Assembly (NCBI GenBank): GCA_038230535.1
Contig: JBBRNB010000019.1
Location: 2,165 to 66,164, forward strand
DNA: 64,000 bases
Origin: Thermoanaerobaculia bacterium
GTDB taxonomy: Bacteria; Acidobacteriota; Thermoanaerobaculia; Gp7-AA8
Reading direction: 5' to 3'
Part shown: one piece after another, positions 1-64,000 of the stretch
Layout of the letters: each line of letters opens with the position of its first letter
Numbering within the stretch: the stretch's first letter is position 1
Notes under the pieces: generated by a model
Seen by the model: the letters and a program-made list of their open reading frames with translations, nothing else
Told to the model about the DNA's origin: nothing
Databases searched by the model: none
Position numbers and translations under genes: made by a program

Positions 1-1488
1 GGGGCTACAGAAGCGGTTACCGGCGCCGGAGGTGGAGCCGGGGCAGTCCGGGTTGTCGTCTTGACGACGATTGGTGCGGTGGTGGTCGTCGGGATAGTCC
101 TGGAGAGCGGAGTCGTCGTCGTCGTGGCGATCACGGATGAAGTTGTGGTCATTGTGGTGGGATTAGTCACCGATGGCGATGTGATCGAGACCGGCGGCGA
201 GGACGCCGCCGGGCCAGCCGGCGGGACGCCAGCGTTCCGGAGTTTGGGTGGGGTATGACGGACGGCTACCACCGGCTCCGGCTTCTGGCGGCCTTGCCAC
301 CAGATCCAGCCTGCATAGCCACCACCCACGACGACCAGGAGAATGAGCAACGGGATCAGCAATCCCCGGCCTGACTTTGACGGTTTCACGGAAACCGCGG
401 AACTGGATGTCTGCACTTCGTCATTTCCTTTCACCGGCACCGCGGCGCGGCGGGCAGCTTCGATCTGCGCGTCGTCGAACCCCCACTGCGGCTCGGCTGC
501 CGGTGTAACCACCGCGGGCATGATCTCGGTCTTGGAAAAGGAGTCGTCGTCGCCCGGTTCGTCCCAAACCGAGTGCGCCGGCGGCTTCGGCGCGGATGCA
601 GGATCCGGCTTCTCCCATGGCGGCAGCACCGGGATGTTCACGGCCGGGCTGTGCGCCGGCTCCCAGCTTTCCGTAGGCGGAGCGGAGACGGGAGGCGCTA
701 CATCATCCAGCGTGAAGTCAGGATTCTCCACGTCCCACTCTGCTGTCTCCGGCGCAGGTGTGAATACCTCATGTTCTGCTGGAGGTTTACCGGAACGGGT
801 CACAAGCCCGAGGAGCCGCAGCGCTTCGAGCAGCTTGTACACATTGAACACATCTTTGCCCGACCTGCTGGCAACCTCGGCTGCGCTATTGCTGCCGCCG
901 ATCTGCGCGACGATTTGTTCCGCGTCTTCGTTCAGCCCGAGGCGGCGGAAACCGTCGTCGAAGTGTGCGGCCTTCTCAAAGACCGCGTTGCCGCTATCCA
1001 TTGCCTGCTCGGACTTGGTGCGGTCGGTGTCGGTGACGACCAGTTCGACGATGATTTGCGACAGAGGGTAGATCGTCCCCTCCTCGCGCTTGGGCAGGTA
1101 GTCAGCGACGATCGTGTAGGAACCGGTCTTCCAACTGTTGATCGAGCGAAGGATGCCGATCACCTGGACACGCCGGGCCCAGGTCAGCTCCTTGCGTGTG
1201 ATGAAACCGAGCCCGAGGAGAGCATCGCCGAGGGTCTCGCTCTCTTTCCGCTTCGCCAACGCCTGCTTGACGTGCTCGCGCGTCACCTTGTTGGCGCGCA
1301 TGAGAATCTCGTCAATGGCATCGGCGCGGTCGTTCGTCGACGCGGAGAGGACATCGCCACCCTTGAAGTAAACGATCTTGATGATGCCGTCGCTCTCGAA
1401 ACGGATCGCGCCGGTGAACAGCTCGCTCCCGAGCTCGACGAGCCGCTGAATCAAATCAATCTCGCCGATTTCGCCTTCGAAGCTCATT
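1..1488 (-). CDS. DUF4388 (PatA-like) domain protein. N-terminal DUF4388 domain, one TM helix, long Pro/Thr-rich low-complexity C-terminal tail. Partial: C-terminus runs off the window start.
   Basis: Reverse translation from ATG (complement of 'cat' ~1486-1488) gives MSFEGEIGEIDLIQRLVELGSELFTGAIRFESDGIIKIVYFKGGDV..., a typical DUF4388 N-terminus. Third-position GC is very high on the minus frame, whereas the listed + ORFs 573..1565 and 343..1071 show mixed codon bias. Absent from the ORF track because it lacks an in-window stop. Confidence 0.6.
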
Positions 1489-1616
1489 GGTGCCCACCCT
1501 TTGCGCGGCATTATCGCATGCGTGAATTGGCGGAGTCGGGTGTCGGGGGTAGGACGCGCCCGTAATGAATGTCTCTGCCCGATCCAACCCCAAACACCCG
1601 ACCCACGACTCCCGCA

Positions 1617-3437
<1,821 letters not shown>

Positions 3438-3666
3438 CGGGTCCAGGTAGAACAAGTTACGAGTGGAATGTCATCCCGCGGCATGCAGTCATCGAATCGA
3501 CTGGTCAACACGTTGACGAGTCAATAGGAGGTGTTGAGACAAGGCGATCCCGCGGCCGGGACGGGGATGGCCGGGATTCACGGGCCGGCTTGTCAGCAGC
3601 CACGAATGGGATCGCCATCTGACGGCGGCGTCGCTGAACACGGGTACGATCGAGCTCGACCCTCAC

Positions 3667-3899
3667 GAGAATCTCGCCGATATCCACGAACTTCTCGCCG
3701 ATGTCGACGAGAATCTCGCCGATGTCCGCAGACTATCTCGCCGATGTCCACGAGAATCCAGCGAATATTCACGACAATCTCGCGAATATTCACGAGAATC
3801 TTGCGAACATTGACGAGAATCTCGCGAATATCCACGAGAATCTCGCGAACATTGACGACCCCTCTCGCGGATGTCGGCGAACTTCCAGCCGGCATTCAC
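3667..3899. repeat. 11 tandem copies of a 21-bp unit (consensus GAGAATCTCGCGAATATTCAC, two subfamilies). Each unit holds two palindromes, CGAGAaTCTCG and GAATATTC.
   Basis: Direct reading of the intergenic region between the esterase stop (3972) and the uvrC start. The 21-bp period keeps all six frames open, which produces the spurious ORFs 3531..4063. Confidence 0.85.
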
Positions 3900-3971
3900 T
3901 AACTTTTTGTCGATGTCCGAGAACGCTATCGTCATCAACTGCAACCGCGGATGGGGTTCGCGTCGACAAAA

Positions 3972-4595
3972 TCACATCCGCGCCAGGAACTCCCCTGCCG
4001 CGCTGCGGAACTCCGCCGTCCATTCGTGGCCGCCGTCAAAGACGCACGTGCTGGCCGTGGTAACGCTCGACAGAAACTTCAAGTCTTTCTCGAACTTCTC
4101 CTGTGTGTACCAATCCTCCCGCGTTCCTCGCCCGATGAGCACCGGTGGAAGACGAGGCGGCGAAATGAAGAGCTCTGGCGGAACATCCCCGCCGAGGGCG
4201 ATCAGGCCGGTTGCCGCCGATCCGACGGCAGCGCGATAGGCCATTGCCACACCCTGAGAGAAGCCGATGAAGACCAGTTGCTTCGGCGATGGGAACTGCG
4301 CGACCACCGATCGGACGTACGCGCGGTTGTCCTCGATTGCCAGCTCCCGGTCGAGACTGGTCATCCACGACGCCGCGATCGTGCCCGTACGATTCACATA
4401 GAAAGGATGGAGCCCCTGCACGGCGACAGTGGTCCAACGCTCGACGCCGGGGATCTTCTGCAGCTCGGCCATATGGATCGCTGCCGTTTCGCCGTAGCCA
4501 TGAAAGCCGGCGAGGAGACGTTCTGGCGGACCTTGCTGGACGAGATAGTGGCCATGGACGGAGGTGGCGATGGTACGGATGTCGAAGTCAGTCAT
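3972..4595 (-). CDS. Alpha/beta hydrolase, phospholipase/carboxylesterase family
   Basis: GFSQG nucleophile elbow (GxSxG), ~207 aa, dienelactone-hydrolase/carboxylesterase-like architecture. Confidence 0.6.
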   Translation of the reverse strand: MTDFDIRTIATSVHGHYLVQQGPPERLLAGFHGYGETAAIHMAELQKIPGVERWTTVAVQGLHPFYVNRTGTIAASWMTSLDRELAIEDNRAYVRSVVAQFPSPKQLVFIGFSQGVAMAYRAAVGSAATGLIALGGDVPPELFISPPRLPPVLIGRGTREDWYTQEKFEKDLKFLSSVTTASTCVFDGGHEWTAEFRSAAGEFLARM

Positions 4596-4623
4596 CCTTG
4601 AATCGTAGCTACAATGCGCCCGC

Positions 4624-5358
4624 GTGTCGCGCCTTACCCTCGTCGTTCCCTGCTACAACGAAGAGCGCCGGCTCGACGTGGAGGCTTTTCGGCGCGTTTC
4701 CGCCGGGGGCTGCGAAGTCGATTTCCTCTTCGTGAACGACGGCAGCCGGGACGGCACTCTCGGACTGCTCGAGAAGCTCCGCGACTCCGATCCGAAGCGC
4801 TTCGCCGTCTTGAATCTGGAGCGCAACAGCGGGAAAGCCGAGGCGGTGCGGCGCGGATTTGTCGCCGCGATGGAGCAACCAGCCGGCTATGTCGGTTTCT
4901 GGGATGCCGACCTGGCCACTCCCCTCGCCGAGCTTCCAGGCTTTCTCGACGTTCTGGAGTCGCGTCCGGCGATTCAGATCGTGATGGGATCCCGCGTCCG
5001 CCTCCTCGGCCGCGAGATCAGCCGCCGCCCTTCACGTCACTACGCCGGCCGCGTCGGTGCGACGCTGATCTCATCGACCCTCGGTCTGGCGGTCTACGAT
5101 ACTCAGTGCGGCGCGAAACTCTTCCGTACGAACGACACGCTTCGCGAGGTCTTCGCCACTCCGTTCCTCTCGCGCTGGATCTTCGACGTCGAGATCATCG
5201 CCCGATACGTCGAGCGCCTTGGCCGCGATGCCGTGGCCGGCGCAATCTACGAGTTACCCGTCACCCGCTGGCACGACGTGACCGGCTCCAAGGTCAAGTC
5301 GCACGACTTCCTGCGAGCGCTGCTCGATCTCTGGAAGATCCGGCGTGCGTATCGGTAG
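4624..5358 (+). CDS. Glycosyltransferase family 2 (dolichyl-phosphate mannose synthase-like)
   Basis: LTLVVPCYNEE...VNDGSRDGT...DAD motifs typical of GT-A fold GT2. Confidence 0.75.
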   Translation: MSRLTLVVPCYNEERRLDVEAFRRVSAGGCEVDFLFVNDGSRDGTLGLLEKLRDSDPKRFAVLNLERNSGKAEAVRRGFVAAMEQPAGYVGFWDADLATPLAELPGFLDVLESRPAIQIVMGSRVRLLGREISRRPSRHYAGRVGATLISSTLGLAVYDTQCGAKLFRTNDTLREVFATPFLSRWIFDVEIIARYVERLGRDAVAGAIYELPVTRWHDVTGSKVKSHDFLRALLDLWKIRRAYR

Positions 5359-5592
5359 ATCGGTGGATCAGAGGGTCGGTGGATCGGTAGATCGGTGGAT
5401 CAGAAGGGTCTGTGGATCGGTAGATCAGTAGATCGGTGGATCGGTGGATCAGAACCAGGTTGGCTCTGGTCAGAGGCAGTTGGTTCCGATCCACTGACCT
5501 ACTGATCTACTGATCCACTGACTCACATCCACCGACCGGCCGATCTACTGATCCACTGATCTACTGCTCCACCCGACTGATTTACAATCCCC
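5356..5592. repeat. GATC-rich inverted-array intergenic element. Left arm has repeated GATCGGTGGATCAG units; right arm has CTGATCCACTGATCTACTG units.
   Basis: The arms are reverse complements built from ~9-10-nt TGGATCAGT-like units and sit strictly intergenic. Same family as 15836, 21421, 23797, 26058 and 52003. Confidence 0.8.
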
Positions 5593-5596
5593 ATCG

Positions 5597-6874
5597 ATGA
5601 CTATCGCGCCACCTGCAACCACAAACGACAGCAGCCTCTCGAAACTCGCACTCGGACTGACCGGCTCCGAGATCCTGAAGATCTCCGGGGAGATCAGGTT
5701 GCTCTCCGAAGCAGGACGCGACATCTGCAACCTCACCGTCGGCGACTTCTCGCCGAAGGAGTTCCGGATCCCCCGAGTCCTCGAAGATCTGATCGCCGAG
5801 GCCTTTGCTGCCGGCGAGACCAACTACCCGCCATCGGATGGAACGAAAGAGCTGCGTCAGGCACTGATCCGTTTCTACGACGACGCCCTCGGCCTGAAGT
5901 ATCCGATCGAGTCGACGCTCATCGCCGGTGGCGCGCGGCCGATCATCTTTGCCGCGTATGCAGCGGTCGTCGATCCGGGCGACAAAGTCGTCTACACCAT
6001 CCCTTCCTGGAACAACGCCCACTACGTCTACCTCGTGCGCGGCGTACCGGTCGAGATCACCGTCGGACCGGAGACGAACTTCCTCCCCACCGCCGGCCTG
6101 CTGCGGCCGCACATCCGCGACGCGCGCCTCATCTGCATTTGCACCCCGCTCAATCCGACCGGCACCGTCATGGCGAAGGACGAAGTGGAGCGGATTGCCC
6201 GGCTCGTGGTTGATGAGAACGAGCGCCGTGCCGCGACTGGTGAGCGCGCGTTGTTGCTGATGTGGGATCAGGTTTACTGGATGCTGACCTTTGGCGGCTA
6301 CCATCACTACACGCCGCCGCAGCTCGTCCCCGAGGTCATGCCGTACACGATCTTTGTCGACGGGATCTCGAAATCGTTCGCCGCGACGGGGCTACGCGTC
6401 GGATGGACGGTCGCGCCGCCGGTGATCACAGCGAAGATGCGCGACATCCTCGGCCACGTCGGCGCCTGGGCACCGCGCCCCGAACAGATCGCCGTGGCGA
6501 GGTTCCTCGGTATGCGCAGCGCGATCGACGAATACCACGAAGGAATGATTCGCGAGCTGCAGCTCCGGCTCGATCTCCTCTATGACCGAATCGAAGCGAT
6601 GCGCTGCGACGGCCTCCCTGTCCGCGCCATCACGCCGCAGGGAGCGATCTATCTCTCCGCCCAGTTCGACCTCATCGGCCGGGGCGGCATCACCTCGAAC
6701 GAGCAGATCCGCCGCATACTCCTCGACGAAGCCGGCTTCGCCGTCGTTCCGTTCCAGGCATTCGGCTTACTGCAAGAGACAGGCTGGTTCCGTCTCAGCG
6801 CCGGCGCAGTGTCGCCGAGGGAGATAGAAGAGGGGTTGGCGCGGGTTCGGAGTGTGTTGGGAAGGTATGTTTGA
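5597..6874 (+). CDS. PLP-dependent aminotransferase class I/II (aspartate/aromatic aminotransferase-like)
   Basis: Fold-type I architecture with the SKSFAATGLRVGW lysine motif, ~425 aa. Confidence 0.75.
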   Translation: MTIAPPATTNDSSLSKLALGLTGSEILKISGEIRLLSEAGRDICNLTVGDFSPKEFRIPRVLEDLIAEAFAAGETNYPPSDGTKELRQALIRFYDDALGLKYPIESTLIAGGARPIIFAAYAAVVDPGDKVVYTIPSWNNAHYVYLVRGVPVEITVGPETNFLPTAGLLRPHIRDARLICICTPLNPTGTVMAKDEVERIARLVVDENERRAATGERALLLMWDQVYWMLTFGGYHHYTPPQLVPEVMPYTIFVDGISKSFAATGLRVGWTVAPPVITAKMRDILGHVGAWAPRPEQIAVARFLGMRSAIDEYHEGMIRELQLRLDLLYDRIEAMRCDGLPVRAITPQGAIYLSAQFDLIGRGGITSNEQIRRILLDEAGFAVVPFQAFGLLQETGWFRLSAGAVSPREIEEGLARVRSVLGRYV

Positions 6875-6875
6875 T

Positions 6876-6962
6876 GGGGAGTGGGGTGTGGGGTGTGGAG
6901 ACGCGAATATTGAATGTTCGATGTCTGCCTCCCACTCCCCACCCCCTACTCCCCACCCCCCG
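6876..6962. repeat. G-tract/C-tract inverted element. GGGGAGTGGGGTGTGGGGTGTGG on the + strand, ~30 nt spacer, then CCCACTCCCCACCCCCTACTCCCCACCCCCC (G4 motif on the minus strand).
   Basis: Direct reading. At least 4 runs of G3 or longer on each strand. A second copy sits at 52638..52716. Confidence 0.7.
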
Positions 6963-6981
6963 GTAGCCTATACTTCACCGC

Positions 6982-7449
6982 ATGAGTGACACGCCCGAAC
7001 CAAAGCCTTGGACTTCGAAGGCGGCAAAGTACCTCGGCCTGGCCGAAAGCACCGTTCTGATTCTGATCGGATGTGCTCTGGTGCTGGTGGCGGTGTTGCT
7101 CCTTTACTCCAGCATGCATGACCTTCTGGCGGCCGCGCAAGGGGGCCCGAAGGAGATCGAGCACAAGTCCATCGAGATCCTGAACACGGTCCTGCTGGTC
7201 ATGATGACCATGGAGATCGTCTACACGGTGGCCATCTCACTCGAGTCGCACACGCTCAACGCCGAGCCGTTCCTGATCATAGGTTCCATCGCCGGGATCC
7301 GGCGCAAGCTGGTGATCACCGCCACATCGACCGAGAGCGAAACGAAACCGGCCATGTTCCACAACACTCTCGTGGAGCTCGGCCTCCTCTCGGCGACCGT
7401 GGTGGCCATGGCCGGCCATGGCCATCGCCATCTGAATACTTCGATATAG
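6982..7449 (+). CDS. PsiE-like (phosphate-starvation-inducible E family) small membrane protein
   Basis: ~155 aa, 4 predicted TM helices, IAGIRRKLVI segment resembling the PsiE family. The family assignment is tentative. Confidence 0.45.
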   Translation: MSDTPEPKPWTSKAAKYLGLAESTVLILIGCALVLVAVLLLYSSMHDLLAAAQGGPKEIEHKSIEILNTVLLVMMTMEIVYTVAISLESHTLNAEPFLIIGSIAGIRRKLVITATSTESETKPAMFHNTLVELGLLSATVVAMAGHGHRHLNTSI

Positions 7450-7570
7450 CCAACGTAGGTTTGTCGACCGGCCACCCGGCGAAGCAACTGTCGCCGAACC
7501 GGCACACCATTGACACCTGTTTCGCGCGAAGCTGGTGCGTGGTGATCTCTTCGATCAAGGAGGCTTCATC

Positions 7571-10366
7571 ATGTCCGCTCTTCGGAAACTTCTCCCCTTC
7601 GCGTTACTCGTCGCACTCCCTCTTGCCGCGCAGACCACGGGGTCGGTCAGCGGGCACGTGACCGATTCCAACGGCGCAACGCTCCCCGGTGTCACGGTCG
7701 AAGCGACGAGCCCCGCGCTCCAGGGGATCCGCATCGCCCTCAGCGACGTGTCGGGTCTCTATCGACTGCCGTTGCTTCCGCCGGGAAGCTACACCGTGCA
7801 ATTCACTCTGACCGGCTTCGCGGCGAAGAAAAACGCATCCATCCCGGTTTCGCTTGGGAAAGAAACGACCGTCGATGCCGCCCTCTCACCGGCGATGACC
7901 GAGGTGATCACCGTCGGAAGCTTCGCACCGCCAATCGATACGGCGTCGAACACCCTCGGCACCAACTTCAACGCCACCCAGATCGAGACGCTGCCGACGC
8001 AGCGCAACTACTCCTCCGTCGCGCAGGTCACTCCCGGTGTCTCCACCGACGCCATTCAGTCCGACGACAAGCAGACGCCGGCGATCACGGTCTACGGCTC
8101 CTCGGGCGCGGAGAACGCGTTCTACATCGATGGCGTCAACACCACGAATGCAGAATACGGTTTTCAGGGCAAGGAGCTGAACTTCGAGTTCATCGATGCC
8201 GTGGAAGTGAAGACCGGCGGATATGAAGCCGAGTACGGCCGCGCCACCGGCGGCATCATCAACGTCGTCACGAAGTCCGGGAGCAACGAGCTCCATGGCG
8301 ACGCCTTCGGCTACGACAACAACGACTCGCTCCAGGCCAATTCGAAAACCGTCGCCGGCGGCACGCCGGCGACTCTCACTCGGAAGGACTACGGCGCCGA
8401 TCTCGGCGGCTACATCCTCAAAGACAAGCTCTGGCTCTTCGGCGCCTACGACCAGGTCCGCAACACGCAGGGGAACATCCTTTCTGACGGTCCCGATGCC
8501 GGCAAATCCGTAGCGTCTTTGAGCCATCGGAACCTCGGCTCCGCCAAGGTGACGTTCAGCGCCACGCCCAGCAACATGTTCGTCGGCACTTTCCTGCAGG
8601 ATCCCCGCGCCGATACCGGCGCGATCAACGACGCCAATCACTCGCTCATCGGCGACCCCGTCACCTACCTCGGGCGGCAGGACTTCGGCGGCCGCGATTA
8701 CGCCATTCGCTACGACGGAGTGATCGGAACCAAATGGCTTTTCTCCGCGCAGGACGCGAGCCACAAGGAGCGGAACTCCGTCGGACCGGCGACCAGTGCC
8801 GGCGACGCCATCGAGTACATCGACGCCCGCAACAACTTCTTCCAGACCGGCGGCTTCGGACTCATCCAGCAGAAGTCCTTCGAACGCAAGTTCTACGGCG
8901 GCTCGGCCACCCGATTCCTTGGCGCGCACCAGATCAAGGCTGGAATCGAGATCGAGGACCAGACCGCAGACGTCATCAAACGCATGTCCGGCGGGCAGCA
9001 GGTCAACGTGTTCGACAATCCCAACAACCCGGCCAAGCCGATCTACAGCCATTTCTACTGGACGACGGCGAACGCCACCGTGGCGAACGCGCCGGTGTCG
9101 GCGTTGAACGCGTCGCCGGAGCACAAGAACACCACCGCCTTCGTTCAGGACCGCTGGACGATGAAGAACCTGACGCTCAACGCCGGTCTGCGCTGGGACC
9201 GCCAGCGGATCATCGACGCCGCCGGCGTCACGCAGATCGATCTCAAAAAAGACTACGCGCCGCGGCTCGGATTCGTGTGGGACCCCAGCGGCTCCAATCA
9301 CGCCAAAGTCTTCGGCTCCTACGGCCGCTATTACGAAGAGATTCCGATGGATCTCGTCATCCGCTCATTCTCGTACGAGCGCCAGCCGCGCATCATCAAC
9401 TACAGCCCAACCAGCGTCATCCCCGATCCGAATGCGGAGAGCGACGCCGGGACGAAGTCAGCCATCCTCGGCGGCTTCACCGAGCCGGCCGATCCCAATC
9501 TGAAGAACCAGTTCCTGACCGAGTACATCGTTGGCGGTGAGCGCGAGCTGATGCCCAGCATCTCCGTCGGCGTCAAGGGGATCTACCGCAGCTACGGCCG
9601 CGTGATCGAGGACTTCCTCTGCTCCAGCGACGGCACCTACTGCATCGGCAATCCCGGCGAAGGGATCATGAAGAAGATCTTCACGCTCGACTACTCGCAG
9701 CAGTTCGATGCGCCGAAACCGAAGCGGACGTACAAAGGCATCCAGCTCGACGCCACGAAGGTCTACTCCAACAACTGGCAGGCCATGGCCTCGTACGTCT
9801 ACTCGCGGCTCGAAGGCAACTACGACGGCGAGTTCGCGCCGTTCACGAATGTAGGCGCCGATCCGAACATCTCCGCCGCATACGACTACTACGACTTCTT
9901 CACCAACGGCCGGGACCTCACCAAGATCACCAACCGCGGCGCGTTGTCGAACGACCGCCGTCATCAACTCAAAGCCTCCGGCATCTACAACACGCCGTGG
10001 AAGCTTTCGCTGGGCGTTTCCGCCTACTGGCGCAGCGGCACGCCGGTCACCCGCTACGGCTACTCCGACGCGTATCGCCGCTACGAGTTCTTCCTCACGC
10101 CGCGTGGCACCGAGGGACGCACGCCGAGCAACTACGACGCCGACATCCACCTCGGCTACCCGATCGCAGCCGGGCGCTCCAAGGTCAACCTCCTCCTCGA
10201 CGTCTTCAACATCCTGAACACGCAGCGCGCCGTCCTGCTCGACGAGCGCTACGGCTTCCAGGAGAGCGACAACGCGCTGCCGAAGCCGGCCAACCCCAAC
10301 TACCTCAAACCGACCGTCCGCACTCCGTCGACTTCGGCGAGGTTGGGCCTGCGGTGGAGCTTCTGA
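7571..10366 (+). CDS. TonB-dependent receptor-like outer-membrane protein with N-terminal carboxypeptidase-regulatory-like (CarboxypepD_reg) domain
   Basis: Signal peptide MSALRKLLPFALLVALPLAAQ, then TTGSVSGHVTDSNGATLPGVTV (Cna-B/CarbopepD_reg). Plug and barrel follow, with a C-terminal aromatic residue (...LGLRWSF). RBS AAGGAGG lies before the ATG at 7571; the track start 7535 is an upstream GTG. Confidence 0.8.
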   Translation: MSALRKLLPFALLVALPLAAQTTGSVSGHVTDSNGATLPGVTVEATSPALQGIRIALSDVSGLYRLPLLPPGSYTVQFTLTGFAAKKNASIPVSLGKETTVDAALSPAMTEVITVGSFAPPIDTASNTLGTNFNATQIETLPTQRNYSSVAQVTPGVSTDAIQSDDKQTPAITVYGSSGAENAFYIDGVNTTNAEYGFQGKELNFEFIDAVEVKTGGYEAEYGRATGGIINVVTKSGSNELHGDAFGYDNNDSLQANSKTVAGGTPATLTRKDYGADLGGYILKDKLWLFGAYDQVRNTQGNILSDGPDAGKSVASLSHRNLGSAKVTFSATPSNMFVGTFLQDPRADTGAINDANHSLIGDPVTYLGRQDFGGRDYAIRYDGVIGTKWLFSAQDASHKERNSVGPATSAGDAIEYIDARNNFFQTGGFGLIQQKSFERKFYGGSATRFLGAHQIKAGIEIEDQTADVIKRMSGGQQVNVFDNPNNPAKPIYSHFYWTTANATVANAPVSALNASPEHKNTTAFVQDRWTMKNLTLNAGLRWDRQRIIDAAGVTQIDLKKDYAPRLGFVWDPSGSNHAKVFGSYGRYYEEIPMDLVIRSFSYERQPRIINYSPTSVIPDPNAESDAGTKSAILGGFTEPADPNLKNQFLTEYIVGGERELMPSISVGVKGIYRSYGRVIEDFLCSSDGTYCIGNPGEGIMKKIFTLDYSQQFDAPKPKRTYKGIQLDATKVYSNNWQAMASYVYSRLEGNYDGEFAPFTNVGADPNISAAYDYYDFFTNGRDLTKITNRGALSNDRRHQLKASGIYNTPWKLSLGVSAYWRSGTPVTRYGYSDAYRRYEFFLTPRGTEGRTPSNYDADIHLGYPIAAGRSKVNLLLDVFNILNTQRAVLLDERYGFQESDNALPKPANPNYLKPTVRTPSTSARLGLRWSF

Positions 10367-10410
10367 GCGCCACGATGCGCGCGGTCACCTGGGAGTACCA
10401 TAGGTGTTCC

Positions 10411-10635
10411 ATGGACTACCACGACATCATCACGATCGAACCCGGCAAGCGAGGTGGTAAGCCATGCATTCGCGGACTCCGAATCACGGTGTACGACGTT
10501 CTGTCGTTTCTTGCCGCCGGGATGACTGAAGAGGAGATCATTTCGGATTATCCGGATCTGACTCACGACGACATACTCGCAAGCCTAAGCTACGCTGCTG
10601 ACCGGGAGCGGAAAACAGCGATGTCTCACGCGTGA
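10411..10635 (+). CDS. DUF433 domain protein (putative antitoxin/HTH-like)
   Basis: ~74 aa MDYHDIITIEPGKRGGKPCIRGLRITVYDVLSFLAAGMTEEEIISDYPDLTHDDILASL is a canonical DUF433. It is embedded in the longer artefactual ORF 9997..10635, and its stop overlaps the start of the next gene. Confidence 0.7.
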   Translation: MDYHDIITIEPGKRGGKPCIRGLRITVYDVLSFLAAGMTEEEIISDYPDLTHDDILASLSYAADRERKTAMSHA

Positions 10636-10967
10636 AGCTGCTCCTGGATCACAACATCTCGCACAAGCTCGTAGCTCGATTGGAGGACGTCTTCCCGGGA
10701 AGCACCCAGACGCGCCTCTTGAATTTCGGCCGCACCGGCGATTCGCAGCTTTGGCTTTTCGCGAAGACCAACGGCTTTGTCTTCGTTACCAAGGACCGAG
10801 ACCTGGCGGAGCTGGCGATCCTGCGAGGTGCGCCTCCAAAAGTCATCTGGCTGCGCATCGGCAACTGCAAGACCCCTGTCGTCGAGCGGATCCTTCGGTC
10901 AAGCATTGATGCGATCGCCGACTTTGCGCAAGATCCAGAACAGGCTGTTCTGGAACTCTACGACTAA
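10632..10967 (+). CDS. DUF5615 family PIN-like protein (putative toxin partner of DUF433)
   Basis: ~111 aa; MKLLLDHNISHKLVARLEDVFPGS...FVFVTKDRD is typical of DUF5615, a PIN-like family frequently paired with DUF433. GTG start overlaps the upstream stop. Confidence 0.65.
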   Translation: MKLLLDHNISHKLVARLEDVFPGSTQTRLLNFGRTGDSQLWLFAKTNGFVFVTKDRDLAELAILRGAPPKVIWLRIGNCKTPVVERILRSSIDAIADFAQDPEQAVLELYD

Positions 10968-11011
10968 CAGCTCTCGCGAAGATCCGAATCCACAAGTCAA
11001 AGGCTAAAGAC

Positions 11012-13006
11012 TCACACGAAGATCCGAATCTCCTTCAGCTCCTTCAGCTTGTCCCGGATCTCCGCAGCTTTCTCGAAGTCGAGGTTCCTGGCGGCGTCCT
11101 TCATCTCCTTCGTCAGGCGGGAGATGGCTTTGTCCAGGTCCTCCCCGTCCGTGAGATCGAGACGCGCCTTTGACGAAGGGCCGCCGGGGACTTCGAAGTA
11201 GTCGAGGTTGGCCATCTTCACGAGGTCGCTGTCGATGGCTTTGATGATCGAGGCCGGCTCGATGCCGTGCTCCTCGTTGTATGTCTGCTGGATGGTGCGG
11301 CGCCTGTTAGTCTCGGCGACCGCGAAACGGATCGAGTCGGTCATCTTGTCGGCGTACAGGATGGCGATGCCGTTCAGGTTGCGGGCGCAGCGGCCGATGG
11401 TCTGGATCAGCGACGTCTGTGAGCGAAGGAAGCCTTCCTTGTCGGCATCGAGGATGGCCACGCACGAGCACTCCGGAATGTCGAGACCTTCGCGGAGGAG
11501 ATTGATGCCGACCAGCACGTCGTAGGTGCCGATGCGGAAGTCGCGGATGATGGCGATGCGCTCGAGCGTCTCCACATCCGAGTGCAGGTAGTTGACCTTG
11601 ATTCCGAGCTCCATCAGGTAACGCGTCAGGTCCTCGGACATCCGCTTCGTCAGCGTCGTAACCATGACCCGCTCGTTCTTCGCCACGCGCTCCTTGATCA
11701 CGCCGATCAGATCGTCGACCTGTCCCTTGACCGGCCTGATGTCGATCTGAGGATCGAGCAGCCCAGTCGGACGGATGACCTGTTCGGCGAAGAGACCCCC
11801 GGTCTTCTCCATCTCGAACGGCCCGGGTGTGGCGGAGACATAGACGATCTGCGTCAGCTTTCCTTCGAACTCCAGAAACGACAACGGCCGGTTGTCGATG
11901 GCGCTCGGCAGCCGGAACCCGTACTCCACCAGCGTCTCTTTTCGCGCACGGTCCCCTCCCCACATCGCACGCACCTGCGGGATAGTCTGGTGCGACTCGT
12001 CGACAACGAGGAGAAAGTCTTTCGGGAAGTAGTCGATCAGAGTCGGCGGCGGTTCACCTTTCAGCCGGCCGGATAGATGCCGCGAATAGTTCTCGATGCC
12101 ATTGCAGTAACCGAGCTCCGCGATCATCTCCAGATCGAACATCGTCCGCTGCGACAGGCGCTGTGCCTCGAGGAGGCGGTCGTTGGCGCGAAGCTCGGCC
12201 ACGCGCTCGTCGAGCTCGACCCGGATGTTCGTCATCGCCACCATCAGACGCTCGCGCGGAGTGACGTAGTGTGTGCGTGGGTAAACAGCCAGGCGGTCGT
12301 ATTCGTGGCCCGAAGTACGGCCCGTGATCGGATCGATCCGCGTCATCTTGTCGATCTCGTCGCCGAAGAACTCGATGCGCACCGCATCGTCTTCATAGGC
12401 CGGCCAGAGCTCGAGGACATCTCCGCGCACGCGGAACGTGCCGCGGGCCAGATCGTACGGCGTCCGCTCGTACTGCATCTCCGTCAGGCGGCGCAGGTAT
12501 TCGATCATGGGCTGATCAACGCCGCGCTCGAAGAAGACCAGCATGGAGTGGTAGAGGTCGGGATCGCCGATTCCGTAGATGCACGACACCGACGAGACGA
12601 TGATGACGTCGCGGCGCTCGAAGAGAGACTTCGTCGCCGCCAGCCGCAGCTTGTCGATCTCGTCGTTCTTCGTCATCTCCTTTTCGATGTAGAGGTCGTT
12701 CTGCGGGATGTAGGCCTCGGGCTGGTAGTAGTCGTAATAGGAGACGAAGTACTCCACCTTGTTCTCGGGAAAGAAGTTCTTGAACTCCTGATAGAGCTGT
12801 GCCGCCAGCGTCTTGTTGTGGCTGAGCACGAGCGTGGGCCGGTTGACTTCCTCGATCAGCCTGGCGACCGTAAAGGTCTTACCCGAACCGGTCACGCCGA
12901 GGAGCACCTGATCGCGCGTGCCGGCCTTCACGCTCTCGGTGAGCTGCCGGATGGCCTCGGGCTGATCGCCCTGCGGAGTGAATGGGGAGACGAGTTTGAA
13001 GTTCAT
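11012..13006 (-). CDS. uvrB: Excinuclease ABC subunit B (UvrB)
   Basis: 664 aa, [19 protein letters not shown]..., Walker A GVTGSGKT, helicase motifs, C-terminal UvrC-interaction helix. Confidence 0.95.
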
Positions 13007-13015
13007 GGTGATCCG

Positions 13016-13080
13016 GTGTAGGGCCGCCGCCCCCGGCGGTCCGCGCAGCCGTCAGGCCGCCGGGGGCGGCGGCCCTACAC
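13016..13080. repeat. REP-like palindromic doublet GTGTAGGGCCGCCGCC(CCCGG)CGG...CCGCCGGGGGCGGCGGCCCTACAC
   Basis: Two self-complementary modules that are also reverse complements of each other. Same family as 20003, 31422, 47504 and 53426. Lies between the uvrB start and the stop of the upstream gene. Confidence 0.8.
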
Positions 13081-13089
13081 GCAACCCAC

Positions 13090-13620
13090 TCATTTCACGC
13101 TTCGATTCACTTCCCTCAGGGCAGCGATCAGCTTATCGGCTTCGGCGTGATCGATCTTCTCATCCGCGTCGACATCGGTAGCCAGCTTGAGGAATGACTG
13201 TGTCTTGTCGAGCTTCAGCTTTCCAGCGATCGCGGCGGCACGCATGGTCTTCATCCCGGCAGCGAAGTCCGCTTTCTGAACAGGCGTCACGGCAACGGTA
13301 AAGTGCGTTGTGATGTCGTCCTGCATCTTGCCGAAGATCCAGTCGAGCATCGAGCCGGAGCGCGGGAGAAACGCCCCGGCCGCGAACAGGGCGATGACAA
13401 AAACAAGTGCTGCCCATCCGCAGCCGATGGGCACCCATCGGGGGAAGAGCGGCCGCAGATCGGAGCCTGGCGCCGCGTAGTAGTCGGCCGGACGGCGAAA
13501 CGGAAGCGGAGCTCCTGCCGGTTCAGGCCGCGGTGCCACGGGATACGGTTCATACGGTGTGATGTCGTCCAAATGTGCCCTCGGATTGTCGTTACGGCAG
13601 TGGGAAAATGTATCATGCAC
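13090..13620 (-). CDS. Hypothetical membrane protein (Pro-rich N-terminus, one TM helix)
   Basis: High GC3 ORF with a TM segment (GWAALVFVIALFAAGAFL). No recognisable domain. The start is uncertain. Confidence 0.4.
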   Translation of the reverse strand: MHDTFSHCRNDNPRAHLDDITPYEPYPVAPRPEPAGAPLPFRRPADYYAAPGSDLRPLFPRWVPIGCGWAALVFVIALFAAGAFLPRSGSMLDWIFGKMQDDITTHFTVAVTPVQKADFAAGMKTMRAAAIAGKLKLDKTQSFLKLATDVDADEKIDHAEADKLIAALREVNRSVK

Positions 13621-13663
13621 CGAAGTCGCCCCCGCCGAATCTACTGTTGGAAGGAACTACTGC

Positions 13664-14044
13664 ATGCCCGCGTCGCTGTCGAAAGTGGCGGTGTTGATCC
13701 TCGATGACAACCCGCTGGTGCTGAAACTTGGACGCGCGCTCCTCGAGCGCGAAGGATGTACGGTCCTGACAGCGACGAGCTGGATCGAGTTCAACCATGT
13801 CCTGGCCAGCAATTCTCCTGACATCATCTTTCTCGACGTCAATCTGCCGAGCATCAAGGGCAACCGCCTCAGCGAAGTCCTGAAGTCGCAGTCGAGCAAA
13901 AAGGACATCCCCATCGTGCTGATCTCCGATCTCCCGGAGAAGTCGCTGGAAGAGATGTTCCCCAGCTCCGGCGCCAACGCCTGGATGCGCAAGCCGCTCA
14001 CGCGCGACAAGATGATCGACATGATCAACCGCTACGTCGGATGA
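13664..14044 (+). CDS. Single-domain response regulator (CheY-like receiver)
   Basis: VLILDDNPLVLKLGRALLEREGCTVLTATSW...DIIFLDVNLPSIKG...IPIVLIS has a conserved phospho-acceptor Asp context. ATG at 13664 sits inside the listed ORF 13559..14044. Confidence 0.7.
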   Translation: MPASLSKVAVLILDDNPLVLKLGRALLEREGCTVLTATSWIEFNHVLASNSPDIIFLDVNLPSIKGNRLSEVLKSQSSKKDIPIVLISDLPEKSLEEMFPSSGANAWMRKPLTRDKMIDMINRYVG

Positions 14045-14691
14045 CAGACGAGACCCGGATTCTGCGCACCGTCGGTATTCCGATCATCATCGCGGTGGTG
14101 CTCCTCTTCATGATCCCCAAGATGTGCGCTCGCGCCGTCACCGTGACGAAGGCGCGCCAGGAGAGCCAGGAGCGGCCTTCCTCCGGATTGCACATCGAGT
14201 CCTCCCAGAAGCCGGCCCAGCCGGTGAGTTATCCCGCGGGACTGGATCCGGACCGGATCCGCTATCTGATCGAGATCGACAACGGATTCGCCACTCCGCA
14301 CACCGCGCACCTTCTCAAGGCACCGCACCTGGGGGCCACCCCGATCGAGCTGCGCCTGCTTCCCGCGCTGCGCAAGCTCGGCTATATGGACATCGCAAGC
14401 GACGGCACTCCGACCCTGACGCGCGACGGCCTGCTGCATCTCGACGGTCTCGTCGATGACGGCGCCTCCTGGACGTTCCCCCTGGCAAAACGGCAATTCG
14501 ATTCCGTGACTTCGGTCGACAACGACGGCAGCACAGCCCACGCCGCGTTCACCTGGAAATGGCAGCCGAACGCCGTCGGCGAAGAGCTGTTGAATTCCCC
14601 CAGGAGCCACAACGCCCGAGCCGAATTGAGAAACGTCGGCGATCACTGGTCCCTTGGCTCGATTGCCGGTCTGGATAACGAGCTCAACTAA
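14041..14691 (+). CDS. Hypothetical protein (N-terminal TM helix), translationally coupled to the response regulator
   Basis: ATGA start/stop overlap with the upstream gene and high GC3. The competing antisense ORF 14032..14646 has poor codon bias. Confidence 0.5.
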   Translation: MTDETRILRTVGIPIIIAVVLLFMIPKMCARAVTVTKARQESQERPSSGLHIESSQKPAQPVSYPAGLDPDRIRYLIEIDNGFATPHTAHLLKAPHLGATPIELRLLPALRKLGYMDIASDGTPTLTRDGLLHLDGLVDDGASWTFPLAKRQFDSVTSVDNDGSTAHAAFTWKWQPNAVGEELLNSPRSHNARAELRNVGDHWSLGSIAGLDNELN

Positions 14692-14853
14692 CGGTTGCGG
14701 GCCGTCTGGTTGATCAGCTCAGCACGGTCGAGAAGGGCTTGAAATTCACATGCGACTCCCCGGCACCGGTCAACCTCGGCGACTCGGCAACATAGCAACC
14801 CGGAAACCGAGCCACCAAACTACAATGCGCGCCACTTTCCCTGCGAGGTACAC

Positions 14854-15834
14854 ATGAATCCAGTCCAACCCATCACAGTCGCGCAATACGGCATCGGCCC
14901 GATCGGTGCGGAGATCGCCCGCCTTCTGCTCACCAAACCATGGCTTCGCGTCGTCGCTGCGGTAGACGTCGATCCCAGCAAGATCGGCAAGGACCTCGGC
15001 GAGGTCATCGGTCTCGACCGCGAGGTTGGCGTCAGAGTCACTGCCGAGCTAACCGGTAATCCTGACGTCGTCTGCCACTCCACCGGTTCCCGGCTGCGCG
15101 ATGTCTCCGGCCAGCTCAAGGATCTGCTGACGCGCGGCTGTCACGTAGTCTCCACGTGCGAAGAGCTCTCCTTCCCTCTCGATCAGCAGATCCGCGAAGA
15201 GCTGCAGCAGATGGCGCGCGCAAAGAACGTGACGCTCCTCGGCACCGGCGTCAATCCGGGTTTCGTCATGGACAAGCTGCCGCTGACCATCACCTCAGTC
15301 TGCCAGCGCATCGACTCCGTGGAGATCATCCGTATCCAGAACGCCTCCACCCGGCGCGAGCCTCTGCAGCGCAAAGTTGGCGCCGGCATGACGCCGGACG
15401 AGTTCCGCGCCGCCGTCGCTGCCGGCAAGATCAAACACATGGGCCTCCGCGAGTCTCTGATGATGGTCGGCAAGGGCCTCGGCGCGGAGTTCGAGGAGGT
15501 CAGCGGCGAGGACATCCAACCAATCATCGCCGAGCGTGAAGTGGTCACGCAGTACCTCACCTGCGCTCCCGGCCAGGTCGCCGGTGTCCATCAGACCATC
15601 CGGGGCCGCGGCAAGATCAACGTCAGCCTGGAGCTGCGTATGTACGTCGGCGCCGAGGATGTGGCCGCCGATCGCGTGCTCGTGCATGGAGTGCCGGACG
15701 TCGAGATGGTCATCAAAGGCGGCGTCCACGGCGACCGCGCCACCGCGGCAATGGTGGTGAACGCGATCCCGCGCGTCGTCAGCGCCAAGCCGGGCGTGCT
15801 GACGATGGACGACATTCCGATCTCGTTCCGGTGA
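14854..15834 (+). CDS. NAD(P)-dependent amine dehydrogenase / DapB-like oxidoreductase family protein
   Basis: N-terminal Rossmann (AQYGIGPIGAEIARLL) and a C-terminal DapB-like domain. It resembles the 2,4-diaminopentanoate dehydrogenase / dihydrodipicolinate-reductase-like family. Confidence 0.5.
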   Translation: MNPVQPITVAQYGIGPIGAEIARLLLTKPWLRVVAAVDVDPSKIGKDLGEVIGLDREVGVRVTAELTGNPDVVCHSTGSRLRDVSGQLKDLLTRGCHVVSTCEELSFPLDQQIREELQQMARAKNVTLLGTGVNPGFVMDKLPLTITSVCQRIDSVEIIRIQNASTRREPLQRKVGAGMTPDEFRAAVAAGKIKHMGLRESLMMVGKGLGAEFEEVSGEDIQPIIAEREVVTQYLTCAPGQVAGVHQTIRGRGKINVSLELRMYVGAEDVAADRVLVHGVPDVEMVIKGGVHGDRATAAMVVNAIPRVVSAKPGVLTMDDIPISFR

Positions 15835-15835
15835 T

Positions 15836-15992
15836 GGAGTAGTGGAGTAGTGGATCAGTGATCGGTGGATCAGGCACAATTGCGCCCCACGCCTGAACCA
15901 AAGCCGCGTTCCGCATACCTGTCATCCAGGATGACAGGAAGGGCTTGGCCCTTGTTCCTGATCCACTGATCCACCTGTCACTGATCCACTGA
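15836..15992. repeat. GATC-rich inverted-array intergenic element (TGGAGTAGTGGAGTAGTGGATCAGTGATCGGTGGATCAGG ... CCTGATCCACTGATCCACCTGTCACTGATCCACTGACC). The loop contains the palindrome CCTGTCATCCaGGATGACAGG.
   Basis: Direct reading at a convergent gene junction. Confidence 0.8.
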
Positions 15993-16268
15993 CCCACGGA
16001 CACGCCGAATGTATGCGCAGACAGCCAGAGCGCTCAACCCCGTTACCAGCCAAAGTGCAATCCACCCCACCGGCGCCGATCGCATCCAGTTCCACAAAGC
16101 CAGCGTGATCGCCCAGAGACCGTAGACGAAGAGAAACATCCGGCGGTGACCGCGGTCGTCTTCGACACCGGCGGCGATGCTTCCGCCGAGGATCATCGTG
16201 GGGATGAGGCCGAAGACGATGTTCAGGATGTGAATCACGAAAGGGTCACGTCCGATACCGCACGTCAA
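15978..16268 (-). CDS. Small hydrophobic membrane protein, last gene of the rSAM/GT operon
   Basis: ~96 aa, 3 predicted TM helices. It overlaps the stop of the upstream rSAM gene. The start is uncertain. Confidence 0.35.
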   Translation of the reverse strand: MTCGIGRDPFVIHILNIVFGLIPTMILGGSIAAGVEDDRGHRRMFLFVYGLWAITLALWNWMRSAPVGWIALWLVTGLSALAVCAYIRRVRGSVDQ

Positions 16269-17175
16269 TCACTTTGCGCACCACGTCCTTTGCCACCCCC
16301 GGGAGGTTCTGGACGCGCGTCAGTACGTCGTTGAAAGTGTGCGACTCACCGCCGTGCTTGAAGCACTCCGCGCAGCGGGGGAGGTTCGTGAAGTCGCGCC
16401 GTTCGAAAGCGGCCTGCATCGTGGCGAGGCGCGGGGAGTCGAGGATCTCGTGCAGCGACTGCGTTTTCAGATCGCCGAGGACCTGATCGGCGTGCGCGTC
16501 GTAGCAGCAGTGCGTCACGCGGCCGTCGGCGAAGATCACCACCCAGGTGAAGAAGGCTCCCTGCACACAGCCGTAGAACTTTCCGTGCAGGTCGGTATCC
16601 TCGTTGACGTCGAGCGCTTCGCAGGTCTTCTCGATGACGCGGGCGTTGCGGTATTGGCGAAGGTTGAACAGCGTGCGGAAATCGTCGACGGTCTCCTCGA
16701 GCGTGAGCCGTGAGCGCATCTTCTGGATCTCGATCCGGATGGGATGGCCTTTGGCCTGTTCGAGAAAGGCGCGCGTCAGTACGACCAGCTTGTCGAAGTC
16801 GCCGCCGGTTCGAAGCTGCGGGTAGACCTCCGGGTTCACCGAATCGACGCAGATGCGGATCCGTTTCAGCGGCGATGCCAGCAGCTTCGCGCCGATCTCC
16901 TCCGTCAAGACCAATCCGTTCGTGGAGAGGCTTGCCTCGGGAAAGAGACGGATGGCGTCGTCGATGCGGGCATAGAGCAGCGGCTCCCCCATCTCGTGCA
17001 GCCACTTCAGCTTCAGCCCCGCGCCGTGGATCTCGCGCTCCGCCTTCTCCACCATCGGCCAGACCATGTCCTCGTACGGACGGCGCAGCACCGGCAGCGG
17101 GCACATGCCGCAGCGAAGGTTGCACTTCGACGTCAGTTCGAGGCCGACTTTGATGCGGCGGGGGTTGAGTTTCAT
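16246..17175 (-). CDS. Radical SAM protein with SPASM/twitch-type C-terminal Cys cluster
   Basis: CNLRCGMC (CxxxCxxC) radical-SAM motif. C-terminal region contains CCYDAH...CAEC cysteines. The start at MKLNPRR (17175) overlaps the upstream GT1 stop. Confidence 0.7.
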   Translation of the reverse strand: MKLNPRRIKVGLELTSKCNLRCGMCPLPVLRRPYEDMVWPMVEKAEREIHGAGLKLKWLHEMGEPLLYARIDDAIRLFPEASLSTNGLVLTEEIGAKLLASPLKRIRICVDSVNPEVYPQLRTGGDFDKLVVLTRAFLEQAKGHPIRIEIQKMRSRLTLEETVDDFRTLFNLRQYRNARVIEKTCEALDVNEDTDLHGKFYGCVQGAFFTWVVIFADGRVTHCCYDAHADQVLGDLKTQSLHEILDSPRLATMQAAFERRDFTNLPRCAECFKHGGESHTFNDVLTRVQNLPGVAKDVVRKVIDVRYRT

Positions 17176-18263
17176 CTCCCGTCCACTAAGGCCGCGAACA
17201 CCGCAGCGTATTCCGTCCACGAGTACTTGCGCGCCGAGCCGGCGGCGGCGTGCTCCATCGATGCGCAGTCGCGTGTCGTGAAAAACTCATCGACCGCGCG
17301 CGCGAGCGCCGCTGGATCTTCGGGCGGGACGAGGATGCCGTTGCTGCCGTCGATGATCTCCGGAAGGCCGCCGACAGTCGTGGCGATGACGGGCCGCGCG
17401 AAGTGGAACGCGGTGAGTGCGACACCGCTCTGCGCCTCGATGCGGTACGGCGCGAGGACGACATCCGCGGCGGCAAAGTAGGTGGCGATCTCCGCGTCGG
17501 GGATGAAGCGAAACTCGAAGCGGACGTTGGTGAGCCCTGCCGCGAGCGCGCGATATTCATGCTCCCGTTCCCACCACGCCTCCCCTGCCACGACGAGCAT
17601 CACATCGCTCGTCAACTCGCGCCAGGCACGAAGCGCGATGTCGAGTCCTTTGAACGGACGGACGTGACCAAAGAAGAGCGCGACATTGGCTGCTCTGTCG
17701 ATGTTCAACGTGATGCGCGCATCGTTGCGCGATGGGATCGCACCACCAAGCTCGTGTACCGGGAGGAAGGTGCGAACGACTCTCCGTCCTCGCGAGCGTT
17801 TCCACGCTTCATCCCCTTCCGTGCGCGCATGCGTCACGAGAACATCGCCACGGCGTAGCACGCGATCCGTCAGCCACCGTTTCCACGCCGCCGGCTCTTT
17901 GTCACCGATGTTGTGGCATTGCAGGATGACGCGTGTACGCCGCCGCAGCAGCGCAATGATCGTCAGGTAAGCGGGAGCGAAGATCCACACCCACCAGACC
18001 AGGATCACAGCATCGTAGCGGCGCAACCGCCATCCGGCGCGCAGCCACGTCAAGGGGTTCACGACGTCGATGATGAAAGCAGCGCCGGCGCGCGGGAGCG
18101 TCGGATCGATATCGTCGCCGCCGGGGTAGAAACGCTTCGGAAACTGCCGCGAGAAGGAGATGACGTCGGCGTGAAGCTCCTCCGCCAGCCTGGTCGTGCA
18201 ATACGCGATGCCGGCGCGAAAGGGGAAAACAGGGCCGACGATGGCGAGCTTCACGCGCGGCAT
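17172..18263 (-). CDS. Glycosyltransferase family 1 (GT4-like, GT-B fold)
   Basis: The C-terminal domain has the EAQSGVALTAFHFARPVIATTVGGLPEII motif typical of GT1/GT4. Confidence 0.75.
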   Translation of the reverse strand: MPRVKLAIVGPVFPFRAGIAYCTTRLAEELHADVISFSRQFPKRFYPGGDDIDPTLPRAGAAFIIDVVNPLTWLRAGWRLRRYDAVILVWWVWIFAPAYLTIIALLRRRTRVILQCHNIGDKEPAAWKRWLTDRVLRRGDVLVTHARTEGDEAWKRSRGRRVVRTFLPVHELGGAIPSRNDARITLNIDRAANVALFFGHVRPFKGLDIALRAWRELTSDVMLVVAGEAWWEREHEYRALAAGLTNVRFEFRFIPDAEIATYFAAADVVLAPYRIEAQSGVALTAFHFARPVIATTVGGLPEIIDGSNGILVPPEDPAALARAVDEFFTTRDCASMEHAAAGSARKYSWTEYAAVFAALVDGR

Positions 18264-18381
18264 GGTAACGCCGCAGGAGACCCAATCCGCAGATGGCGCA
18301 GATTACGCAGAATGTGAATAGAAACGTCTCCTATTCTGTGTTCATCTGCGTAATCTGCGGATCAAGCTTTTGACTGTCGGA
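18264..18381 (-). other. Intercistronic 118-nt region with a long imperfect hairpin (CAGATTACGCAGAaTGTGAATAG...CTATTCTGTGTTCATCTGCGTAATCTG) between rSAM-2 and GT1
   Basis: Direct reading: ~20-bp stem with a nested 6-bp stem. It sits inside a same-strand operon. Confidence 0.55.
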
Positions 18382-19464
18382 TCACGCCGCCGACAGGAAG
18401 TTCACTACCGTCGAGGCGAAATACGCCCCCCACGTGCGAACGTCGAACACCAGCGATGACGACATGAAGCACGAGTGCGTGCAATGGCACTCCTTCGCTT
18501 TGATCGAGGCCCGTTGCGCGTCAGCGGCGGGCGAGAACCAGAGCTTGCCGAAGTCGTAGCCGGTGTCGCGCACGTTGCCGACGGCGTCGCGAAGCTCGCA
18601 CATCTTCACTTCTCCCCGCGCGTCGAGCACGCCCGAGATCCGGCCGGCGTGGCACGGCTTGACCTGCGTCTCCTGCTCCAGGATCTCCAACTCCAGGCGG
18701 CGCGTATAGATCTTCACGAACTTCAGGAAGCTGTCGTAGTGCGAGTAGGTGTTCCAGTACGTCTCGAGCTTCGGGAGCAGCTCGCGGTACTTGTCCGTCG
18801 AGACCGGCTGGATGTTCTTGTCCGGTTGATCACCGCGCAGCATCTCGAAGGAGTGAAACGAGATCGTCGGAAAGTCCTGCCGGACCGCGGCAAACAACTC
18901 GTCGAGATCATCGGCGTTGTAGCTGCAGAGGCACGTATGTACGTTGATGGTCAGGTTCCCGTACTTCTCGCGCAACGGCACCAGCGCGGCGTAGGTCTTC
19001 TTCGCCCGCTCGTAGTTCCCCGGCACGCCGCGGATCCAGTCGTGCTTCTCGCCCACGTGATCGATCGACAGATTGACGACGATCTGCGTGTCCGGACAGC
19101 GCTGCAACGCCGCCTCGGTGGATCGCGCCGTCAGCTCGCTGGCGATGGCACCTGTCGGGATGGTGATCTGCTTGACGTGGTTCTGCGACGACAACATCGC
19201 GCAGACGTCCGGCAGGTCGCGGCGCAGGAACGGCTCGCCGCCGCTCATGACCACGAACAAGAGGTCGCCGAGGGAGGAGAACGTCTTCTCCAACTCCTCG
19301 AATGACAGCTCGTGCTCTTTGTTCTTTCGGAGCTGCTCCCAGTTGAAGCAGGTGCGGCAGAACGAGTTGCAGTCGTACGTCAGCCCGAGAATCATGTAGA
19401 CGGGCTTCATCCCCCGTTTGTCGACGAGGTAACGAAGGTACTGCAGCTTGTCTGTGAACTTCAT
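18382..19464 (-). CDS. Radical SAM protein with SPASM domain
   Basis: CNSFCRTC (CxxxCxxC) motif and a C-terminal Cys-rich region (CHAGRISG...CELRD...CHCTHSC). Confidence 0.7.
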   Translation of the reverse strand: MKFTDKLQYLRYLVDKRGMKPVYMILGLTYDCNSFCRTCFNWEQLRKNKEHELSFEELEKTFSSLGDLLFVVMSGGEPFLRRDLPDVCAMLSSQNHVKQITIPTGAIASELTARSTEAALQRCPDTQIVVNLSIDHVGEKHDWIRGVPGNYERAKKTYAALVPLREKYGNLTINVHTCLCSYNADDLDELFAAVRQDFPTISFHSFEMLRGDQPDKNIQPVSTDKYRELLPKLETYWNTYSHYDSFLKFVKIYTRRLELEILEQETQVKPCHAGRISGVLDARGEVKMCELRDAVGNVRDTGYDFGKLWFSPAADAQRASIKAKECHCTHSCFMSSSLVFDVRTWGAYFASTVVNFLSAA

Positions 19465-19506
19465 CGCCTGAGATCGCTCAACCCGGCACCGGCGCGTGGT
19501 AATCCA

Positions 19507-19932
19507 TCACACCAGCCGCGCCTTGAGCGTGATCTCCGTCGACCGCAGTGCCTTCGAGATCGGGCAACCCTCTTTCGCTGCGACGGCCTGGGCATGGAAG
19601 CCGTCTTCGTCGATCCCCGGCACCTCGGCCTCACAATCGAGATCGATACGGGTGATCTCGAACGCTTCGCCAACTTTCTCCAACCGAACCGACGCCGTCG
19701 TGTGTACGCGCACCGGCGGATGTCCCGCGCGCGTCAGCCCCGCCGCCAGAGCCATCGAGAAGCAACCGGCGTGCGCAGCACCGATCAACTCTTCCGGATT
19801 CGTGCCGCCTGCTTCTTCGAAACGCGAGGCAAACGAGTACTTGCCTTCAAACGCTCCGCTGCCAAGTTTGACCTGACCGCTCCCCTCGCGTAACGATCCC
19901 TTCCACTCCGCTTCTGCAGTTCTGACTGCCAT
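19507..19932 (-). CDS. osmC: OsmC/Ohr family peroxiredoxin-like protein
   Basis: ~141 aa with the conserved paired Cys (AGCFSMAL...EGCPISKA) of the OsmC family. Confidence 0.75.
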   Translation of the reverse strand: MAVRTAEAEWKGSLREGSGQVKLGSGAFEGKYSFASRFEEAGGTNPEELIGAAHAGCFSMALAAGLTRAGHPPVRVHTTASVRLEKVGEAFEITRIDLDCEAEVPGIDEDGFHAQAVAAKEGCPISKALRSTEITLKARLV

Positions 19933-20002
19933 CGTGACTCTCCTTCGTTGGTGCTTCCGTGATCAAGCCATGCTAACGCAGCTTCGCCACCGCCCGGTTG
20001 TT

Positions 20003-20097
20003 GTGTAGGGCCGCCGCCTCGGCGGCCTGATTCTCACCCGCGAGAACCTGGCCGCCGAGGGCGGCGGCCCTACACACAGGGCGGCCCTACACACAGG
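20003..20097. repeat. REP-like palindromic doublet (GTGTAGGGCCGCCGCCTCGGCGGCC...GGCCGCCGAGGGCGGCGGCCCTACACA) with an extra partial arm
   Basis: Direct reading; same family as 13016. Confidence 0.8.
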
Positions 20098-20102
20098 GAG
20101 CG

Positions 20103-20474
20103 CTATTTGCCGGCCCACTTGCTGCTATCGAAGAAGATTGACCTCTTCTGGCCGTTGGCGGTCTCGAGATCGATCCGGTCTGCGGCCTTGTCGTTGCAGC
20201 GAATCGGTGACCGCGACACCATCTTCGCGCCGGGGTAGTTTTCCTCGATCCAGGCTTTCTCTTTGGCGATCCCCTCCCGCTCGTCGCTGGTGTTGATCGC
20301 GACAGGCGCATCGCAGGAGAGGCCGTTTGACAGAATGGGAACGGAGCCCGACCTCACCGGCCGGGTTTCGGCCGGCGCCGGCGCGGGGGCAGGCGAAGGC
20401 GACGGTGCTGGCGGCGCGGGCTGCGTCGAGACACACGCGGTAGCGAGAAAGAGCATGATGGCTGGTAAGCGCAT
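20103..20474 (-). CDS. Hypothetical lipoprotein (Pro/Ala-rich linker)
   Basis: Signal peptide with lipobox MRLPAIMLFLATAC, followed by an APAPAP linker. No known domain. Confidence 0.5.
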   Translation of the reverse strand: MRLPAIMLFLATACVSTQPAPPAPSPSPAPAPAPAETRPVRSGSVPILSNGLSCDAPVAINTSDEREGIAKEKAWIEENYPGAKMVSRSPIRCNDKAADRIDLETANGQKRSIFFDSSKWAGK

Positions 20475-20484
20475 GACATAAATC

Positions 20485-21414
20485 CTAACGCAGCTTCGCC
20501 CGGACTGCTCCCCACACAATTCCGGCGAAATAGGTCGCGTGATGAGCGGCGAAGGCGAACGGGAGCACGAGCCAGTAGCGCATCGGCAGCCGGGTGGTGC
20601 GCGCGCCGAGAATCAGCGTGGCGACGAAGTACGGGACGATGGCGATCGGCGCCGCCACGATGGCGATCGCACCGACGAGGAGGAACGCCCAGATCTTGCG
20701 GTTCTTCGTGTACGGCGATGAACCGCGGGCAAGCATCTCGCCCGTTTTGACCCGGTAACGCCACCGCTGGCGAAGGTACGGGCCGGGAAATGACCGCCGG
20801 CGGTGAAACACGCGGACACCGGAGTGATAGACGACGTTCGGCAGCAGCGATGCCACGAGCGAAGTGTCTTCACCGATATAGCCGACGGTCTCGTCGAACC
20901 CGTGAAACGACTGCCTCCGGACGAAGAGATTGACGAGAGCTACGTCGCTCGGGCTGGCGACCGGAAAGATCCCCGGAGGATTCTCGTGGCAGACCAGCCC
21001 GCTGCCGATGTACGGTGTGGACAGAAGCGTTTCGGCGATGAGCTCGGCGCGGGTGGAGTCGCGAGGAGCCGGATCGGGCCCGCCCAGAGCAAGGACGCCG
21101 GGATGTGCATCCAGCCAGGAGACGGCCGTGGCAAGCCAGCCCTCATCAGCGGCCGCATCGTCGTCGATGAAGGCCAGGATCTCCCCTCGGGCCTCGGAAA
21201 CGGCTCGATTTCTTCGAGTTGCGGGATTACGATTCGGCTCGATGACGTTCCGTACGCCGGTCCCGACTTCAACTCCCAACGGCGCCGCGGAGACCAGAAT
21301 CAACTCGAAAGGAAAAGGCGCTTCCTGACGCAGCACCGACTCGATCGCGCGCTCCGCGTCGCCTCCGATCCGCTCCACGGGCATGATGACAGTGACTTTG
21401 ATTTCGGCGCGCAT
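20485..21414 (-). CDS. Glycosyltransferase family 2 with C-terminal TM helices
   Basis: VTVIMPVERIGGDAERAIESVLRQ...IDDD motifs, plus a C-terminal membrane segment. Confidence 0.7.
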   Translation of the reverse strand: MRAEIKVTVIMPVERIGGDAERAIESVLRQEAPFPFELILVSAAPLGVEVGTGVRNVIEPNRNPATRRNRAVSEARGEILAFIDDDAAADEGWLATAVSWLDAHPGVLALGGPDPAPRDSTRAELIAETLLSTPYIGSGLVCHENPPGIFPVASPSDVALVNLFVRRQSFHGFDETVGYIGEDTSLVASLLPNVVYHSGVRVFHRRRSFPGPYLRQRWRYRVKTGEMLARGSSPYTKNRKIWAFLLVGAIAIVAAPIAIVPYFVATLILGARTTRLPMRYWLVLPFAFAAHHATYFAGIVWGAVRAKLR

Positions 21415-21420
21415 GTTGCG

Positions 21421-21600
21421 TGTGGAGTAGATTAGTGGATTGGTAGCTCAGTCGATCAGGAACCCCAGCCGCGAAGTCTTGATTGGAGTCGATCACTGGA
21501 TCAGGCGATCCGTTGACCGGGAGTCCCCAGGTTCATTCCGACCGAGCTCCGTCGTCCTGATCCACTAATCTACTAACCTACTGATCCACTGATGGACTGA
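21421..21600. repeat. GATC-rich inverted-array intergenic element (divergent promoter region)
   Basis: TGGAGTAGATTAGTGGATTGGTAGCTCAGTCGATCAGG ... CCTGATCCACTAATCTACTAACCTACTGATCCACTGATGGACTG. Confidence 0.75.
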
Positions 21601-21607
21601 AAACTAC

Positions 21608-22831
21608 ATGAAGCTTATCGTTCAAATCCCAGCCTTCAACGAAGAAGCGACGATCGCGCAGACGCTTCGCGACCTCCCGAAGAAAATAGACGGCGTCACA
21701 ACGATCGAGAGCCTCGTCGTCGATGACGGCTCTTCCGACAAGACCGCCGAAGCCGCGAGGAAAGCTGGCGCGACCCACGTGGTGCTGCTCAAAACGCACC
21801 GCGGCCTCTCCTCAGCGTTCCTGGCCGGCATCAACGCCGCGCTCCGCCTCGGCGCCGACATCATCGTCAACACCGACGCGGACAATCAATACGCAGGCGC
21901 CGACATCGCCAAACTCATCGCTCCGATCGTCCACGGAACGGCGGATGTAGTCATCGGCGACCGTGAGGTCGCGAAGTCGCCGCATATGTCCGGGTTCAAA
22001 CGCCTGCTGCAGCGTCTCGGCAGCCGGACGGTCGGGCTGGCGTCAGGGATTCGCGTCAGCGACGTGACCAGCGGCTTCCGCGCCTTCTCGCGCGACGCGG
22101 CGATGCAGATCAACGTCTTCAACCCCTTCACCTATACGCTCGAAACGATCATCCAGGCTGGCAACCGCAACCTCGGCGTGCAGTCCGTGCCGGTGCGCAC
22201 GAACCCGCCGGCGCGCCCGTCCCGGCTGTATCGCGGCATCGGCACGTACTTGCGCAAGTCGGTAGCCACCATCTTTCGGATCTACACGATCTACAAGCCG
22301 CTGAAAACGTTCTTCACGATCGGCGTGCTCCTTCTGCTGGCCGGCTCAGCCCTTGGCGCCCGTTTCCTCTGGGCCTTCGCACACGGCGATCGTGGTGGCC
22401 ATGTGCAGTCGCTGATCCTGGCGTCCGTGTTCCTGATCGCCGGCTTTCAGACGCTGCTGATTGGACTGGTGGCGGACCTCATCTCCGTCAACCGGCGCCT
22501 GAGCGAAGAGGTTCTCGTCCGGCTGAAACGCCTGGAGCCGCCTGTCGTCGCCGAACGCCGTCCCATGCCGCAGCAATTACCTCGCGCAGCGCATGCCGCA
22601 CGCCCTCCGGCGCCGAAACGAGAACGCCCCGAGCCGAAAAACGCCGCAACGCAGTGGGTGTGGCTGCTCGACGAAGAGAAGCTGCAGGATCGCATCAAGC
22701 CCGAGCCCATCCAGGAGCCGGATCTCGACGATGACCTGCCTCCACCAACGCCGCCTCCAGCCGGCGAACCACGCCGCCGCCGCCGTCGCCGCGGCGGAGC
22801 ACGCCCAGGTTCGGAACCGCCTACGACGTAG
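21608..22831 (+). CDS. Glycosyltransferase family 2 (DPM-synthase-like) with TM segments and a Pro/Arg-rich C-terminal tail
   Basis: MKLIVQIPAFNEE...VVDDGSSDKT...NTDADNQY motifs. C-terminal PPPTPPPAGEPRRRRRRRG tail. Confidence 0.75.
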   Translation: MKLIVQIPAFNEEATIAQTLRDLPKKIDGVTTIESLVVDDGSSDKTAEAARKAGATHVVLLKTHRGLSSAFLAGINAALRLGADIIVNTDADNQYAGADIAKLIAPIVHGTADVVIGDREVAKSPHMSGFKRLLQRLGSRTVGLASGIRVSDVTSGFRAFSRDAAMQINVFNPFTYTLETIIQAGNRNLGVQSVPVRTNPPARPSRLYRGIGTYLRKSVATIFRIYTIYKPLKTFFTIGVLLLLAGSALGARFLWAFAHGDRGGHVQSLILASVFLIAGFQTLLIGLVADLISVNRRLSEEVLVRLKRLEPPVVAERRPMPQQLPRAAHAARPPAPKRERPEPKNAATQWVWLLDEEKLQDRIKPEPIQEPDLDDDLPPPTPPPAGEPRRRRRRRGGARPGSEPPTT

Positions 22832-22835
22832 TGTG

Positions 22836-22993
22836 CCCTTGATTTCGCGCGAAGCGCTTTGGAGCGCGGTAGCCGTAGCTACCGCTTTCTGAAATTCTCT
22901 ACGAGATGTCGGACCAGTCGCGAGGCGCCCCCTCCCTCCCAAAGCGGTGGCTGCGGCCACCGCGCACTCCAAGCGCTTCGCGCGAAATCAAGC
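22836..22993. repeat. Long-range inverted repeat with ~33-bp arms (CTTGATTTCGCGCGAAGCGCTTTGGAGCGCGG / CCGCGCACTCCAAGCGCTTCGCGCGAAATCAAG). It encloses two internal hairpins (CGGTAGCcgtaGCTACCG and GCGGTGGctgcggCCACCGC).
   Basis: Direct reading between convergent genes: GT2 end at 22831 and hydrolase stop at 22997. Confidence 0.65.
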
Positions 22994-22996
22994 TGG

Positions 22997-23791
22997 TTAC
23001 GCGTATACGCCGATGAATCGCGCTGTCAGCGCGGCGGCCATGGTCAGCTCGAAGGGTACAGTGACCAGCGGATGGATGGCGTTGTAGCTGTGACTGGCGT
23101 TCGCGATCACGACGCGGGAGGCGTCGGGAGCATACGTCTCGATCTCGGACGATTCCGCGACCGGCACATTCTCGTCGCGTGCTCCGTGGACGACGAGGAT
23201 CGGTTGTTCGATCTGCGTCGCGCACTTGAGGATGTCCAGGCGGTTGCGGTTCGCGTCCATGTCGTCGAGCATCCGCGTCGATATCCGCATCATCTGTTTC
23301 GTACGCGTGTTCTGGACCTCGATATAGCCGATGCGGCGCCACAGCGCTTTCGTCGCATCGTCCCAGCGCTCGCTGCGCGCAATCGAGCTCCACGTCACGA
23401 TCCCGCTGAGATTCTCGATGCCCGAGGCCGCGAGCAGCGATATTCCGCCACCCCGTGAATAGCCGACCAGAAACGTGGGGGCGTCGACACGCTGCTGGCA
23501 GTAGCGGACGACCTTCTGCAGGTCGGCGATCTGCCCCGAAAACGTATCCTCGGCGAAGAGATCGAGGCGATCGAATGTCTGCGGGTTCTCGCCGATCCCG
23601 CTGCGCGCCATGTTGAAGCGGCAGACGGAGAATCGGTTGTTGCGGAGAGTTTCCGCGAGCCAGGGAAAGAAGCCCCAATCCTTGAATCCCTTGAATCCAT
23701 GAACGAGGACGACGAGCGCCTTCGCTCCCGGCAACACGTCGAGATCGCCGCGGATTGGAAGGCCTTCGTCGCTGAGGATGGTGAATTGCAT
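22997..23791 (-). CDS. Alpha/beta hydrolase fold protein
   Basis: HGFKG oxyanion region, GYSRGG nucleophile elbow, C-terminal His. ~264 aa. Confidence 0.7.
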   Translation of the reverse strand: MQFTILSDEGLPIRGDLDVLPGAKALVVLVHGFKGFKDWGFFPWLAETLRNNRFSVCRFNMARSGIGENPQTFDRLDLFAEDTFSGQIADLQKVVRYCQQRVDAPTFLVGYSRGGGISLLAASGIENLSGIVTWSSIARSERWDDATKALWRRIGYIEVQNTRTKQMMRISTRMLDDMDANRNRLDILKCATQIEQPILVVHGARDENVPVAESSEIETYAPDASRVVIANASHSYNAIHPLVTVPFELTMAAALTARFIGVYA

Positions 23792-23796
23792 GAGAG

Positions 23797-23925
23797 TCGA
23801 TCGGTGATCAGTAGATCAGTGATCAGAGGAGCAGTGGATCAGGACAGAGGTTGACTCAGTGGTACTTAGAAGAGAAACACCGCCTTCTGACCCACTCATT
23901 GCGAATCCACTGATCGACTGATCCA
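23797..23925. repeat. GATC-rich inverted-array intergenic element
   Basis: GATCGGTGATCAGTAGATCAGTGATCAGAGGAGCAGTGGATCAGG ... GAATCCACTGATCGACTGATCCATC. Confidence 0.75.
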
Positions 23926-25020
23926 TCACACGTTGAAGCGGAAGAGGATCACGTCCCCGTCCTGTACCACGTAATCCTTTCCTTCGCTTCGCATCTTCCC
24001 GGCTGCCTTTGCGGCCTGCTCTCCACCGAGGGAAACGTAATCGTCGTACCCAATCGTTTCGGCCCGGATGAAACCGCGCTCGAAATCGCTGTGAATCTTT
24101 CCTGCTGCCTGTGGACCCTTCGAGCCGCGAGGAATCGTCCATGCGCGCGCTTCTTTTGGTCCCGCGGTGAAGAATGTCTCGAGCTCCAGGAGTGTGTACG
24201 CGGCGCGGATCAGGATGTTGAGGCCCGGCTCATCGAGACCCATCTCCGCCAGAAAACCGTCGCGCTCGCCGGGTGGGAGTTGCGAGATCTGCGCCTCGAG
24301 CTCGCCGCAGATAACGACGACCTCTCCTTTCTTCTTCGCAGCCACGTTCCGGACCTGTTGCAACAACGGCGTCTCGCTGCCGAGGTCTGACTCCGCGACA
24401 TTCGCCACGTAGAGCACAGGCTTCAGCGTGATGAGACTCAGCTCGGCCAGCGCCGCGCGTTCGTCGTCGGTGAGGTCGACTGCGCGCAGCGGCGTCCCTT
24501 CATCGACCGCGGCCTTCGCCTTTTCGAGCGCCTCGGCTTGTGCGATGTACTCCTTCTGACCGACCCGAGCGAACCTGCTGACGCGGTCGAGTTTCTTGCT
24601 GATGGCATCGAGATCGGCCAGCAACAGCTCGGTCTCGATCACCTCGATGTCACGCTCCGGATCGACCGATCCCTCGACATGCATGACGTTCGGATCGTCG
24701 AAGCATCGCACCACGTGCAGGATGGCGTCGGTCTCGCGTATGTTGGCAAGGAACTGGTTGCCGAGCCCCTCCCCTTTCGACGCGCCCCGCACGAGTCCGG
24801 CGATGTCGACGACTCTGAGGTCGGTGTAGACAGTTTGTTTGCTCTGCGCAAGTGCCACGAGCTTGTCGAGCCGCGCATCGGTGACCGGAACGATGCCGAC
24901 GTTCGGCTCGATCGTGCAGAAAGGATAGTTGGCGCTCTGAGCCCCAGCAGCCGTGAGCGCGTTAAAGATCGTCGACTTGCCGACATTCGGCAGCCCGACG
25001 ATTCCGACAGAAAGACCCAT
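23926..25020 (-). CDS. ychF: Ribosome-binding ATPase YchF (Obg-family GTPase/ATPase)
   Basis: [24 protein letters not shown]1 motif, C-terminal TGS domain, 364 aa. Confidence 0.95.
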
Positions 25021-25085
25021 GTGTGTGTTGACTCCTCTGAACCGCGGCGGGGTAACGGTTGAGGAGAAACTGTCATTCCGAGCCG

Positions 25086-26039
25086 CTACTTCAGCATCCG
25101 AATTCCCATCTCCGCGGCGCCCATGAGCCCGACCTTCGGATTGGTGATCAGATTGACTGGAATCGCGGCCAGAACGTGCTGGAAGCGGCCTTTGCGCAGG
25201 AAGGCTTTCATGAAGCGGCCGTCGGTGAATCGATCGATGTTCTTCGCGGCAACGCCACCTGCGAGGTAGACGCCGCCGCGGGCCAGGAGGCGGAGGGCCA
25301 TGTTGCCTGCCTCGGCGCCGTAGATGTCGACGAAGATCTCGAACGTGCGCGCCGCCACTGGATCGCCGGAAGCAAGCGCCTTTGCGATCTCCATCGGCAA
25401 CGACTCGTCGTACGGCCGCTCTTCACCCGACAGGAAGTTGTGGATGTTCACCAGTCCCAGGCCGGACAGCAGGCGCTCCCAACTCACATGACCGTACTTC
25501 GCGAGGAGCGCGAGGAAGAGGCGTGTCTGTTCTTCATCCTGCGGTGCGAAGTCGGCGTGGCCCCCCTCGGAGGGGATGACATCCCACTTCAAGCCGTCGT
25601 GGACGAGATTCGCTTCGCCGAGGCCCGTGCCCGCGCCGAGGATCGCGATGGGAGCGAAATTGACGCGCGTCCCGGCGTTGAGGACGAGAAAGTCCGCCGG
25701 AGCGAGAATAGGAACGCCGAGGGCGACGGCATAGAAGTCGTTGATCAGAGAGACGCGGCCGATCGAGAACTGCTTCGCGAGAGCCGTGGCGTCCATTTTC
25801 CACGAAAGGTTCGTCACCTCGGCGCGATCGGCGAAGACCGGTCCGGCCACGGCGAAGCACGCGGCGTCAACAGGACCGGCCACGTGATCCTTGAAGAACG
25901 CGCCGAGCATCTCATCGAACGTCGAGTAGGCACCGCTCTCGTATCGCTGCTCCGCAACGACGGTCCGCCCGGTCTGTGACGCGTCAACGAGTTGCAGCAG
26001 GACCTTCGTCCCACCGATGTCACCGGCAATGATTTTCAT
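25086..26039 (-). CDS. glk: Glucokinase (ROK-independent Glk family)
   Basis: MKIIAGDIGGTKVLLQL ATP-binding motif and overall glucokinase architecture, ~317 aa from the ATG at 26039. Confidence 0.85.
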   Translation of the reverse strand: MKIIAGDIGGTKVLLQLVDASQTGRTVVAEQRYESGAYSTFDEMLGAFFKDHVAGPVDAACFAVAGPVFADRAEVTNLSWKMDATALAKQFSIGRVSLINDFYAVALGVPILAPADFLVLNAGTRVNFAPIAILGAGTGLGEANLVHDGLKWDVIPSEGGHADFAPQDEEQTRLFLALLAKYGHVSWERLLSGLGLVNIHNFLSGEERPYDESLPMEIAKALASGDPVAARTFEIFVDIYGAEAGNMALRLLARGGVYLAGGVAAKNIDRFTDGRFMKAFLRKGRFQHVLAAIPVNLITNPKVGLMGAAEMGIRMLK

Positions 26040-26057
26040 CGACGCGTAGTGTGGCAT

Positions 26058-26224
26058 GAATCAGTGGAGCAGTGGAGCAGTGGAGCAGTCGATCTGTAAT
26101 CAGGCGGCCTGATTCTATCGACCAATCCACTGATCCACTGATCCACTGATCGACTTCTCTACAGTCGATCCGTAGTCAGGAAGCCTGATTCTGATCGACC
26201 AATCCACTGATCCACTGATCGACT
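26058..26224. repeat. GATC-rich inverted-array intergenic element, tandem double copy (CAGTGGAGCAGTGGAGCAGTGGAGCAG ... CCACTGATCCACTGATCCACTGATCGAC, then a second partial copy)
   Basis: Direct reading. The loop has the palindrome AATCAGGCGGCCTGATT. Confidence 0.75.
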
Positions 26225-26226
26225 CT

Positions 26227-26718
26227 CTAAATCGCCTCGTCCGCGCTGGCGCCGTAGACCGCAGGCAAAGACACGTCGAGCATGCGCAGGTAGACCGAGA
26301 GTTGTCCGCGGTGGTGGTAGGTGTGATTCATCAGGATCGAGCGGATGAACACGTTCTTGCGGGTCTGGGTCACGACCTCCCCGTTGCTCGAGATGACGAA
26401 CGGCGCTCGCAGCGCTTCATCGTCGAGCGCCGCGATCGTAGCGGATACGGCCTGGAGGTTTGTGCGGAACGTGTTGATGAACTCGGGATTCTCGGGCATC
26501 GGCTGCGGCCCGCCGTTGGTGATGTCGAACCTTCCGGCGTTGATCAACCGGACGGCGATCTCCGGCATGGACACGAGATGCCAGGCTAGGCGTCCGAGCG
26601 TCATCGACTTGGGGTGAGGCGTCCATTCGAGCTTGTCCGGAGGCACCCGCTCGAGCATCCGCAACGTTGACTTCCCTTCCTGTTCCAACTCCGCGATCAG
26701 TGCATTGGCAAGCGGCAT
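26227..26718 (-). CDS. DinB/YfiT-like (DUF664) damage-inducible family protein
   Basis: ~163 aa four-helix-bundle family with conserved His residues (MNHTYHHRGQLSVY). Confidence 0.65.
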   Translation of the reverse strand: MPLANALIAELEQEGKSTLRMLERVPPDKLEWTPHPKSMTLGRLAWHLVSMPEIAVRLINAGRFDITNGGPQPMPENPEFINTFRTNLQAVSATIAALDDEALRAPFVISSNGEVVTQTRKNVFIRSILMNHTYHHRGQLSVYLRMLDVSLPAVYGASADEAI

Positions 26719-26737
26719 TCACAACCTCCGGCGTCAT

Positions 26738-27622
26738 CTATGGCACAGCCGGGATGTCACCCGGCGGAAAACCGAAACTGATACGGACGGCAGCGTACTC
26801 TGGATGCACGGAGCCGTTTTTGCGGCGAATAATCAGCGGTGGCTCGATCCACGGCTCGCGTCCCGGAGGCAGGTCAGCACCACGGATCGCGGCGAAGAGG
26901 GAGATCATCGGGGGCTCGCCTTCCTTGAACACCACATCGCGCCGCCGGAGCACGATCAGCCCATTCATCCGCAGCGCCTCCTCGGCGCGGCTGCGTTGCA
27001 CGCATGGGAAAACGAATGCGAAGACGCCGCCCGGGGCCAGGATGCGGGCAGCGGCCGCGGCGTAATCAGCCACGGAACCGCGAATCTCGATGCGTGCCGG
27101 GATCGCCTGCGGATGAGCCGCCTCCGCGGCGCTGCCGGCCGGCCAGTACGGCGGCGATCCGGTGACCAGATCAAAGGGAGGCTCACCCGCGAGGATCGCA
27201 GGATCGCGGAGGTCGCCCTCATAGACCGTGAAGCGTGACTCCAAACCGTTGTACTGGACGCTCTTCCGGGCAAGGCGCGCGGACATCGCTTGCGCCTCGA
27301 CCGTACAGAAACATGCACCGGGCAGGCGCCAGGCGGCGATGAGAGCGACGGAGCCTATGCCTGAGCCGAGGTCCGCGGTGCGGCCGACACGAGGAGCCCA
27401 TTGGGTGCCGTACCAGGCGGTGAGGACATCGTCGGTCGAATAGCGGTGGCCGCGCTCGTACTGGAAGATGCGAAAATGGCCGCAGAGATAGTCGAGCGTC
27501 TCCCCCGCCTCGGGCGCGACGCCTCGCGGAGGCACGGGTCCGGGGCGCCGCCAGCCTCGATAGGCATCGTCAGTACCGTTCGATGAATTCTGCAATAAAC
27601 GAAACCCTCTTCGCGTCAACAC
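26738..27622 (-). CDS. SAM-dependent methyltransferase, N6-adenine/tRNA methylase-like with (S)PPY catalytic motif
   Basis: TADLGSGIGSV SAM-binding motif and a DLVTGSPPYW motif, resembling TrmN6/YfiC-type methylases. Confidence 0.65.
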   Translation of the reverse strand: MLTRRGFRLLQNSSNGTDDAYRGWRRPGPVPPRGVAPEAGETLDYLCGHFRIFQYERGHRYSTDDVLTAWYGTQWAPRVGRTADLGSGIGSVALIAAWRLPGACFCTVEAQAMSARLARKSVQYNGLESRFTVYEGDLRDPAILAGEPPFDLVTGSPPYWPAGSAAEAAHPQAIPARIEIRGSVADYAAAAARILAPGGVFAFVFPCVQRSRAEEALRMNGLIVLRRRDVVFKEGEPPMISLFAAIRGADLPPGREPWIEPPLIIRRKNGSVHPEYAAVRISFGFPPGDIPAVP

Positions 27623-27708
27623 GTATCACAGAAACCGCACATTCTCGCGTCTCGGGAAGCGTTTGCCCGGCGCATGGGCGGAAAACCTCAAACACCTGGA
27701 GGTATCAT

Positions 27709-29244
27709 TTGAAGGAAGCAGCTCGAAGACTGTCTCACTCACTCTTCCTGCTTCTGACGATCACGGCGACCCTGCACGCGCAGGATCTCGCCTCGGCCGA
27801 GAAGCGCACCACCGTGCGCAAGCTCGACAACGGTCTGACCGTGATCGTCATGGAGCGCACCGAAGCCCCTGTCTTCTCGTTCACCACAATCGTGAACACA
27901 GGGTCGGCACAGGAAGTGCCAGGGATCACCGGCCTTGCGCACATGTTCGAGCACATGGCGTTCAAGGGGACCGATAAGATCGGTACGACGAACTACCCGG
28001 CGGAGTCCGCCGCGCTGGCCAAGGTCGAAGAGGCCTACGCCGCCTACGACCGGGCCCGCCGCGATCCCGTCAGCCATGACGCGGCGAAGATCGCCGATCT
28101 CGAAAAAGGGTGGAAGGCCGCCATCGACGAGGCGCAGAAGTTCGTAGTGCCGAACGAGTTCAGCAAGATCGTCGACCGCGCCGGCGCTTCCGGCGTCAAT
28201 GCCTTCACCAACACCGACGAGACGACGTACTTCTACTCGATGCCGTCGAACCGCGTGGAGCTCTGGGCCTACCTCGACTCCGAGCGCTTCCTCCACCCGG
28301 TCTTCCGCGAGTTCTACAAAGAGCGAGACGTCGTCCACGAAGAGCGGCGCATGCGCACCGAGAGCACACCGACCGGCCGCATGTTCGAGCAGGCTCTGGC
28401 AGCGGCCTTCACCGCACATCCGTACGGGCAACCCGTGGTCGGCTGGCCGTCGGACCTTCAGAGCTTTTCGGCTACTGACGCGGCAGCGTTCTACAAGAAG
28501 TACTACGTCCCGGCCAACATGGTCGTGGCAATCGTCGGCGACGTCAAAACCTCTGAGGTGATGCCGATCGTCGAGAAGTACTTCGGACGTCTGCCAAAAG
28601 CGGCAGCACCCGATCCGCTTCGGACCGTCGAGCCGAAACAGACGGCCGAGCGAATGGTCACCCTCCGCGAGCAGTCGCAGCCTGTTTATTTCGAGCTGTA
28701 TCACCGCCCCGCGGTGACGGATCCCGACGCGCCAGTCTTTGACGCCATCGAAATGCTCCTTTCAACGGGTCGCACCTCGCGCCTGTACCGCTCGCTCATC
28801 CGCGACAAGAAGGTCGCCGCGGGAGCCGCCGGGTTCAACACCTTCCCTGGAAACAAATACCCGACACTCTTCGGGGTGATCGCCATCCCCAGCGCCGGTC
28901 ACTCGGCTGGCGATCTGGCCGATCCCATCCATGCTGAGCTCGAGCGCCTCAAGAGTGAGGATGTTTCCGCGGACGATCTGCAGTCGGTCAAGACGCGGAC
29001 GAAGGCCACACTGCTCCGGCAACTCGATACCAACGAAGGGCTGGCCATCCAGCTCGCCACCTACCAGACGGTCTTTGGCGACTGGCGCGAGCTGTTTCAC
29101 GAGGTCGAGAGGCTCGACAAGGTGACCGCCGCGGACATCCGCCGCGTCGCCAGCGCAACGTTCGTGCCGGCGAACCGCACCACGGCCACGATCGAGTCGT
29201 TGAAGAAGACCTCCGCCCCGATTCTGAAGGGAGACTCGAAATGA
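27709..29244 (+). CDS. M16 family (pitrilysin/insulinase) zinc peptidase, secreted
   Basis: HMFEHMAFKG (HxxEH) zinc motif and a signal peptide after a TTG start preceded by a GGAGG RBS. The track ORF begins at an upstream ATG (27583). Confidence 0.8.
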   Translation: MKEAARRLSHSLFLLLTITATLHAQDLASAEKRTTVRKLDNGLTVIVMERTEAPVFSFTTIVNTGSAQEVPGITGLAHMFEHMAFKGTDKIGTTNYPAESAALAKVEEAYAAYDRARRDPVSHDAAKIADLEKGWKAAIDEAQKFVVPNEFSKIVDRAGASGVNAFTNTDETTYFYSMPSNRVELWAYLDSERFLHPVFREFYKERDVVHEERRMRTESTPTGRMFEQALAAAFTAHPYGQPVVGWPSDLQSFSATDAAAFYKKYYVPANMVVAIVGDVKTSEVMPIVEKYFGRLPKAAAPDPLRTVEPKQTAERMVTLREQSQPVYFELYHRPAVTDPDAPVFDAIEMLLSTGRTSRLYRSLIRDKKVAAGAAGFNTFPGNKYPTLFGVIAIPSAGHSAGDLADPIHAELERLKSEDVSADDLQSVKTRTKATLLRQLDTNEGLAIQLATYQTVFGDWRELFHEVERLDKVTAADIRRVASATFVPANRTTATIESLKKTSAPILKGDSK

Positions 29245-31391
29245 CACGGCTTCGCATACATGCGATCGCAGCGGTGGCGGCGCTTCTGACGTTGCCGGCG
29301 ATCGCCCAGGTTTCCGACTATCACGACATCAAGACCCCGCCTCTGCATCAGATTCAATTGCCACAGCCGAAACGCGTTCAGCTTGCGAACGGCCTGGTGA
29401 TTTTTCTGATGGAGGATCACGAACTGCCGCTGATCCGCGGAGGCGCACGGATACGCGGGGGCGGCCGCGACATCGCTGCGGACAAGTCCGGCCTGGCGGC
29501 CATTTACGCCACCGTGTGGCGCACCGGCGGCACGGAGTCGAAGACCGGCGATGCGCTCGACGATTTCCTCGAGTCACGAGCGGCGCGAGTGGAGTCGGTT
29601 CCGGGCGAGGACTTCACAAACCTCAATTTGAGCGTGCTCAAGGGTGACTTCGACACGGTCTTCCCGATCTTCGCCGACGTGCTGGAGCACCCGGCGTTTC
29701 GCCAGGACAAGCTCGATCTGTCCAAGACCCAAGCCATCACGGTCATCTCCCGCCGTAATGATGACGCTATGGGTGTCGCGGACCGCGAGATGCTGAAACT
29801 CGGTTTCGGCGAAGGCTCGCCCTATGCGCGCCGCTCCGAGTACGCGACCGTCAACTCGATCACCCGCGATGACCTTCTCGCATTCCACAAGAAGTATGTC
29901 CATCCGAACAACATCATCCTCAGCTTCACAGGCGATTTCGACTCCGCGGCCATGGAGCAGAAGTTGCGCGCCGCGCTCGGGTCGTGGCCCAAGGGTGAGC
30001 AGGTGCCTACAGCGGCGCCAGCAATTGGCGGCACGCAGGCCAAGCCTGGTGTCTATTTCGTAGCCAAAGACGACGTGACGCAGAGCAACATTTACGTTGT
30101 TCACGGCAACACCGGTGTGCTGCGCAACAGCCCTGACTTCTATCCGATCGCGGTGATGAACGAGATCCTCAGCGGAGGGTTCTCGGGACGCCTGATGAAT
30201 GACATCCGCACGCAGCGTGGCCTTGCTTACGGAGTCGGTGGCGGCGTCGATGCCGCGTATGACCGCCCGGGTCTCTTCCACATCTGGATGGGAACCAAGA
30301 GCGGGTCGACTGTCGAAGCGGTCAACGCGTTGCGCACTGACCTGGCCGATCTGGGAACGAAGCCGTTCACCGCCGAGGAGTTGCAGCAGGCCAAGGAGTC
30401 GATCCTCAACGCCTATGTCTTCACCGCGGACACCAAGGCGAAGGTCCTGACGCAACGGGTGAACCTCGAGTTCTATGGCTACCCTGCTGACTACTACCAG
30501 CAGTATCCAGCCAGACTGCAGGCCGTCACTACCGACGACGTCGCGCGTGTAGCAAAGAAGTACGTCCAGCCGAATCAGGTGTCGGTGCTCGTGGTCGGCA
30601 GAGAGAAGGATTTCGACAAGCCTCTCTCAACCCTCGGCGCGGTGACTCCGATCGACATCACCATCCCCGAAGGGAATGCAAAGCCGGCCGCGGCCGGTGC
30701 AGCCGCGGCAGCGCCGTCGATGCCGGCATCCAGCAGCCCCGAAGGACTTGCGCTGGTGAAGAAAGTGCAGGACTTCGTTGGCGGCAAGACGAAAATCGAC
30801 GCCGTCGAGGCAACTCACAGCGTCGGCTCGATGCAGGCGCAGACGCCGCAGGGACCGATGGAGCTCGAAGTCGACAGCCTGGTGAAATACCCCGACTCGA
30901 GCCGCCGCGTCATGAAGATGCCGATGGGCGAGATAACGATTGTGGCCACGCCTGATGCGGCATTCATGAGCGGACCGATGGGCCAGCAGGACTTGCCTGG
31001 CTCGCAGCGCGATGCTGCACGCAACGAGTCGCGCGCCGACCTCATCAACGTGCTCAAGAATGTCAACAACCCCAAGTACACGTTCTCGGTTGGCGGTACA
31101 GAGAAAGTAAGCGGCGTCGATGCGCAGGCTCTGTTGATCAACGCCGACGGCACGTCTTTCAAGTGGCTTGTCGATCCGGCTTCCGGAAAGGTCGTGCGGA
31201 AAGTCTCGCAGTCTCCACGAGGCGAAGCCGTGACCGACTACACCGACTGGAAGGCCTTCTCCGGTATCACGCTGCCAACCGGCTTCTCGACCTCAACGGG
31301 CGGCCAGCCGAGCGGAAGCGGCAAGATGAGCACGATAGAGATCAACCCGACAGTCGATCCAAAGGTCTTCGAGAAACCCGCAGCGAAGTAG
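29241..31391 (+). CDS. M16 family peptidase-like protein (non-catalytic partner type) with a ~250-aa C-terminal extension
   Basis: The M16 fold lacks the HxxEH motif and carries a signal peptide. Its start overlaps the upstream stop (ATGA). The C-terminal extension may be a beta-rich domain. Confidence 0.75.
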   Translation: MTRLRIHAIAAVAALLTLPAIAQVSDYHDIKTPPLHQIQLPQPKRVQLANGLVIFLMEDHELPLIRGGARIRGGGRDIAADKSGLAAIYATVWRTGGTESKTGDALDDFLESRAARVESVPGEDFTNLNLSVLKGDFDTVFPIFADVLEHPAFRQDKLDLSKTQAITVISRRNDDAMGVADREMLKLGFGEGSPYARRSEYATVNSITRDDLLAFHKKYVHPNNIILSFTGDFDSAAMEQKLRAALGSWPKGEQVPTAAPAIGGTQAKPGVYFVAKDDVTQSNIYVVHGNTGVLRNSPDFYPIAVMNEILSGGFSGRLMNDIRTQRGLAYGVGGGVDAAYDRPGLFHIWMGTKSGSTVEAVNALRTDLADLGTKPFTAEELQQAKESILNAYVFTADTKAKVLTQRVNLEFYGYPADYYQQYPARLQAVTTDDVARVAKKYVQPNQVSVLVVGREKDFDKPLSTLGAVTPIDITIPEGNAKPAAAGAAAAAPSMPASSSPEGLALVKKVQDFVGGKTKIDAVEATHSVGSMQAQTPQGPMELEVDSLVKYPDSSRRVMKMPMGEITIVATPDAAFMSGPMGQQDLPGSQRDAARNESRADLINVLKNVNNPKYTFSVGGTEKVSGVDAQALLINADGTSFKWLVDPASGKVVRKVSQSPRGEAVTDYTDWKAFSGITLPTGFSTSTGGQPSGSGKMSTIEINPTVDPKVFEKPAAK

Positions 31392-31421
31392 GTAGTGTCG
31401 CTGAAAAAGTCCAGTGTAGGG

Positions 31422-31451
31422 CCGCCGCCTCGGCGGCCCTTTTCTTGTTTG
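31422..31451 (+). terminator. Rho-independent terminator (GGGCCGCCGcctcGGCGGCCC + TTTTCTTGTTT); single-module REP-family copy
   Basis: GC-rich 9-bp stem and a T-tract immediately after the M16 stop. Confidence 0.8.
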
Positions 31452-31510
31452 CACGCCGGCCCATGATCTGCCATCAGATTCAAGAATGAAGAGACCCAGG
31501 CAACCCACCC

Positions 31511-32929
31511 TCAGAACACTCGCCTGAGTGCCGACTGCGCGGCCCAGTAGCCACACATCCCGTGTACTCCACCGCCGGGGGGCGTGGAGCTGGAGGCGAT
31601 GTAGATGCGCTTGTTGGGCGTCGAGTATGGATCGCGGCGAAGAAATGGCCGCGCCAGGACTTGCCGGAGCGTGTTGGCGCCGCCGGCGATGTCGCCGCCG
31701 ATGAAGTTGGCGTTGTACGACTCATACGCGGAGGTATTGATGGTGTGGCGTGCCAGGATACGTTCCCGGAATCCTGGTGCGAAGCGTTCGATCTGTTGCT
31801 CGATGGCGCCGGTCATGTCTTCGGTCGATCCGTGCGGCACGTGGCAATAAGCCCAACCGGTCTGCTGTCCCCGAGGTGCACGCGTGTCGTCGAAGAGGCT
31901 CTGCTGCGCGACGAGCACGAATGGCCGATCGGTAGCTCGCCCCTGCCAGATGGCCGCTTCATGATTCGCGATCTCCTCGATCGTGCCCCCCACGTGGACA
32001 GTCGCTGAGTGCTTGCACTCTTCGGCGCGCCAGGGGATCGGTCCGTCGAGAGCCCAGTCGATCTTGAAGACGCCAGGACCGTAACGGAACCGGCGCAGGC
32101 GGTTCACATACGACGGAGGCACGGCATCGCCGGCGATCACAGCCAGCTGTCGCGGTGTGACGTCGAAGAGTACGGCCCGCGACGGAGGCACGCCGGCCAT
32201 CGATCGGACGGGAGTGGACGTTCGGATCGTTCCGCCCAGCGAACGGAAGAAGCTCGTCAGTGCGTTGATGATGGCAACGGAGCCCCCCTTTGCGCACGGC
32301 CAGCCGACGGCGTGACCGGCCACCGCGAGGACGAGTCCGAACGAGCCGGACCCGGCAGCGTCGAGCGGCAGGAAGGAGTGCGCCGCGCAACCGCCGAGGA
32401 GAGCACGCACAGCATCCCCTCGGAAGCGTTTGGTCAGGGACAGTCCGGAGCGAATCCCGTCCAGTCCGAAGCGGGCCAGGAGAAAGGGATGCCGCGGAAC
32501 GAGCCGGAGAGGGCGGAGGATCTCGTCGAACAACGCCGAGGCATTGCTCGCCAGGGGCTGCATCAAGTGCCGGTACGCATCGCCGTCGCCGCCGAAGCGC
32601 AGTGCCGTCTTCTCCAACGATAGCTCCAGCACCGCAGCGGAACCGTCGTCGAGCGGATGCGTGATCGCATAGGGCGATTCCCTCCACTCGAGTCCATGCG
32701 AGGCAAGCGGCAACGATTGGAAGAACGGCGAGACCACGGCCATCGGGTGGATGGCTGAGCAGACATCGTGATGAAAGCCCGGAAGCGTCAGCTCTTCGGT
32801 CCGCGCACCGCCGCCGGCCGTCGCCTGCGCCTCGAGTACGAGGACGGAGAGGCCTTTCTGCACGAGGGCAATGGCCGCTGCCAGCCCATTCGGCCCCGCA
32901 CCAACCACGACGGCATCGAATTCAGTCAC
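31511..32929 (-). CDS. FAD-dependent oxidoreductase (phytoene desaturase/amine-oxidase-like family)
   Basis: N-terminal DAVVVGAGPNGLAAAIAL dinucleotide-binding motif, 472 aa. GTG start. Confidence 0.75.
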   Translation of the reverse strand: MTEFDAVVVGAGPNGLAAAIALVQKGLSVLVLEAQATAGGGARTEELTLPGFHHDVCSAIHPMAVVSPFFQSLPLASHGLEWRESPYAITHPLDDGSAAVLELSLEKTALRFGGDGDAYRHLMQPLASNASALFDEILRPLRLVPRHPFLLARFGLDGIRSGLSLTKRFRGDAVRALLGGCAAHSFLPLDAAGSGSFGLVLAVAGHAVGWPCAKGGSVAIINALTSFFRSLGGTIRTSTPVRSMAGVPPSRAVLFDVTPRQLAVIAGDAVPPSYVNRLRRFRYGPGVFKIDWALDGPIPWRAEECKHSATVHVGGTIEEIANHEAAIWQGRATDRPFVLVAQQSLFDDTRAPRGQQTGWAYCHVPHGSTEDMTGAIEQQIERFAPGFRERILARHTINTSAYESYNANFIGGDIAGGANTLRQVLARPFLRRDPYSTPNKRIYIASSSTPPGGGVHGMCGYWAAQSALRRVF

Positions 32930-33230
32930 GAGTCAATAGTCTTGCACGCCCGCGACAATTTGACAGAGTCTCCCGCGATCCTCCCTCCGCAGAGAGAAGA
33001 GGTGTACCAGCGATCGGCGGTCCGCACGTGGGATTCGGAGGTGCGCACGTGCGTATCGCCAAAACACAAGCGTTTCGGCCCCTCGCACGGACGACCTCCG
33101 AAGGGAGGTGTCATATCCCTCGGTTGTCTGCTGACGTCTGATGCTAATCCCCAACTGTCCCGTTCCCGTTCTCCCTACCTCGGCAGGAAACTCACAGCGG
33201 AGTGATGCACTCCAAATTACACTGCGGCGA

Positions 33231-34514
33231 ATGCCCAGTCTGACTGACGAATCTGCACAATCGCGCCGCATCGCCGCGATCGCCCTCGGCAAGCGTGGCG
33301 GTGACGGCGCGGTAGCGGCGTTGAGTACAGCTCTGGCCCGCGAAGAGATTGGATGGGTAAGGCCGTCGATGATCCTCGCGCTCGGCAAGATCGGCGGTGA
33401 CGAGGCGCGCGCGGCTCTGGCAGGGATCGAGCCGCGTTCCGATGCCGAGGCCGAGGCGTTGCGGAAAGCGCGAGACCGGGTCAGCGGGCCGGCAACAGGA
33501 TTCTCCTGGCACGACGAGCCGAGCAGGGAACGCATCTTCGCCGCCGTTCCGATTGGACTCGAAGATGTCGCGGTCGCCGAGGCGCGCGAGCGCGGTGTAA
33601 CAGCCGCGTCCGTTCGGTCAGGGATGATCGTCATGCCGGCACGGCCGCCCGCGCTTCGCTGCGTTTACGACATCCGCTACCGCATCGCTGAGGGACCGGC
33701 CGGCGCCTATGCGGAGACGATGCGCCGCGCCGTGGTTCGCTGGCGCAAGTGGATTCACAGCGAGTCGGATACGCTTCCCTACCGCTTCTCGCTGGAGAAT
33801 GTACGGGTCGCGAAGCAGGAGTTCAACGACCTGCTGCGTTTGACCCGCGAGACGCTCTCGCCCCAAGGCCTGGTGGACTCGCCATCCAGCTATGCGGCGA
33901 TGCTTCGGGTAGAGGCGGATATCGATGCCACGCGGATATGGCTCGTACCGACGTTCGAGGCAGATACCCGTTTCGCCTACCGAGTCTCCGATGTCGGCGC
34001 GTCGATCAATCCGGTGGTGGCTGCATGCATGGCGCGGCTCGTTCGCCGCGTGGACGGCGGTTTTGTCGTCGATCCGACATGCGGAAGCGGAACGCTGCTC
34101 GTCGAACGGGCGCGGCTCGATGCCGGTGCGATGCTCGCGGGTATCGACATCAGCCCGACGGCGGTCCGCGCGGCCACGGGCAACGTCATCGCCGCCGGTC
34201 TGGCCGCGCGCATCGCTGTGCGCCAGGGCGACGGAGGCGATCCGTCCGCGTGGCCGGATCGATGCGACGAAGTGCTGGCCAATCTGCCATTCGGCCTGCG
34301 CACCGAGGATCGCAACCTCGACGGTCTCTACCGTCGCGTCGTCGGCAACATCGTGCGAACCCTGGCTCCGGGCGGCCGCGCGCTGTTGTACACAGCACAC
34401 GCGAAAACGCTCGTCGCTCTCTTGCGCCGCACGAAGAATCTCGAGGTCGTCGAGGAGCGCGCGGTCGAAAGCGGTGGCCTGCAGGTCGGGGTGTGGCTTC
34501 TGGAGAAGCGATGA
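33231..34514 (+). CDS. HEAT-repeat + THUMP-like + SAM-dependent RNA (guanine-N2)/N6-adenine methyltransferase-like protein
   Basis: N-terminal PBS-lyase HEAT-like repeats (AAIALGKRGGDGAVAAL...ILALGKIGGDEARAAL) and a C-terminal VVDPTCGSGTLLVE SAM motif (RlmL/UPF0020-like). The start may instead be 33141. Confidence 0.6.
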   Translation: MPSLTDESAQSRRIAAIALGKRGGDGAVAALSTALAREEIGWVRPSMILALGKIGGDEARAALAGIEPRSDAEAEALRKARDRVSGPATGFSWHDEPSRERIFAAVPIGLEDVAVAEARERGVTAASVRSGMIVMPARPPALRCVYDIRYRIAEGPAGAYAETMRRAVVRWRKWIHSESDTLPYRFSLENVRVAKQEFNDLLRLTRETLSPQGLVDSPSSYAAMLRVEADIDATRIWLVPTFEADTRFAYRVSDVGASINPVVAACMARLVRRVDGGFVVDPTCGSGTLLVERARLDAGAMLAGIDISPTAVRAATGNVIAAGLAARIAVRQGDGGDPSAWPDRCDEVLANLPFGLRTEDRNLDGLYRRVVGNIVRTLAPGGRALLYTAHAKTLVALLRRTKNLEVVEERAVESGGLQVGVWLLEKR

Positions 34515-35083
34515 CGTTGGACGACGCTCTGCGCCGCCGGCTGGAATCGTTCCTCCGTCCGCTCTATCAGGATCTCGACGGCGCCTCACGCTTCGACGAG
34601 ATCGAGCGTGTCGCCACGATCGCGCGACTACTGTTTGTCCCGCTGCACGGCATCGACGTCAGGGCATTCGAGCTGCTCCTCCTCTTCCACGGCCTTGGCC
34701 GCTGGCTGGAAAAGGTCGGCAATCTCTCTCGCGCGGTGCTGACGCTGGGCCTTACCGAGGGCGAATTGCGAAAGACGGCAGCCTCCATCCGCAGGCTCGA
34801 GGAACCGGTGACCGATGCGGAACGCGCGGTAGCCGCGGCGCTTCTGATCGACTCAGCGGGAGTTCGCGGCCTGGCCGAACGCCTGTCGCGCGCGCGGCGC
34901 GAAGGAAGCACGGTGATGGATGTGGTAGGGCTCGCGATCGCCGAGATGGCCGTGCCGGAGTGGTTCCCTTCCTCAGCACGGCCCTTGCTCGATTCGCGCT
35001 TCGAGACGCGGCGGATGTTCTGCCGCGCCATTCTCGACGAAATCTCGATCAGCGATGTATCGGCTGTACCGCTTACCGGTTAG
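34511..35083 (+). CDS. Hypothetical protein, translationally coupled (ATGA) to the upstream methyltransferase
   Basis: High GC3 ~190-aa frame embedded in the listed read-through ORF 33749..35083. No recognised domain. Confidence 0.45.
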   Translation: MTLDDALRRRLESFLRPLYQDLDGASRFDEIERVATIARLLFVPLHGIDVRAFELLLLFHGLGRWLEKVGNLSRAVLTLGLTEGELRKTAASIRRLEEPVTDAERAVAAALLIDSAGVRGLAERLSRARREGSTVMDVVGLAIAEMAVPEWFPSSARPLLDSRFETRRMFCRAILDEISISDVSAVPLTG

Positions 35084-35085
35084 CT

Positions 35086-37008
35086 TCACGTGCGCAGTAC
35101 GCCGGCACGCTCGAACACCTTCGCCTCGATGAAGATGGTTACCAGCGCCGCGTCCAGCAGACCGTCGCCGACCTCCATCTCGAGGATGTCGAGTGCGCGC
35201 TCGGTAGAGATGGCTCGTTTGTACGGGCGGTCGTTCGCGGTCAAAGCGTCGTAAATATCGGAGACGGTCATCATCCGCGACTGGATGGGGATCTCCGCCG
35301 CTGTCAGCCTGCGCGGATAGCCGCGGCCGTTGAGCTTCTCGTGATGGGCGTAGGCGATCTCGGCCACCGCCGCCAGATCCTTGGTCCAGGGGATCTTCTG
35401 GAGGAAGTTGAAAGTGTGCGTGACGTGGCTCTCGATCTCGCTCCGTTCGGTGGCGTCGAGGTTTCCCTTTCGAATCGAGAGGATGCGCACCTCCTCCGGG
35501 TTCAATAGTCGCCGCCGTTCGCCACGCATGTCACCGAACTCCTGCTCAGCCAATTGCTGGAGATACTGAAACTCCCCTTCCGGCAATACCGTTGGCTCAT
35601 TCGACTTGGTGATGAACGCGAAGTCTTTCTGCATGCGCGCGAGTTGCTCGCGCAGAGCCTCGTCGGTTCGCGTGCCGAAATCGGCGAAGGCCTCGCGCCC
35701 GTGCTCGAGGAGGTACTCGAGCTTGCGCCTGTTCGCCTCATTCTCGGCGGTCTTCATGGCGAACTCGAACCGGTTGCGAAGTGTTTCTAGCTGCAGTGGA
35801 TAGAGTTTCTTCTCTTTCACCAGCACCTGTTCGCGAACGCCGACTTTGCCGAAGTCGTGAAGCAGCGAGGCGTACCGGATCTCGCGCACCTGTTCAGAGC
35901 TGAAATGAACGTCGCGGTAGCGCTCATCGTCGCGATCGACGACGCGCGCAAGCTCGACAGTGAGGTCAGCCACGCGGAAGGAGTGACCGGAAGTGGTCGG
36001 ATCCCGCTGCTCGATGGCGGTGACCGCGGCCGTGACGAACCCTTCGAACAGGCGCTCGATCGATTTGTAGAGCAGGTTGTTCTCGACCGCGACGGCAGCC
36101 TGTGCCGCGAGAGAGCGCATCAATTCGACAGTCTCGTGGCCGAACGGAACCACCTCCGACGGCACAGTGGCCGCGGTCAGCTTCAACGGCGCTCCCGGCT
36201 TTTTGCGGTTGATGAGTTGCAGGACGCCGGCGAGCTCGCCCACATGGGTGACCATCGGGAAGACCAGTATCGATCGGGTCAGGTAACCGTTCTTCTCATC
36301 AAAGGAACGGTTGATCGAGTACTCGGCGTCGTCCGGGAGCGCGTATGCGTCGTCGATGACGAGCGTATCGCCGGTCAGAGCCACCCATCCGGCCAGACTG
36401 CGGCGGGTGATCGGCAGCACCATCTCCTCGAACGCCTCGACTTTGATCGAGTCGTTCTGCGCCAGTTTCCAGCGCAGCATCTTCTCACCGTTCACTTCAT
36501 CGAGGAGGTAGAGCGACCCGGCATCAGCGCGCGACAGCTCGCGTGCTTTGCTGAGGATCGTCGTCAGCAGAACGGAGTGGTCGCGCTCGGTGGAGAGCGC
36601 GATTCCCACCTCGCCCAGCTCGCGCAGCTCCCGAGTCCGCTCGCCGAGTTGACGCTCCAGCTGGCCGGCGCGCAGCTTCTGATAAAGCGACTGCCATGCG
36701 CGCTTGACGGCCCCCATCAACGAGGGCGGCGACGGGTTCGCCGGCAGGTCGAGGTAGATGCTGTCGCTCGTCAGCCACTTCGGTTCTTCATCCAATCCGA
36801 TGCCGACGATGGCGGTGCGTCCGTCGAACGACGATGGCCGCCCGTTGTTGATGGCCGGATCGAGCAGAATCACACGGAGTGCGCCGGCTTCGGGAGTGAG
36901 CTCGTCAAGGCTGGCCAGAGTCATCGGGGCGATAGACTCACGCCGCAGGACGTCGGCATAGCGGCCGATCGGAAAGCTCTCGGAATGGATCAGCGTCAGC
37001 GTCTGCAT
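35086..37008 (-). CDS. GAF domain + HD-GYP domain protein (predicted c-di-GMP phosphodiesterase/signalling protein)
   Basis: HDFGK ... HHEKLNGRGYP (HD-GYP signature), with a central GAF domain. 640 aa. Confidence 0.8.
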   Translation of the reverse strand: MQTLTLIHSESFPIGRYADVLRRESIAPMTLASLDELTPEAGALRVILLDPAINNGRPSSFDGRTAIVGIGLDEEPKWLTSDSIYLDLPANPSPPSLMGAVKRAWQSLYQKLRAGQLERQLGERTRELRELGEVGIALSTERDHSVLLTTILSKARELSRADAGSLYLLDEVNGEKMLRWKLAQNDSIKVEAFEEMVLPITRRSLAGWVALTGDTLVIDDAYALPDDAEYSINRSFDEKNGYLTRSILVFPMVTHVGELAGVLQLINRKKPGAPLKLTAATVPSEVVPFGHETVELMRSLAAQAAVAVENNLLYKSIERLFEGFVTAAVTAIEQRDPTTSGHSFRVADLTVELARVVDRDDERYRDVHFSSEQVREIRYASLLHDFGKVGVREQVLVKEKKLYPLQLETLRNRFEFAMKTAENEANRRKLEYLLEHGREAFADFGTRTDEALREQLARMQKDFAFITKSNEPTVLPEGEFQYLQQLAEQEFGDMRGERRRLLNPEEVRILSIRKGNLDATERSEIESHVTHTFNFLQKIPWTKDLAAVAEIAYAHHEKLNGRGYPRRLTAAEIPIQSRMMTVSDIYDALTANDRPYKRAISTERALDILEMEVGDGLLDAALVTIFIEAKVFERAGVLRT

Positions 37009-37184
37009 CGAAGTGCCGGCTTAGGCTGCAACCGGGGGGGTCCCATCGATCTTCCATGCGGCCGCGGAACCGCTTACAATCCGCCGCGCCGCCGACGGAT
37101 TATGGCACCGATCCGGCGAGAATGTTGCTGAGTCAACGGGCGTTGCGTACTGTCGACCGCGTTCGTGGTTTCTCAGGAGGATCA

Positions 37185-38441
37185 TTGGCAGCCTACACGA
37201 CGGAGACGATCACACAGAAGCATCACGACGCCCTGGTGGGGTGGCAGAAAAAGAACTTTCCCGAGTTCGAGTTTCTGCAGACAAACTGGTCGAAGTACTA
37301 CAACCAGACGCCGTTCCAGCTCTTCGCCAAAGTCGGCAAGCTGGCATCGGAGAACATCACGTACGGGCGCATGACCGGTCAGCTTCGCTTCGAACAGGCC
37401 GGGGACATGGTCGGCAACATGTTCTACACGGCGCGCGACATCATCCGCGCTCAGGCATCCACAGAGCTCGGCTCGATCCAGCAGCATCGCCTGACGCTCG
37501 AGGATGCGCCATCCGATCAGATGAAGATGGCCGTGCTCCGGATCATGGCCGAGGAGCTGCGGCACGGGTATCAGATGTTCTGGGTGTTCGACCACGACCC
37601 TAGCTGGAAGAAGCCGGGCCATCCCGACGTGGCCCAGGACACGATCGACGAGCTGCTGGCGATGGAGCTGGGAAGCCACGTTCTCGATGCGTTCAACATC
37701 CCGTTCGTGAACTTCCTCGACAACGTCGTCTTCGCCACGGTGATCGATCTGGTCGGCAAGTATCAGCTCGAGATGCAGCGGGTTTTCTCGTATGCGCCGA
37801 TGGCGCGGTCGATGGGACCGATGCTCTCCGAAGAGGGCTTCCATATCGGCAGCGGCCGTGGTTTTCTGCGCGATCTCGCGGTGGCAGCGCACAACGATAC
37901 GGGCCGGTACTCGATCGCGGAGATTCAGCGCGTGTTGAATGTCTGGGTTCCGCGCGGGGTGGAGATGTTCGGCAACGAGCGCGGCGGCGATACCGCAATT
38001 GCCTTCGGTTTCAAGGACCGCAACAACGCCACCGCCCAGAGCGAGTACTACAACGAGGTACGCGAGGTGCTGGAGCAGGCGAATGTCGCCGTGGTCCAGG
38101 CGAAAGTGAAGGACACTCCCGCCCCCGAGGCCCGGACCATCGTTCGGGAGGTACAGGACACGCGCGAAACGATCAGCGGCGTGGCGCCGGAGGATCTGCT
38201 CTTCGCGCCCGACGTGAAGTTCTTCCGCTCCCGAGGGATGGAAGAGATCGCCTTCATGCCCTACGGCGTCGACGGCGAGATGATCACCGAGAACGGGAAG
38301 CCGGCCAGTGGCGAGAAGTACCTGGAGTACCTGAAGAAGGTCCTCCCCGATTACTACATGGCCGGCCGCGAGTTCGCAAAGTATCGCGAAGCACTACTGG
38401 GACGCGATGCTCCGTCGCCCGGGCGAAGTTACGGTTGGTAG
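37185..38441 (+). CDS. Ferritin-like di-iron oxygenase family protein (PaaA/BoxB-like, phenylacetate/benzoyl-CoA oxygenase family)
   Basis: EELRHGYQMF-type di-iron ligand region, ~420-460 aa. TTG start 5 nt after an AGGAGGA RBS; the alternative ATG is at 37122. The family assignment is tentative. Confidence 0.45.
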   Translation: MAAYTTETITQKHHDALVGWQKKNFPEFEFLQTNWSKYYNQTPFQLFAKVGKLASENITYGRMTGQLRFEQAGDMVGNMFYTARDIIRAQASTELGSIQQHRLTLEDAPSDQMKMAVLRIMAEELRHGYQMFWVFDHDPSWKKPGHPDVAQDTIDELLAMELGSHVLDAFNIPFVNFLDNVVFATVIDLVGKYQLEMQRVFSYAPMARSMGPMLSEEGFHIGSGRGFLRDLAVAAHNDTGRYSIAEIQRVLNVWVPRGVEMFGNERGGDTAIAFGFKDRNNATAQSEYYNEVREVLEQANVAVVQAKVKDTPAPEARTIVREVQDTRETISGVAPEDLLFAPDVKFFRSRGMEEIAFMPYGVDGEMITENGKPASGEKYLEYLKKVLPDYYMAGREFAKYREALLGRDAPSPGRSYGW

Positions 38442-38624
38442 TGGTTGCGAGGTCGCGGGGTTCCGTGGTCTCGTGGTGGTTGCTGAGTTGCTCAGCTTCC
38501 GGTTGCGGCATCACTCACAACTCAGCAACGGGCAACCCAGAGACCCGCAACCCCGGGGACCGCGCGATTGTTTTCAAACTTGAAACTTGCGATTAGTGAG
38601 CGTTGGCGGCTACCCTTCGCGCGC

Positions 38625-39050
38625 ATGCTCCGTAAGCTCATCCCGCTCGCACTTCTCCTTCTGGTTGCATGCGGCAAACTGAAGGAACCGACTGACCCCG
38701 GCATTGGCGGTGGCGACCCGATCGATCCGACAGCGACGTTCACTCGCGTACAGAACGAGGTCTTTACACCGACCTGCGCGCAACTCGGCTGTCATGACCC
38801 GTTGGGCCGGCAGGAGAGTCTCATCCTCTCGCCGGGCCGCGGCTATGCAATGATCGTCGGAGTCGCCAGCGTCGAAATGCCGCAGCTCTCACGCGTGACG
38901 CCGAGTGACCCGACGAGCTCGTATCTCTATCGTAAGATCACCGGATCCGGAATCACCGGTGACCGGATGCCGCAGGGCGGTCCGTTCCTCAATGACGCGC
39001 AGATCAAACTGGTGCGCGATTGGATCCGCCGAGGTGCACCAAATGACTGA
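38625..39050 (+). CDS. Hypothetical lipoprotein (possible cytochrome-c-like CxxxxCH motif)
   Basis: MLRKLIPLALLLLVAC lipobox and a TPTCAQLGCH motif. Confidence 0.45.
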   Translation: MLRKLIPLALLLLVACGKLKEPTDPGIGGGDPIDPTATFTRVQNEVFTPTCAQLGCHDPLGRQESLILSPGRGYAMIVGVASVEMPQLSRVTPSDPTSSYLYRKITGSGITGDRMPQGGPFLNDAQIKLVRDWIRRGAPND

Positions 39051-39996
39051 GTTGAAGGCAGAAAGCAAAAGGATGAAAGCAGAAGTCATGAATACGATGA
39101 CGCGCCGCATGGAGCGATCTGGTCAGCGGAGACGCAGCCTGACGAGTGCGCTCTTCTGCCTTCTGCTTTCTGCCTTCTGCCTTTCCGCTGCCGCACAGGA
39201 TGACCGTTACACGCCGGCCAAACAGGTGCCGCTCGGCGATCTGCTCCTCTCGCTGCCAACCTCACATATCCCGTCCGAGGGGACGTGGGAGATCAAGTTC
39301 ACGCACCGGTTCAACCAGTCGCTCGACCAGGGAAGCTTCAGTGACCGCGTGCATTCGCTATGGGGACTCGACAGCAACGTCGACGTAGGAATCGGCCTGT
39401 CGTACGTGATCAACCGGGATCTGCAGGCTACGTTCGTGCGAAGCAACGTCAACGACGACATCGAGTCATCATTCAAGTATGTGGTCATGCAGCAGGCGCC
39501 TGCGATCCCGTTCTCTCTGGCGTTGCGAGGCGGGATGGACTGGCGGACGGAGCGCGACCTTCGCGATCGCACCTCATTCTTCGGTCAGGCCATCATTTCG
39601 CGGCAGTTCGGCGGCCGGGCTGAGATTTTCCTGATGCCAACGTACGTGACGAATGCCGGACGTGCCGTCAACGGTACGACGTCGGCAGCGCTCTTCAAAC
39701 ATGCTGTGAACGTACCGATCGGCGGCGCGGTAATGATCAGGCCTGGACTCAGCATCGTCGGAGAATTCACTCCGAAGAACCGTGACCTCCCGTCAACGAT
39801 GAAGAAGGGGGATTTCGGTTGGGCGCTCGGACTCAAGCGCGCCATCGGCGGTCACTACTTCGAGATCCTGTTGACGAACAGCAACGCCACGCATACCGAC
39901 CAGTACGTCACATCGACGTACCAGGGCTCGCCGTTGAACAAGAGTGATATTCATCTTGGGTTCGACATCGAGCGCCGTTTCGGCAGCCGGCACTAG
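39043..39996 (+). CDS. Hypothetical secreted/outer-membrane protein (possible beta-barrel), coupled to the upstream lipoprotein
   Basis: Signal peptide (RRRSLTSALFCLLLSAFCLSAAAQ) and an alternating beta-strand pattern. The start is ambiguous (ATG at 39043, 39071 or 39098). Confidence 0.45.
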   Translation: MTELKAESKRMKAEVMNTMTRRMERSGQRRRSLTSALFCLLLSAFCLSAAAQDDRYTPAKQVPLGDLLLSLPTSHIPSEGTWEIKFTHRFNQSLDQGSFSDRVHSLWGLDSNVDVGIGLSYVINRDLQATFVRSNVNDDIESSFKYVVMQQAPAIPFSLALRGGMDWRTERDLRDRTSFFGQAIISRQFGGRAEIFLMPTYVTNAGRAVNGTTSAALFKHAVNVPIGGAVMIRPGLSIVGEFTPKNRDLPSTMKKGDFGWALGLKRAIGGHYFEILLTNSNATHTDQYVTSTYQGSPLNKSDIHLGFDIERRFGSRH

Positions 39997-40075
39997 AGAA
40001 GTGGGAGGTAGGGCGTCGGGGGTCGAAAGAAGCTGGCAAAACGCTGGGTGGCAATCCCCGACACCCGGCTTCCGG

Positions 40076-40246
40076 CTACGGAACCTCGGTACCTTCGACG
40101 ACGAGATCGGCGAGATCGATGTCGGAGCCCGGCTCGCCCGGCTCGGCATTCTTCCGCTGGGCTCGCTTTTCTGCTTTCAACTGCTGGCGCTCGCGCTTGG
40201 CTTGCTCGCGCTGACGTTTGACGACGGAAACTTGTGGCCTGCCCAT
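40076..40246 (-). CDS. Small basic hypothetical protein (~56 aa, Lys/Arg/Gln-rich coiled segment)
   Basis: GGAGG RBS 5 nt before the ATG, high GC3, located just after the cspA terminator. Confidence 0.4.
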   Translation of the reverse strand: MGRPQVSVVKRQREQAKRERQQLKAEKRAQRKNAEPGEPGSDIDLADLVVEGTEVP

Positions 40247-40255
40247 AAACCTCCA

Positions 40256-40290
40256 CATAACGAAAAGGGCAGGATCGCTCCTGCCCTTTC
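40256..40290 (-). terminator. Rho-independent terminator of cspA (GGGCAGGAgcgaTCCTGCCC + TTTTCGTT on the minus strand)
   Basis: Direct reading immediately 3' of the cspA stop. Confidence 0.75.
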
Positions 40291-40311
40291 GTCGATAGCA
40301 ATATCGGCTAC

Positions 40312-40515
40312 TTAGACCGCGACGACGTTTGCCGCCTGGAGACCTTTCGGTCCTTTGACGATGTCGAACTCGACGGCGGCTCCTTCGGGAAGCGACCGGA
40401 AGCCGGCGCCCTGGATTGCCGAGAAGTGGACGAATACGTCGTCACCGTTCTCGCTGGTGATGAAACCGAACCCTTTGGCGTCGTTGAACCACTTTACGTT
40501 ACCTTGTGTTCTCAT
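40312..40515 (-). CDS. cspA: Cold-shock protein CspA family
   Basis: [19 protein letters not shown]...VFVHFSAI has the RNP1/RNP2 motifs. 67 aa. Confidence 0.95.
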
Positions 40516-40689
40516 CTTTGAATCTCCTTTCTGTGCTGCCTTCGGAGATTCAAAACGGTGTTCTTCGTCTCAACTCGGCAAATCACGGATGTACAGCCCA
40601 ACCGGAGCAGGTAGCAGCCTATTCCGTAAGTGGATGCCGGGCCCAAATGGGCATGATGGCGGAACGTTTGCAGTTACTACACGGCAGTC

Positions 40690-41697
40690 ATGCACTGCCC
40701 GGAATGCAACACTCCGTACGAAGCAAACGCGGCATCCTGCTCGAACTGCGGTCTCCTGCTGCTCAATCTCGCCCCTCACCGGCGCGCGGAGGACCTCGGC
40801 ACAAAGAAACGCCGCGCCGCCGATCAGATGGCGCCCTGCAAGTTCTGCGGCAGCGACATCCCGCTGAACGCGATCCGGTGCAGGCAATGCTCGGAGATCG
40901 TCAACGACGATTTCTATCGCGAACGATCTCAGCGTACCCGTTCCCGTATCAACCATGCGAGCTGGGTAGCCTACATCTTCGGCCTGGGCGCGCTCCTCGT
41001 GTTCCGTCCTGTCGGGCTCGTCTCGATCGGCGCGGGCCTGCTCCTGTCGATCCTTTACTACGCGATTCCGGTCGAGCCTCCCTCGTCGAAGCAGAATCCG
41101 CGCAAGCGTCTCTCCCTCTGGCAACGCATCCGGCAGCAGACGAAGCTGGAACGGGTATCGATCTCGATCCCCAACTTTCCGAAGCGGAAGCTCGTATTCG
41201 TCGGAACGCCCCTCATCGCCGCGATCATCGGCTACTCGGCGAACGTCATTCTCCTGCAGCAGCCGGTTGACGACGTGCTGCGCAAGAGCTCCGCGTTCGC
41301 CGGGATGGAAGTCTCGGCGCACTATCAGTACTACATGGTCCCGGGGGTGGTGGTCTACGACCTCCGCACCATCGGCATCCGCCAGTCGCCGATCGATGTC
41401 CACACGGCGTTCCTGGAGTTTGCGAAGAAGGTGCGCGACAACCGCTACAAGCGTGTCGAGCTGTCCTATCGCGGCACGACCAAGTTTTCCATCGACGGCG
41501 CCTCGTTCCACCAGATCGGTGACGAGTACGCAAAGCGGAACTTCAACTACGCGCTCTACAAGGTCCCTCACCTCTTCCACCGCGAAGGATCGACGGCCGC
41601 CAAGCCCTCCAGCTCCGATCGCGACGCGCTACTCCAGTTCCATCGCCAGTGGTACGGCGACGATCAACTGACGCGAAGCGTCTCGAACGGGATGTGA
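40690..41697 (+). CDS. Hypothetical membrane protein with N-terminal zinc-ribbon (two CxxC pairs) domains
   Basis: MHCPECNTPYEANAASCSNCG and CKFCGSDIPLNAIRCRQCS, followed by 2 TM helices and a soluble C-terminal domain. Confidence 0.5.
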   Translation: MHCPECNTPYEANAASCSNCGLLLLNLAPHRRAEDLGTKKRRAADQMAPCKFCGSDIPLNAIRCRQCSEIVNDDFYRERSQRTRSRINHASWVAYIFGLGALLVFRPVGLVSIGAGLLLSILYYAIPVEPPSSKQNPRKRLSLWQRIRQQTKLERVSISIPNFPKRKLVFVGTPLIAAIIGYSANVILLQQPVDDVLRKSSAFAGMEVSAHYQYYMVPGVVVYDLRTIGIRQSPIDVHTAFLEFAKKVRDNRYKRVELSYRGTTKFSIDGASFHQIGDEYAKRNFNYALYKVPHLFHREGSTAAKPSSSDRDALLQFHRQWYGDDQLTRSVSNGM

Positions 41698-41824
41698 GTT
41701 CCGGCGGGGCCGGTTTGTCGGGAGTCAGGTGTAAGAGGCCGACTCGGATAGCCGGGCCAGCGTGAGCTGGCCATCGCTGTGCTATCGGTTTTCCGCCTTC
41801 AGGCCTGGCGGTTGAGAATGCGGG

Positions 41825-42088
41825 TTACGATGCTTTGCGAGTTGCGCGCTCGATTGCCTGATGCAACTCCCAGTCAGCCTGTAGCCGCATCCAGAACTGC
41901 GGTGAGGTGTTGAATAGTCGTCCCAGTCGAAGGGCGCTGTCGGCGGTAATCGCACGCTTTCCGAGTACGATCTCATTCAACCTGTTCAGCGACATTCCGA
42001 GGCGTCGAGCAGCGTCGACCTGACCCATTCCGAGCGGCTTCAGAAACTCCTCGAGCACGATTTCGCCAGGCGGAATCGAAGGTCCCAT
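41825..42088 (-). CDS. higA: HigA-family antitoxin (XRE-type HTH)
   Basis: MGPSIPPGEIVLEEFLKPLGMGQVDAARRLGMSLNRLNEIVLGKRAITADSALRLGRLFNTSPQFWMRLQADWEL is a typical HigA. The track ORF extends to an upstream ATG (42175). Confidence 0.8.
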   Translation of the reverse strand: MGPSIPPGEIVLEEFLKPLGMGQVDAARRLGMSLNRLNEIVLGKRAITADSALRLGRLFNTSPQFWMRLQADWELHQAIERATRKAS

Positions 42089-42101
42089 CCAGTTTGGATC
42101 T

Positions 42102-42392
42102 CTAGTGATAGTCCTCGACGACGACTTCAAAGGCATTTCCCTGCTCCCATCGGAAGGTAACGCGATATTGACCATTAATTCGGATGCTGTGCCTGCCGGT
42201 TTGATCGCCTTTCAACGCCTCCAGTCGATTCCCAGAGGGAATCGTCAGATCCTGCAGGCGCACCGCCACATCAACCATCTTGAGCTTTCGCTGAGCGCTC
42301 CGCCAGATCTCACGCGGGATACTTCTGGCTGCGCGCGTGTTTCGTTCGCGAAAGATGTCGGAGGTCGCTTCGTCGCCAAAGGACTGAATCAA
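42102..42392 (-). CDS. higB: HigB-family toxin (RelE/ParE superfamily mRNA interferase)
   Basis: 96 aa, ...FGDEATSDIFRERNTRAARSIPREIW...LKGDQTGRHSIRINGQYRVTFRWEQGNAFEVVVEDYH. Toxin-first gene order. Confidence 0.8.
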   Translation of the reverse strand: MIQSFGDEATSDIFRERNTRAARSIPREIWRSAQRKLKMVDVAVRLQDLTIPSGNRLEALKGDQTGRHSIRINGQYRVTFRWEQGNAFEVVVEDYH

Positions 42393-42448
42393 AACGTCTG
42401 GACATACTACACGTTTACCGTGTAGTCGTCGATCTCATTGTCCTTCCG

Positions 42449-43057
42449 CTATAGCAGCCCTTCCGCCTCCAGCTCCCGAGTCAATGAACGTGCGTCGGTG
42501 AACTGGAAGGCGCGCATGCCGAGGGCTCGGGCAGCGAGGACGTTCTCCAGCAGGTCGTCGATGAAGATCGTGTTTTGCGAGGTCGCTCCGATCGATTCGA
42601 GTGCGCGGCGGAACACGTCCGGATCGGGCTTGGCGCACTTGAGGCGATGGGAGAAGACGAGGGGCTCGTCCTTGTGGAAGACGCCGGCGAACCGGGTGGG
42701 GATCACTTCCGCGTGGATCTCGTTCGAGTTCGAGAGAAAGGCCACGCGATAGCACTCCCGTACGCGATCGAGGAGGTCTTCGATGCCCGGCATCGTACCG
42801 TCGAAGAAGTCAGACCAGGCACGGTGAAAGTCGCGGATCGTGCCGCGGTAGCCGGTGTGATCGCAAAGGAAGTCGTAAAACTCGTAAAACGAGACAGCGC
42901 CGCGTTCCATGTCGCGGTATGCCCCCGGCGCTTCGAGCAGATCGACAAGCTCGTCGCGCGTAACCGTGGCATCCGCGCAGATCGCCGACAGCACTCGCTC
43001 GTACGCGAGTTTGATGACCGTGTTACCGAGGTCGAAGAGGAACCAGGTGGCTGTCAT
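42449..43057 (-). CDS. HAD-superfamily hydrolase (subfamily IA)
   Basis: FDLGNT (DxG/DxD motif I) and IFIDD motif IV. Confidence 0.7.
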   Translation of the reverse strand: MTATWFLFDLGNTVIKLAYERVLSAICADATVTRDELVDLLEAPGAYRDMERGAVSFYEFYDFLCDHTGYRGTIRDFHRAWSDFFDGTMPGIEDLLDRVRECYRVAFLSNSNEIHAEVIPTRFAGVFHKDEPLVFSHRLKCAKPDPDVFRRALESIGATSQNTIFIDDLLENVLAARALGMRAFQFTDARSLTRELEAEGLL

Positions 43058-43080
43058 TGTTGGTTATCGAGTTGATGAAC

Positions 43081-44688
43081 CTACATACGGAACACCCCAA
43101 ACCGCGGGTCATCAATCTTCGCGTTGTACGCGACCGAAAGTCCGAGGCCGAGGTATGTACGCGTATCGGCAGGATCGATCACACCATCGTCCCAGAGGCG
43201 CGCGGTCGAGTAGTACGGCGAGCCCTCGGTGTCGTATTTCCGGAGGACTGGATCGGCGATCGCGCGCTCCTCGTCGATGGTCAGCTCCTTCCCTTCGCGG
43301 GCGAGCTGATCGCGCTTGACCGTCGTCAGGACTCCCGCGGCCTGCTCGCCGCCCATCACACTGATTCGTGCGTTCGGCCACATCCAGAGGAACCGCGGCG
43401 AGTATGCGCGGCCGCACATGCCGTAGTTGCCGGCACCGAACGAGCCTCCGATGATCACGGTGAACTTTGGCACGGTGGAGTTGGCGACGGCGTGAACCAT
43501 CTTCGCCCCATCCTTGGCGATGCCGCCCCTCTCGTACTCCTTGCCGACCATGAAGCCGGTGATGTTCTGAAGAAACACGAGCGGTACGCGCCGCTGGTTG
43601 CACAGCTCGATGAAGTGCGTAGCCTTGAGTGCGCTCTCGGAAAAGAGCACGCCGTTGTTGGCGAGTATGCCGACCTTATAGCCGAAGATCCGCGCGAAGC
43701 CGGTCACGACCGTTGGCGCGTAGCGCTCCTTGAACTCCTGGAACCGGGAGCCGTCGACGACGCGGGCGATCACCTCACGAACGTCGTACGACTTCCGGAT
43801 GTCGCTCGGAATGACGCCGTAGATCTCCTTTGGATCGAATGCCGGTTCCTCCGGATCGATACGGGTCTCCGGCTCGCGCTTGTCGAGAGGAAGGTTCTCG
43901 ACGATGTTGCGCACGATGGCGATGGCATCGAGATCATCTTCCGCGAAGTGATCGGCGACGCCGCTGATCCTGGTGTGTACGTCAGCCCCGCCCAACTCCT
44001 CCGCGGTTACTTCCTCTCCCGTGGCCGCCTTCACCAGCGGAGGGCCGCCGAGAAAGATCGTGCCGGTGTTCTTCACGATGACGGCTTCGTCCGACATCGC
44101 GGGCACATACGCTCCGCCGGCGGTACAGGAGCCCATCACGGCAGCGATCTGCGGGATCTCGCGCGCCGACATGACCGCCTGGTTGTAGAAGATGCGGCCG
44201 AAATGCTCGCGATCCGGAAACACTTCGGCCTGCAACGGCAGGAAGGCGCCGCCGGAGTCGACGAGATAGATGCACGGAAGAGTGTTCTGCAGCGCCACTT
44301 CCTGGGCTCGCAGATGTTTCTTCACCGTCATCGGGAAATAGGTGCCGCCCTTGACGGTGGCGTCGTTGGCGATGATGAGGCACTCCCGCCCCTGGATCCG
44401 ACCCACACCGGTGATGATGCCGGCAGCCGGTGCGCCGTCCTCATACATGCCATTCGCGGCCAGCGGCGAGAGCTCGAGGAACGGCGTGTCGGGGTCGAGC
44501 AGCGCGGCGATCCGTTCGCGCGGCGGTAACTTCCCCTGCTCTTTATGGCGGGCCACGTACTTCGGCCCGCCTCCTTCCCTGGCCAAAGCCAGGCGACGTT
44601 TCAGATCGTCGACGAGCGCGCGTAGCGCGGCCGAGTTCCGCCGAAAGTCATCGGAAGTCGGATCGAGGTGCTTTGGTAGAGTTTCCAT
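43081..44688 (-). CDS. Acyl-CoA carboxylase carboxyltransferase beta subunit (methylcrotonoyl-CoA carboxylase beta-like)
   Basis: 535 aa with two carboxyltransferase domains and high similarity in pattern to MCCC2/LiuB/PccB-type proteins. Confidence 0.85.
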
Positions 44689-44743
44689 CTGCGCGGTCAG
44701 TTCCTTGGAATCCCTCCGTCGTCGAGCACGATCTCGTGAATGC

Positions 44744-45142
44744 TCACACGTTCACGGCGCGGCGGATAGCGTCGACGGCGGCAGCCGTCGGCGTCCCGGG
44801 CAGAAAGATCTCGCGGATGCCGATCGCCTTCATCTTCGGGATGTCTTTCTCCGGGATGATGCCGCCGGCGAAGACGATGATGTCGCTGGCGCTCTCTTCT
44901 TTCAAAAGCCGCATGATCTCGGGAAAAAGTACGTTGTGCGCGCCGGAAAGGATAGACAGGCCGATGGCATCGACATCCTCCTGCACGGCCGCGGCCACGA
45001 TCTGTTCCGGTGTTTGCCGCAGTCCTGTGTAGATCACTTCCATCCCGGCGTCACGCAGCGCGCGCGCGATGATCTTCGCGCCGCGGTCGTGGCCGTCAAG
45101 GCCTGGTTTCGCAATCAGCACACGGATTTTTCGCTCACTCAT
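44744..45142 (-). CDS. Cobalamin (B12)-binding domain protein (methylmalonyl-CoA mutase C-terminal-domain-like)
   Basis: [44 protein letters not shown] has the DxHxxG B12-binding motif. ~132 aa. Confidence 0.8.
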
Positions 45143-45753
45143 TTTGCAGAGTCTACCCCGGCGGTGGTTTGTGGTTGGTCCCGAAACCTCGAGAGGATCA
45201 CGATGTCGTGATAGCTGCCCTCGCGGAAGAAATCCCGCCGCAGGCAGCCCTCCTGCACGAAACCGAGCGTTTCCAGCACATGTTTCGCGCGGTCGTTGTA
45301 GTCGAAGACGTTGATGCGAAGCTTGCCGAGGTTCATCTCGTCGAAGGCAAAGCGGACGAGGGTCTGGATGGAATCGCCGCCGAACCCGCGGTTCCACGCC
45401 GTCGGCTCTCCGATGAAGAGCCCGAACCATGCCGTCTGCGAGACCCAGTCGATCTCATGAATCGACGCGTTGCCGATGTGCGTCCGGTCGTCCCTCCGCT
45501 CGATGGCGAAGTGACGCTCCGTCGGATTCGCGTGCATGGCCCTCTCGAGCCATTCGATCTCGTTCTGGAACGCGATCGGGTAACGGGTCTTCAGCGTCCG
45601 GACGATGTTCGGATCATTGATCCAGCGATAGCAGCGCTCGGCATCATCGCGCTCGAAGGCACGGAGAATGACGTGTTCGCCGGCGATCATGAAACGTCGC
45701 CTCACCGGCTCGCGACCAGGCTCGTTCAAATCTCGCTCAGTGCGATTGGTCAT
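45139..45753 (-). CDS. GNAT family N-acetyltransferase (RimJ/RimL-like)
   Basis: Acetyl-CoA binding region ...[45 protein letters not shown]. The start may be the internal MIAGEHV. Confidence 0.7.
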
Positions 45754-45928
45754 CGGGGTTGATTATATGGGTCGCGGGGGTTACGAGGCTGTGCTCCCGA
45801 ACACGGGGTTCGGCCCAGCGCAGCTGGGCCCTACAGGCTACGGCCGCCGCGAGAACAACATCGGCGAAACGTCACGGATGACGATTCGTGGGGCGGACGG
45901 GCACCGAACGGTAACCAAGGTACCCACA

Positions 45929-46858
45929 TCACCCTGCCAGCACAACCTTCGGCTTCACCTCGACCGGACCGCCTTCCCGCAGCACGTTCACGACCTCGCC
46001 GATGGCCACGAGGCGGTCTTCGGGGTTGCCTAGGGCCAGGAGATCGCCGTTCTTGACAGCAACCGATGGCGTCATGATCACGGACTGGCCGCGCATCAGC
46101 TTCCCCTGTTGCGACCAGTCAATTCTCAACTTCGGTAGTGGCAGCTCGACCTCGGAAAGAGACTGGAACCACGGCGCCCCCAGAATCTTTTCGAGCGGCG
46201 CCTCTTCGAGCATCTCGGGAGGCAGGGAGTCGGAGACGCGGAACTCTCCGATGGCGGTGCGGCGGAGCTCTTTCAGGTGGGCCGGAACACCGGCCGCGAC
46301 GCCGAGATCGTGCGCGAGGGAACGGACATACGTACCGGCTGACGAGCGGACGCGGAAGCGAACGGTCGATCCGACCACGCTCGAGATCTCGAACTCGTAA
46401 ACCGTAATTGCCTTTGGCGTCAGGGCGGCCACTTCACCTCTCCGCGCAAGCTCGTACGCGCGCACGCCGCCGACTTTCTTGGCCGAGAACTGGGGCGGCA
46501 TCTGCTCGATCGCGCCAAGGAAGGGCGCAACCAGCGGCGCGAAGTCGATGTGCTCGACATTGACCTCGGTCATCTCTCCTGCCGGCACACCTGCTGCGTC
46601 ATACGAATCGGTGGCCCAGCCGAACTGCATCACCCCTTCGTATGTCTTCTCCATGCCCATCAGGTAGGCCTGCAACCGCGTGGCCTTTCCGACGCATAGG
46701 ACGAGCAGTCCGGTGGCAAGCGGATCGAGCGTGCCTGTGTGCCCCACCTTCTTGATCTTGGAACGGCGCCGGAACTTCTCGACGACGTCGTGCGAGGTGA
46801 TGCCGGTCTTCTTGTCAACGAGAAGGAGTCCGTCTACCTTGGGTTGGGGCGTTTGCAT
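45929..46858 (-). CDS. truB: tRNA pseudouridine(55) synthase TruB
   Basis: GLLLVDKKTGITSHDVV...HTGTLDPLATGLL catalytic Asp motif, C-terminal PUA-like region. The track ORF starts at an upstream ATG (47029). Confidence 0.9.
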   Translation of the reverse strand: MQTPQPKVDGLLLVDKKTGITSHDVVEKFRRRSKIKKVGHTGTLDPLATGLLVLCVGKATRLQAYLMGMEKTYEGVMQFGWATDSYDAAGVPAGEMTEVNVEHIDFAPLVAPFLGAIEQMPPQFSAKKVGGVRAYELARRGEVAALTPKAITVYEFEISSVVGSTVRFRVRSSAGTYVRSLAHDLGVAAGVPAHLKELRRTAIGEFRVSDSLPPEMLEEAPLEKILGAPWFQSLSEVELPLPKLRIDWSQQGKLMRGQSVIMTPSVAVKNGDLLALGNPEDRLVAIGEVVNVLREGGPVEVKPKVVLAG

Positions 46859-46913
46859 GGGCGGGGAAGGATAAAGCAAACGCTCCCCTGCCGCCCGGGT
46901 AAAATGCCGCGGC

Positions 46914-47480
46914 GTGCTGAAGCCAGGCAAAGCAAAGCGAAGCAGGAAGTATCTCGTCTGGATGGACTGCGAGATGACGGGCCTGGATCCCGACAGGCAT
47001 GTGCTCCTCGAGATCGCAACGATCATCACTGACTACGATCTGCAAATCGTCGCCCGAGGACCGGTGCTGGCCATCCGACCCAGCAAGTCGAAGCTCGAGA
47101 TGATGGATGCCTGGTGCCGGCGGACTCACGGCCAAAGCGGCCTGCTCGACCGCGTGCGTGATGAAGGGGTCAGCGTCGCTGAGGCGGAGCGGCAGACGCT
47201 CAACTTCGTACGGCGTTACTGCTACGTGCGCAGCGCGCCTCTCTGCGGAAACTCCATCGGTCAGGACAAGCGGTTCCTCGCGAAGTACATGCCGCGGCTC
47301 GACGGCTTCCTCCACTACCGGATCGTCGATGTCAGCTCGATCAAGACGCTCGTGGCGGAGTGGTACGACGGCAAGTACAAGTCGCCGAAGAAGCAGGAAG
47401 CCCATCGAGCGTTGTCGGATATCGAAGAGTCGATCGCCGAGCTGGACTATTACCGGAAGACGGTGTTTATCAGGCCCTGA
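46914..47480 (+). CDS. orn: Oligoribonuclease (Orn)
   Basis: LVWMDCEMTGLDP...ICGNSIGQDKRFLAKYMP...YRIVDVSSIKTL...AHRALSDIEESIAELDYYR has the DEDDh exonuclease motifs. Confidence 0.9.
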   Translation: MLKPGKAKRSRKYLVWMDCEMTGLDPDRHVLLEIATIITDYDLQIVARGPVLAIRPSKSKLEMMDAWCRRTHGQSGLLDRVRDEGVSVAEAERQTLNFVRRYCYVRSAPLCGNSIGQDKRFLAKYMPRLDGFLHYRIVDVSSIKTLVAEWYDGKYKSPKKQEAHRALSDIEESIAELDYYRKTVFIRP

Positions 47481-47503
47481 CCGTAGCGCTTGTTGTTTCT
47501 GGT

Positions 47504-47577
47504 GTAGGGCCGCCGCCCTCGGCGGCCGGGCTCTTGTGCCGCGGGAAGATGGCCGCCGAGGGCGGCGGCTCTACACG
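47504..47577. repeat. REP-like palindromic doublet between convergent orn and rbfA
   Basis: GTGTAGGGCCGCCGCCCTCGGCGGCC ... GGCCGCCGAGGGCGGCGGCTCTACAC. Confidence 0.8.
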
Positions 47578-47600
47578 AGATGCGGGACCTGATCCTGACA

Positions 47601-47969
47601 TTACGATTCCTCGTCGTCGCTCTTCGGCTCTTTGTTGATGCCTGCGAGAAGCTCCTCGATCCGGCCGGCGCGCATGGTGGTCTCATCGAACTTGAAATCG
47701 AGCTCCGGCGTGGAGCGGAGGTGGATGCGTTTGCCGAGCTGGGAGCGGATGAACCCGCGGCGCTCCTGCAGAACGCGAACCGTATCCTTCGTCTCTTTCT
47801 CATCGAGGCCGCTGATGAAGACCCGCGCGAAGTGGAGGTCAGGGCTGACTTCGACGCTGGTGATCGATGTGAGGCCGAGGGAGAGGTCTTTCAATTCCTG
47901 ACGAAAGACCTCGACGAGTGCGTCACGGACCGACTCGCCGACACGGGAGGTTCTGCGGGTTTTGCGCAT
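47601..47969 (-). CDS. rbfA: Ribosome-binding factor A
   Basis: MRKTRRTSRVGESVRDALVEVFRQELKD...FISGL, a KH-like RbfA. 122 aa. Confidence 0.9.
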   Translation of the reverse strand: MRKTRRTSRVGESVRDALVEVFRQELKDLSLGLTSITSVEVSPDLHFARVFISGLDEKETKDTVRVLQERRGFIRSQLGKRIHLRSTPELDFKFDETTMRAGRIEELLAGINKEPKSDDEES

Positions 47970-47991
47970 ACGTCGAGTCTATCGTGCCCGG

Positions 47992-49023
47992 TTACAACAC
48001 CACATCCCGCACATTGCGCAGCACTCTGGCCTGGTAGTGATAGGAGTTGGGCCCGCTTCCGTTGTAGCGGCGGACGGCGTATGGCCAATCGCAGCCGATG
48101 TTCTCGCGTTTCGGGATGTTCGTGTATTCAGCCGAGGCGTAGTACGGCGTCGGCTGCATCGTTCCTGGTTGCGTCATGCCCGGCTTGGCGGCGTAGTACC
48201 GATCGCCCTCATGGATGTCGCGCGAGCCGGCGTCCACGCAACACTGGAGGCAGTCGGTGAGATAGCGTGGATCGCCGGCGGCGTATTTGCAGAGCCGGAG
48301 CGGGCCGCTGCCGATCTCCGCGGTACGGTCGCTGGCTTCGCTGCCACCGATGACGAAGTGGTCGAACTTGTCGCGCAACTCGCCCTGCGCCTTGCTCACA
48401 TTCTTCGCAGGGTCGTCCATGAAATCGGTAACCTCGTCCGTACGCGGCGGGTGATGAAAGATCGTGAACTGCCCGATGCCGTAGCCGCGCGACGTGATCT
48501 GGTTGGCAGTGGCCTTGTTGTTCCGGTCGAAGCCGGCGTAGACGCAGGCATCGGCCTCGTTGTAGTGCCGCAGGTCGCTCTCCTGTTTGAGGATGGCCAC
48601 GATGAAGCGCGAGGGGACGGAGGTCGACGGCAATGCAGCCACTTTCGCGCGAATGATCTGATTGTCGGCGGCGGCGTTCTCGGAGAGAGGCAGGCGGACG
48701 AAGGCCGGATCGTTCAGCATGTCGGCAATGCATTGCGCCAGGTTCTGATCGCAAGCGCCCGACACCTTGGTGACCCGTCCCTTGTTGTACGACGTCACGG
48801 CGACCGGCGCGTTGCCGTCTGACCCGCTGCCGTCGTTGTACAGAAGGTCGTATTGCAGCGCGCTCACAGCCCGCGCCGACCCGCCCTGAAACTTCCCGTC
48901 GATGCCGCCGGCCAGATAGCCGAGAGAACGCAGCGCGCTCTGCAGGTCCTTCACCTGGCCGGCGGTGGCGGCCGAGCCGCCCTCAGAGAATACGAGGCCA
49001 GGTTGCACGAAACTCATCGCCAT
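47992..49023 (-). CDS. Peptidoglycan-binding (PG_binding_1) domain protein with C-terminal Cys-containing domain of unknown function
   Basis: N-terminal LQSALRSLGYLAGGIDGKFQGGSARAVSALQ matches the PG-binding repeat. 343 aa. Confidence 0.55.
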   Translation of the reverse strand: MAMSFVQPGLVFSEGGSAATAGQVKDLQSALRSLGYLAGGIDGKFQGGSARAVSALQYDLLYNDGSGSDGNAPVAVTSYNKGRVTKVSGACDQNLAQCIADMLNDPAFVRLPLSENAAADNQIIRAKVAALPSTSVPSRFIVAILKQESDLRHYNEADACVYAGFDRNNKATANQITSRGYGIGQFTIFHHPPRTDEVTDFMDDPAKNVSKAQGELRDKFDHFVIGGSEASDRTAEIGSGPLRLCKYAAGDPRYLTDCLQCCVDAGSRDIHEGDRYYAAKPGMTQPGTMQPTPYYASAEYTNIPKRENIGCDWPYAVRRYNGSGPNSYHYQARVLRNVRDVVL

Positions 49024-49052
49024 ACGAGTGCCTCCGATTATGGAAGGAGATC

Positions 49053-50096
49053 TTACAGCACCGCGCCGATACCGTACGCGATCTCCTCCGCGGTGACGTC
49101 CGAGAACACTTCACAGCTTCCGATCGTTCGCGGGAAGACCATGACACGCTGGCTGCCGGTGTTCTTCTTGTCGTGCTCGGTCGCGGTGAGGATGGCCTCC
49201 CGATCGATGCCGTCGGGAAGCAGCGTGGGATTCCATCGGCGGATGGCGTGTTCGATCCGCGATGCGATCGCGCGGTCGAGCAGGCCGCGGCGCACGGCGA
49301 TGGCGTTCGCGCCGATCATCCCCCACGCCACCGCCTCGCCATGCGTCAGACCGCGATAATCGAGCGCGGCCTCGATACCGTGCGCGATGGTGTGGCCGTA
49401 GTTGAGGAGGCGCCGCAGATCGGCTTCCTTTTCGTCCGCCGAGACGATCTCCGCTTTCACCCGGATGGCCTTGCGTACGATCTCGCCGACATCGAGGTCA
49501 GGAGGCGATTCGAGCAGTTCGAAGAGCGAGGCGTCGCCGATCACGCCTCCCTTCAACGCCTCGAAGAGGCCGCTCAGCAGTTCCCGCCTCGGCAGTGAGT
49601 CGAGCGTATTCAGGTCGGAGATCACCGCGCGCGGCGGAAAGAAACTACCGATGAGATTCTTCCCCTTGGCGTGATTGACCGCGAGCTTACCGCCGAGCGA
49701 ACTGTCGACCTGCGCCAGCAGCGTAGTGGGAATGTGGACGAGGTCGATCCCGCGCAGGAAGATCGACGCCGCGAAGCCGGCCGTGTCGCCCACCATGCCG
49801 CCACCGACGACGACCGCCGTCGAGTCGCGCTTCGCACCGCGCTCGAGGAGCTGCGTCACGACGTAGTTGGCCGTGTCGAGCGTCTTGTGCGCCTCCCCTT
49901 CTTTGATTTCTATGACATCGGCATCGAGCGCCGCAGCGATCTGTTCTCCGAAGCGGTCGCGCAACATGGTCGATGTGATGACGAATGTCCGGCCGCGTCG
50001 AGGAACGAGCGAGGCGACATCGTCGAGGAGATTTCGCCCGACGTAAACGGGATACGTGGCGCTGGCTTGGCGGATGGTGAGAAAGGGCTGCATCAA
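49053..50096 (-). CDS. aroB: 3-dehydroquinate synthase
   Basis: GGGMVGDTAGFAAS NAD-binding glycine-rich motif, conserved His/Lys metal and phosphate ligands. 347 aa. Confidence 0.9.
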   Translation of the reverse strand: MMQPFLTIRQASATYPVYVGRNLLDDVASLVPRRGRTFVITSTMLRDRFGEQIAAALDADVIEIKEGEAHKTLDTANYVVTQLLERGAKRDSTAVVVGGGMVGDTAGFAASIFLRGIDLVHIPTTLLAQVDSSLGGKLAVNHAKGKNLIGSFFPPRAVISDLNTLDSLPRRELLSGLFEALKGGVIGDASLFELLESPPDLDVGEIVRKAIRVKAEIVSADEKEADLRRLLNYGHTIAHGIEAALDYRGLTHGEAVAWGMIGANAIAVRRGLLDRAIASRIEHAIRRWNPTLLPDGIDREAILTATEHDKKNTGSQRVMVFPRTIGSCEVFSDVTAEEIAYGIGAVL

Positions 50097-50228
50097 GGTG
50101 GAGTCTAACGTGCGCGTAGCGCCGGCGGCCTCGCCGGCTGGCCCGCCGCCGGCTCGGCGGCGACTCTCAACAATCGCCAGCGGGCCGCTGGCGGTCCAGC
50201 CGGCGGGCCGCCAGCGCTACGGGGACCC

Positions 50229-51968
50229 TCACTTCAACCTGATCCCCAGGTCATCCAACTGCTTCTCGTCTACCCCCGACGGTGCTTCGCTCATCAGATC
50301 CTGAGCGCGCGCGGTCTTCGGGAAGGCGATGACGTCGCGGAGGGATTCGCCGCGGGCCATCAGCATCACCATCCGGTCAAAGCCGAGGGCGATGCCGCCG
50401 TGGGGCGGGGCACCGAAGCGGAATGCGTCGAGAAGAAAGCCGAAACGATCGCGCGCGTCGTTATCGCTGATGCCGAGGGCTCGGAACATCGTCGTCTGCA
50501 GCTCGGGAGTATTGATCCGGATCGAGCCTCCGCCGACCTCCAGACCGTTCATGACCACGTCGTAAGCGCGAGCCAGCGTGGCGCCGGGATCGCTCTCGAT
50601 CTTGCCGGCGTCTTCCAGCCGTGGCGAGGTGAAGGGATGGTGGCGTGCGAAGAATCGTCCACTCTCCTCGTCCCACTCGAACAACGGGAAGTCGATGACC
50701 CAGAGGAAGTCCCAGCGGTCCGCGGGGATCAGTCCCTGCTCCCTGGCAACACGCAGACGCAGCGATCCGAGAACGTCCCATACGCGCGTGGTCTTGCCGG
50801 CGACGATCAATGCCATGTCGCCTTCATTCGCTTGCAGTGCATCGCGAAGCGAATCGAATCCAGCGTCGTCCAGAAACTTCCTGATCGACGAGCCGCGCTG
50901 GGCGTCGAACTTGATCCAGACCAGGCCGGACGCTCCAAGCTTTTTTGCTTCTTCGGTCAGATCGTCGATGCGTTTGCGCGACAGCGCCGCGCCGCTGGGT
51001 ACGACGATGCCGCGTACCGTCTCCGCCTCGCGGAATGCGGCGAAGTCGATAGTCCTGGCAACGCTTGTGATGTCGATCAGCTCCATCCCGAAACGCGTGT
51101 CCGGGCGATCGATCCCGAAACGGTCCATCGCTTCCTGCCAGCGCATTCGCGGGAACGGCGTCGTGATCGGAATACCCTCGGGTGGGAAGATCTCCGCGAA
51201 CATCCCTTCGATGAGAGTGAAGACGAACTCCTCGTCGATGAACGATGCCTCGATGTCGACCTGCGTGAACTCGGGCTGACGGTCGCGCCGCAGGTCTTCG
51301 TCGCGGAAGCAGCGGGTGATCTGGTAGTAGCGGTCGAAACCGCTGACCATCAACAGTTGTTTGAAGATCTGCGGCGACTGCGGCAGCGCATAGAACGTCC
51401 CCTTGTTCACTCTGCTCGGCACAAGGTAGTCGCGCGCCCCCTCGGGTGTCGACTTTGTGAGCACAGGAGTCTCGATGTCGAGGAATCCGTGCCGGTGCAT
51501 GTAGCTGCGCACGCCGTGCGCTGCGCGATCGCGTAGGATCAGGTTGCGCGTCAACATCGGCCGCCGCAGGTCGAGATAGCGGTACTTGAGCCGCAGATCC
51601 TCAGCGGCATCGACTTCATCGTCGATCGGGAACGGCGGCGTCTCGGAACGGCTCAGCAGCTCGATGCTGGCCGCGACCAGCTCGACCTCACCGGTCGGCA
51701 TCTTGGGATTCTTCGTCTGCCCGGAGCGCTCCCTGATCTCTCCGTGGATACGAACGACGTATTCGGAGCGAAGCTCTTTCGCGCTGACGAGGAGCGCATC
51801 GCTCGCTCCCTCCGATCGATCGACCACAACCTGAACGATTCCGCTCCGGTCGCGTACATCGATGAAGACGAGCTCTCCGAAGTCGCGATGCTTCTGCACC
51901 CAGCCCGCGATGGTTGTGGTTTGTCCCGCGTGAGACTTGTCGAGTGTTCCTGCGTAGATTCGAGTCAT
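50229..51968 (-). CDS. aspS: Aspartate--tRNA ligase
   Basis: N-terminal OB fold, class II motifs 1-3, GAD insertion domain. ~580 aa from MTRIYAG; the track starts at an upstream ATG (52028). Confidence 0.93.
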   Translation of the reverse strand: MTRIYAGTLDKSHAGQTTTIAGWVQKHRDFGELVFIDVRDRSGIVQVVVDRSEGASDALLVSAKELRSEYVVRIHGEIRERSGQTKNPKMPTGEVELVAASIELLSRSETPPFPIDDEVDAAEDLRLKYRYLDLRRPMLTRNLILRDRAAHGVRSYMHRHGFLDIETPVLTKSTPEGARDYLVPSRVNKGTFYALPQSPQIFKQLLMVSGFDRYYQITRCFRDEDLRRDRQPEFTQVDIEASFIDEEFVFTLIEGMFAEIFPPEGIPITTPFPRMRWQEAMDRFGIDRPDTRFGMELIDITSVARTIDFAAFREAETVRGIVVPSGAALSRKRIDDLTEEAKKLGASGLVWIKFDAQRGSSIRKFLDDAGFDSLRDALQANEGDMALIVAGKTTRVWDVLGSLRLRVAREQGLIPADRWDFLWVIDFPLFEWDEESGRFFARHHPFTSPRLEDAGKIESDPGATLARAYDVVMNGLEVGGGSIRINTPELQTTMFRALGISDNDARDRFGFLLDAFRFGAPPHGGIALGFDRMVMLMARGESLRDVIAFPKTARAQDLMSEAPSGVDEKQLDDLGIRLK

Positions 51969-52002
51969 GGTTGGTGGTTGCTCTCCGTCAGTACGCAAAC
52001 AG

Positions 52003-52110
52003 CAGATCAGTGATCGGTAGATCGGCAATCAGGACAAGCCGCATATTCCTGATCCACTGATCTACTAATCCACTGATCTACTGATCACCGATCTTCTGAT
52101 CACCGATCAA
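52003..52110. repeat. GATC-rich inverted-array intergenic element (compact copy) with a short loop containing AAGCCGCATATTCCTG
   Basis: CAGATCAGTGATCGGTAGATCGG ... CCTGATCCACTGATCTACTAATCCACTGATCTACTGATCACCGATC. Confidence 0.75.
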
Positions 52111-52611
52111 ATACCTTTCCTTATATTCGAGATAGCTCCGCCACGACTGCTCCAGCCGCACGATCTCGTCGATGCGAAGTTCGCGCTTGACGCGGGCGGG
52201 AACGCCGACGGCAAGCGTACGCGGCGGGATTTCCATCCCCTCCCCCACCAGCGCACCGGCACCGACCAGAGCTAGCTCGCCGACGCGCGCGCCGTCGAGT
52301 ACGCGTGATCCCATCCCGATCAGCGCGCCTCGCCCGATCGTGCATCCGTGCACGATGGCCCCATGCCCGATCGTGACCTCCTCGGCGATGTCGATCGGAA
52401 ACGTCCCGTTCGTGACATGGAGGACGCAGTTGTCCTGGATGTTCGTCCGCGCACCGATGCGGATCGAGTGCACGTCCCCGCGCAGCACCGCGCCGTACCA
52501 GATCGAGCAGTCATCGCCGAGCGCGACGTCGCCAACGAGCGTGGCATTCTCGGCGATGAAAACACGCTGTCCGAGGCGCGGCGACTTGCCATCGTAGGAT
52601 CGGAGAATCAT
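52078..52611 (-). CDS. Gamma-class carbonic anhydrase family / hexapeptide-repeat (LbH) protein (PaaY/CaiE-like)
   Basis: ~177 aa left-handed beta-helix with hexapeptide repeats and conserved His ligands (NCVLHV...IGHGAIVHGC). The track lists a 503-aa read-through ORF. Confidence 0.8.
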   Translation of the reverse strand: MILRSYDGKSPRLGQRVFIAENATLVGDVALGDDCSIWYGAVLRGDVHSIRIGARTNIQDNCVLHVTNGTFPIDIAEEVTIGHGAIVHGCTIGRGALIGMGSRVLDGARVGELALVGAGALVGEGMEIPPRTLAVGVPARVKRELRIDEIVRLEQSWRSYLEYKERYLIGDQKIGDQ

Positions 52612-52637
52612 GTTGGAGACTGTATCAGGTGGTTCGG

Positions 52638-52716
52638 GTGTGGGGAGTGGGTTGTAGAGGGTGCGCTTAACCCTGACGTAACTCCCACACCCCACACCCC
52701 ACCCCCCACTCCCCCC
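52638..52716. repeat. G-tract/C-tract inverted element, second copy (GTGTGGGGAGTGGG ... CCCACACCCCACACCCCACCCCCCACTCCCCCC); strong G4 motif on the minus strand
   Basis: Direct reading in the divergent intergenic region between the gamma-CA and DUF1211 genes. Confidence 0.7.
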
Positions 52717-52731
52717 AGCTACAATCTCCCC

Positions 52732-53421
52732 ATGCCCGAGTCCATCCCGTTTCGTAACCGCTCGCACGAAGTCTCTCGCATCGAGGCGTTCAGCGACGTC
52801 ATCTTCGGCTTCGCCATCTCGCTGCTCGTCGTGTCGCTGGAGGCTCCGAAGACGTATGCGCAGATGATGGAGATGCTGCACGGCTTCCTGCCGTTCGCCA
52901 TCTGCTTCTGGCTCTTCATCGACATCTGGTTCGAGCATCACCACTTCTACAAGCGCTACGCCTTGCATGACTCGATGACGATGGCGCTGAACACGTTCCT
53001 GCTCTTCGTCATCCTGTTTTACGTCTATCCGCTGAAGTACATGTTCACGCTGTTCACGCAAGGCATCCTCGGGCATCCGGCCGAGATGCCGGCCGGCGGC
53101 GCGGCATTCCTCTACACGATCTACGGAATCGGCGTGACATCCGTCTTCTGGCTTCTCGCGGCGATGTACGGTCACGCGTGGCAGTGCCGCGCGCACCTTC
53201 AGCTCAATGGGGTCGAAGAGATCGACACGCTGGAACGGGTCTACAACAACTTCTTCATGGGCCTCTTCGGAGTGATCTCCATCGTGCTCGCGCGGACGCC
53301 GTTGTTTCGATTCGCGGGGATGGTCTACTTCCTGCTCTGCATTCCGAAGACACTCGTGCCGTGGATGATGGGGATCAAACGGCGTAAACGCGAACAAGTG
53401 ATGCTGGCGGAAAAGGCATAG
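52732..53421 (+). CDS. DUF1211/TMEM175-like membrane protein (putative K+ channel family)
   Basis: RIEAFSDVIFGFAISLLV has the RxxxFSD signature, with 6 TM helices. The ATG at 52732 lies inside the listed ORF 52348..53421. Confidence 0.7.
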   Translation: MPESIPFRNRSHEVSRIEAFSDVIFGFAISLLVVSLEAPKTYAQMMEMLHGFLPFAICFWLFIDIWFEHHHFYKRYALHDSMTMALNTFLLFVILFYVYPLKYMFTLFTQGILGHPAEMPAGGAAFLYTIYGIGVTSVFWLLAAMYGHAWQCRAHLQLNGVEEIDTLERVYNNFFMGLFGVISIVLARTPLFRFAGMVYFLLCIPKTLVPWMMGIKRRKREQVMLAEKA

Positions 53422-53425
53422 GAAA

Positions 53426-53497
53426 GTGTAGGGCCGCCCCCTCGGCGGCCTTGCCCTGATTCGCAAGATGATGGCCGCCGGGGCGGCGGCCCTACAC
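53426..53497. repeat. REP-like palindromic doublet between convergent DUF1211 and MFS genes
   Basis: GTGTAGGGCCGCCCCCTCGGCGGCC ... GGCCGCCGGGGCGGCGGCCCTACAC. Confidence 0.8.
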
Positions 53498-54706
53498 TCA
53501 CGACTTCCACAGCCTCCACGTCCACGCGCCCCAGACGAGCGACCAGAGCACGCAGACCGAGGCAACGCCGGCGGTGGCAGCCATCGCACCGAAGCGGTCG
53601 GCGGCGATGCCGGCGACGAGGCTGGAAATACTCATCGTCAGCGTGACGAAGCCGTAGTCGGCGCCGAAGACGCGGCCTCGGATCCAGTCAGGCGTTTCGC
53701 GCTGAAGACCGTACGTCGATGTCTGCCACTGCGCGCCCCCGCCGAGGTGCGCGGCGAAGACGGCGAATGAGCCAACCAGCAGAGTGCGTGAGAGGCCGAG
53801 CGCCATGTATCCCGCTCCGAAGAGGAAGACGGACGCGGCGATGAGGCGGTATTGGAGATCGCCCTTCCGCCCGGCCATGGCACGAATCAGGAACGGGCCG
53901 AGCAGCGCGCCCACTCCGCGCGCGGCAAAGAGAAGTCCGATGCCGAAAGCGCCTGCGCGAAAGACTTCCCTGCCGAAGACGCCGAGCATGGCCACCACGC
54001 CGGCACCGAGTCCGTAGCCGCCTTTCGACGTCAGCAGCGCCAGGACGCGCGGATGGGCGCGGGCGTAGCGCAGCGTCTCTCGCGTCGACTCGATGAGCGC
54101 CGGGCGTTCGTGATGAGCAGCCCGCTCCTCGGCGAATTGTGCGCGCATCCGCCAGAGAATCCCTGCCGAGGCCACGAAGCTCAGCGCATCGACAACAAAG
54201 GAGACATCGCGGCCGAAGCGCATCGTTACCAGGCCGCCCAGCGCAGCACCGACGGCGAGCATCGTCCCCCACGTCGATCCCATCAGCACATTCGCCGCGG
54301 AGAGCTCGCTCCCATCGACCAGATTCGGCAGCGCTGACTGCGACGCCGGCTCGAAGTACGCCGAGCCAACGGAGATGAGAATCACGCCTGCGTATGCGAA
54401 CGGCAGCATCGCCGGCGTGCGTGCCAGCAACGGCAGCAGGCACGCGCCGGCGCGGATCAGGTCGACCACGATCATCAGCTTGCGGCGGTCGGCGTGATCG
54501 ACGGTGTGTCCAGCGACCGGCGTCACCAGAAATATCGGAAGCGACTGGCAGAGCAACATCAGCGAGGCCAGCGTGGCCGAGCCGGTGAGCTGGAGCACGA
54601 GATCGAGCAGAGCGACGGTGAGAAACCAGTCCCCCCCGAGGGAGATCAGCGAGCCCAAGTACAGCAGCCGGAAATCGCGGTTGTTGCGGAGGAGCCGCCA
54701 GTACAT
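53498..54706 (-). CDS. MFS transporter
   Basis: 12 predicted TM helices and a GRxxDRxGRR-like loop (DHADRRKLM). 402 aa. Confidence 0.8.
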   Translation of the reverse strand: MYWRLLRNNRDFRLLYLGSLISLGGDWFLTVALLDLVLQLTGSATLASLMLLCQSLPIFLVTPVAGHTVDHADRRKLMIVVDLIRAGACLLPLLARTPAMLPFAYAGVILISVGSAYFEPASQSALPNLVDGSELSAANVLMGSTWGTMLAVGAALGGLVTMRFGRDVSFVVDALSFVASAGILWRMRAQFAEERAAHHERPALIESTRETLRYARAHPRVLALLTSKGGYGLGAGVVAMLGVFGREVFRAGAFGIGLLFAARGVGALLGPFLIRAMAGRKGDLQYRLIAASVFLFGAGYMALGLSRTLLVGSFAVFAAHLGGGAQWQTSTYGLQRETPDWIRGRVFGADYGFVTLTMSISSLVAGIAADRFGAMAATAGVASVCVLWSLVWGAWTWRLWKS

Positions 54707-54906
54707 GCGCCGCGCATCGTACCGCTGAGATCCTTGGTAGCGTCCGGAGGCCTGCGTCAGTCTCGAACGTGGACGAGTGTCGCTGTTTCAAATGCGCGAG
54801 AGCGCACGGTTTGCGCGCGAAGGAGGGTAGGTCCCGATTTTGCCCGGCTCGGATGGGTGCGGGAGAACTGCCGCCGTGTCCCTCCAACCCTAGAAGGAGA
54901 AAGCCC

Positions 54907-55155
54907 ATGGCGAAATGCAAGCCGTACCACTCCGATTCTGATGAATCTGGGCAGAACCGCGAAGTGCATCACGATCACGACGACTGCTACGAGGGCAAGA
55001 AAATCGAAGCGAAGCACCTGGAAGAGTGGCACTGGAGACAAGCCGCGCTGCAAAGAGTGCATCCGGCTCGGTTAGCAGACGCGTTCACGGAACGTGATCT
55101 CCCAATGGGGTCCGGTTGGTTCGTTCCCGTCCAGGACATTCCAGACGCGGCGTAA
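54907..55155 (+). CDS. Small hypothetical protein (82 aa), His/Asp/Cys-rich N-terminus
   Basis: Strong RBS (GAAGGAGAA) 6 nt before the ATG. MAKCKPYHSDSDESGQNREVHHDHDDCYEG... Moderate GC3. Confidence 0.4.
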   Translation: MAKCKPYHSDSDESGQNREVHHDHDDCYEGKKIEAKHLEEWHWRQAALQRVHPARLADAFTERDLPMGSGWFVPVQDIPDAA

Positions 55156-55467
55156 CTGATCTACTGGCAAGCCGCATCCTGGACATACCGAAAGAGCGCA
55201 AGAGAACGGGTTGGCCCTTCAAGGTGTACAATCACATCCGTCATTCCATCTACAGGACGAAACGGTGAAGTGCCTTCTAGCGAGGCGGCAGAGGAGGGTT
55301 CTCGTGATGCGCTCGGGTCGCTTGGTACACCCTCCTGGCGGTTGCGTGCGAGGTTGGCCGCTGAGTTCTAAGCTCGTGATTATCCGGTCCTCCTCATTGA
55401 CGGCGGCTTCCGGCCCATTGAGCAGGCAACGCGCCGTCCGCTCAATCTCGAGGAGCCAGAGCGGGCC

Positions 55468-56037
55468 ATGCTGATTCCGATGGAGAGAGGTTTCGATCCC
55501 GCATCAAAGGCACTCTCGTCGTTCGTCGCTTTGGACTTCGAGACGGCGAACCGGGATTTCGGCTCTGCGTGTGCTATTGCGGCGGTCCAGGTATTGTCCC
55601 GAGAAGTCGTGCGAAGGCTCAAATTCGTACTGAACCCTGGGCCCGTTACGTTCGAATTTGCGGAAATTCATGGCATCACGCGGGAGCTGGCATCCGCTGG
55701 TGTGACGTTTGACCTCGCGTGGCGCGAGATCGAGCCACTGATTCGCGAAACAGGGTTCATTGTCGTAGCACACAACGCGAAGTTCGACAGGAGGGTCCTT
55801 CAAGCAACGGCACGCCGCCACACGGTACGCCTGCCAAAGGTGCGATTCATCTGCTCGCGGAATCTTGCAGAAGCAGTCTGGGGTCTGCGCCCAAACGATC
55901 TTGCGACGGTTGCTGCGTATCTCGGCATCCCGCTGGTTCATCACGATCCTCTCTCCGACGCCGAGGCTGCCGCGCGAATCGTACTTGCCGCGGAAGACGA
56001 AAAGCTCGCTCGGCTTGCGAAGGAGGTACAAGCGTGA
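55468..56037 (+). CDS. DnaQ-like DEDDh 3'-5' exonuclease (stand-alone), first gene of the cas operon
   Basis: Exo I ALDFETAN, Exo II VAHNAKFD, Exo III HHDPLSDAEAAARI. The TGA stop overlaps the GTG start of cas3. Confidence 0.75.
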   Translation: MLIPMERGFDPASKALSSFVALDFETANRDFGSACAIAAVQVLSREVVRRLKFVLNPGPVTFEFAEIHGITRELASAGVTFDLAWREIEPLIRETGFIVVAHNAKFDRRVLQATARRHTVRLPKVRFICSRNLAEAVWGLRPNDLATVAAYLGIPLVHHDPLSDAEAAARIVLAAEDEKLARLAKEVQA

Positions 56038-58712
56038 AGAACGCGCCTCAGTACTACCGTTACTGGGGAAAGGCACAGGGCGATTCTCCGGAGTCGTGGC
56101 ATCCACTCGTCTACCACATGCTGGAGGTTGGTGCCGTTTGTGAGATTTTCCTCGAACACGACAGAACGATCGTCAGGTCGGTCACACGGTCGAGTGGTCT
56201 CACGGAGAGCAGCGTCCGGAGCTTTCTTCCATTTCTCGCCGCCGTTCACGATCTGGGAAAGTTCGCCGGGAGCTTTCAGGATCTGAAACCGGAGATCGTC
56301 TCGAAGCTCCATGGCTCGCGTAGCGTCTCTCCGTACACAGTGAGGCACGATCGGCTGGGCTACGTTTTCTGGAGTGACGTTCTCAGTCGCCGAAGTTGGG
56401 ACAGCGGCTGGCCACTCGCGGCTGTCGATGACAGGGACGACTGGGACTTCGCCGTGTATCGTGACGCGATGGATCCATGGCTTCGTGCAGCAACTGGACA
56501 TCATGGACAGCCGCCTGGGATCAGTGCCCTAAAACCTGCGTCACAGTCGTTCTCGGCGACGGCATGCAACGACGCGATACAATTCGTTCGTGACCTGATG
56601 AACATTCTCCGGCCGCAACCGTTACTCTTTCGCGACGCGTACTCAGCGGAGTCTGCGCTGAACACTTCGGCCTGGTCAGTAGCGGGCCTTACAGTGCTCT
56701 GTGACTGGATCGGCTCAAATCAGAAGTGGTTTGAGTATTGCGCTGACGTCGTCCCGCTTGAGGAGTACTGGACGCGATCCCTCGGTAAGGCCCGGGATGC
56801 TGTGAGACAGACGGGCATTCTGCCGAGTCGCGTATCATCGAATCTGGGTATGGGTGCGCTTTTCCCGTCCTTTGAGCCCAGCCCTCTTCAGACATGCGTT
56901 GAAACGGTATTTCTCGGTGACGGACCCCAGCTTCTGATCGCGGAAGAGATCACAGGGAGTGGCAAGACCGAAGCCGCGCTCATTCTCGCGCACCGAATGA
57001 TCGATGCCGGACTCGCTGACGGGATCTACATCGCTCTACCGACGATGGCAACAGCCAACGCCATGCACGGCCGGCTTGACTCGAAGTACAAGCTTCTATT
57101 CGATGATGGCGAGCCTGCATCGCTTGTGTTGACTCACAGCGCTCGCCATCTCGACGATGCAGCATCGGACCACTGCACTGTGTGGCTGGCCGACCATAGG
57201 AAAAAGGCTCTGCTCTCGCAAGTCGGAGCCGGGACGGTCGACCAGGCCCTGCTCGGCGTTCTTCCTTCGAAACACAATGTGCTTCGCCTGCTAGGACTCC
57301 AGCGCAACGTTCTCATTGTCGATGAGGTCCATGCATATGACTCATACGTGAGCCGGATACTCGAGCGGCTGCTCGAGTTCCACGCGGCTCTCGGCGGCAG
57401 TGCGATTCTGCTGAGCGCTACGCTGCCGAAGCCGGTGCGTCAGCGATGTGTCAATGCATTCTCAAAGGGCCTTGGGCGCAAGCCTCCGCAACTCGGTCAG
57501 GATGCCTATCCTCTTCTGACACAGGTTGGCGGTGATGGCTTGTCGGAGATCCCACTCGAAACGCGCAGCGGCTCACGGCGGCAGGTGAAGGTGGAGTTTC
57601 TGGAATCCTATGATGCTGCTGTAGAGGCGATCGTGAATGCCGTGATGCGGGGACGCTCCGCCTGTTGGATTCGCAACAGCGTGGTCGATGCGATCGAGGC
57701 CTACGAAACGATCGCGAACCGGCTCGGCGGGCACATCGTCACGCTATTCCATGCGCGCTTCATGATGGGAGATCGCCTGGCGGCTGAACGGGACGTCGTG
57801 AACCGGTTTGGTCCATCAAGCGGGCACGCGGAGCGCGGCGGAAGAGCCGTGATCGCGACGCAGGTGATCGAACAGTCGCTTGATCTCGACTTTGACGTGA
57901 TGGTGTCGGATCTGGCACCGATCGATCTGCTGATTCAGCGTGCGGGACGGCTCCAACGCCACACCCGCACCGAAGAAGGAGACAGGACGGCGGGAGTCGA
58001 ACAGCGGTCTGCTCCGGTTCTGCAGATTCTCGCTCCGCGCTGGAGCGAAGAGCCGGAGCCGGAATGGCTTACCGCACTGCTGCCCAGAACCGCGCGCGTC
58101 TACGGGCACGTTGGTCAGCTCTGGCTTTCAATGCGAATTCTCCTCGACCGCGGCTGCATCGCGCTCCCGGATGACGCGCGTCTACTCATCGAATCCGTTT
58201 TCGGAGACGATGCCTGGGACCGAGTCCCTGAAGGTCTTGGTAACGCTTCCCGCAAGTTCGAAGGAGAGCAGAGCGCGAAAGCCTCACTTGCGGGATTCAA
58301 CGCGCTCGTGCTCCGCGATGGATACAAGAGCACGCCCGCTCATTGGATTGAGGATACAGTGACTCCCACACGCCTGAGCGAGCCGACGACGACGGTGCGC
58401 CTGGCGCGGCGTAGCAATGGAACCCTCGCTCCGCTGTTCGATCACGCAAAATATCCGTGGGACATGAGCCAAGTCTCTGTCAGGCGCGCACTGGTCGCCA
58501 ATCGGTCAGCCAGCTCACCGGAAGAAGAACGAATGGTTAAGGATGCCGAGGAGTTGATGCGCGACAAAGGCAAGTGGAGTTTGACTCTGGTCGTCGAGCC
58601 GGCAGTCCCAAGCGGGTGGCGTGGACGGGCTCTCGACGCGGGCGGTAACCCTGTCGAGACCCGATATGACCAACGTCTCGGTCTTCTCATCCGAAAGGAA
58701 GTAGATCAATGA
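56034..58712 (+). CDS. cas3: CRISPR-associated helicase/nuclease Cas3 (type I-E; HD nuclease + SF2 helicase)
   Basis: N-terminal YYRYWGK (E. coli Cas3-like), HD motif HDLGKF, Walker A GSGKTEAAL, DEVHAYD box. ~892 aa from the GTG at 56034 with an AAGGAGG RBS. The listed 997-aa ORF includes an out-of-context N-terminal extension. Confidence 0.9.
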   Translation: MKNAPQYYRYWGKAQGDSPESWHPLVYHMLEVGAVCEIFLEHDRTIVRSVTRSSGLTESSVRSFLPFLAAVHDLGKFAGSFQDLKPEIVSKLHGSRSVSPYTVRHDRLGYVFWSDVLSRRSWDSGWPLAAVDDRDDWDFAVYRDAMDPWLRAATGHHGQPPGISALKPASQSFSATACNDAIQFVRDLMNILRPQPLLFRDAYSAESALNTSAWSVAGLTVLCDWIGSNQKWFEYCADVVPLEEYWTRSLGKARDAVRQTGILPSRVSSNLGMGALFPSFEPSPLQTCVETVFLGDGPQLLIAEEITGSGKTEAALILAHRMIDAGLADGIYIALPTMATANAMHGRLDSKYKLLFDDGEPASLVLTHSARHLDDAASDHCTVWLADHRKKALLSQVGAGTVDQALLGVLPSKHNVLRLLGLQRNVLIVDEVHAYDSYVSRILERLLEFHAALGGSAILLSATLPKPVRQRCVNAFSKGLGRKPPQLGQDAYPLLTQVGGDGLSEIPLETRSGSRRQVKVEFLESYDAAVEAIVNAVMRGRSACWIRNSVVDAIEAYETIANRLGGHIVTLFHARFMMGDRLAAERDVVNRFGPSSGHAERGGRAVIATQVIEQSLDLDFDVMVSDLAPIDLLIQRAGRLQRHTRTEEGDRTAGVEQRSAPVLQILAPRWSEEPEPEWLTALLPRTARVYGHVGQLWLSMRILLDRGCIALPDDARLLIESVFGDDAWDRVPEGLGNASRKFEGEQSAKASLAGFNALVLRDGYKSTPAHWIEDTVTPTRLSEPTTTVRLARRSNGTLAPLFDHAKYPWDMSQVSVRRALVANRSASSPEEERMVKDAEELMRDKGKWSLTLVVEPAVPSGWRGRALDAGGNPVETRYDQRLGLLIRKEVDQ

Positions 58713-60289
58713 GTCCATACAACCTGCTTGCGGAACAATGGATCCGAGTCCGTCGCGCATCAGGATTGTTAGATTGGATTGCGCCATGGCAGATCGCGGA
58801 GATCGACGATCCGGCCATGAGGATCGAGAGCCCCCGTCCCGATTTCGACGGCGCGCTGATCCAGTTCCTGATTGGGCTGGTGCAGACGGCAGCCGCACCG
58901 GCAACAAAGATAGCTTGGCGCAAACTGCTAGATCACGCTCCCCAGGATCTGCGTGAGAAGTTCGATGGCGTCGCGGAGGCATTCAACCTCGACGGCCCGG
59001 GCCCGCGGTTCATGCAGGATCTGACACTGAAATCCTCCGACGTTGATGGGACAAAGCCGGTCAGTGCTCTCCTGATCGATGCGCCGGCTGAATTCTTCGT
59101 GAAGCCGGGACTGGTGTGCGCGATAAGCTATCCGATGGCCGCAATTGCTCTGTACACGTTGCAGGCCAATGCTCCGAGTGGCGGCGTGGGGCACCGCACG
59201 TCGCTCCGTGGTGGCGGCCCGCTGACAACCGTGATTCTCGGCGATACCCTGTGGCGCACTGTGTGGCTCAACGTAATGACAGAGGATGATTTCATCGGAG
59301 GGCCCGGAAACTCAGATCGCGATCAAGCCGGAGCCAAGTTCCCGTGGATGGCGCTCACACGCACGAGCGCGAAGCAGGGTGGCCGGTCAACGACGCCTGA
59401 AGACGCGCATCCCCTTCAACACTACTGGGGAATGCCACGTCGTATCCGACTGAATTTCGATGATACGGCCACAGGGCGCTGCGACTTGTCCGGTGTAGAG
59501 GCAACGCTCGTTACAAACTACATCACGAAGAATTACGGCACGAACTATGAGGGAGCATGGATTCATCCGCTCACACCTTACACGCTGCAGAAGGAAGGAC
59601 AACCGCCGAATCCGAAGAAGGGGCAGCCGGACGGCATTCCCTATCGTGACTGGCCGCAGCTCGTGCTTGCGGGCAAAGAACGCCTCCGCGCACGAGTCGT
59701 CGCTGTATACGAGAGCGACCGTCGCTTCGAGCAGCAGGCGTCACCGCAGTTATGGGTGTTCGGCTACGACGTCGACAACATGAAACCACGCTGCTGGTAC
59801 TCGGGCACCACCCCAATTTTCCCGCTCGCTGAAGAGCGGCACCAGCGGGCGTACGCCGGCCGGATGCAGCAATGTATCGACGCGAGCGAGGACGTTCGAA
59901 AGACGATGATTCAGCAGCTCAAGGCAGCACTGCTGCGCAGACCGCAGGATCGCAACGGAGATCTGTCGTTCCTGTCTCGGCAGTTTTGGGCTGATACCGA
60001 GTCCCGATTTTTCGGCGTTGCGCGACGAATTCACGATGCAATTGTCGATAACTCGGACGACAGTCAGGCGCGGGAGGAATGGCTGGCCGCGATTCATCGC
60101 GCCGCGCTTCGGATCTTCACCTTGAACTCACAGGAGGCTGGCGAATTCGCGGATGCCGACGTGAAGCGGATCGCCGTCGCATGGAACAACCTCATTCAAT
60201 TTACGTCGCCGCGTAGCAAGAAGCTCCGCGGCATCGTCGATCTTGCGCCTGTCCCGGATGCAAAGGATCAAGGAGGAACAGATGTCTGA
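58709..60289 (+). CDS. cse1: Cse1/CasA (Cas8e) large subunit of Cascade
   Basis: NLLAEQWIRVR, similar to E. coli CasA N-terminal NLLIDNWIPVR. LRGGGPLTT resembles LRGGTPVTT. ATGA overlap with cas3. Confidence 0.88.
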   Translation: MSPYNLLAEQWIRVRRASGLLDWIAPWQIAEIDDPAMRIESPRPDFDGALIQFLIGLVQTAAAPATKIAWRKLLDHAPQDLREKFDGVAEAFNLDGPGPRFMQDLTLKSSDVDGTKPVSALLIDAPAEFFVKPGLVCAISYPMAAIALYTLQANAPSGGVGHRTSLRGGGPLTTVILGDTLWRTVWLNVMTEDDFIGGPGNSDRDQAGAKFPWMALTRTSAKQGGRSTTPEDAHPLQHYWGMPRRIRLNFDDTATGRCDLSGVEATLVTNYITKNYGTNYEGAWIHPLTPYTLQKEGQPPNPKKGQPDGIPYRDWPQLVLAGKERLRARVVAVYESDRRFEQQASPQLWVFGYDVDNMKPRCWYSGTTPIFPLAEERHQRAYAGRMQQCIDASEDVRKTMIQQLKAALLRRPQDRNGDLSFLSRQFWADTESRFFGVARRIHDAIVDNSDDSQAREEWLAAIHRAALRIFTLNSQEAGEFADADVKRIAVAWNNLIQFTSPRSKKLRGIVDLAPVPDAKDQGGTDV

Positions 60290-60800
60290 GCCTTCAGAAC
60301 GGCCGGTTTCTACAGAGAACGAGGCTGCCGCTGAGGAACTGGGGCCGGTCGTTCGTCGCTGGTGGGCTGCACTTGACGGGCGGCGTGGAGACCGTGCTGA
60401 CCTTCGGCGTGCTCGAACGCCGGCGGCCGTAGCGTTTCTGCCGGCGTATCACGCCCTTGTCCGCGATCTCCGCCGGGCCGGTGTTCATTTGATTGGAGAA
60501 ACAAGTGCCGTGATCGCGGGGGTCCTCCCGCACGTCGAGCGAGACGAATCCGTCCGAAGCTTCGCCAAACAGATGGCGTCCGAGCACAACGGCAAGGCTC
60601 GGGTAAGCGGACTGCGTTTTCGGAGGCTCCTGGCCGTCGACGATCCAGCAGAGTTGCAGACCTCTCTCGTCAGGACAATTCGACTGCTCGACAGAACGGC
60701 CGCGGTAGGCGACCTGGCCGACTCAATTCGCTGGTGGAATGACAGAACGAAGAAACGATGGGCGTTGGACTATTACAGGACCGCGCCGAACGAAGATTGA
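60282..60800 (+). CDS. cse2: Cse2/CasB (Cas11) small subunit of Cascade
   Basis: ~172 aa alpha-helical protein. The WWNDRTKKRWALDYY region resembles E. coli CasB WWGKRERQQLLEDFV. The ATG overlaps the cse1 stop (ATGTCTGA). Confidence 0.85.
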   Translation: MSEPSERPVSTENEAAAEELGPVVRRWWAALDGRRGDRADLRRARTPAAVAFLPAYHALVRDLRRAGVHLIGETSAVIAGVLPHVERDESVRSFAKQMASEHNGKARVSGLRFRRLLAVDDPAELQTSLVRTIRLLDRTAAVGDLADSIRWWNDRTKKRWALDYYRTAPNED

Positions 60801-60825
60801 AGCCCGACGAAAGAATGGAGGCCCT

Positions 60826-61941
60826 ATGAGTGAATTCATCCAGATCCATGCGCTGACCGTCTATCCTCCCGGAAACCTCAACCGTGACGATCTCGGGCGG
60901 CCGAAGACGGCGATATTCGGAGGCACGCAGCGCTTGAGAATCTCCTCGCAGAGTTTGAAGCGCGCGTGGAGAATTTCGGACATTTTTTCGGCCGTACTTG
61001 CCGGCCACGTTGGTAAGCGCACGAAAGACATCGGCAACTACGCGTACGGTAAGTTGATCGAAAGGAACGTTGCATCCGATCGAGCGGATGAGCAATCAAA
61101 ACGGATCGCCGAGGTCTTCGGGAAACTCAAGGCAGTGAAGGAGACGGACGGCAAGAAGAGCCCCAAGGCACCGAAGGAAGCCAAAGCCGGCAAGGAAGCC
61201 GCAAAACACGCATCCGCGGGAAGGCAGATCGAACAGCTCGCGCATATCGGCCCCGCCGAGTTGGCGGCTCTCGACGCGCTCCTCGACCGCATCGCCTCGG
61301 GCGATACGCCTTCGAATGACGAATGCGCCGCGCTCCTATCAGATGCACACGGCGCGGCCGACATCGCGCTCTTCGGCAGGATGCTTGCCTCCACGCCTCA
61401 GAGAAACGTTGATGCCGCAGTCCAGGTGGCGCACGCAATCACCGTACACAAGGTCACGGTGGAGGATGACTACTTCACTGCTGTCGACGACCTGAACGAC
61501 GGTTCTGAAGATTCAGGCGCTGCGCATATCGGAACGACAGAATTTGGGTCGGGCGTCTTCTATCAGTACATCTGCATCGACCGCTCACTACTCGAAAAGA
61601 ACCTTGACGGGAACCGCGGACTGGCGAGCCTCGCGCGCCGCGGCTTGGTCGAAGCATGTGCGAAGATCGCGCCGTCAGGAAAGCAGAACAGCTTCGCCAC
61701 ACGTGCCCGCGCCGGCTACATGCTCGCCGAGCGAGGTGAAGAGCAGCCTCGCAACCTCGCGATGGCGTTTCTGAAGCCGGTCACCGGTGACGATCCTCTC
61801 GAGTCCGCGATTCGGTCGCTCGAAGAAACTCTCGGCAGGATGGACAAGGTCTATGGCCCGTGCGCCAGTGGGCGGTACACATTCAACGTACCAGCGGGAG
61901 AAGGCTCACTACAGAAGCTCCTCGACTTCGTGGCTGAGTGA
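60826..61941 (+). CDS. cas7e: Cas7e/CasC Cascade backbone subunit
   Basis: MSEFIQIHALTVYPPGNLNRDDLGRPKTAIFGGTQRLRISSQSLKRAWR closely parallels the E. coli CasC N-terminus. GGAGG RBS. Confidence 0.9.
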   Translation: MSEFIQIHALTVYPPGNLNRDDLGRPKTAIFGGTQRLRISSQSLKRAWRISDIFSAVLAGHVGKRTKDIGNYAYGKLIERNVASDRADEQSKRIAEVFGKLKAVKETDGKKSPKAPKEAKAGKEAAKHASAGRQIEQLAHIGPAELAALDALLDRIASGDTPSNDECAALLSDAHGAADIALFGRMLASTPQRNVDAAVQVAHAITVHKVTVEDDYFTAVDDLNDGSEDSGAAHIGTTEFGSGVFYQYICIDRSLLEKNLDGNRGLASLARRGLVEACAKIAPSGKQNSFATRARAGYMLAERGEEQPRNLAMAFLKPVTGDDPLESAIRSLEETLGRMDKVYGPCASGRYTFNVPAGEGSLQKLLDFVAE

Positions 61942-61948
61942 GGAATCG

Positions 61949-62698
61949 ATGCAGGCCTATCTTCTTTTTCGACTCTTCGGACCGATGGCGGCGTGGGGCG
62001 ACATTGCGATCGGCGAGCGTCGCCACATCTTTTCACAGCCCACGAAATCGGCAATCCTCGGGCTCGTCGCGGGTGCGCTGGGCCTTCGTCGTACGGACGG
62101 CGAGCAGCTTGCCGCACTGCACGATGGCTACGGCTTTGGGAGCCGTGTCGATTCTCCGGGTTTTCTTCTCACCGATTTTCACACTGCGCAGACGCCGCCG
62201 GAATCGGCGGTCAGGCGTGCGAAGGGCTTCCGGACACGGCGGGATGAACTGAGTATTCGACGGAGCGACCTCGAGACAATTCTCTCGTATCGCGACTACA
62301 GCACCGACGCGCTCGCTGTTGCCTGTGTCTGGCCAGTGGAGGGTGCGCCGTATTTGCTCGAGCAATTAGCCGAGGCTCTTCGCCGTCCGGTCTTTGCGCC
62401 GTACCTTGGACGGCGATCGTGCTCACCCTCGCTTCCGTTCGCGCCGCAAATCCTGGAGGAGAGCAGCCCGGTCGCAGCGCTGCGGGGCGTGACGTTCCCG
62501 GATGACGAGCTTCTGAAAAGCATCGTGAGCAGTGGGACGCGAAGCTACTACTGGGAAGGCGAGATCCCGGACGACATCAAGCATCTGCAGACAATCCGCC
62601 GGCGCGATGTCGCCCGAAGCCGGATTCAGTGGCAGTTCGCCGAGCGCGCCGAACACCATGCGGTGGAGGAGAACGCGAATGTTTCTGAGCAGAATTGA
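61949..62698 (+). CDS. cas5e: Cas5e/CasD
   Basis: MQAYLLFRLFGPMAAWGDIAIGERRHIFSQPTKSAILGLVAGALGLRR parallels E. coli CasD MRSYLILRLAGPMQAWGQPTF... Confidence 0.9.
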   Translation: MQAYLLFRLFGPMAAWGDIAIGERRHIFSQPTKSAILGLVAGALGLRRTDGEQLAALHDGYGFGSRVDSPGFLLTDFHTAQTPPESAVRRAKGFRTRRDELSIRRSDLETILSYRDYSTDALAVACVWPVEGAPYLLEQLAEALRRPVFAPYLGRRSCSPSLPFAPQILEESSPVAALRGVTFPDDELLKSIVSSGTRSYYWEGEIPDDIKHLQTIRRRDVARSRIQWQFAERAEHHAVEENANVSEQN

Positions 62699-63350
62699 GC
62701 TATGCGACGACGCCGCGCGGACAGCGCAGTTCTGGAAGCACATCGCGTCAATGAACGACGTTCATCATGTCGTCTGGTCGTGGTTTGCCGACAACCCCGA
62801 CCGTAAACGCGATTTCCTTTATCGGCACGAGGGGCAAGGGCTCACGACACGTTTTTTCACGCTCTCGACCCGGCTTCCTCTCGATTCGCGTGGCCTTTGG
62901 CGCATCGAGAGCAAACCGTTCGCTCCAAAGCTTGCCTCTGGCGAGCAGTTATTCTTCTCACTCCGTGCGAATCCGACGCGCAAGAAGAGTGACGGCTCGG
63001 GTAAGGGAAAGCGCCATGACGTCGTGATGGATGCGAAGCTGGTTGCACGGACCGAGGGAGGTGCGCCGAAGCCATTCGCCGAGCTCGTTGAGAGGGAGTG
63101 TATCGACTGGCTCGCGTCGCGAGCCGAAGCTTGCGGCTTCGAAATTGCGGAGGGAGACGTCCGCACGGACGCGTACCGGCCGGTCCGGTTCCCGCGCGGC
63201 AGGGGTCAGGCCGGCGCCTCGGTCACGATGGTCGACTATGAAGGACGCATTACTGTTCGCGACGTGTCTCTCTTCCTTCAATCGGTGATGCAGGGAATCG
63301 GCCCGGCGAAGGCCTTCGGCTGCGGGCTGATGCTGGTCAGGAGACTCTGA
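62679..63350 (+). CDS. cas6e: Cas6e/CasE pre-crRNA endoribonuclease
   Basis: MFLSRIELCDDAA..., C-terminal GIGPAKAFGCGLMLVRRL (E. coli GIGPAKSMGCGLLSLAPL). The start overlaps the cas5e stop. Confidence 0.9.
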   Translation: MFLSRIELCDDAARTAQFWKHIASMNDVHHVVWSWFADNPDRKRDFLYRHEGQGLTTRFFTLSTRLPLDSRGLWRIESKPFAPKLASGEQLFFSLRANPTRKKSDGSGKGKRHDVVMDAKLVARTEGGAPKPFAELVERECIDWLASRAEACGFEIAEGDVRTDAYRPVRFPRGRGQAGASVTMVDYEGRITVRDVSLFLQSVMQGIGPAKAFGCGLMLVRRL

Positions 63351-64000
63351 TGCTCCCGCCGCTGAAGCCGATCGCCATCAAGGAGCGTGTATCGATGCTC
63401 TTCATCGAGAAGGGCCAGATCGACGTCATCGACGGCGCCTTCGTGGTCGTCGATGTCACCGGAGTGAGGACACAGATTCCGGTAGGAAGTGTCACCTGCC
63501 TCATGCTCGAGCCGGGGACGCGCGTGTCGCATGCGGCCGTTACGCTGGCCAGCCGGGTGGGCTGTCTCCTCGTGTGGGTTGGCGAGGCAGGCGTGCGTGT
63601 GTATGCCGCCGGTCAGCCAGGCGGTGCGCGCTCGGATCGTCTGCTCTATCAGGCTCGCCTCGCTCTCGACGACGACGCGCGCCTAAAGGTCATTCGCAAG
63701 ATGTACGCAGTGCGCTTCGGCGAAGACGCACCGCAGAAGAGGAGCATCGAGCAGCTTCGGGGAATTGAAGGAGCGCGAGTACGCAGCATGTACGAACTAC
63801 TGGCACAGAAGGTTGGGATCACGTGGAAGCGAAGAAACTACGATCCCGAAGAGTGGGACCATGGCGACGTAGCCAATCGTTGTCTGAGTGCAGCGACGAG
63901 CTGCCTATACGGTGTAACCGAGGCCGCGGTTCTGGCGGCGGGGTATGCACCGGCGATCGGGTTTCTGCACACTGGAAAACCGCGTTCGTTTGTCTACGAT
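63350..64000 (+). CDS. cas1: Cas1 integrase (type I-E), partial; continues beyond the window end
   Basis: MLPPLKPIAIKERVSMLFIEKGQIDVIDGAFVVVDVTGVRTQIPVGSVTCLMLEPGTRVSHAAV ... YGVTEAAVLAAGYAPAIGFLHTGKPRSFVYD is near-colinear with E. coli YgbT/Cas1. Not in the ORF track because it has no in-window stop. ATG overlaps the cas6e TGA. Confidence 0.9.
   Translation, partial: MLPPLKPIAIKERVSMLFIEKGQIDVIDGAFVVVDVTGVRTQIPVGSVTCLMLEPGTRVSHAAVTLASRVGCLLVWVGEAGVRVYAAGQPGGARSDRLLYQARLALDDDARLKVIRKMYAVRFGEDAPQKRSIEQLRGIEGARVRSMYELLAQKVGITWKRRNYDPEEWDHGDVANRCLSAATSCLYGVTEAAVLAAGYAPAIGFLHTGKPRSFVYD

Follow-up and report, generated by a model that had tools for sequence, protein, structure and literature searches.

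Type I-E Cas1–Cas2 complexes bind prespacers with 3′ overhangs that need trimming. In E. coli, DnaQ (Pol III epsilon) and ExoT trim Cas1–Cas2-bound prespacers in vitro (PMC9699676; PMC10284694), but the two enzymes are redundant and dispensable in vivo and are non-essential for primed adaptation (PMC9699676). A first-pass annotation of the locus described here had attributed E. coli trimming to DnaQ and ExoT outright, which stands for the in vitro reaction but not for primed adaptation in vivo. A different arrangement is found in CRISPR4 of S. thermophilus DGCC7710 and in the Megasphaera "trimmer-integrase", where a DEDDh exonuclease domain is fused to Cas2 in a Cas4-less I-E locus (PMC10284694); this Cas2/DEDDh protein trims prespacers and, once half-site integration has occurred, also removes the PAM (Wang et al. 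2023, PMC10284694). Wang and colleagues propose the same role in trans for unfused accessory exonucleases in Cas4-less systems (PMC10284694), and stand-alone DEDDh exonucleases are described as ancillary components that are widespread across all CRISPR types (Makarova et al. 2020, as cited in PMC10284694). Cas4 (types I-A, B, C, D, II-B and V) fills the same slot, that of a cas-locus nuclease maturing prespacer 3′ ends, with unrelated fold and chemistry: Cas4 is a PD-(D/E)xK endonuclease with an Fe-S cluster that reads the PAM itself, whereas a DEDDh exonuclease is non-specific and would depend on Cas1 for PAM protection.

Here we describe a stand-alone DEDDh exonuclease gene at the head of a type I-E operon in a 64,000-nt stretch of a Thermoanaerobaculia bacterium genome (contig JBBRNB010000019.1; hereafter the window). 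The window shares 11,089 bp of identical sequence with a public contig (L001), which reaches 618 bp further. The features of the operon are as follows.

55468..56037, + strand: stand-alone DEDDh (DnaQ-like) 3′-5′ exonuclease, 189 aa; alternative start at 55480
56020..56037, + strand: coupling junction, AAGGAGG plus GTGA overlap; an NTGA overlap is common to the clade loci
56034..58712, + strand: cas3 (HD nuclease and SF2 helicase), 892 aa, type I-E (Pfam/NCBIfam and the identical contig's gene list)
58709..60289, + strand: cse1/cas8e, 526 aa; its ATG overlaps the cas3 stop (ATGA)
60282..60800, + strand: cse2/cas11, 172 aa (Pfam and the identical contig's gene list)
60826..61941, + strand: cas7 (CT1975-like), 371 aa (Pfam and the identical contig's gene list)
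61949..62698, + strand: cas5e, 249 aa (Pfam and the identical contig's gene list)
62679..63350, + strand: cas6e, 223 aa (Pfam and the identical contig's gene list)
63350..64000, + strand: cas1, 5′ part (full length 303 aa), running past the window end and completed on the identical contig

The stop codon of the exonuclease (TGA, 56035–56037) overlaps the GTG start of cas3 (56034–56036) by 4 nt as GTGA at 56034–56037, an overlap that the first-pass annotation had noted, and an AAGGAGG motif at 56020–56026, 7 nt before the cas3 GTG, lies inside the last exonuclease codons. The term "translationally fused" used in that annotation does not hold: the two ORFs are in different frames, and the 4-nt overlap amounts to translational coupling with no protein fusion. 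The I-E signature genes are complete and stand in I-E order (cas3, cse1, cse2, cas7, cas5, cas6e, cas1, cas2), and operon junctions are tight throughout, with overlapping stops and starts, which argues that the exonuclease is co-expressed with the whole system and not with cas3 alone. Coupling at the exonuclease/cas3 junction is thus not peculiar to cas3.

The exonuclease had been annotated as a separate gene heading the I-E operon, unfused to cas2, with the suggestion that the downstream cas2 be checked for a DnaQ fusion of its own. The gene list of the identical contig bears this description out: Cas1 (303 aa) is followed there by a separate, plain 99-aa Cas2 (PF09707) with no DnaQ domain. 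Cas2 is separate from the exonuclease in the window's own contig and in five related loci, and the gene lists of the window's contig and of the related loci contain no Cas4. The window and the identical contig both end before any array; in the orthologous loci L002 and L005, cas2 is directly followed by repeats of I-E type that recur every 61 bp. A scan of 54700–56300, which covers the region upstream of the exonuclease, returned no sigma-70-like promoter, and the DNA upstream of the gene shows no conservation among orthologous loci. An 82-aa ORF (54907–55155, + strand), also called on the identical contig, lies between a divergent MFS transporter gene and the exonuclease; its N-terminus is rich in His, Asp and Cys, and a Pfam search with it returned no match.

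The 189-aa exonuclease ORF opens with ATG and comprises a core domain (residues ~18–160) and a long C-terminal helix (161–188). The three DEDDh motifs reported by the first-pass annotation are located as it had stated, and the concern it raised that motif residues might vary was not borne out. In a 26-sequence alignment reaching down to 40% identity, D23 and E25 of Exo I (D23-F-E25, D-x-E) and H159 and D164 of Exo III (H158-H-D-P-L-S-D164, H-x4-D) are invariant, and D107 of Exo II (H102-N-A-K-F-D107) is kept save in three distant members that carry E, so that all five catalytic positions are conserved apart from this D107 to E change. The H-x4-D spacing of Exo III makes the protein a DEDDh type (h subtype, not y). 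As judged from this alignment, the active site is an intact DEDDh site, and metal-dependent 3′-5′ activity is predicted. The start was rightly called ambiguous between M1 (55468) and M5 (55480): neither ATG has a well-spaced Shine-Dalgarno sequence, and residues 1–17 differ among homologues in both length and sequence and are modelled as disordered by AlphaFold2.

Profile searches place the protein in the RNase_T family, the assignment that the annotation had proposed for checking (PF00929, residues 20–171, 51 bits against a gathering score of 24, E = 3e-13). The best NCBIfam match is the N-terminal exonuclease half of PRK06195 (E = 6.5e-36), yet all NCBIfam equivalog models, true epsilon-subunit models included, score far below their cut-offs (TIGR01406, 23.9 of 222.7 bits; PRK05711, 25.4 of 196; PRK06195, 124 of 373). 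The closest relatives by sequence are the N-terminal domain of PRK06195, a 309-aa protein whose C-terminal half is missing here, and the PolC-type exonuclease of T. maritima (2p1j, E = 1.7e-25); we know of no CRISPR link for either. ExoX and Pol III epsilon are also among the nearest solved structures by sequence.

An AlphaFold2 model built from the 26-sequence alignment (mean pLDDT 93.8) shows a DnaQ fold followed by one long C-terminal helix. Foldseek matches it with probability 1.00 to DinG-exo, PolC-exo, ExoX, RNase T and epsilon, the exonuclease domain of the DinG helicase (8zef) being best and 2p1j among the top matches. As far as the model goes, the exonuclease is a generic DEDDh enzyme by fold. 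We rejected an assignment to DnaQ proper, given the TIGR01406 score and the missing C-terminal extension of epsilon: Exo III leads directly into a single helix, with which the protein ends at residue 189, and the 243-aa epsilon chain 5fku_D aligns to it only over its residues 30–181. The part of epsilon that is missing is presumably the C-terminal segment that binds the alpha subunit. The exonuclease therefore shares superfamily and polarity with E. coli DnaQ and ExoT, but it is no epsilon orthologue (189 against 243 aa) and is encoded in the cas operon instead of being borrowed from the replisome.

The comparison with Cas2/DEDDh is closer in setting than in sequence. Both have the same DEDDh fold and the same Cas4-less I-E locus setting, and the expected job, prespacer 3′-end trimming and PAM removal, would be alike; here, however, the exonuclease has a gene of its own, located at the other end of the operon, next to cas3. 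By fold, 8h2f (the DnaQ domain of S. thermophilus Cas2) ranks fourth, with 18% identity in the structural alignment, whereas neither 8h2f nor 8h18, the Cas2-fused DnaQ structures, appeared in a PDB profile search even at E ≤ 10, and we rejected on this ground the idea that the gene is a detached copy of the fused domain. A likeness confined to the fold points to independent recruitment from a different DEDDh subfamily. The protein also matches the PADLOC model for stand-alone "DEDDh" ancillary genes (PDLC01247, E = 7.5e-22) and lies inside a cas locus, but this model is unspecific, as it matches a non-CRISPR homologue (on L097) at 1.7e-27.

A search of 5.8 billion proteins gave 177 matches, of which only the top ~12 exceed 53% identity. 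All eight close homologues with usable context (P0001, P0003, P0006, P0008, P0009, P0010, P0011 and P0012; 53–85% identity, 10 loci) lie immediately upstream of an I-E cas3, and they form one clade in a neighbour-joining tree. The exonuclease–cas3 order is seen in P0003 (85% identity) and P0009 (60%); P0006 (78%), directly upstream of cas3, is preceded by a WYL gene and a 90-aa ORF, P0008 (76%, from a Thermoanaerobaculia MAG) by Pif1, P0011 (57%) and P0012 (56%) by a WYL gene, and P0010 (61%) lies in the order WYL–HIRAN–exonuclease–cas3. The outer flanks vary among these loci (MFS, Pif1, WYL, WYL plus HIRAN) while the exonuclease–cas3 pair stays, which argues that the exonuclease travels with the cas operon. 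The clade is small: among 1.84 billion 50%-identity representatives we found one further member (P0123, 57% identity, C-terminal tail present).

WYL/WCX-domain HTH regulators, a CRISPR-associated regulator type, are encoded just upstream of the exonuclease in four loci (L002:8692–9705, L005:5257–6258, L006:2314–3327 and L092:1475–2458), and their position outside the exonuclease places the latter within the locus boundary. In L005, a HIRAN-domain gene (6269–6670) lies between the WYL gene and the exonuclease and overlaps the exonuclease start; HIRAN domains bind 3′ DNA ends. The window's own locus has neither a WYL nor a HIRAN gene.

An NTGA stop/start overlap with cas3 is present in all clade loci, as GTGA, ATGA or TTGA, and as CTGA in L005. 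The called start of cas3 in L005 (7305) leaves out a YWGK motif that is conserved at the N-terminus; homology starts at 7221, and CTG (CTGA) is the only codon at the usual overlap position. The L005 cas3 start has probably been called too far downstream, and the CTGA suggests either a non-canonical cas3 start or a sequencing error.

Two features are confined to the clade and missing from the rest of the family, a one-residue insertion and a C-terminal tail, AAEDEKLxRLAKEVQx. Across the clade loci, codons in the EKLxRLA part of the tail differ synonymously while the amino acids are kept, which argues for selection on the tail at the protein level. The last tail codons, E-V-Q, also carry the Shine-Dalgarno sequence of cas3. 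We considered whether the tail is conserved merely through this embedded signal; the synonymous variation rejects that explanation for EKLxRLA, and the final E-V-Q codons may owe their conservation to it.

Between sublineages of the clade, Cas3, Cse1, Cse2, Cas7, Cas5 and Cas6e are 39–62% identical and the exonuclease 53–61%. Across six complete loci (L001–L006), pairwise identity is 81–96% for Cas1 (81–85% between sublineages) and 72–88% for Cas2, a pattern that suggests either a much slower-evolving adaptation module or an exchange of modules. A mirror-tree style comparison of the exonuclease with each Cas protein gave no discrimination (r 0.83–0.97), the values being driven by the two sublineages.

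The wider family presents a different picture. It counts 5507 representatives at E ≤ 1e-3, and of 80 genome loci with members at 35–50% identity, among the matches listed, five are CRISPR-linked, a count that may overlook cas loci of types other than I-E where no array lies within 10 kb. These 80 loci come from species-representative genomes of many phyla (35–47% identity among the matches listed), the listed loci include no member of the close clade, and cas genes were sought with I-E protein queries and a k-mer array finder. Apart from the CRISPR-linked cases, the genes directly beside them are a mixed set of housekeeping genes, and the 25 Pfam families matched most often in the immediate neighbours of the 80 listed loci include no Cas family. 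On these neighbourhoods, the parent family is a widespread free-standing exonuclease. The survey of homologue neighbourhoods that the first-pass annotation had called for is therefore divided in outcome: the close clade is strictly cas3-linked (10 loci), but below ~53% identity the family is mostly not cas-linked.

The five CRISPR-linked loci fall into two further clusters of the neighbour-joining tree. In L036 (Elusimicrobia) the exonuclease precedes an I-E cas3 in the same direction, in L029 (Vicinamibacterales) and L054 (Thermoanaerobaculia) it is divergent from an I-E cas3 ~90 bp away, in L041 it accompanies decayed cas1/cas2 and an IS, and in L066 it lies directly beside an array. By this tree, the exonuclease family has been joined to I-E loci more than once, independently.

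Several neighbourhoods deserve separate mention. The L066 contig is 3.9 kb long with no cas genes visible, and its distant family member lies between a CRISPR array with ~67-bp periodicity, which is not of I-E type, and an mraZ–mraW cell-division cluster (L066:28–1278). Genes for AlbA_2 (Schlafen) plus HATPase_c_4 (plus HTH) proteins occur in two unrelated exonuclease-linked I-E loci (L036:8439–9902 and L029:10876–12054, minus strand), inserted between cse1 and cse2 in the former and adjoining the exonuclease in the latter. P0013 (52% identity), of the sister lineage of the cas3-coupled clade, has the Exo II Asp to Glu change and is found beside a type III-B locus (L008:3505–11573) with Cmr RAMPs, Cmr5 and a Cas02710-family gene, an uncharacterised 718-aa gene standing between exonuclease and locus; the contexts of P0014 and P0020 contain no cas neighbours. 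P0039 (45% identical; L097:2298–15553) lies between a Wadjet-like jetABCD cluster (JetD_C match) and sbcD–sbcC; genes for AbiE and Uma2 are close by, making this a non-CRISPR defence-island setting. Among 38 distant homologues on viral contigs, none is accompanied by cas genes. The family also includes a fusion of the exonuclease to a UvrD-type SF1 helicase (P0206, 881 aa) and, in an AT-rich organism, a membrane-anchored protein carrying a tandem pair of near-identical exonuclease domains (P0122, 549 aa).

We put at about an even chance the reading in which the exonuclease is a dedicated, trans-acting 3′-5′ prespacer trimmer for Cas1–Cas2; the first-pass annotation's prediction of a dedicated trimming factor is thus plausible. 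A small lineage, so far seen in Thermoanaerobaculia-like Acidobacteriota metagenome genomes, would have split from a free-standing PolC-exo/ExoX-like family and become a fixed part of the type I-E locus. The exonuclease would be made as the first cistron of a single exo–cas3–cse1–cse2–cas7–cas5–cas6e–cas1–cas2 transcript, translationally coupled to cas3, and would act in trans on prespacers bound by Cas1–Cas2, because the system has neither Cas4 nor a Cas2–DnaQ fusion. It would shorten 3′ single-stranded overhangs up to the boundary shielded by the integrase and, once half-site integration has occurred, remove the PAM-side overhang. We infer the DNA 3′-end substrate, the partnership with Cas1–Cas2 and the role in adaptation; the nearest solved relatives, which are DNA 3′-5′ exonucleases, and the two further subclades on I-E loci (L036; L029 with L054) support this reading. 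So do the conserved catalytic residues, the PF00929 match, the high-confidence model and its fold-level similarity to 8h2f, the complete I-E operon with its unfused Cas2, the persistence of the exonuclease–cas3 pair and its overlap among differing flanks, the WYL genes on the outer side of the exonuclease, and the precedent of Cas2/DEDDh. Against it weigh the position of the gene, always at the cas3 end and never beside cas1–cas2, the scarcity of CRISPR links in most of the wider family and the lack of sequence relationship to the Cas2-fused DnaQ domains. The dispensability of the host exonucleases in E. coli in vivo also means that a dedicated trimmer is not obviously required.

The position of the gene invites a second reading, less likely in our judgement though the strongest of the competitors, in which the exonuclease works with Cas3 and not with Cas1–Cas2. 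The HD domain would nick the non-target strand, the helicase would move 3′-5′ and the exonuclease would digest the freed 3′ ends, either speeding target destruction or shaping Cas3 products into precursors for primed adaptation, with the C-terminal helix of the clade as docking element. Three separate subclades have the gene adjoining cas3, and both orientations occur; the overlap of its stop with the cas3 start is conserved; and the tail of the helix (EKLxRLAxEVQ), under selection at the protein level, is kept in the coupled clade only. By structure, the protein is closest to the exonuclease domain of a helicase (DinG, 8zef), and the UvrD-type fusion in P0206 shows exonuclease–helicase pairing recurring in the family. 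However, the cas3 end is the sole free end of an I-E locus, as the cas2 end abuts leader and array, so position alone says little; all junctions of the window's operon are tightly coupled, not that with cas3 alone; and in L029 and L054 the exonuclease is transcribed divergently, so coupling is dispensable. In a more specific form, which we consider doubtful, the exonuclease would be a stoichiometric Cas3 subunit docked via the clade's C-terminal helix, a split exonuclease–helicase–nuclease machine (compare the DinG-exo and UvrD-exo fusions) that turns Cas3-unwound target into trimmed prespacer precursors. If that were true, interference would be physically coupled to primed adaptation.

It is improbable that the gene is a general DNA-repair or defence-island exonuclease that neighbours cas3 in one lineage without having any function specific to CRISPR. 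The large parent family with its heterogeneous housekeeping neighbours, the members in prophage or viral contigs, beside Wadjet/SbcCD and beside Uma2/AbiE genes, and the PADLOC DEDDh model that matches non-CRISPR members equally well are what one would cite in favour of such a passenger; yet adjacency and the 4-nt overlap hold from 85% to 53% identity while the outer flanks change completely, four loci have a WYL gene on the outer side of the exonuclease, a conserved tail sets the clade apart, and other subclades have attached to I-E loci independently. It is very improbable that the enzyme trims or degrades RNA instead of DNA (crRNA 3′ ends, transcripts or signalling oligonucleotides), as a weak Pfam match to the Rv2179c-like exoribonuclease family (24.8 bits, under the cut-off of 27), RNase T and ERI-type RNases among the fold matches of the model and the type III-B (Cmr) neighbour of the sister lineage P0013 would suggest, since by sequence the enzyme is closest to exonucleases of DNA proofreading and repair, Cas6e makes type I-E crRNAs on its own with 3′ trimming unneeded, and we know of no cyclic-oligoadenylate signalling in I-E systems.

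The first-pass annotation had called the arrangement uncommon. It is rare, but the category to which it belongs is already catalogued (Wang et al. 2023, PMC10284694; PADLOC DEDDh model): as far as these sources set it out, the stand-alone DEDDh exonuclease is a known class of CRISPR ancillary gene, generic and with no defined mechanism. Our literature searches for a stand-alone exonuclease coupled upstream of an I-E cas3 returned no description of this specific arrangement. What is new is a small defined clade that has a fixed pre-cas3 position, a conserved overlap with cas3 and a C-terminal helix of its own, and that arose independently of the Cas2-fused domain.

The practical gain is modest, because the general idea is already in the literature. 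The system nevertheless bears on how prespacer 3′ ends mature in vivo in Cas4-less CRISPR systems, among which the only dedicated-exonuclease system studied so far has its exonuclease fused to Cas2. With a DEDDh enzyme encoded on its own in the operon, trimming in trans would become cleanly accessible to genetics and biochemistry, as the exonuclease could be deleted without touching replication or Cas2; and because the gene is attached to cas3, a link between trimming and Cas3-driven primed adaptation could be probed as well.
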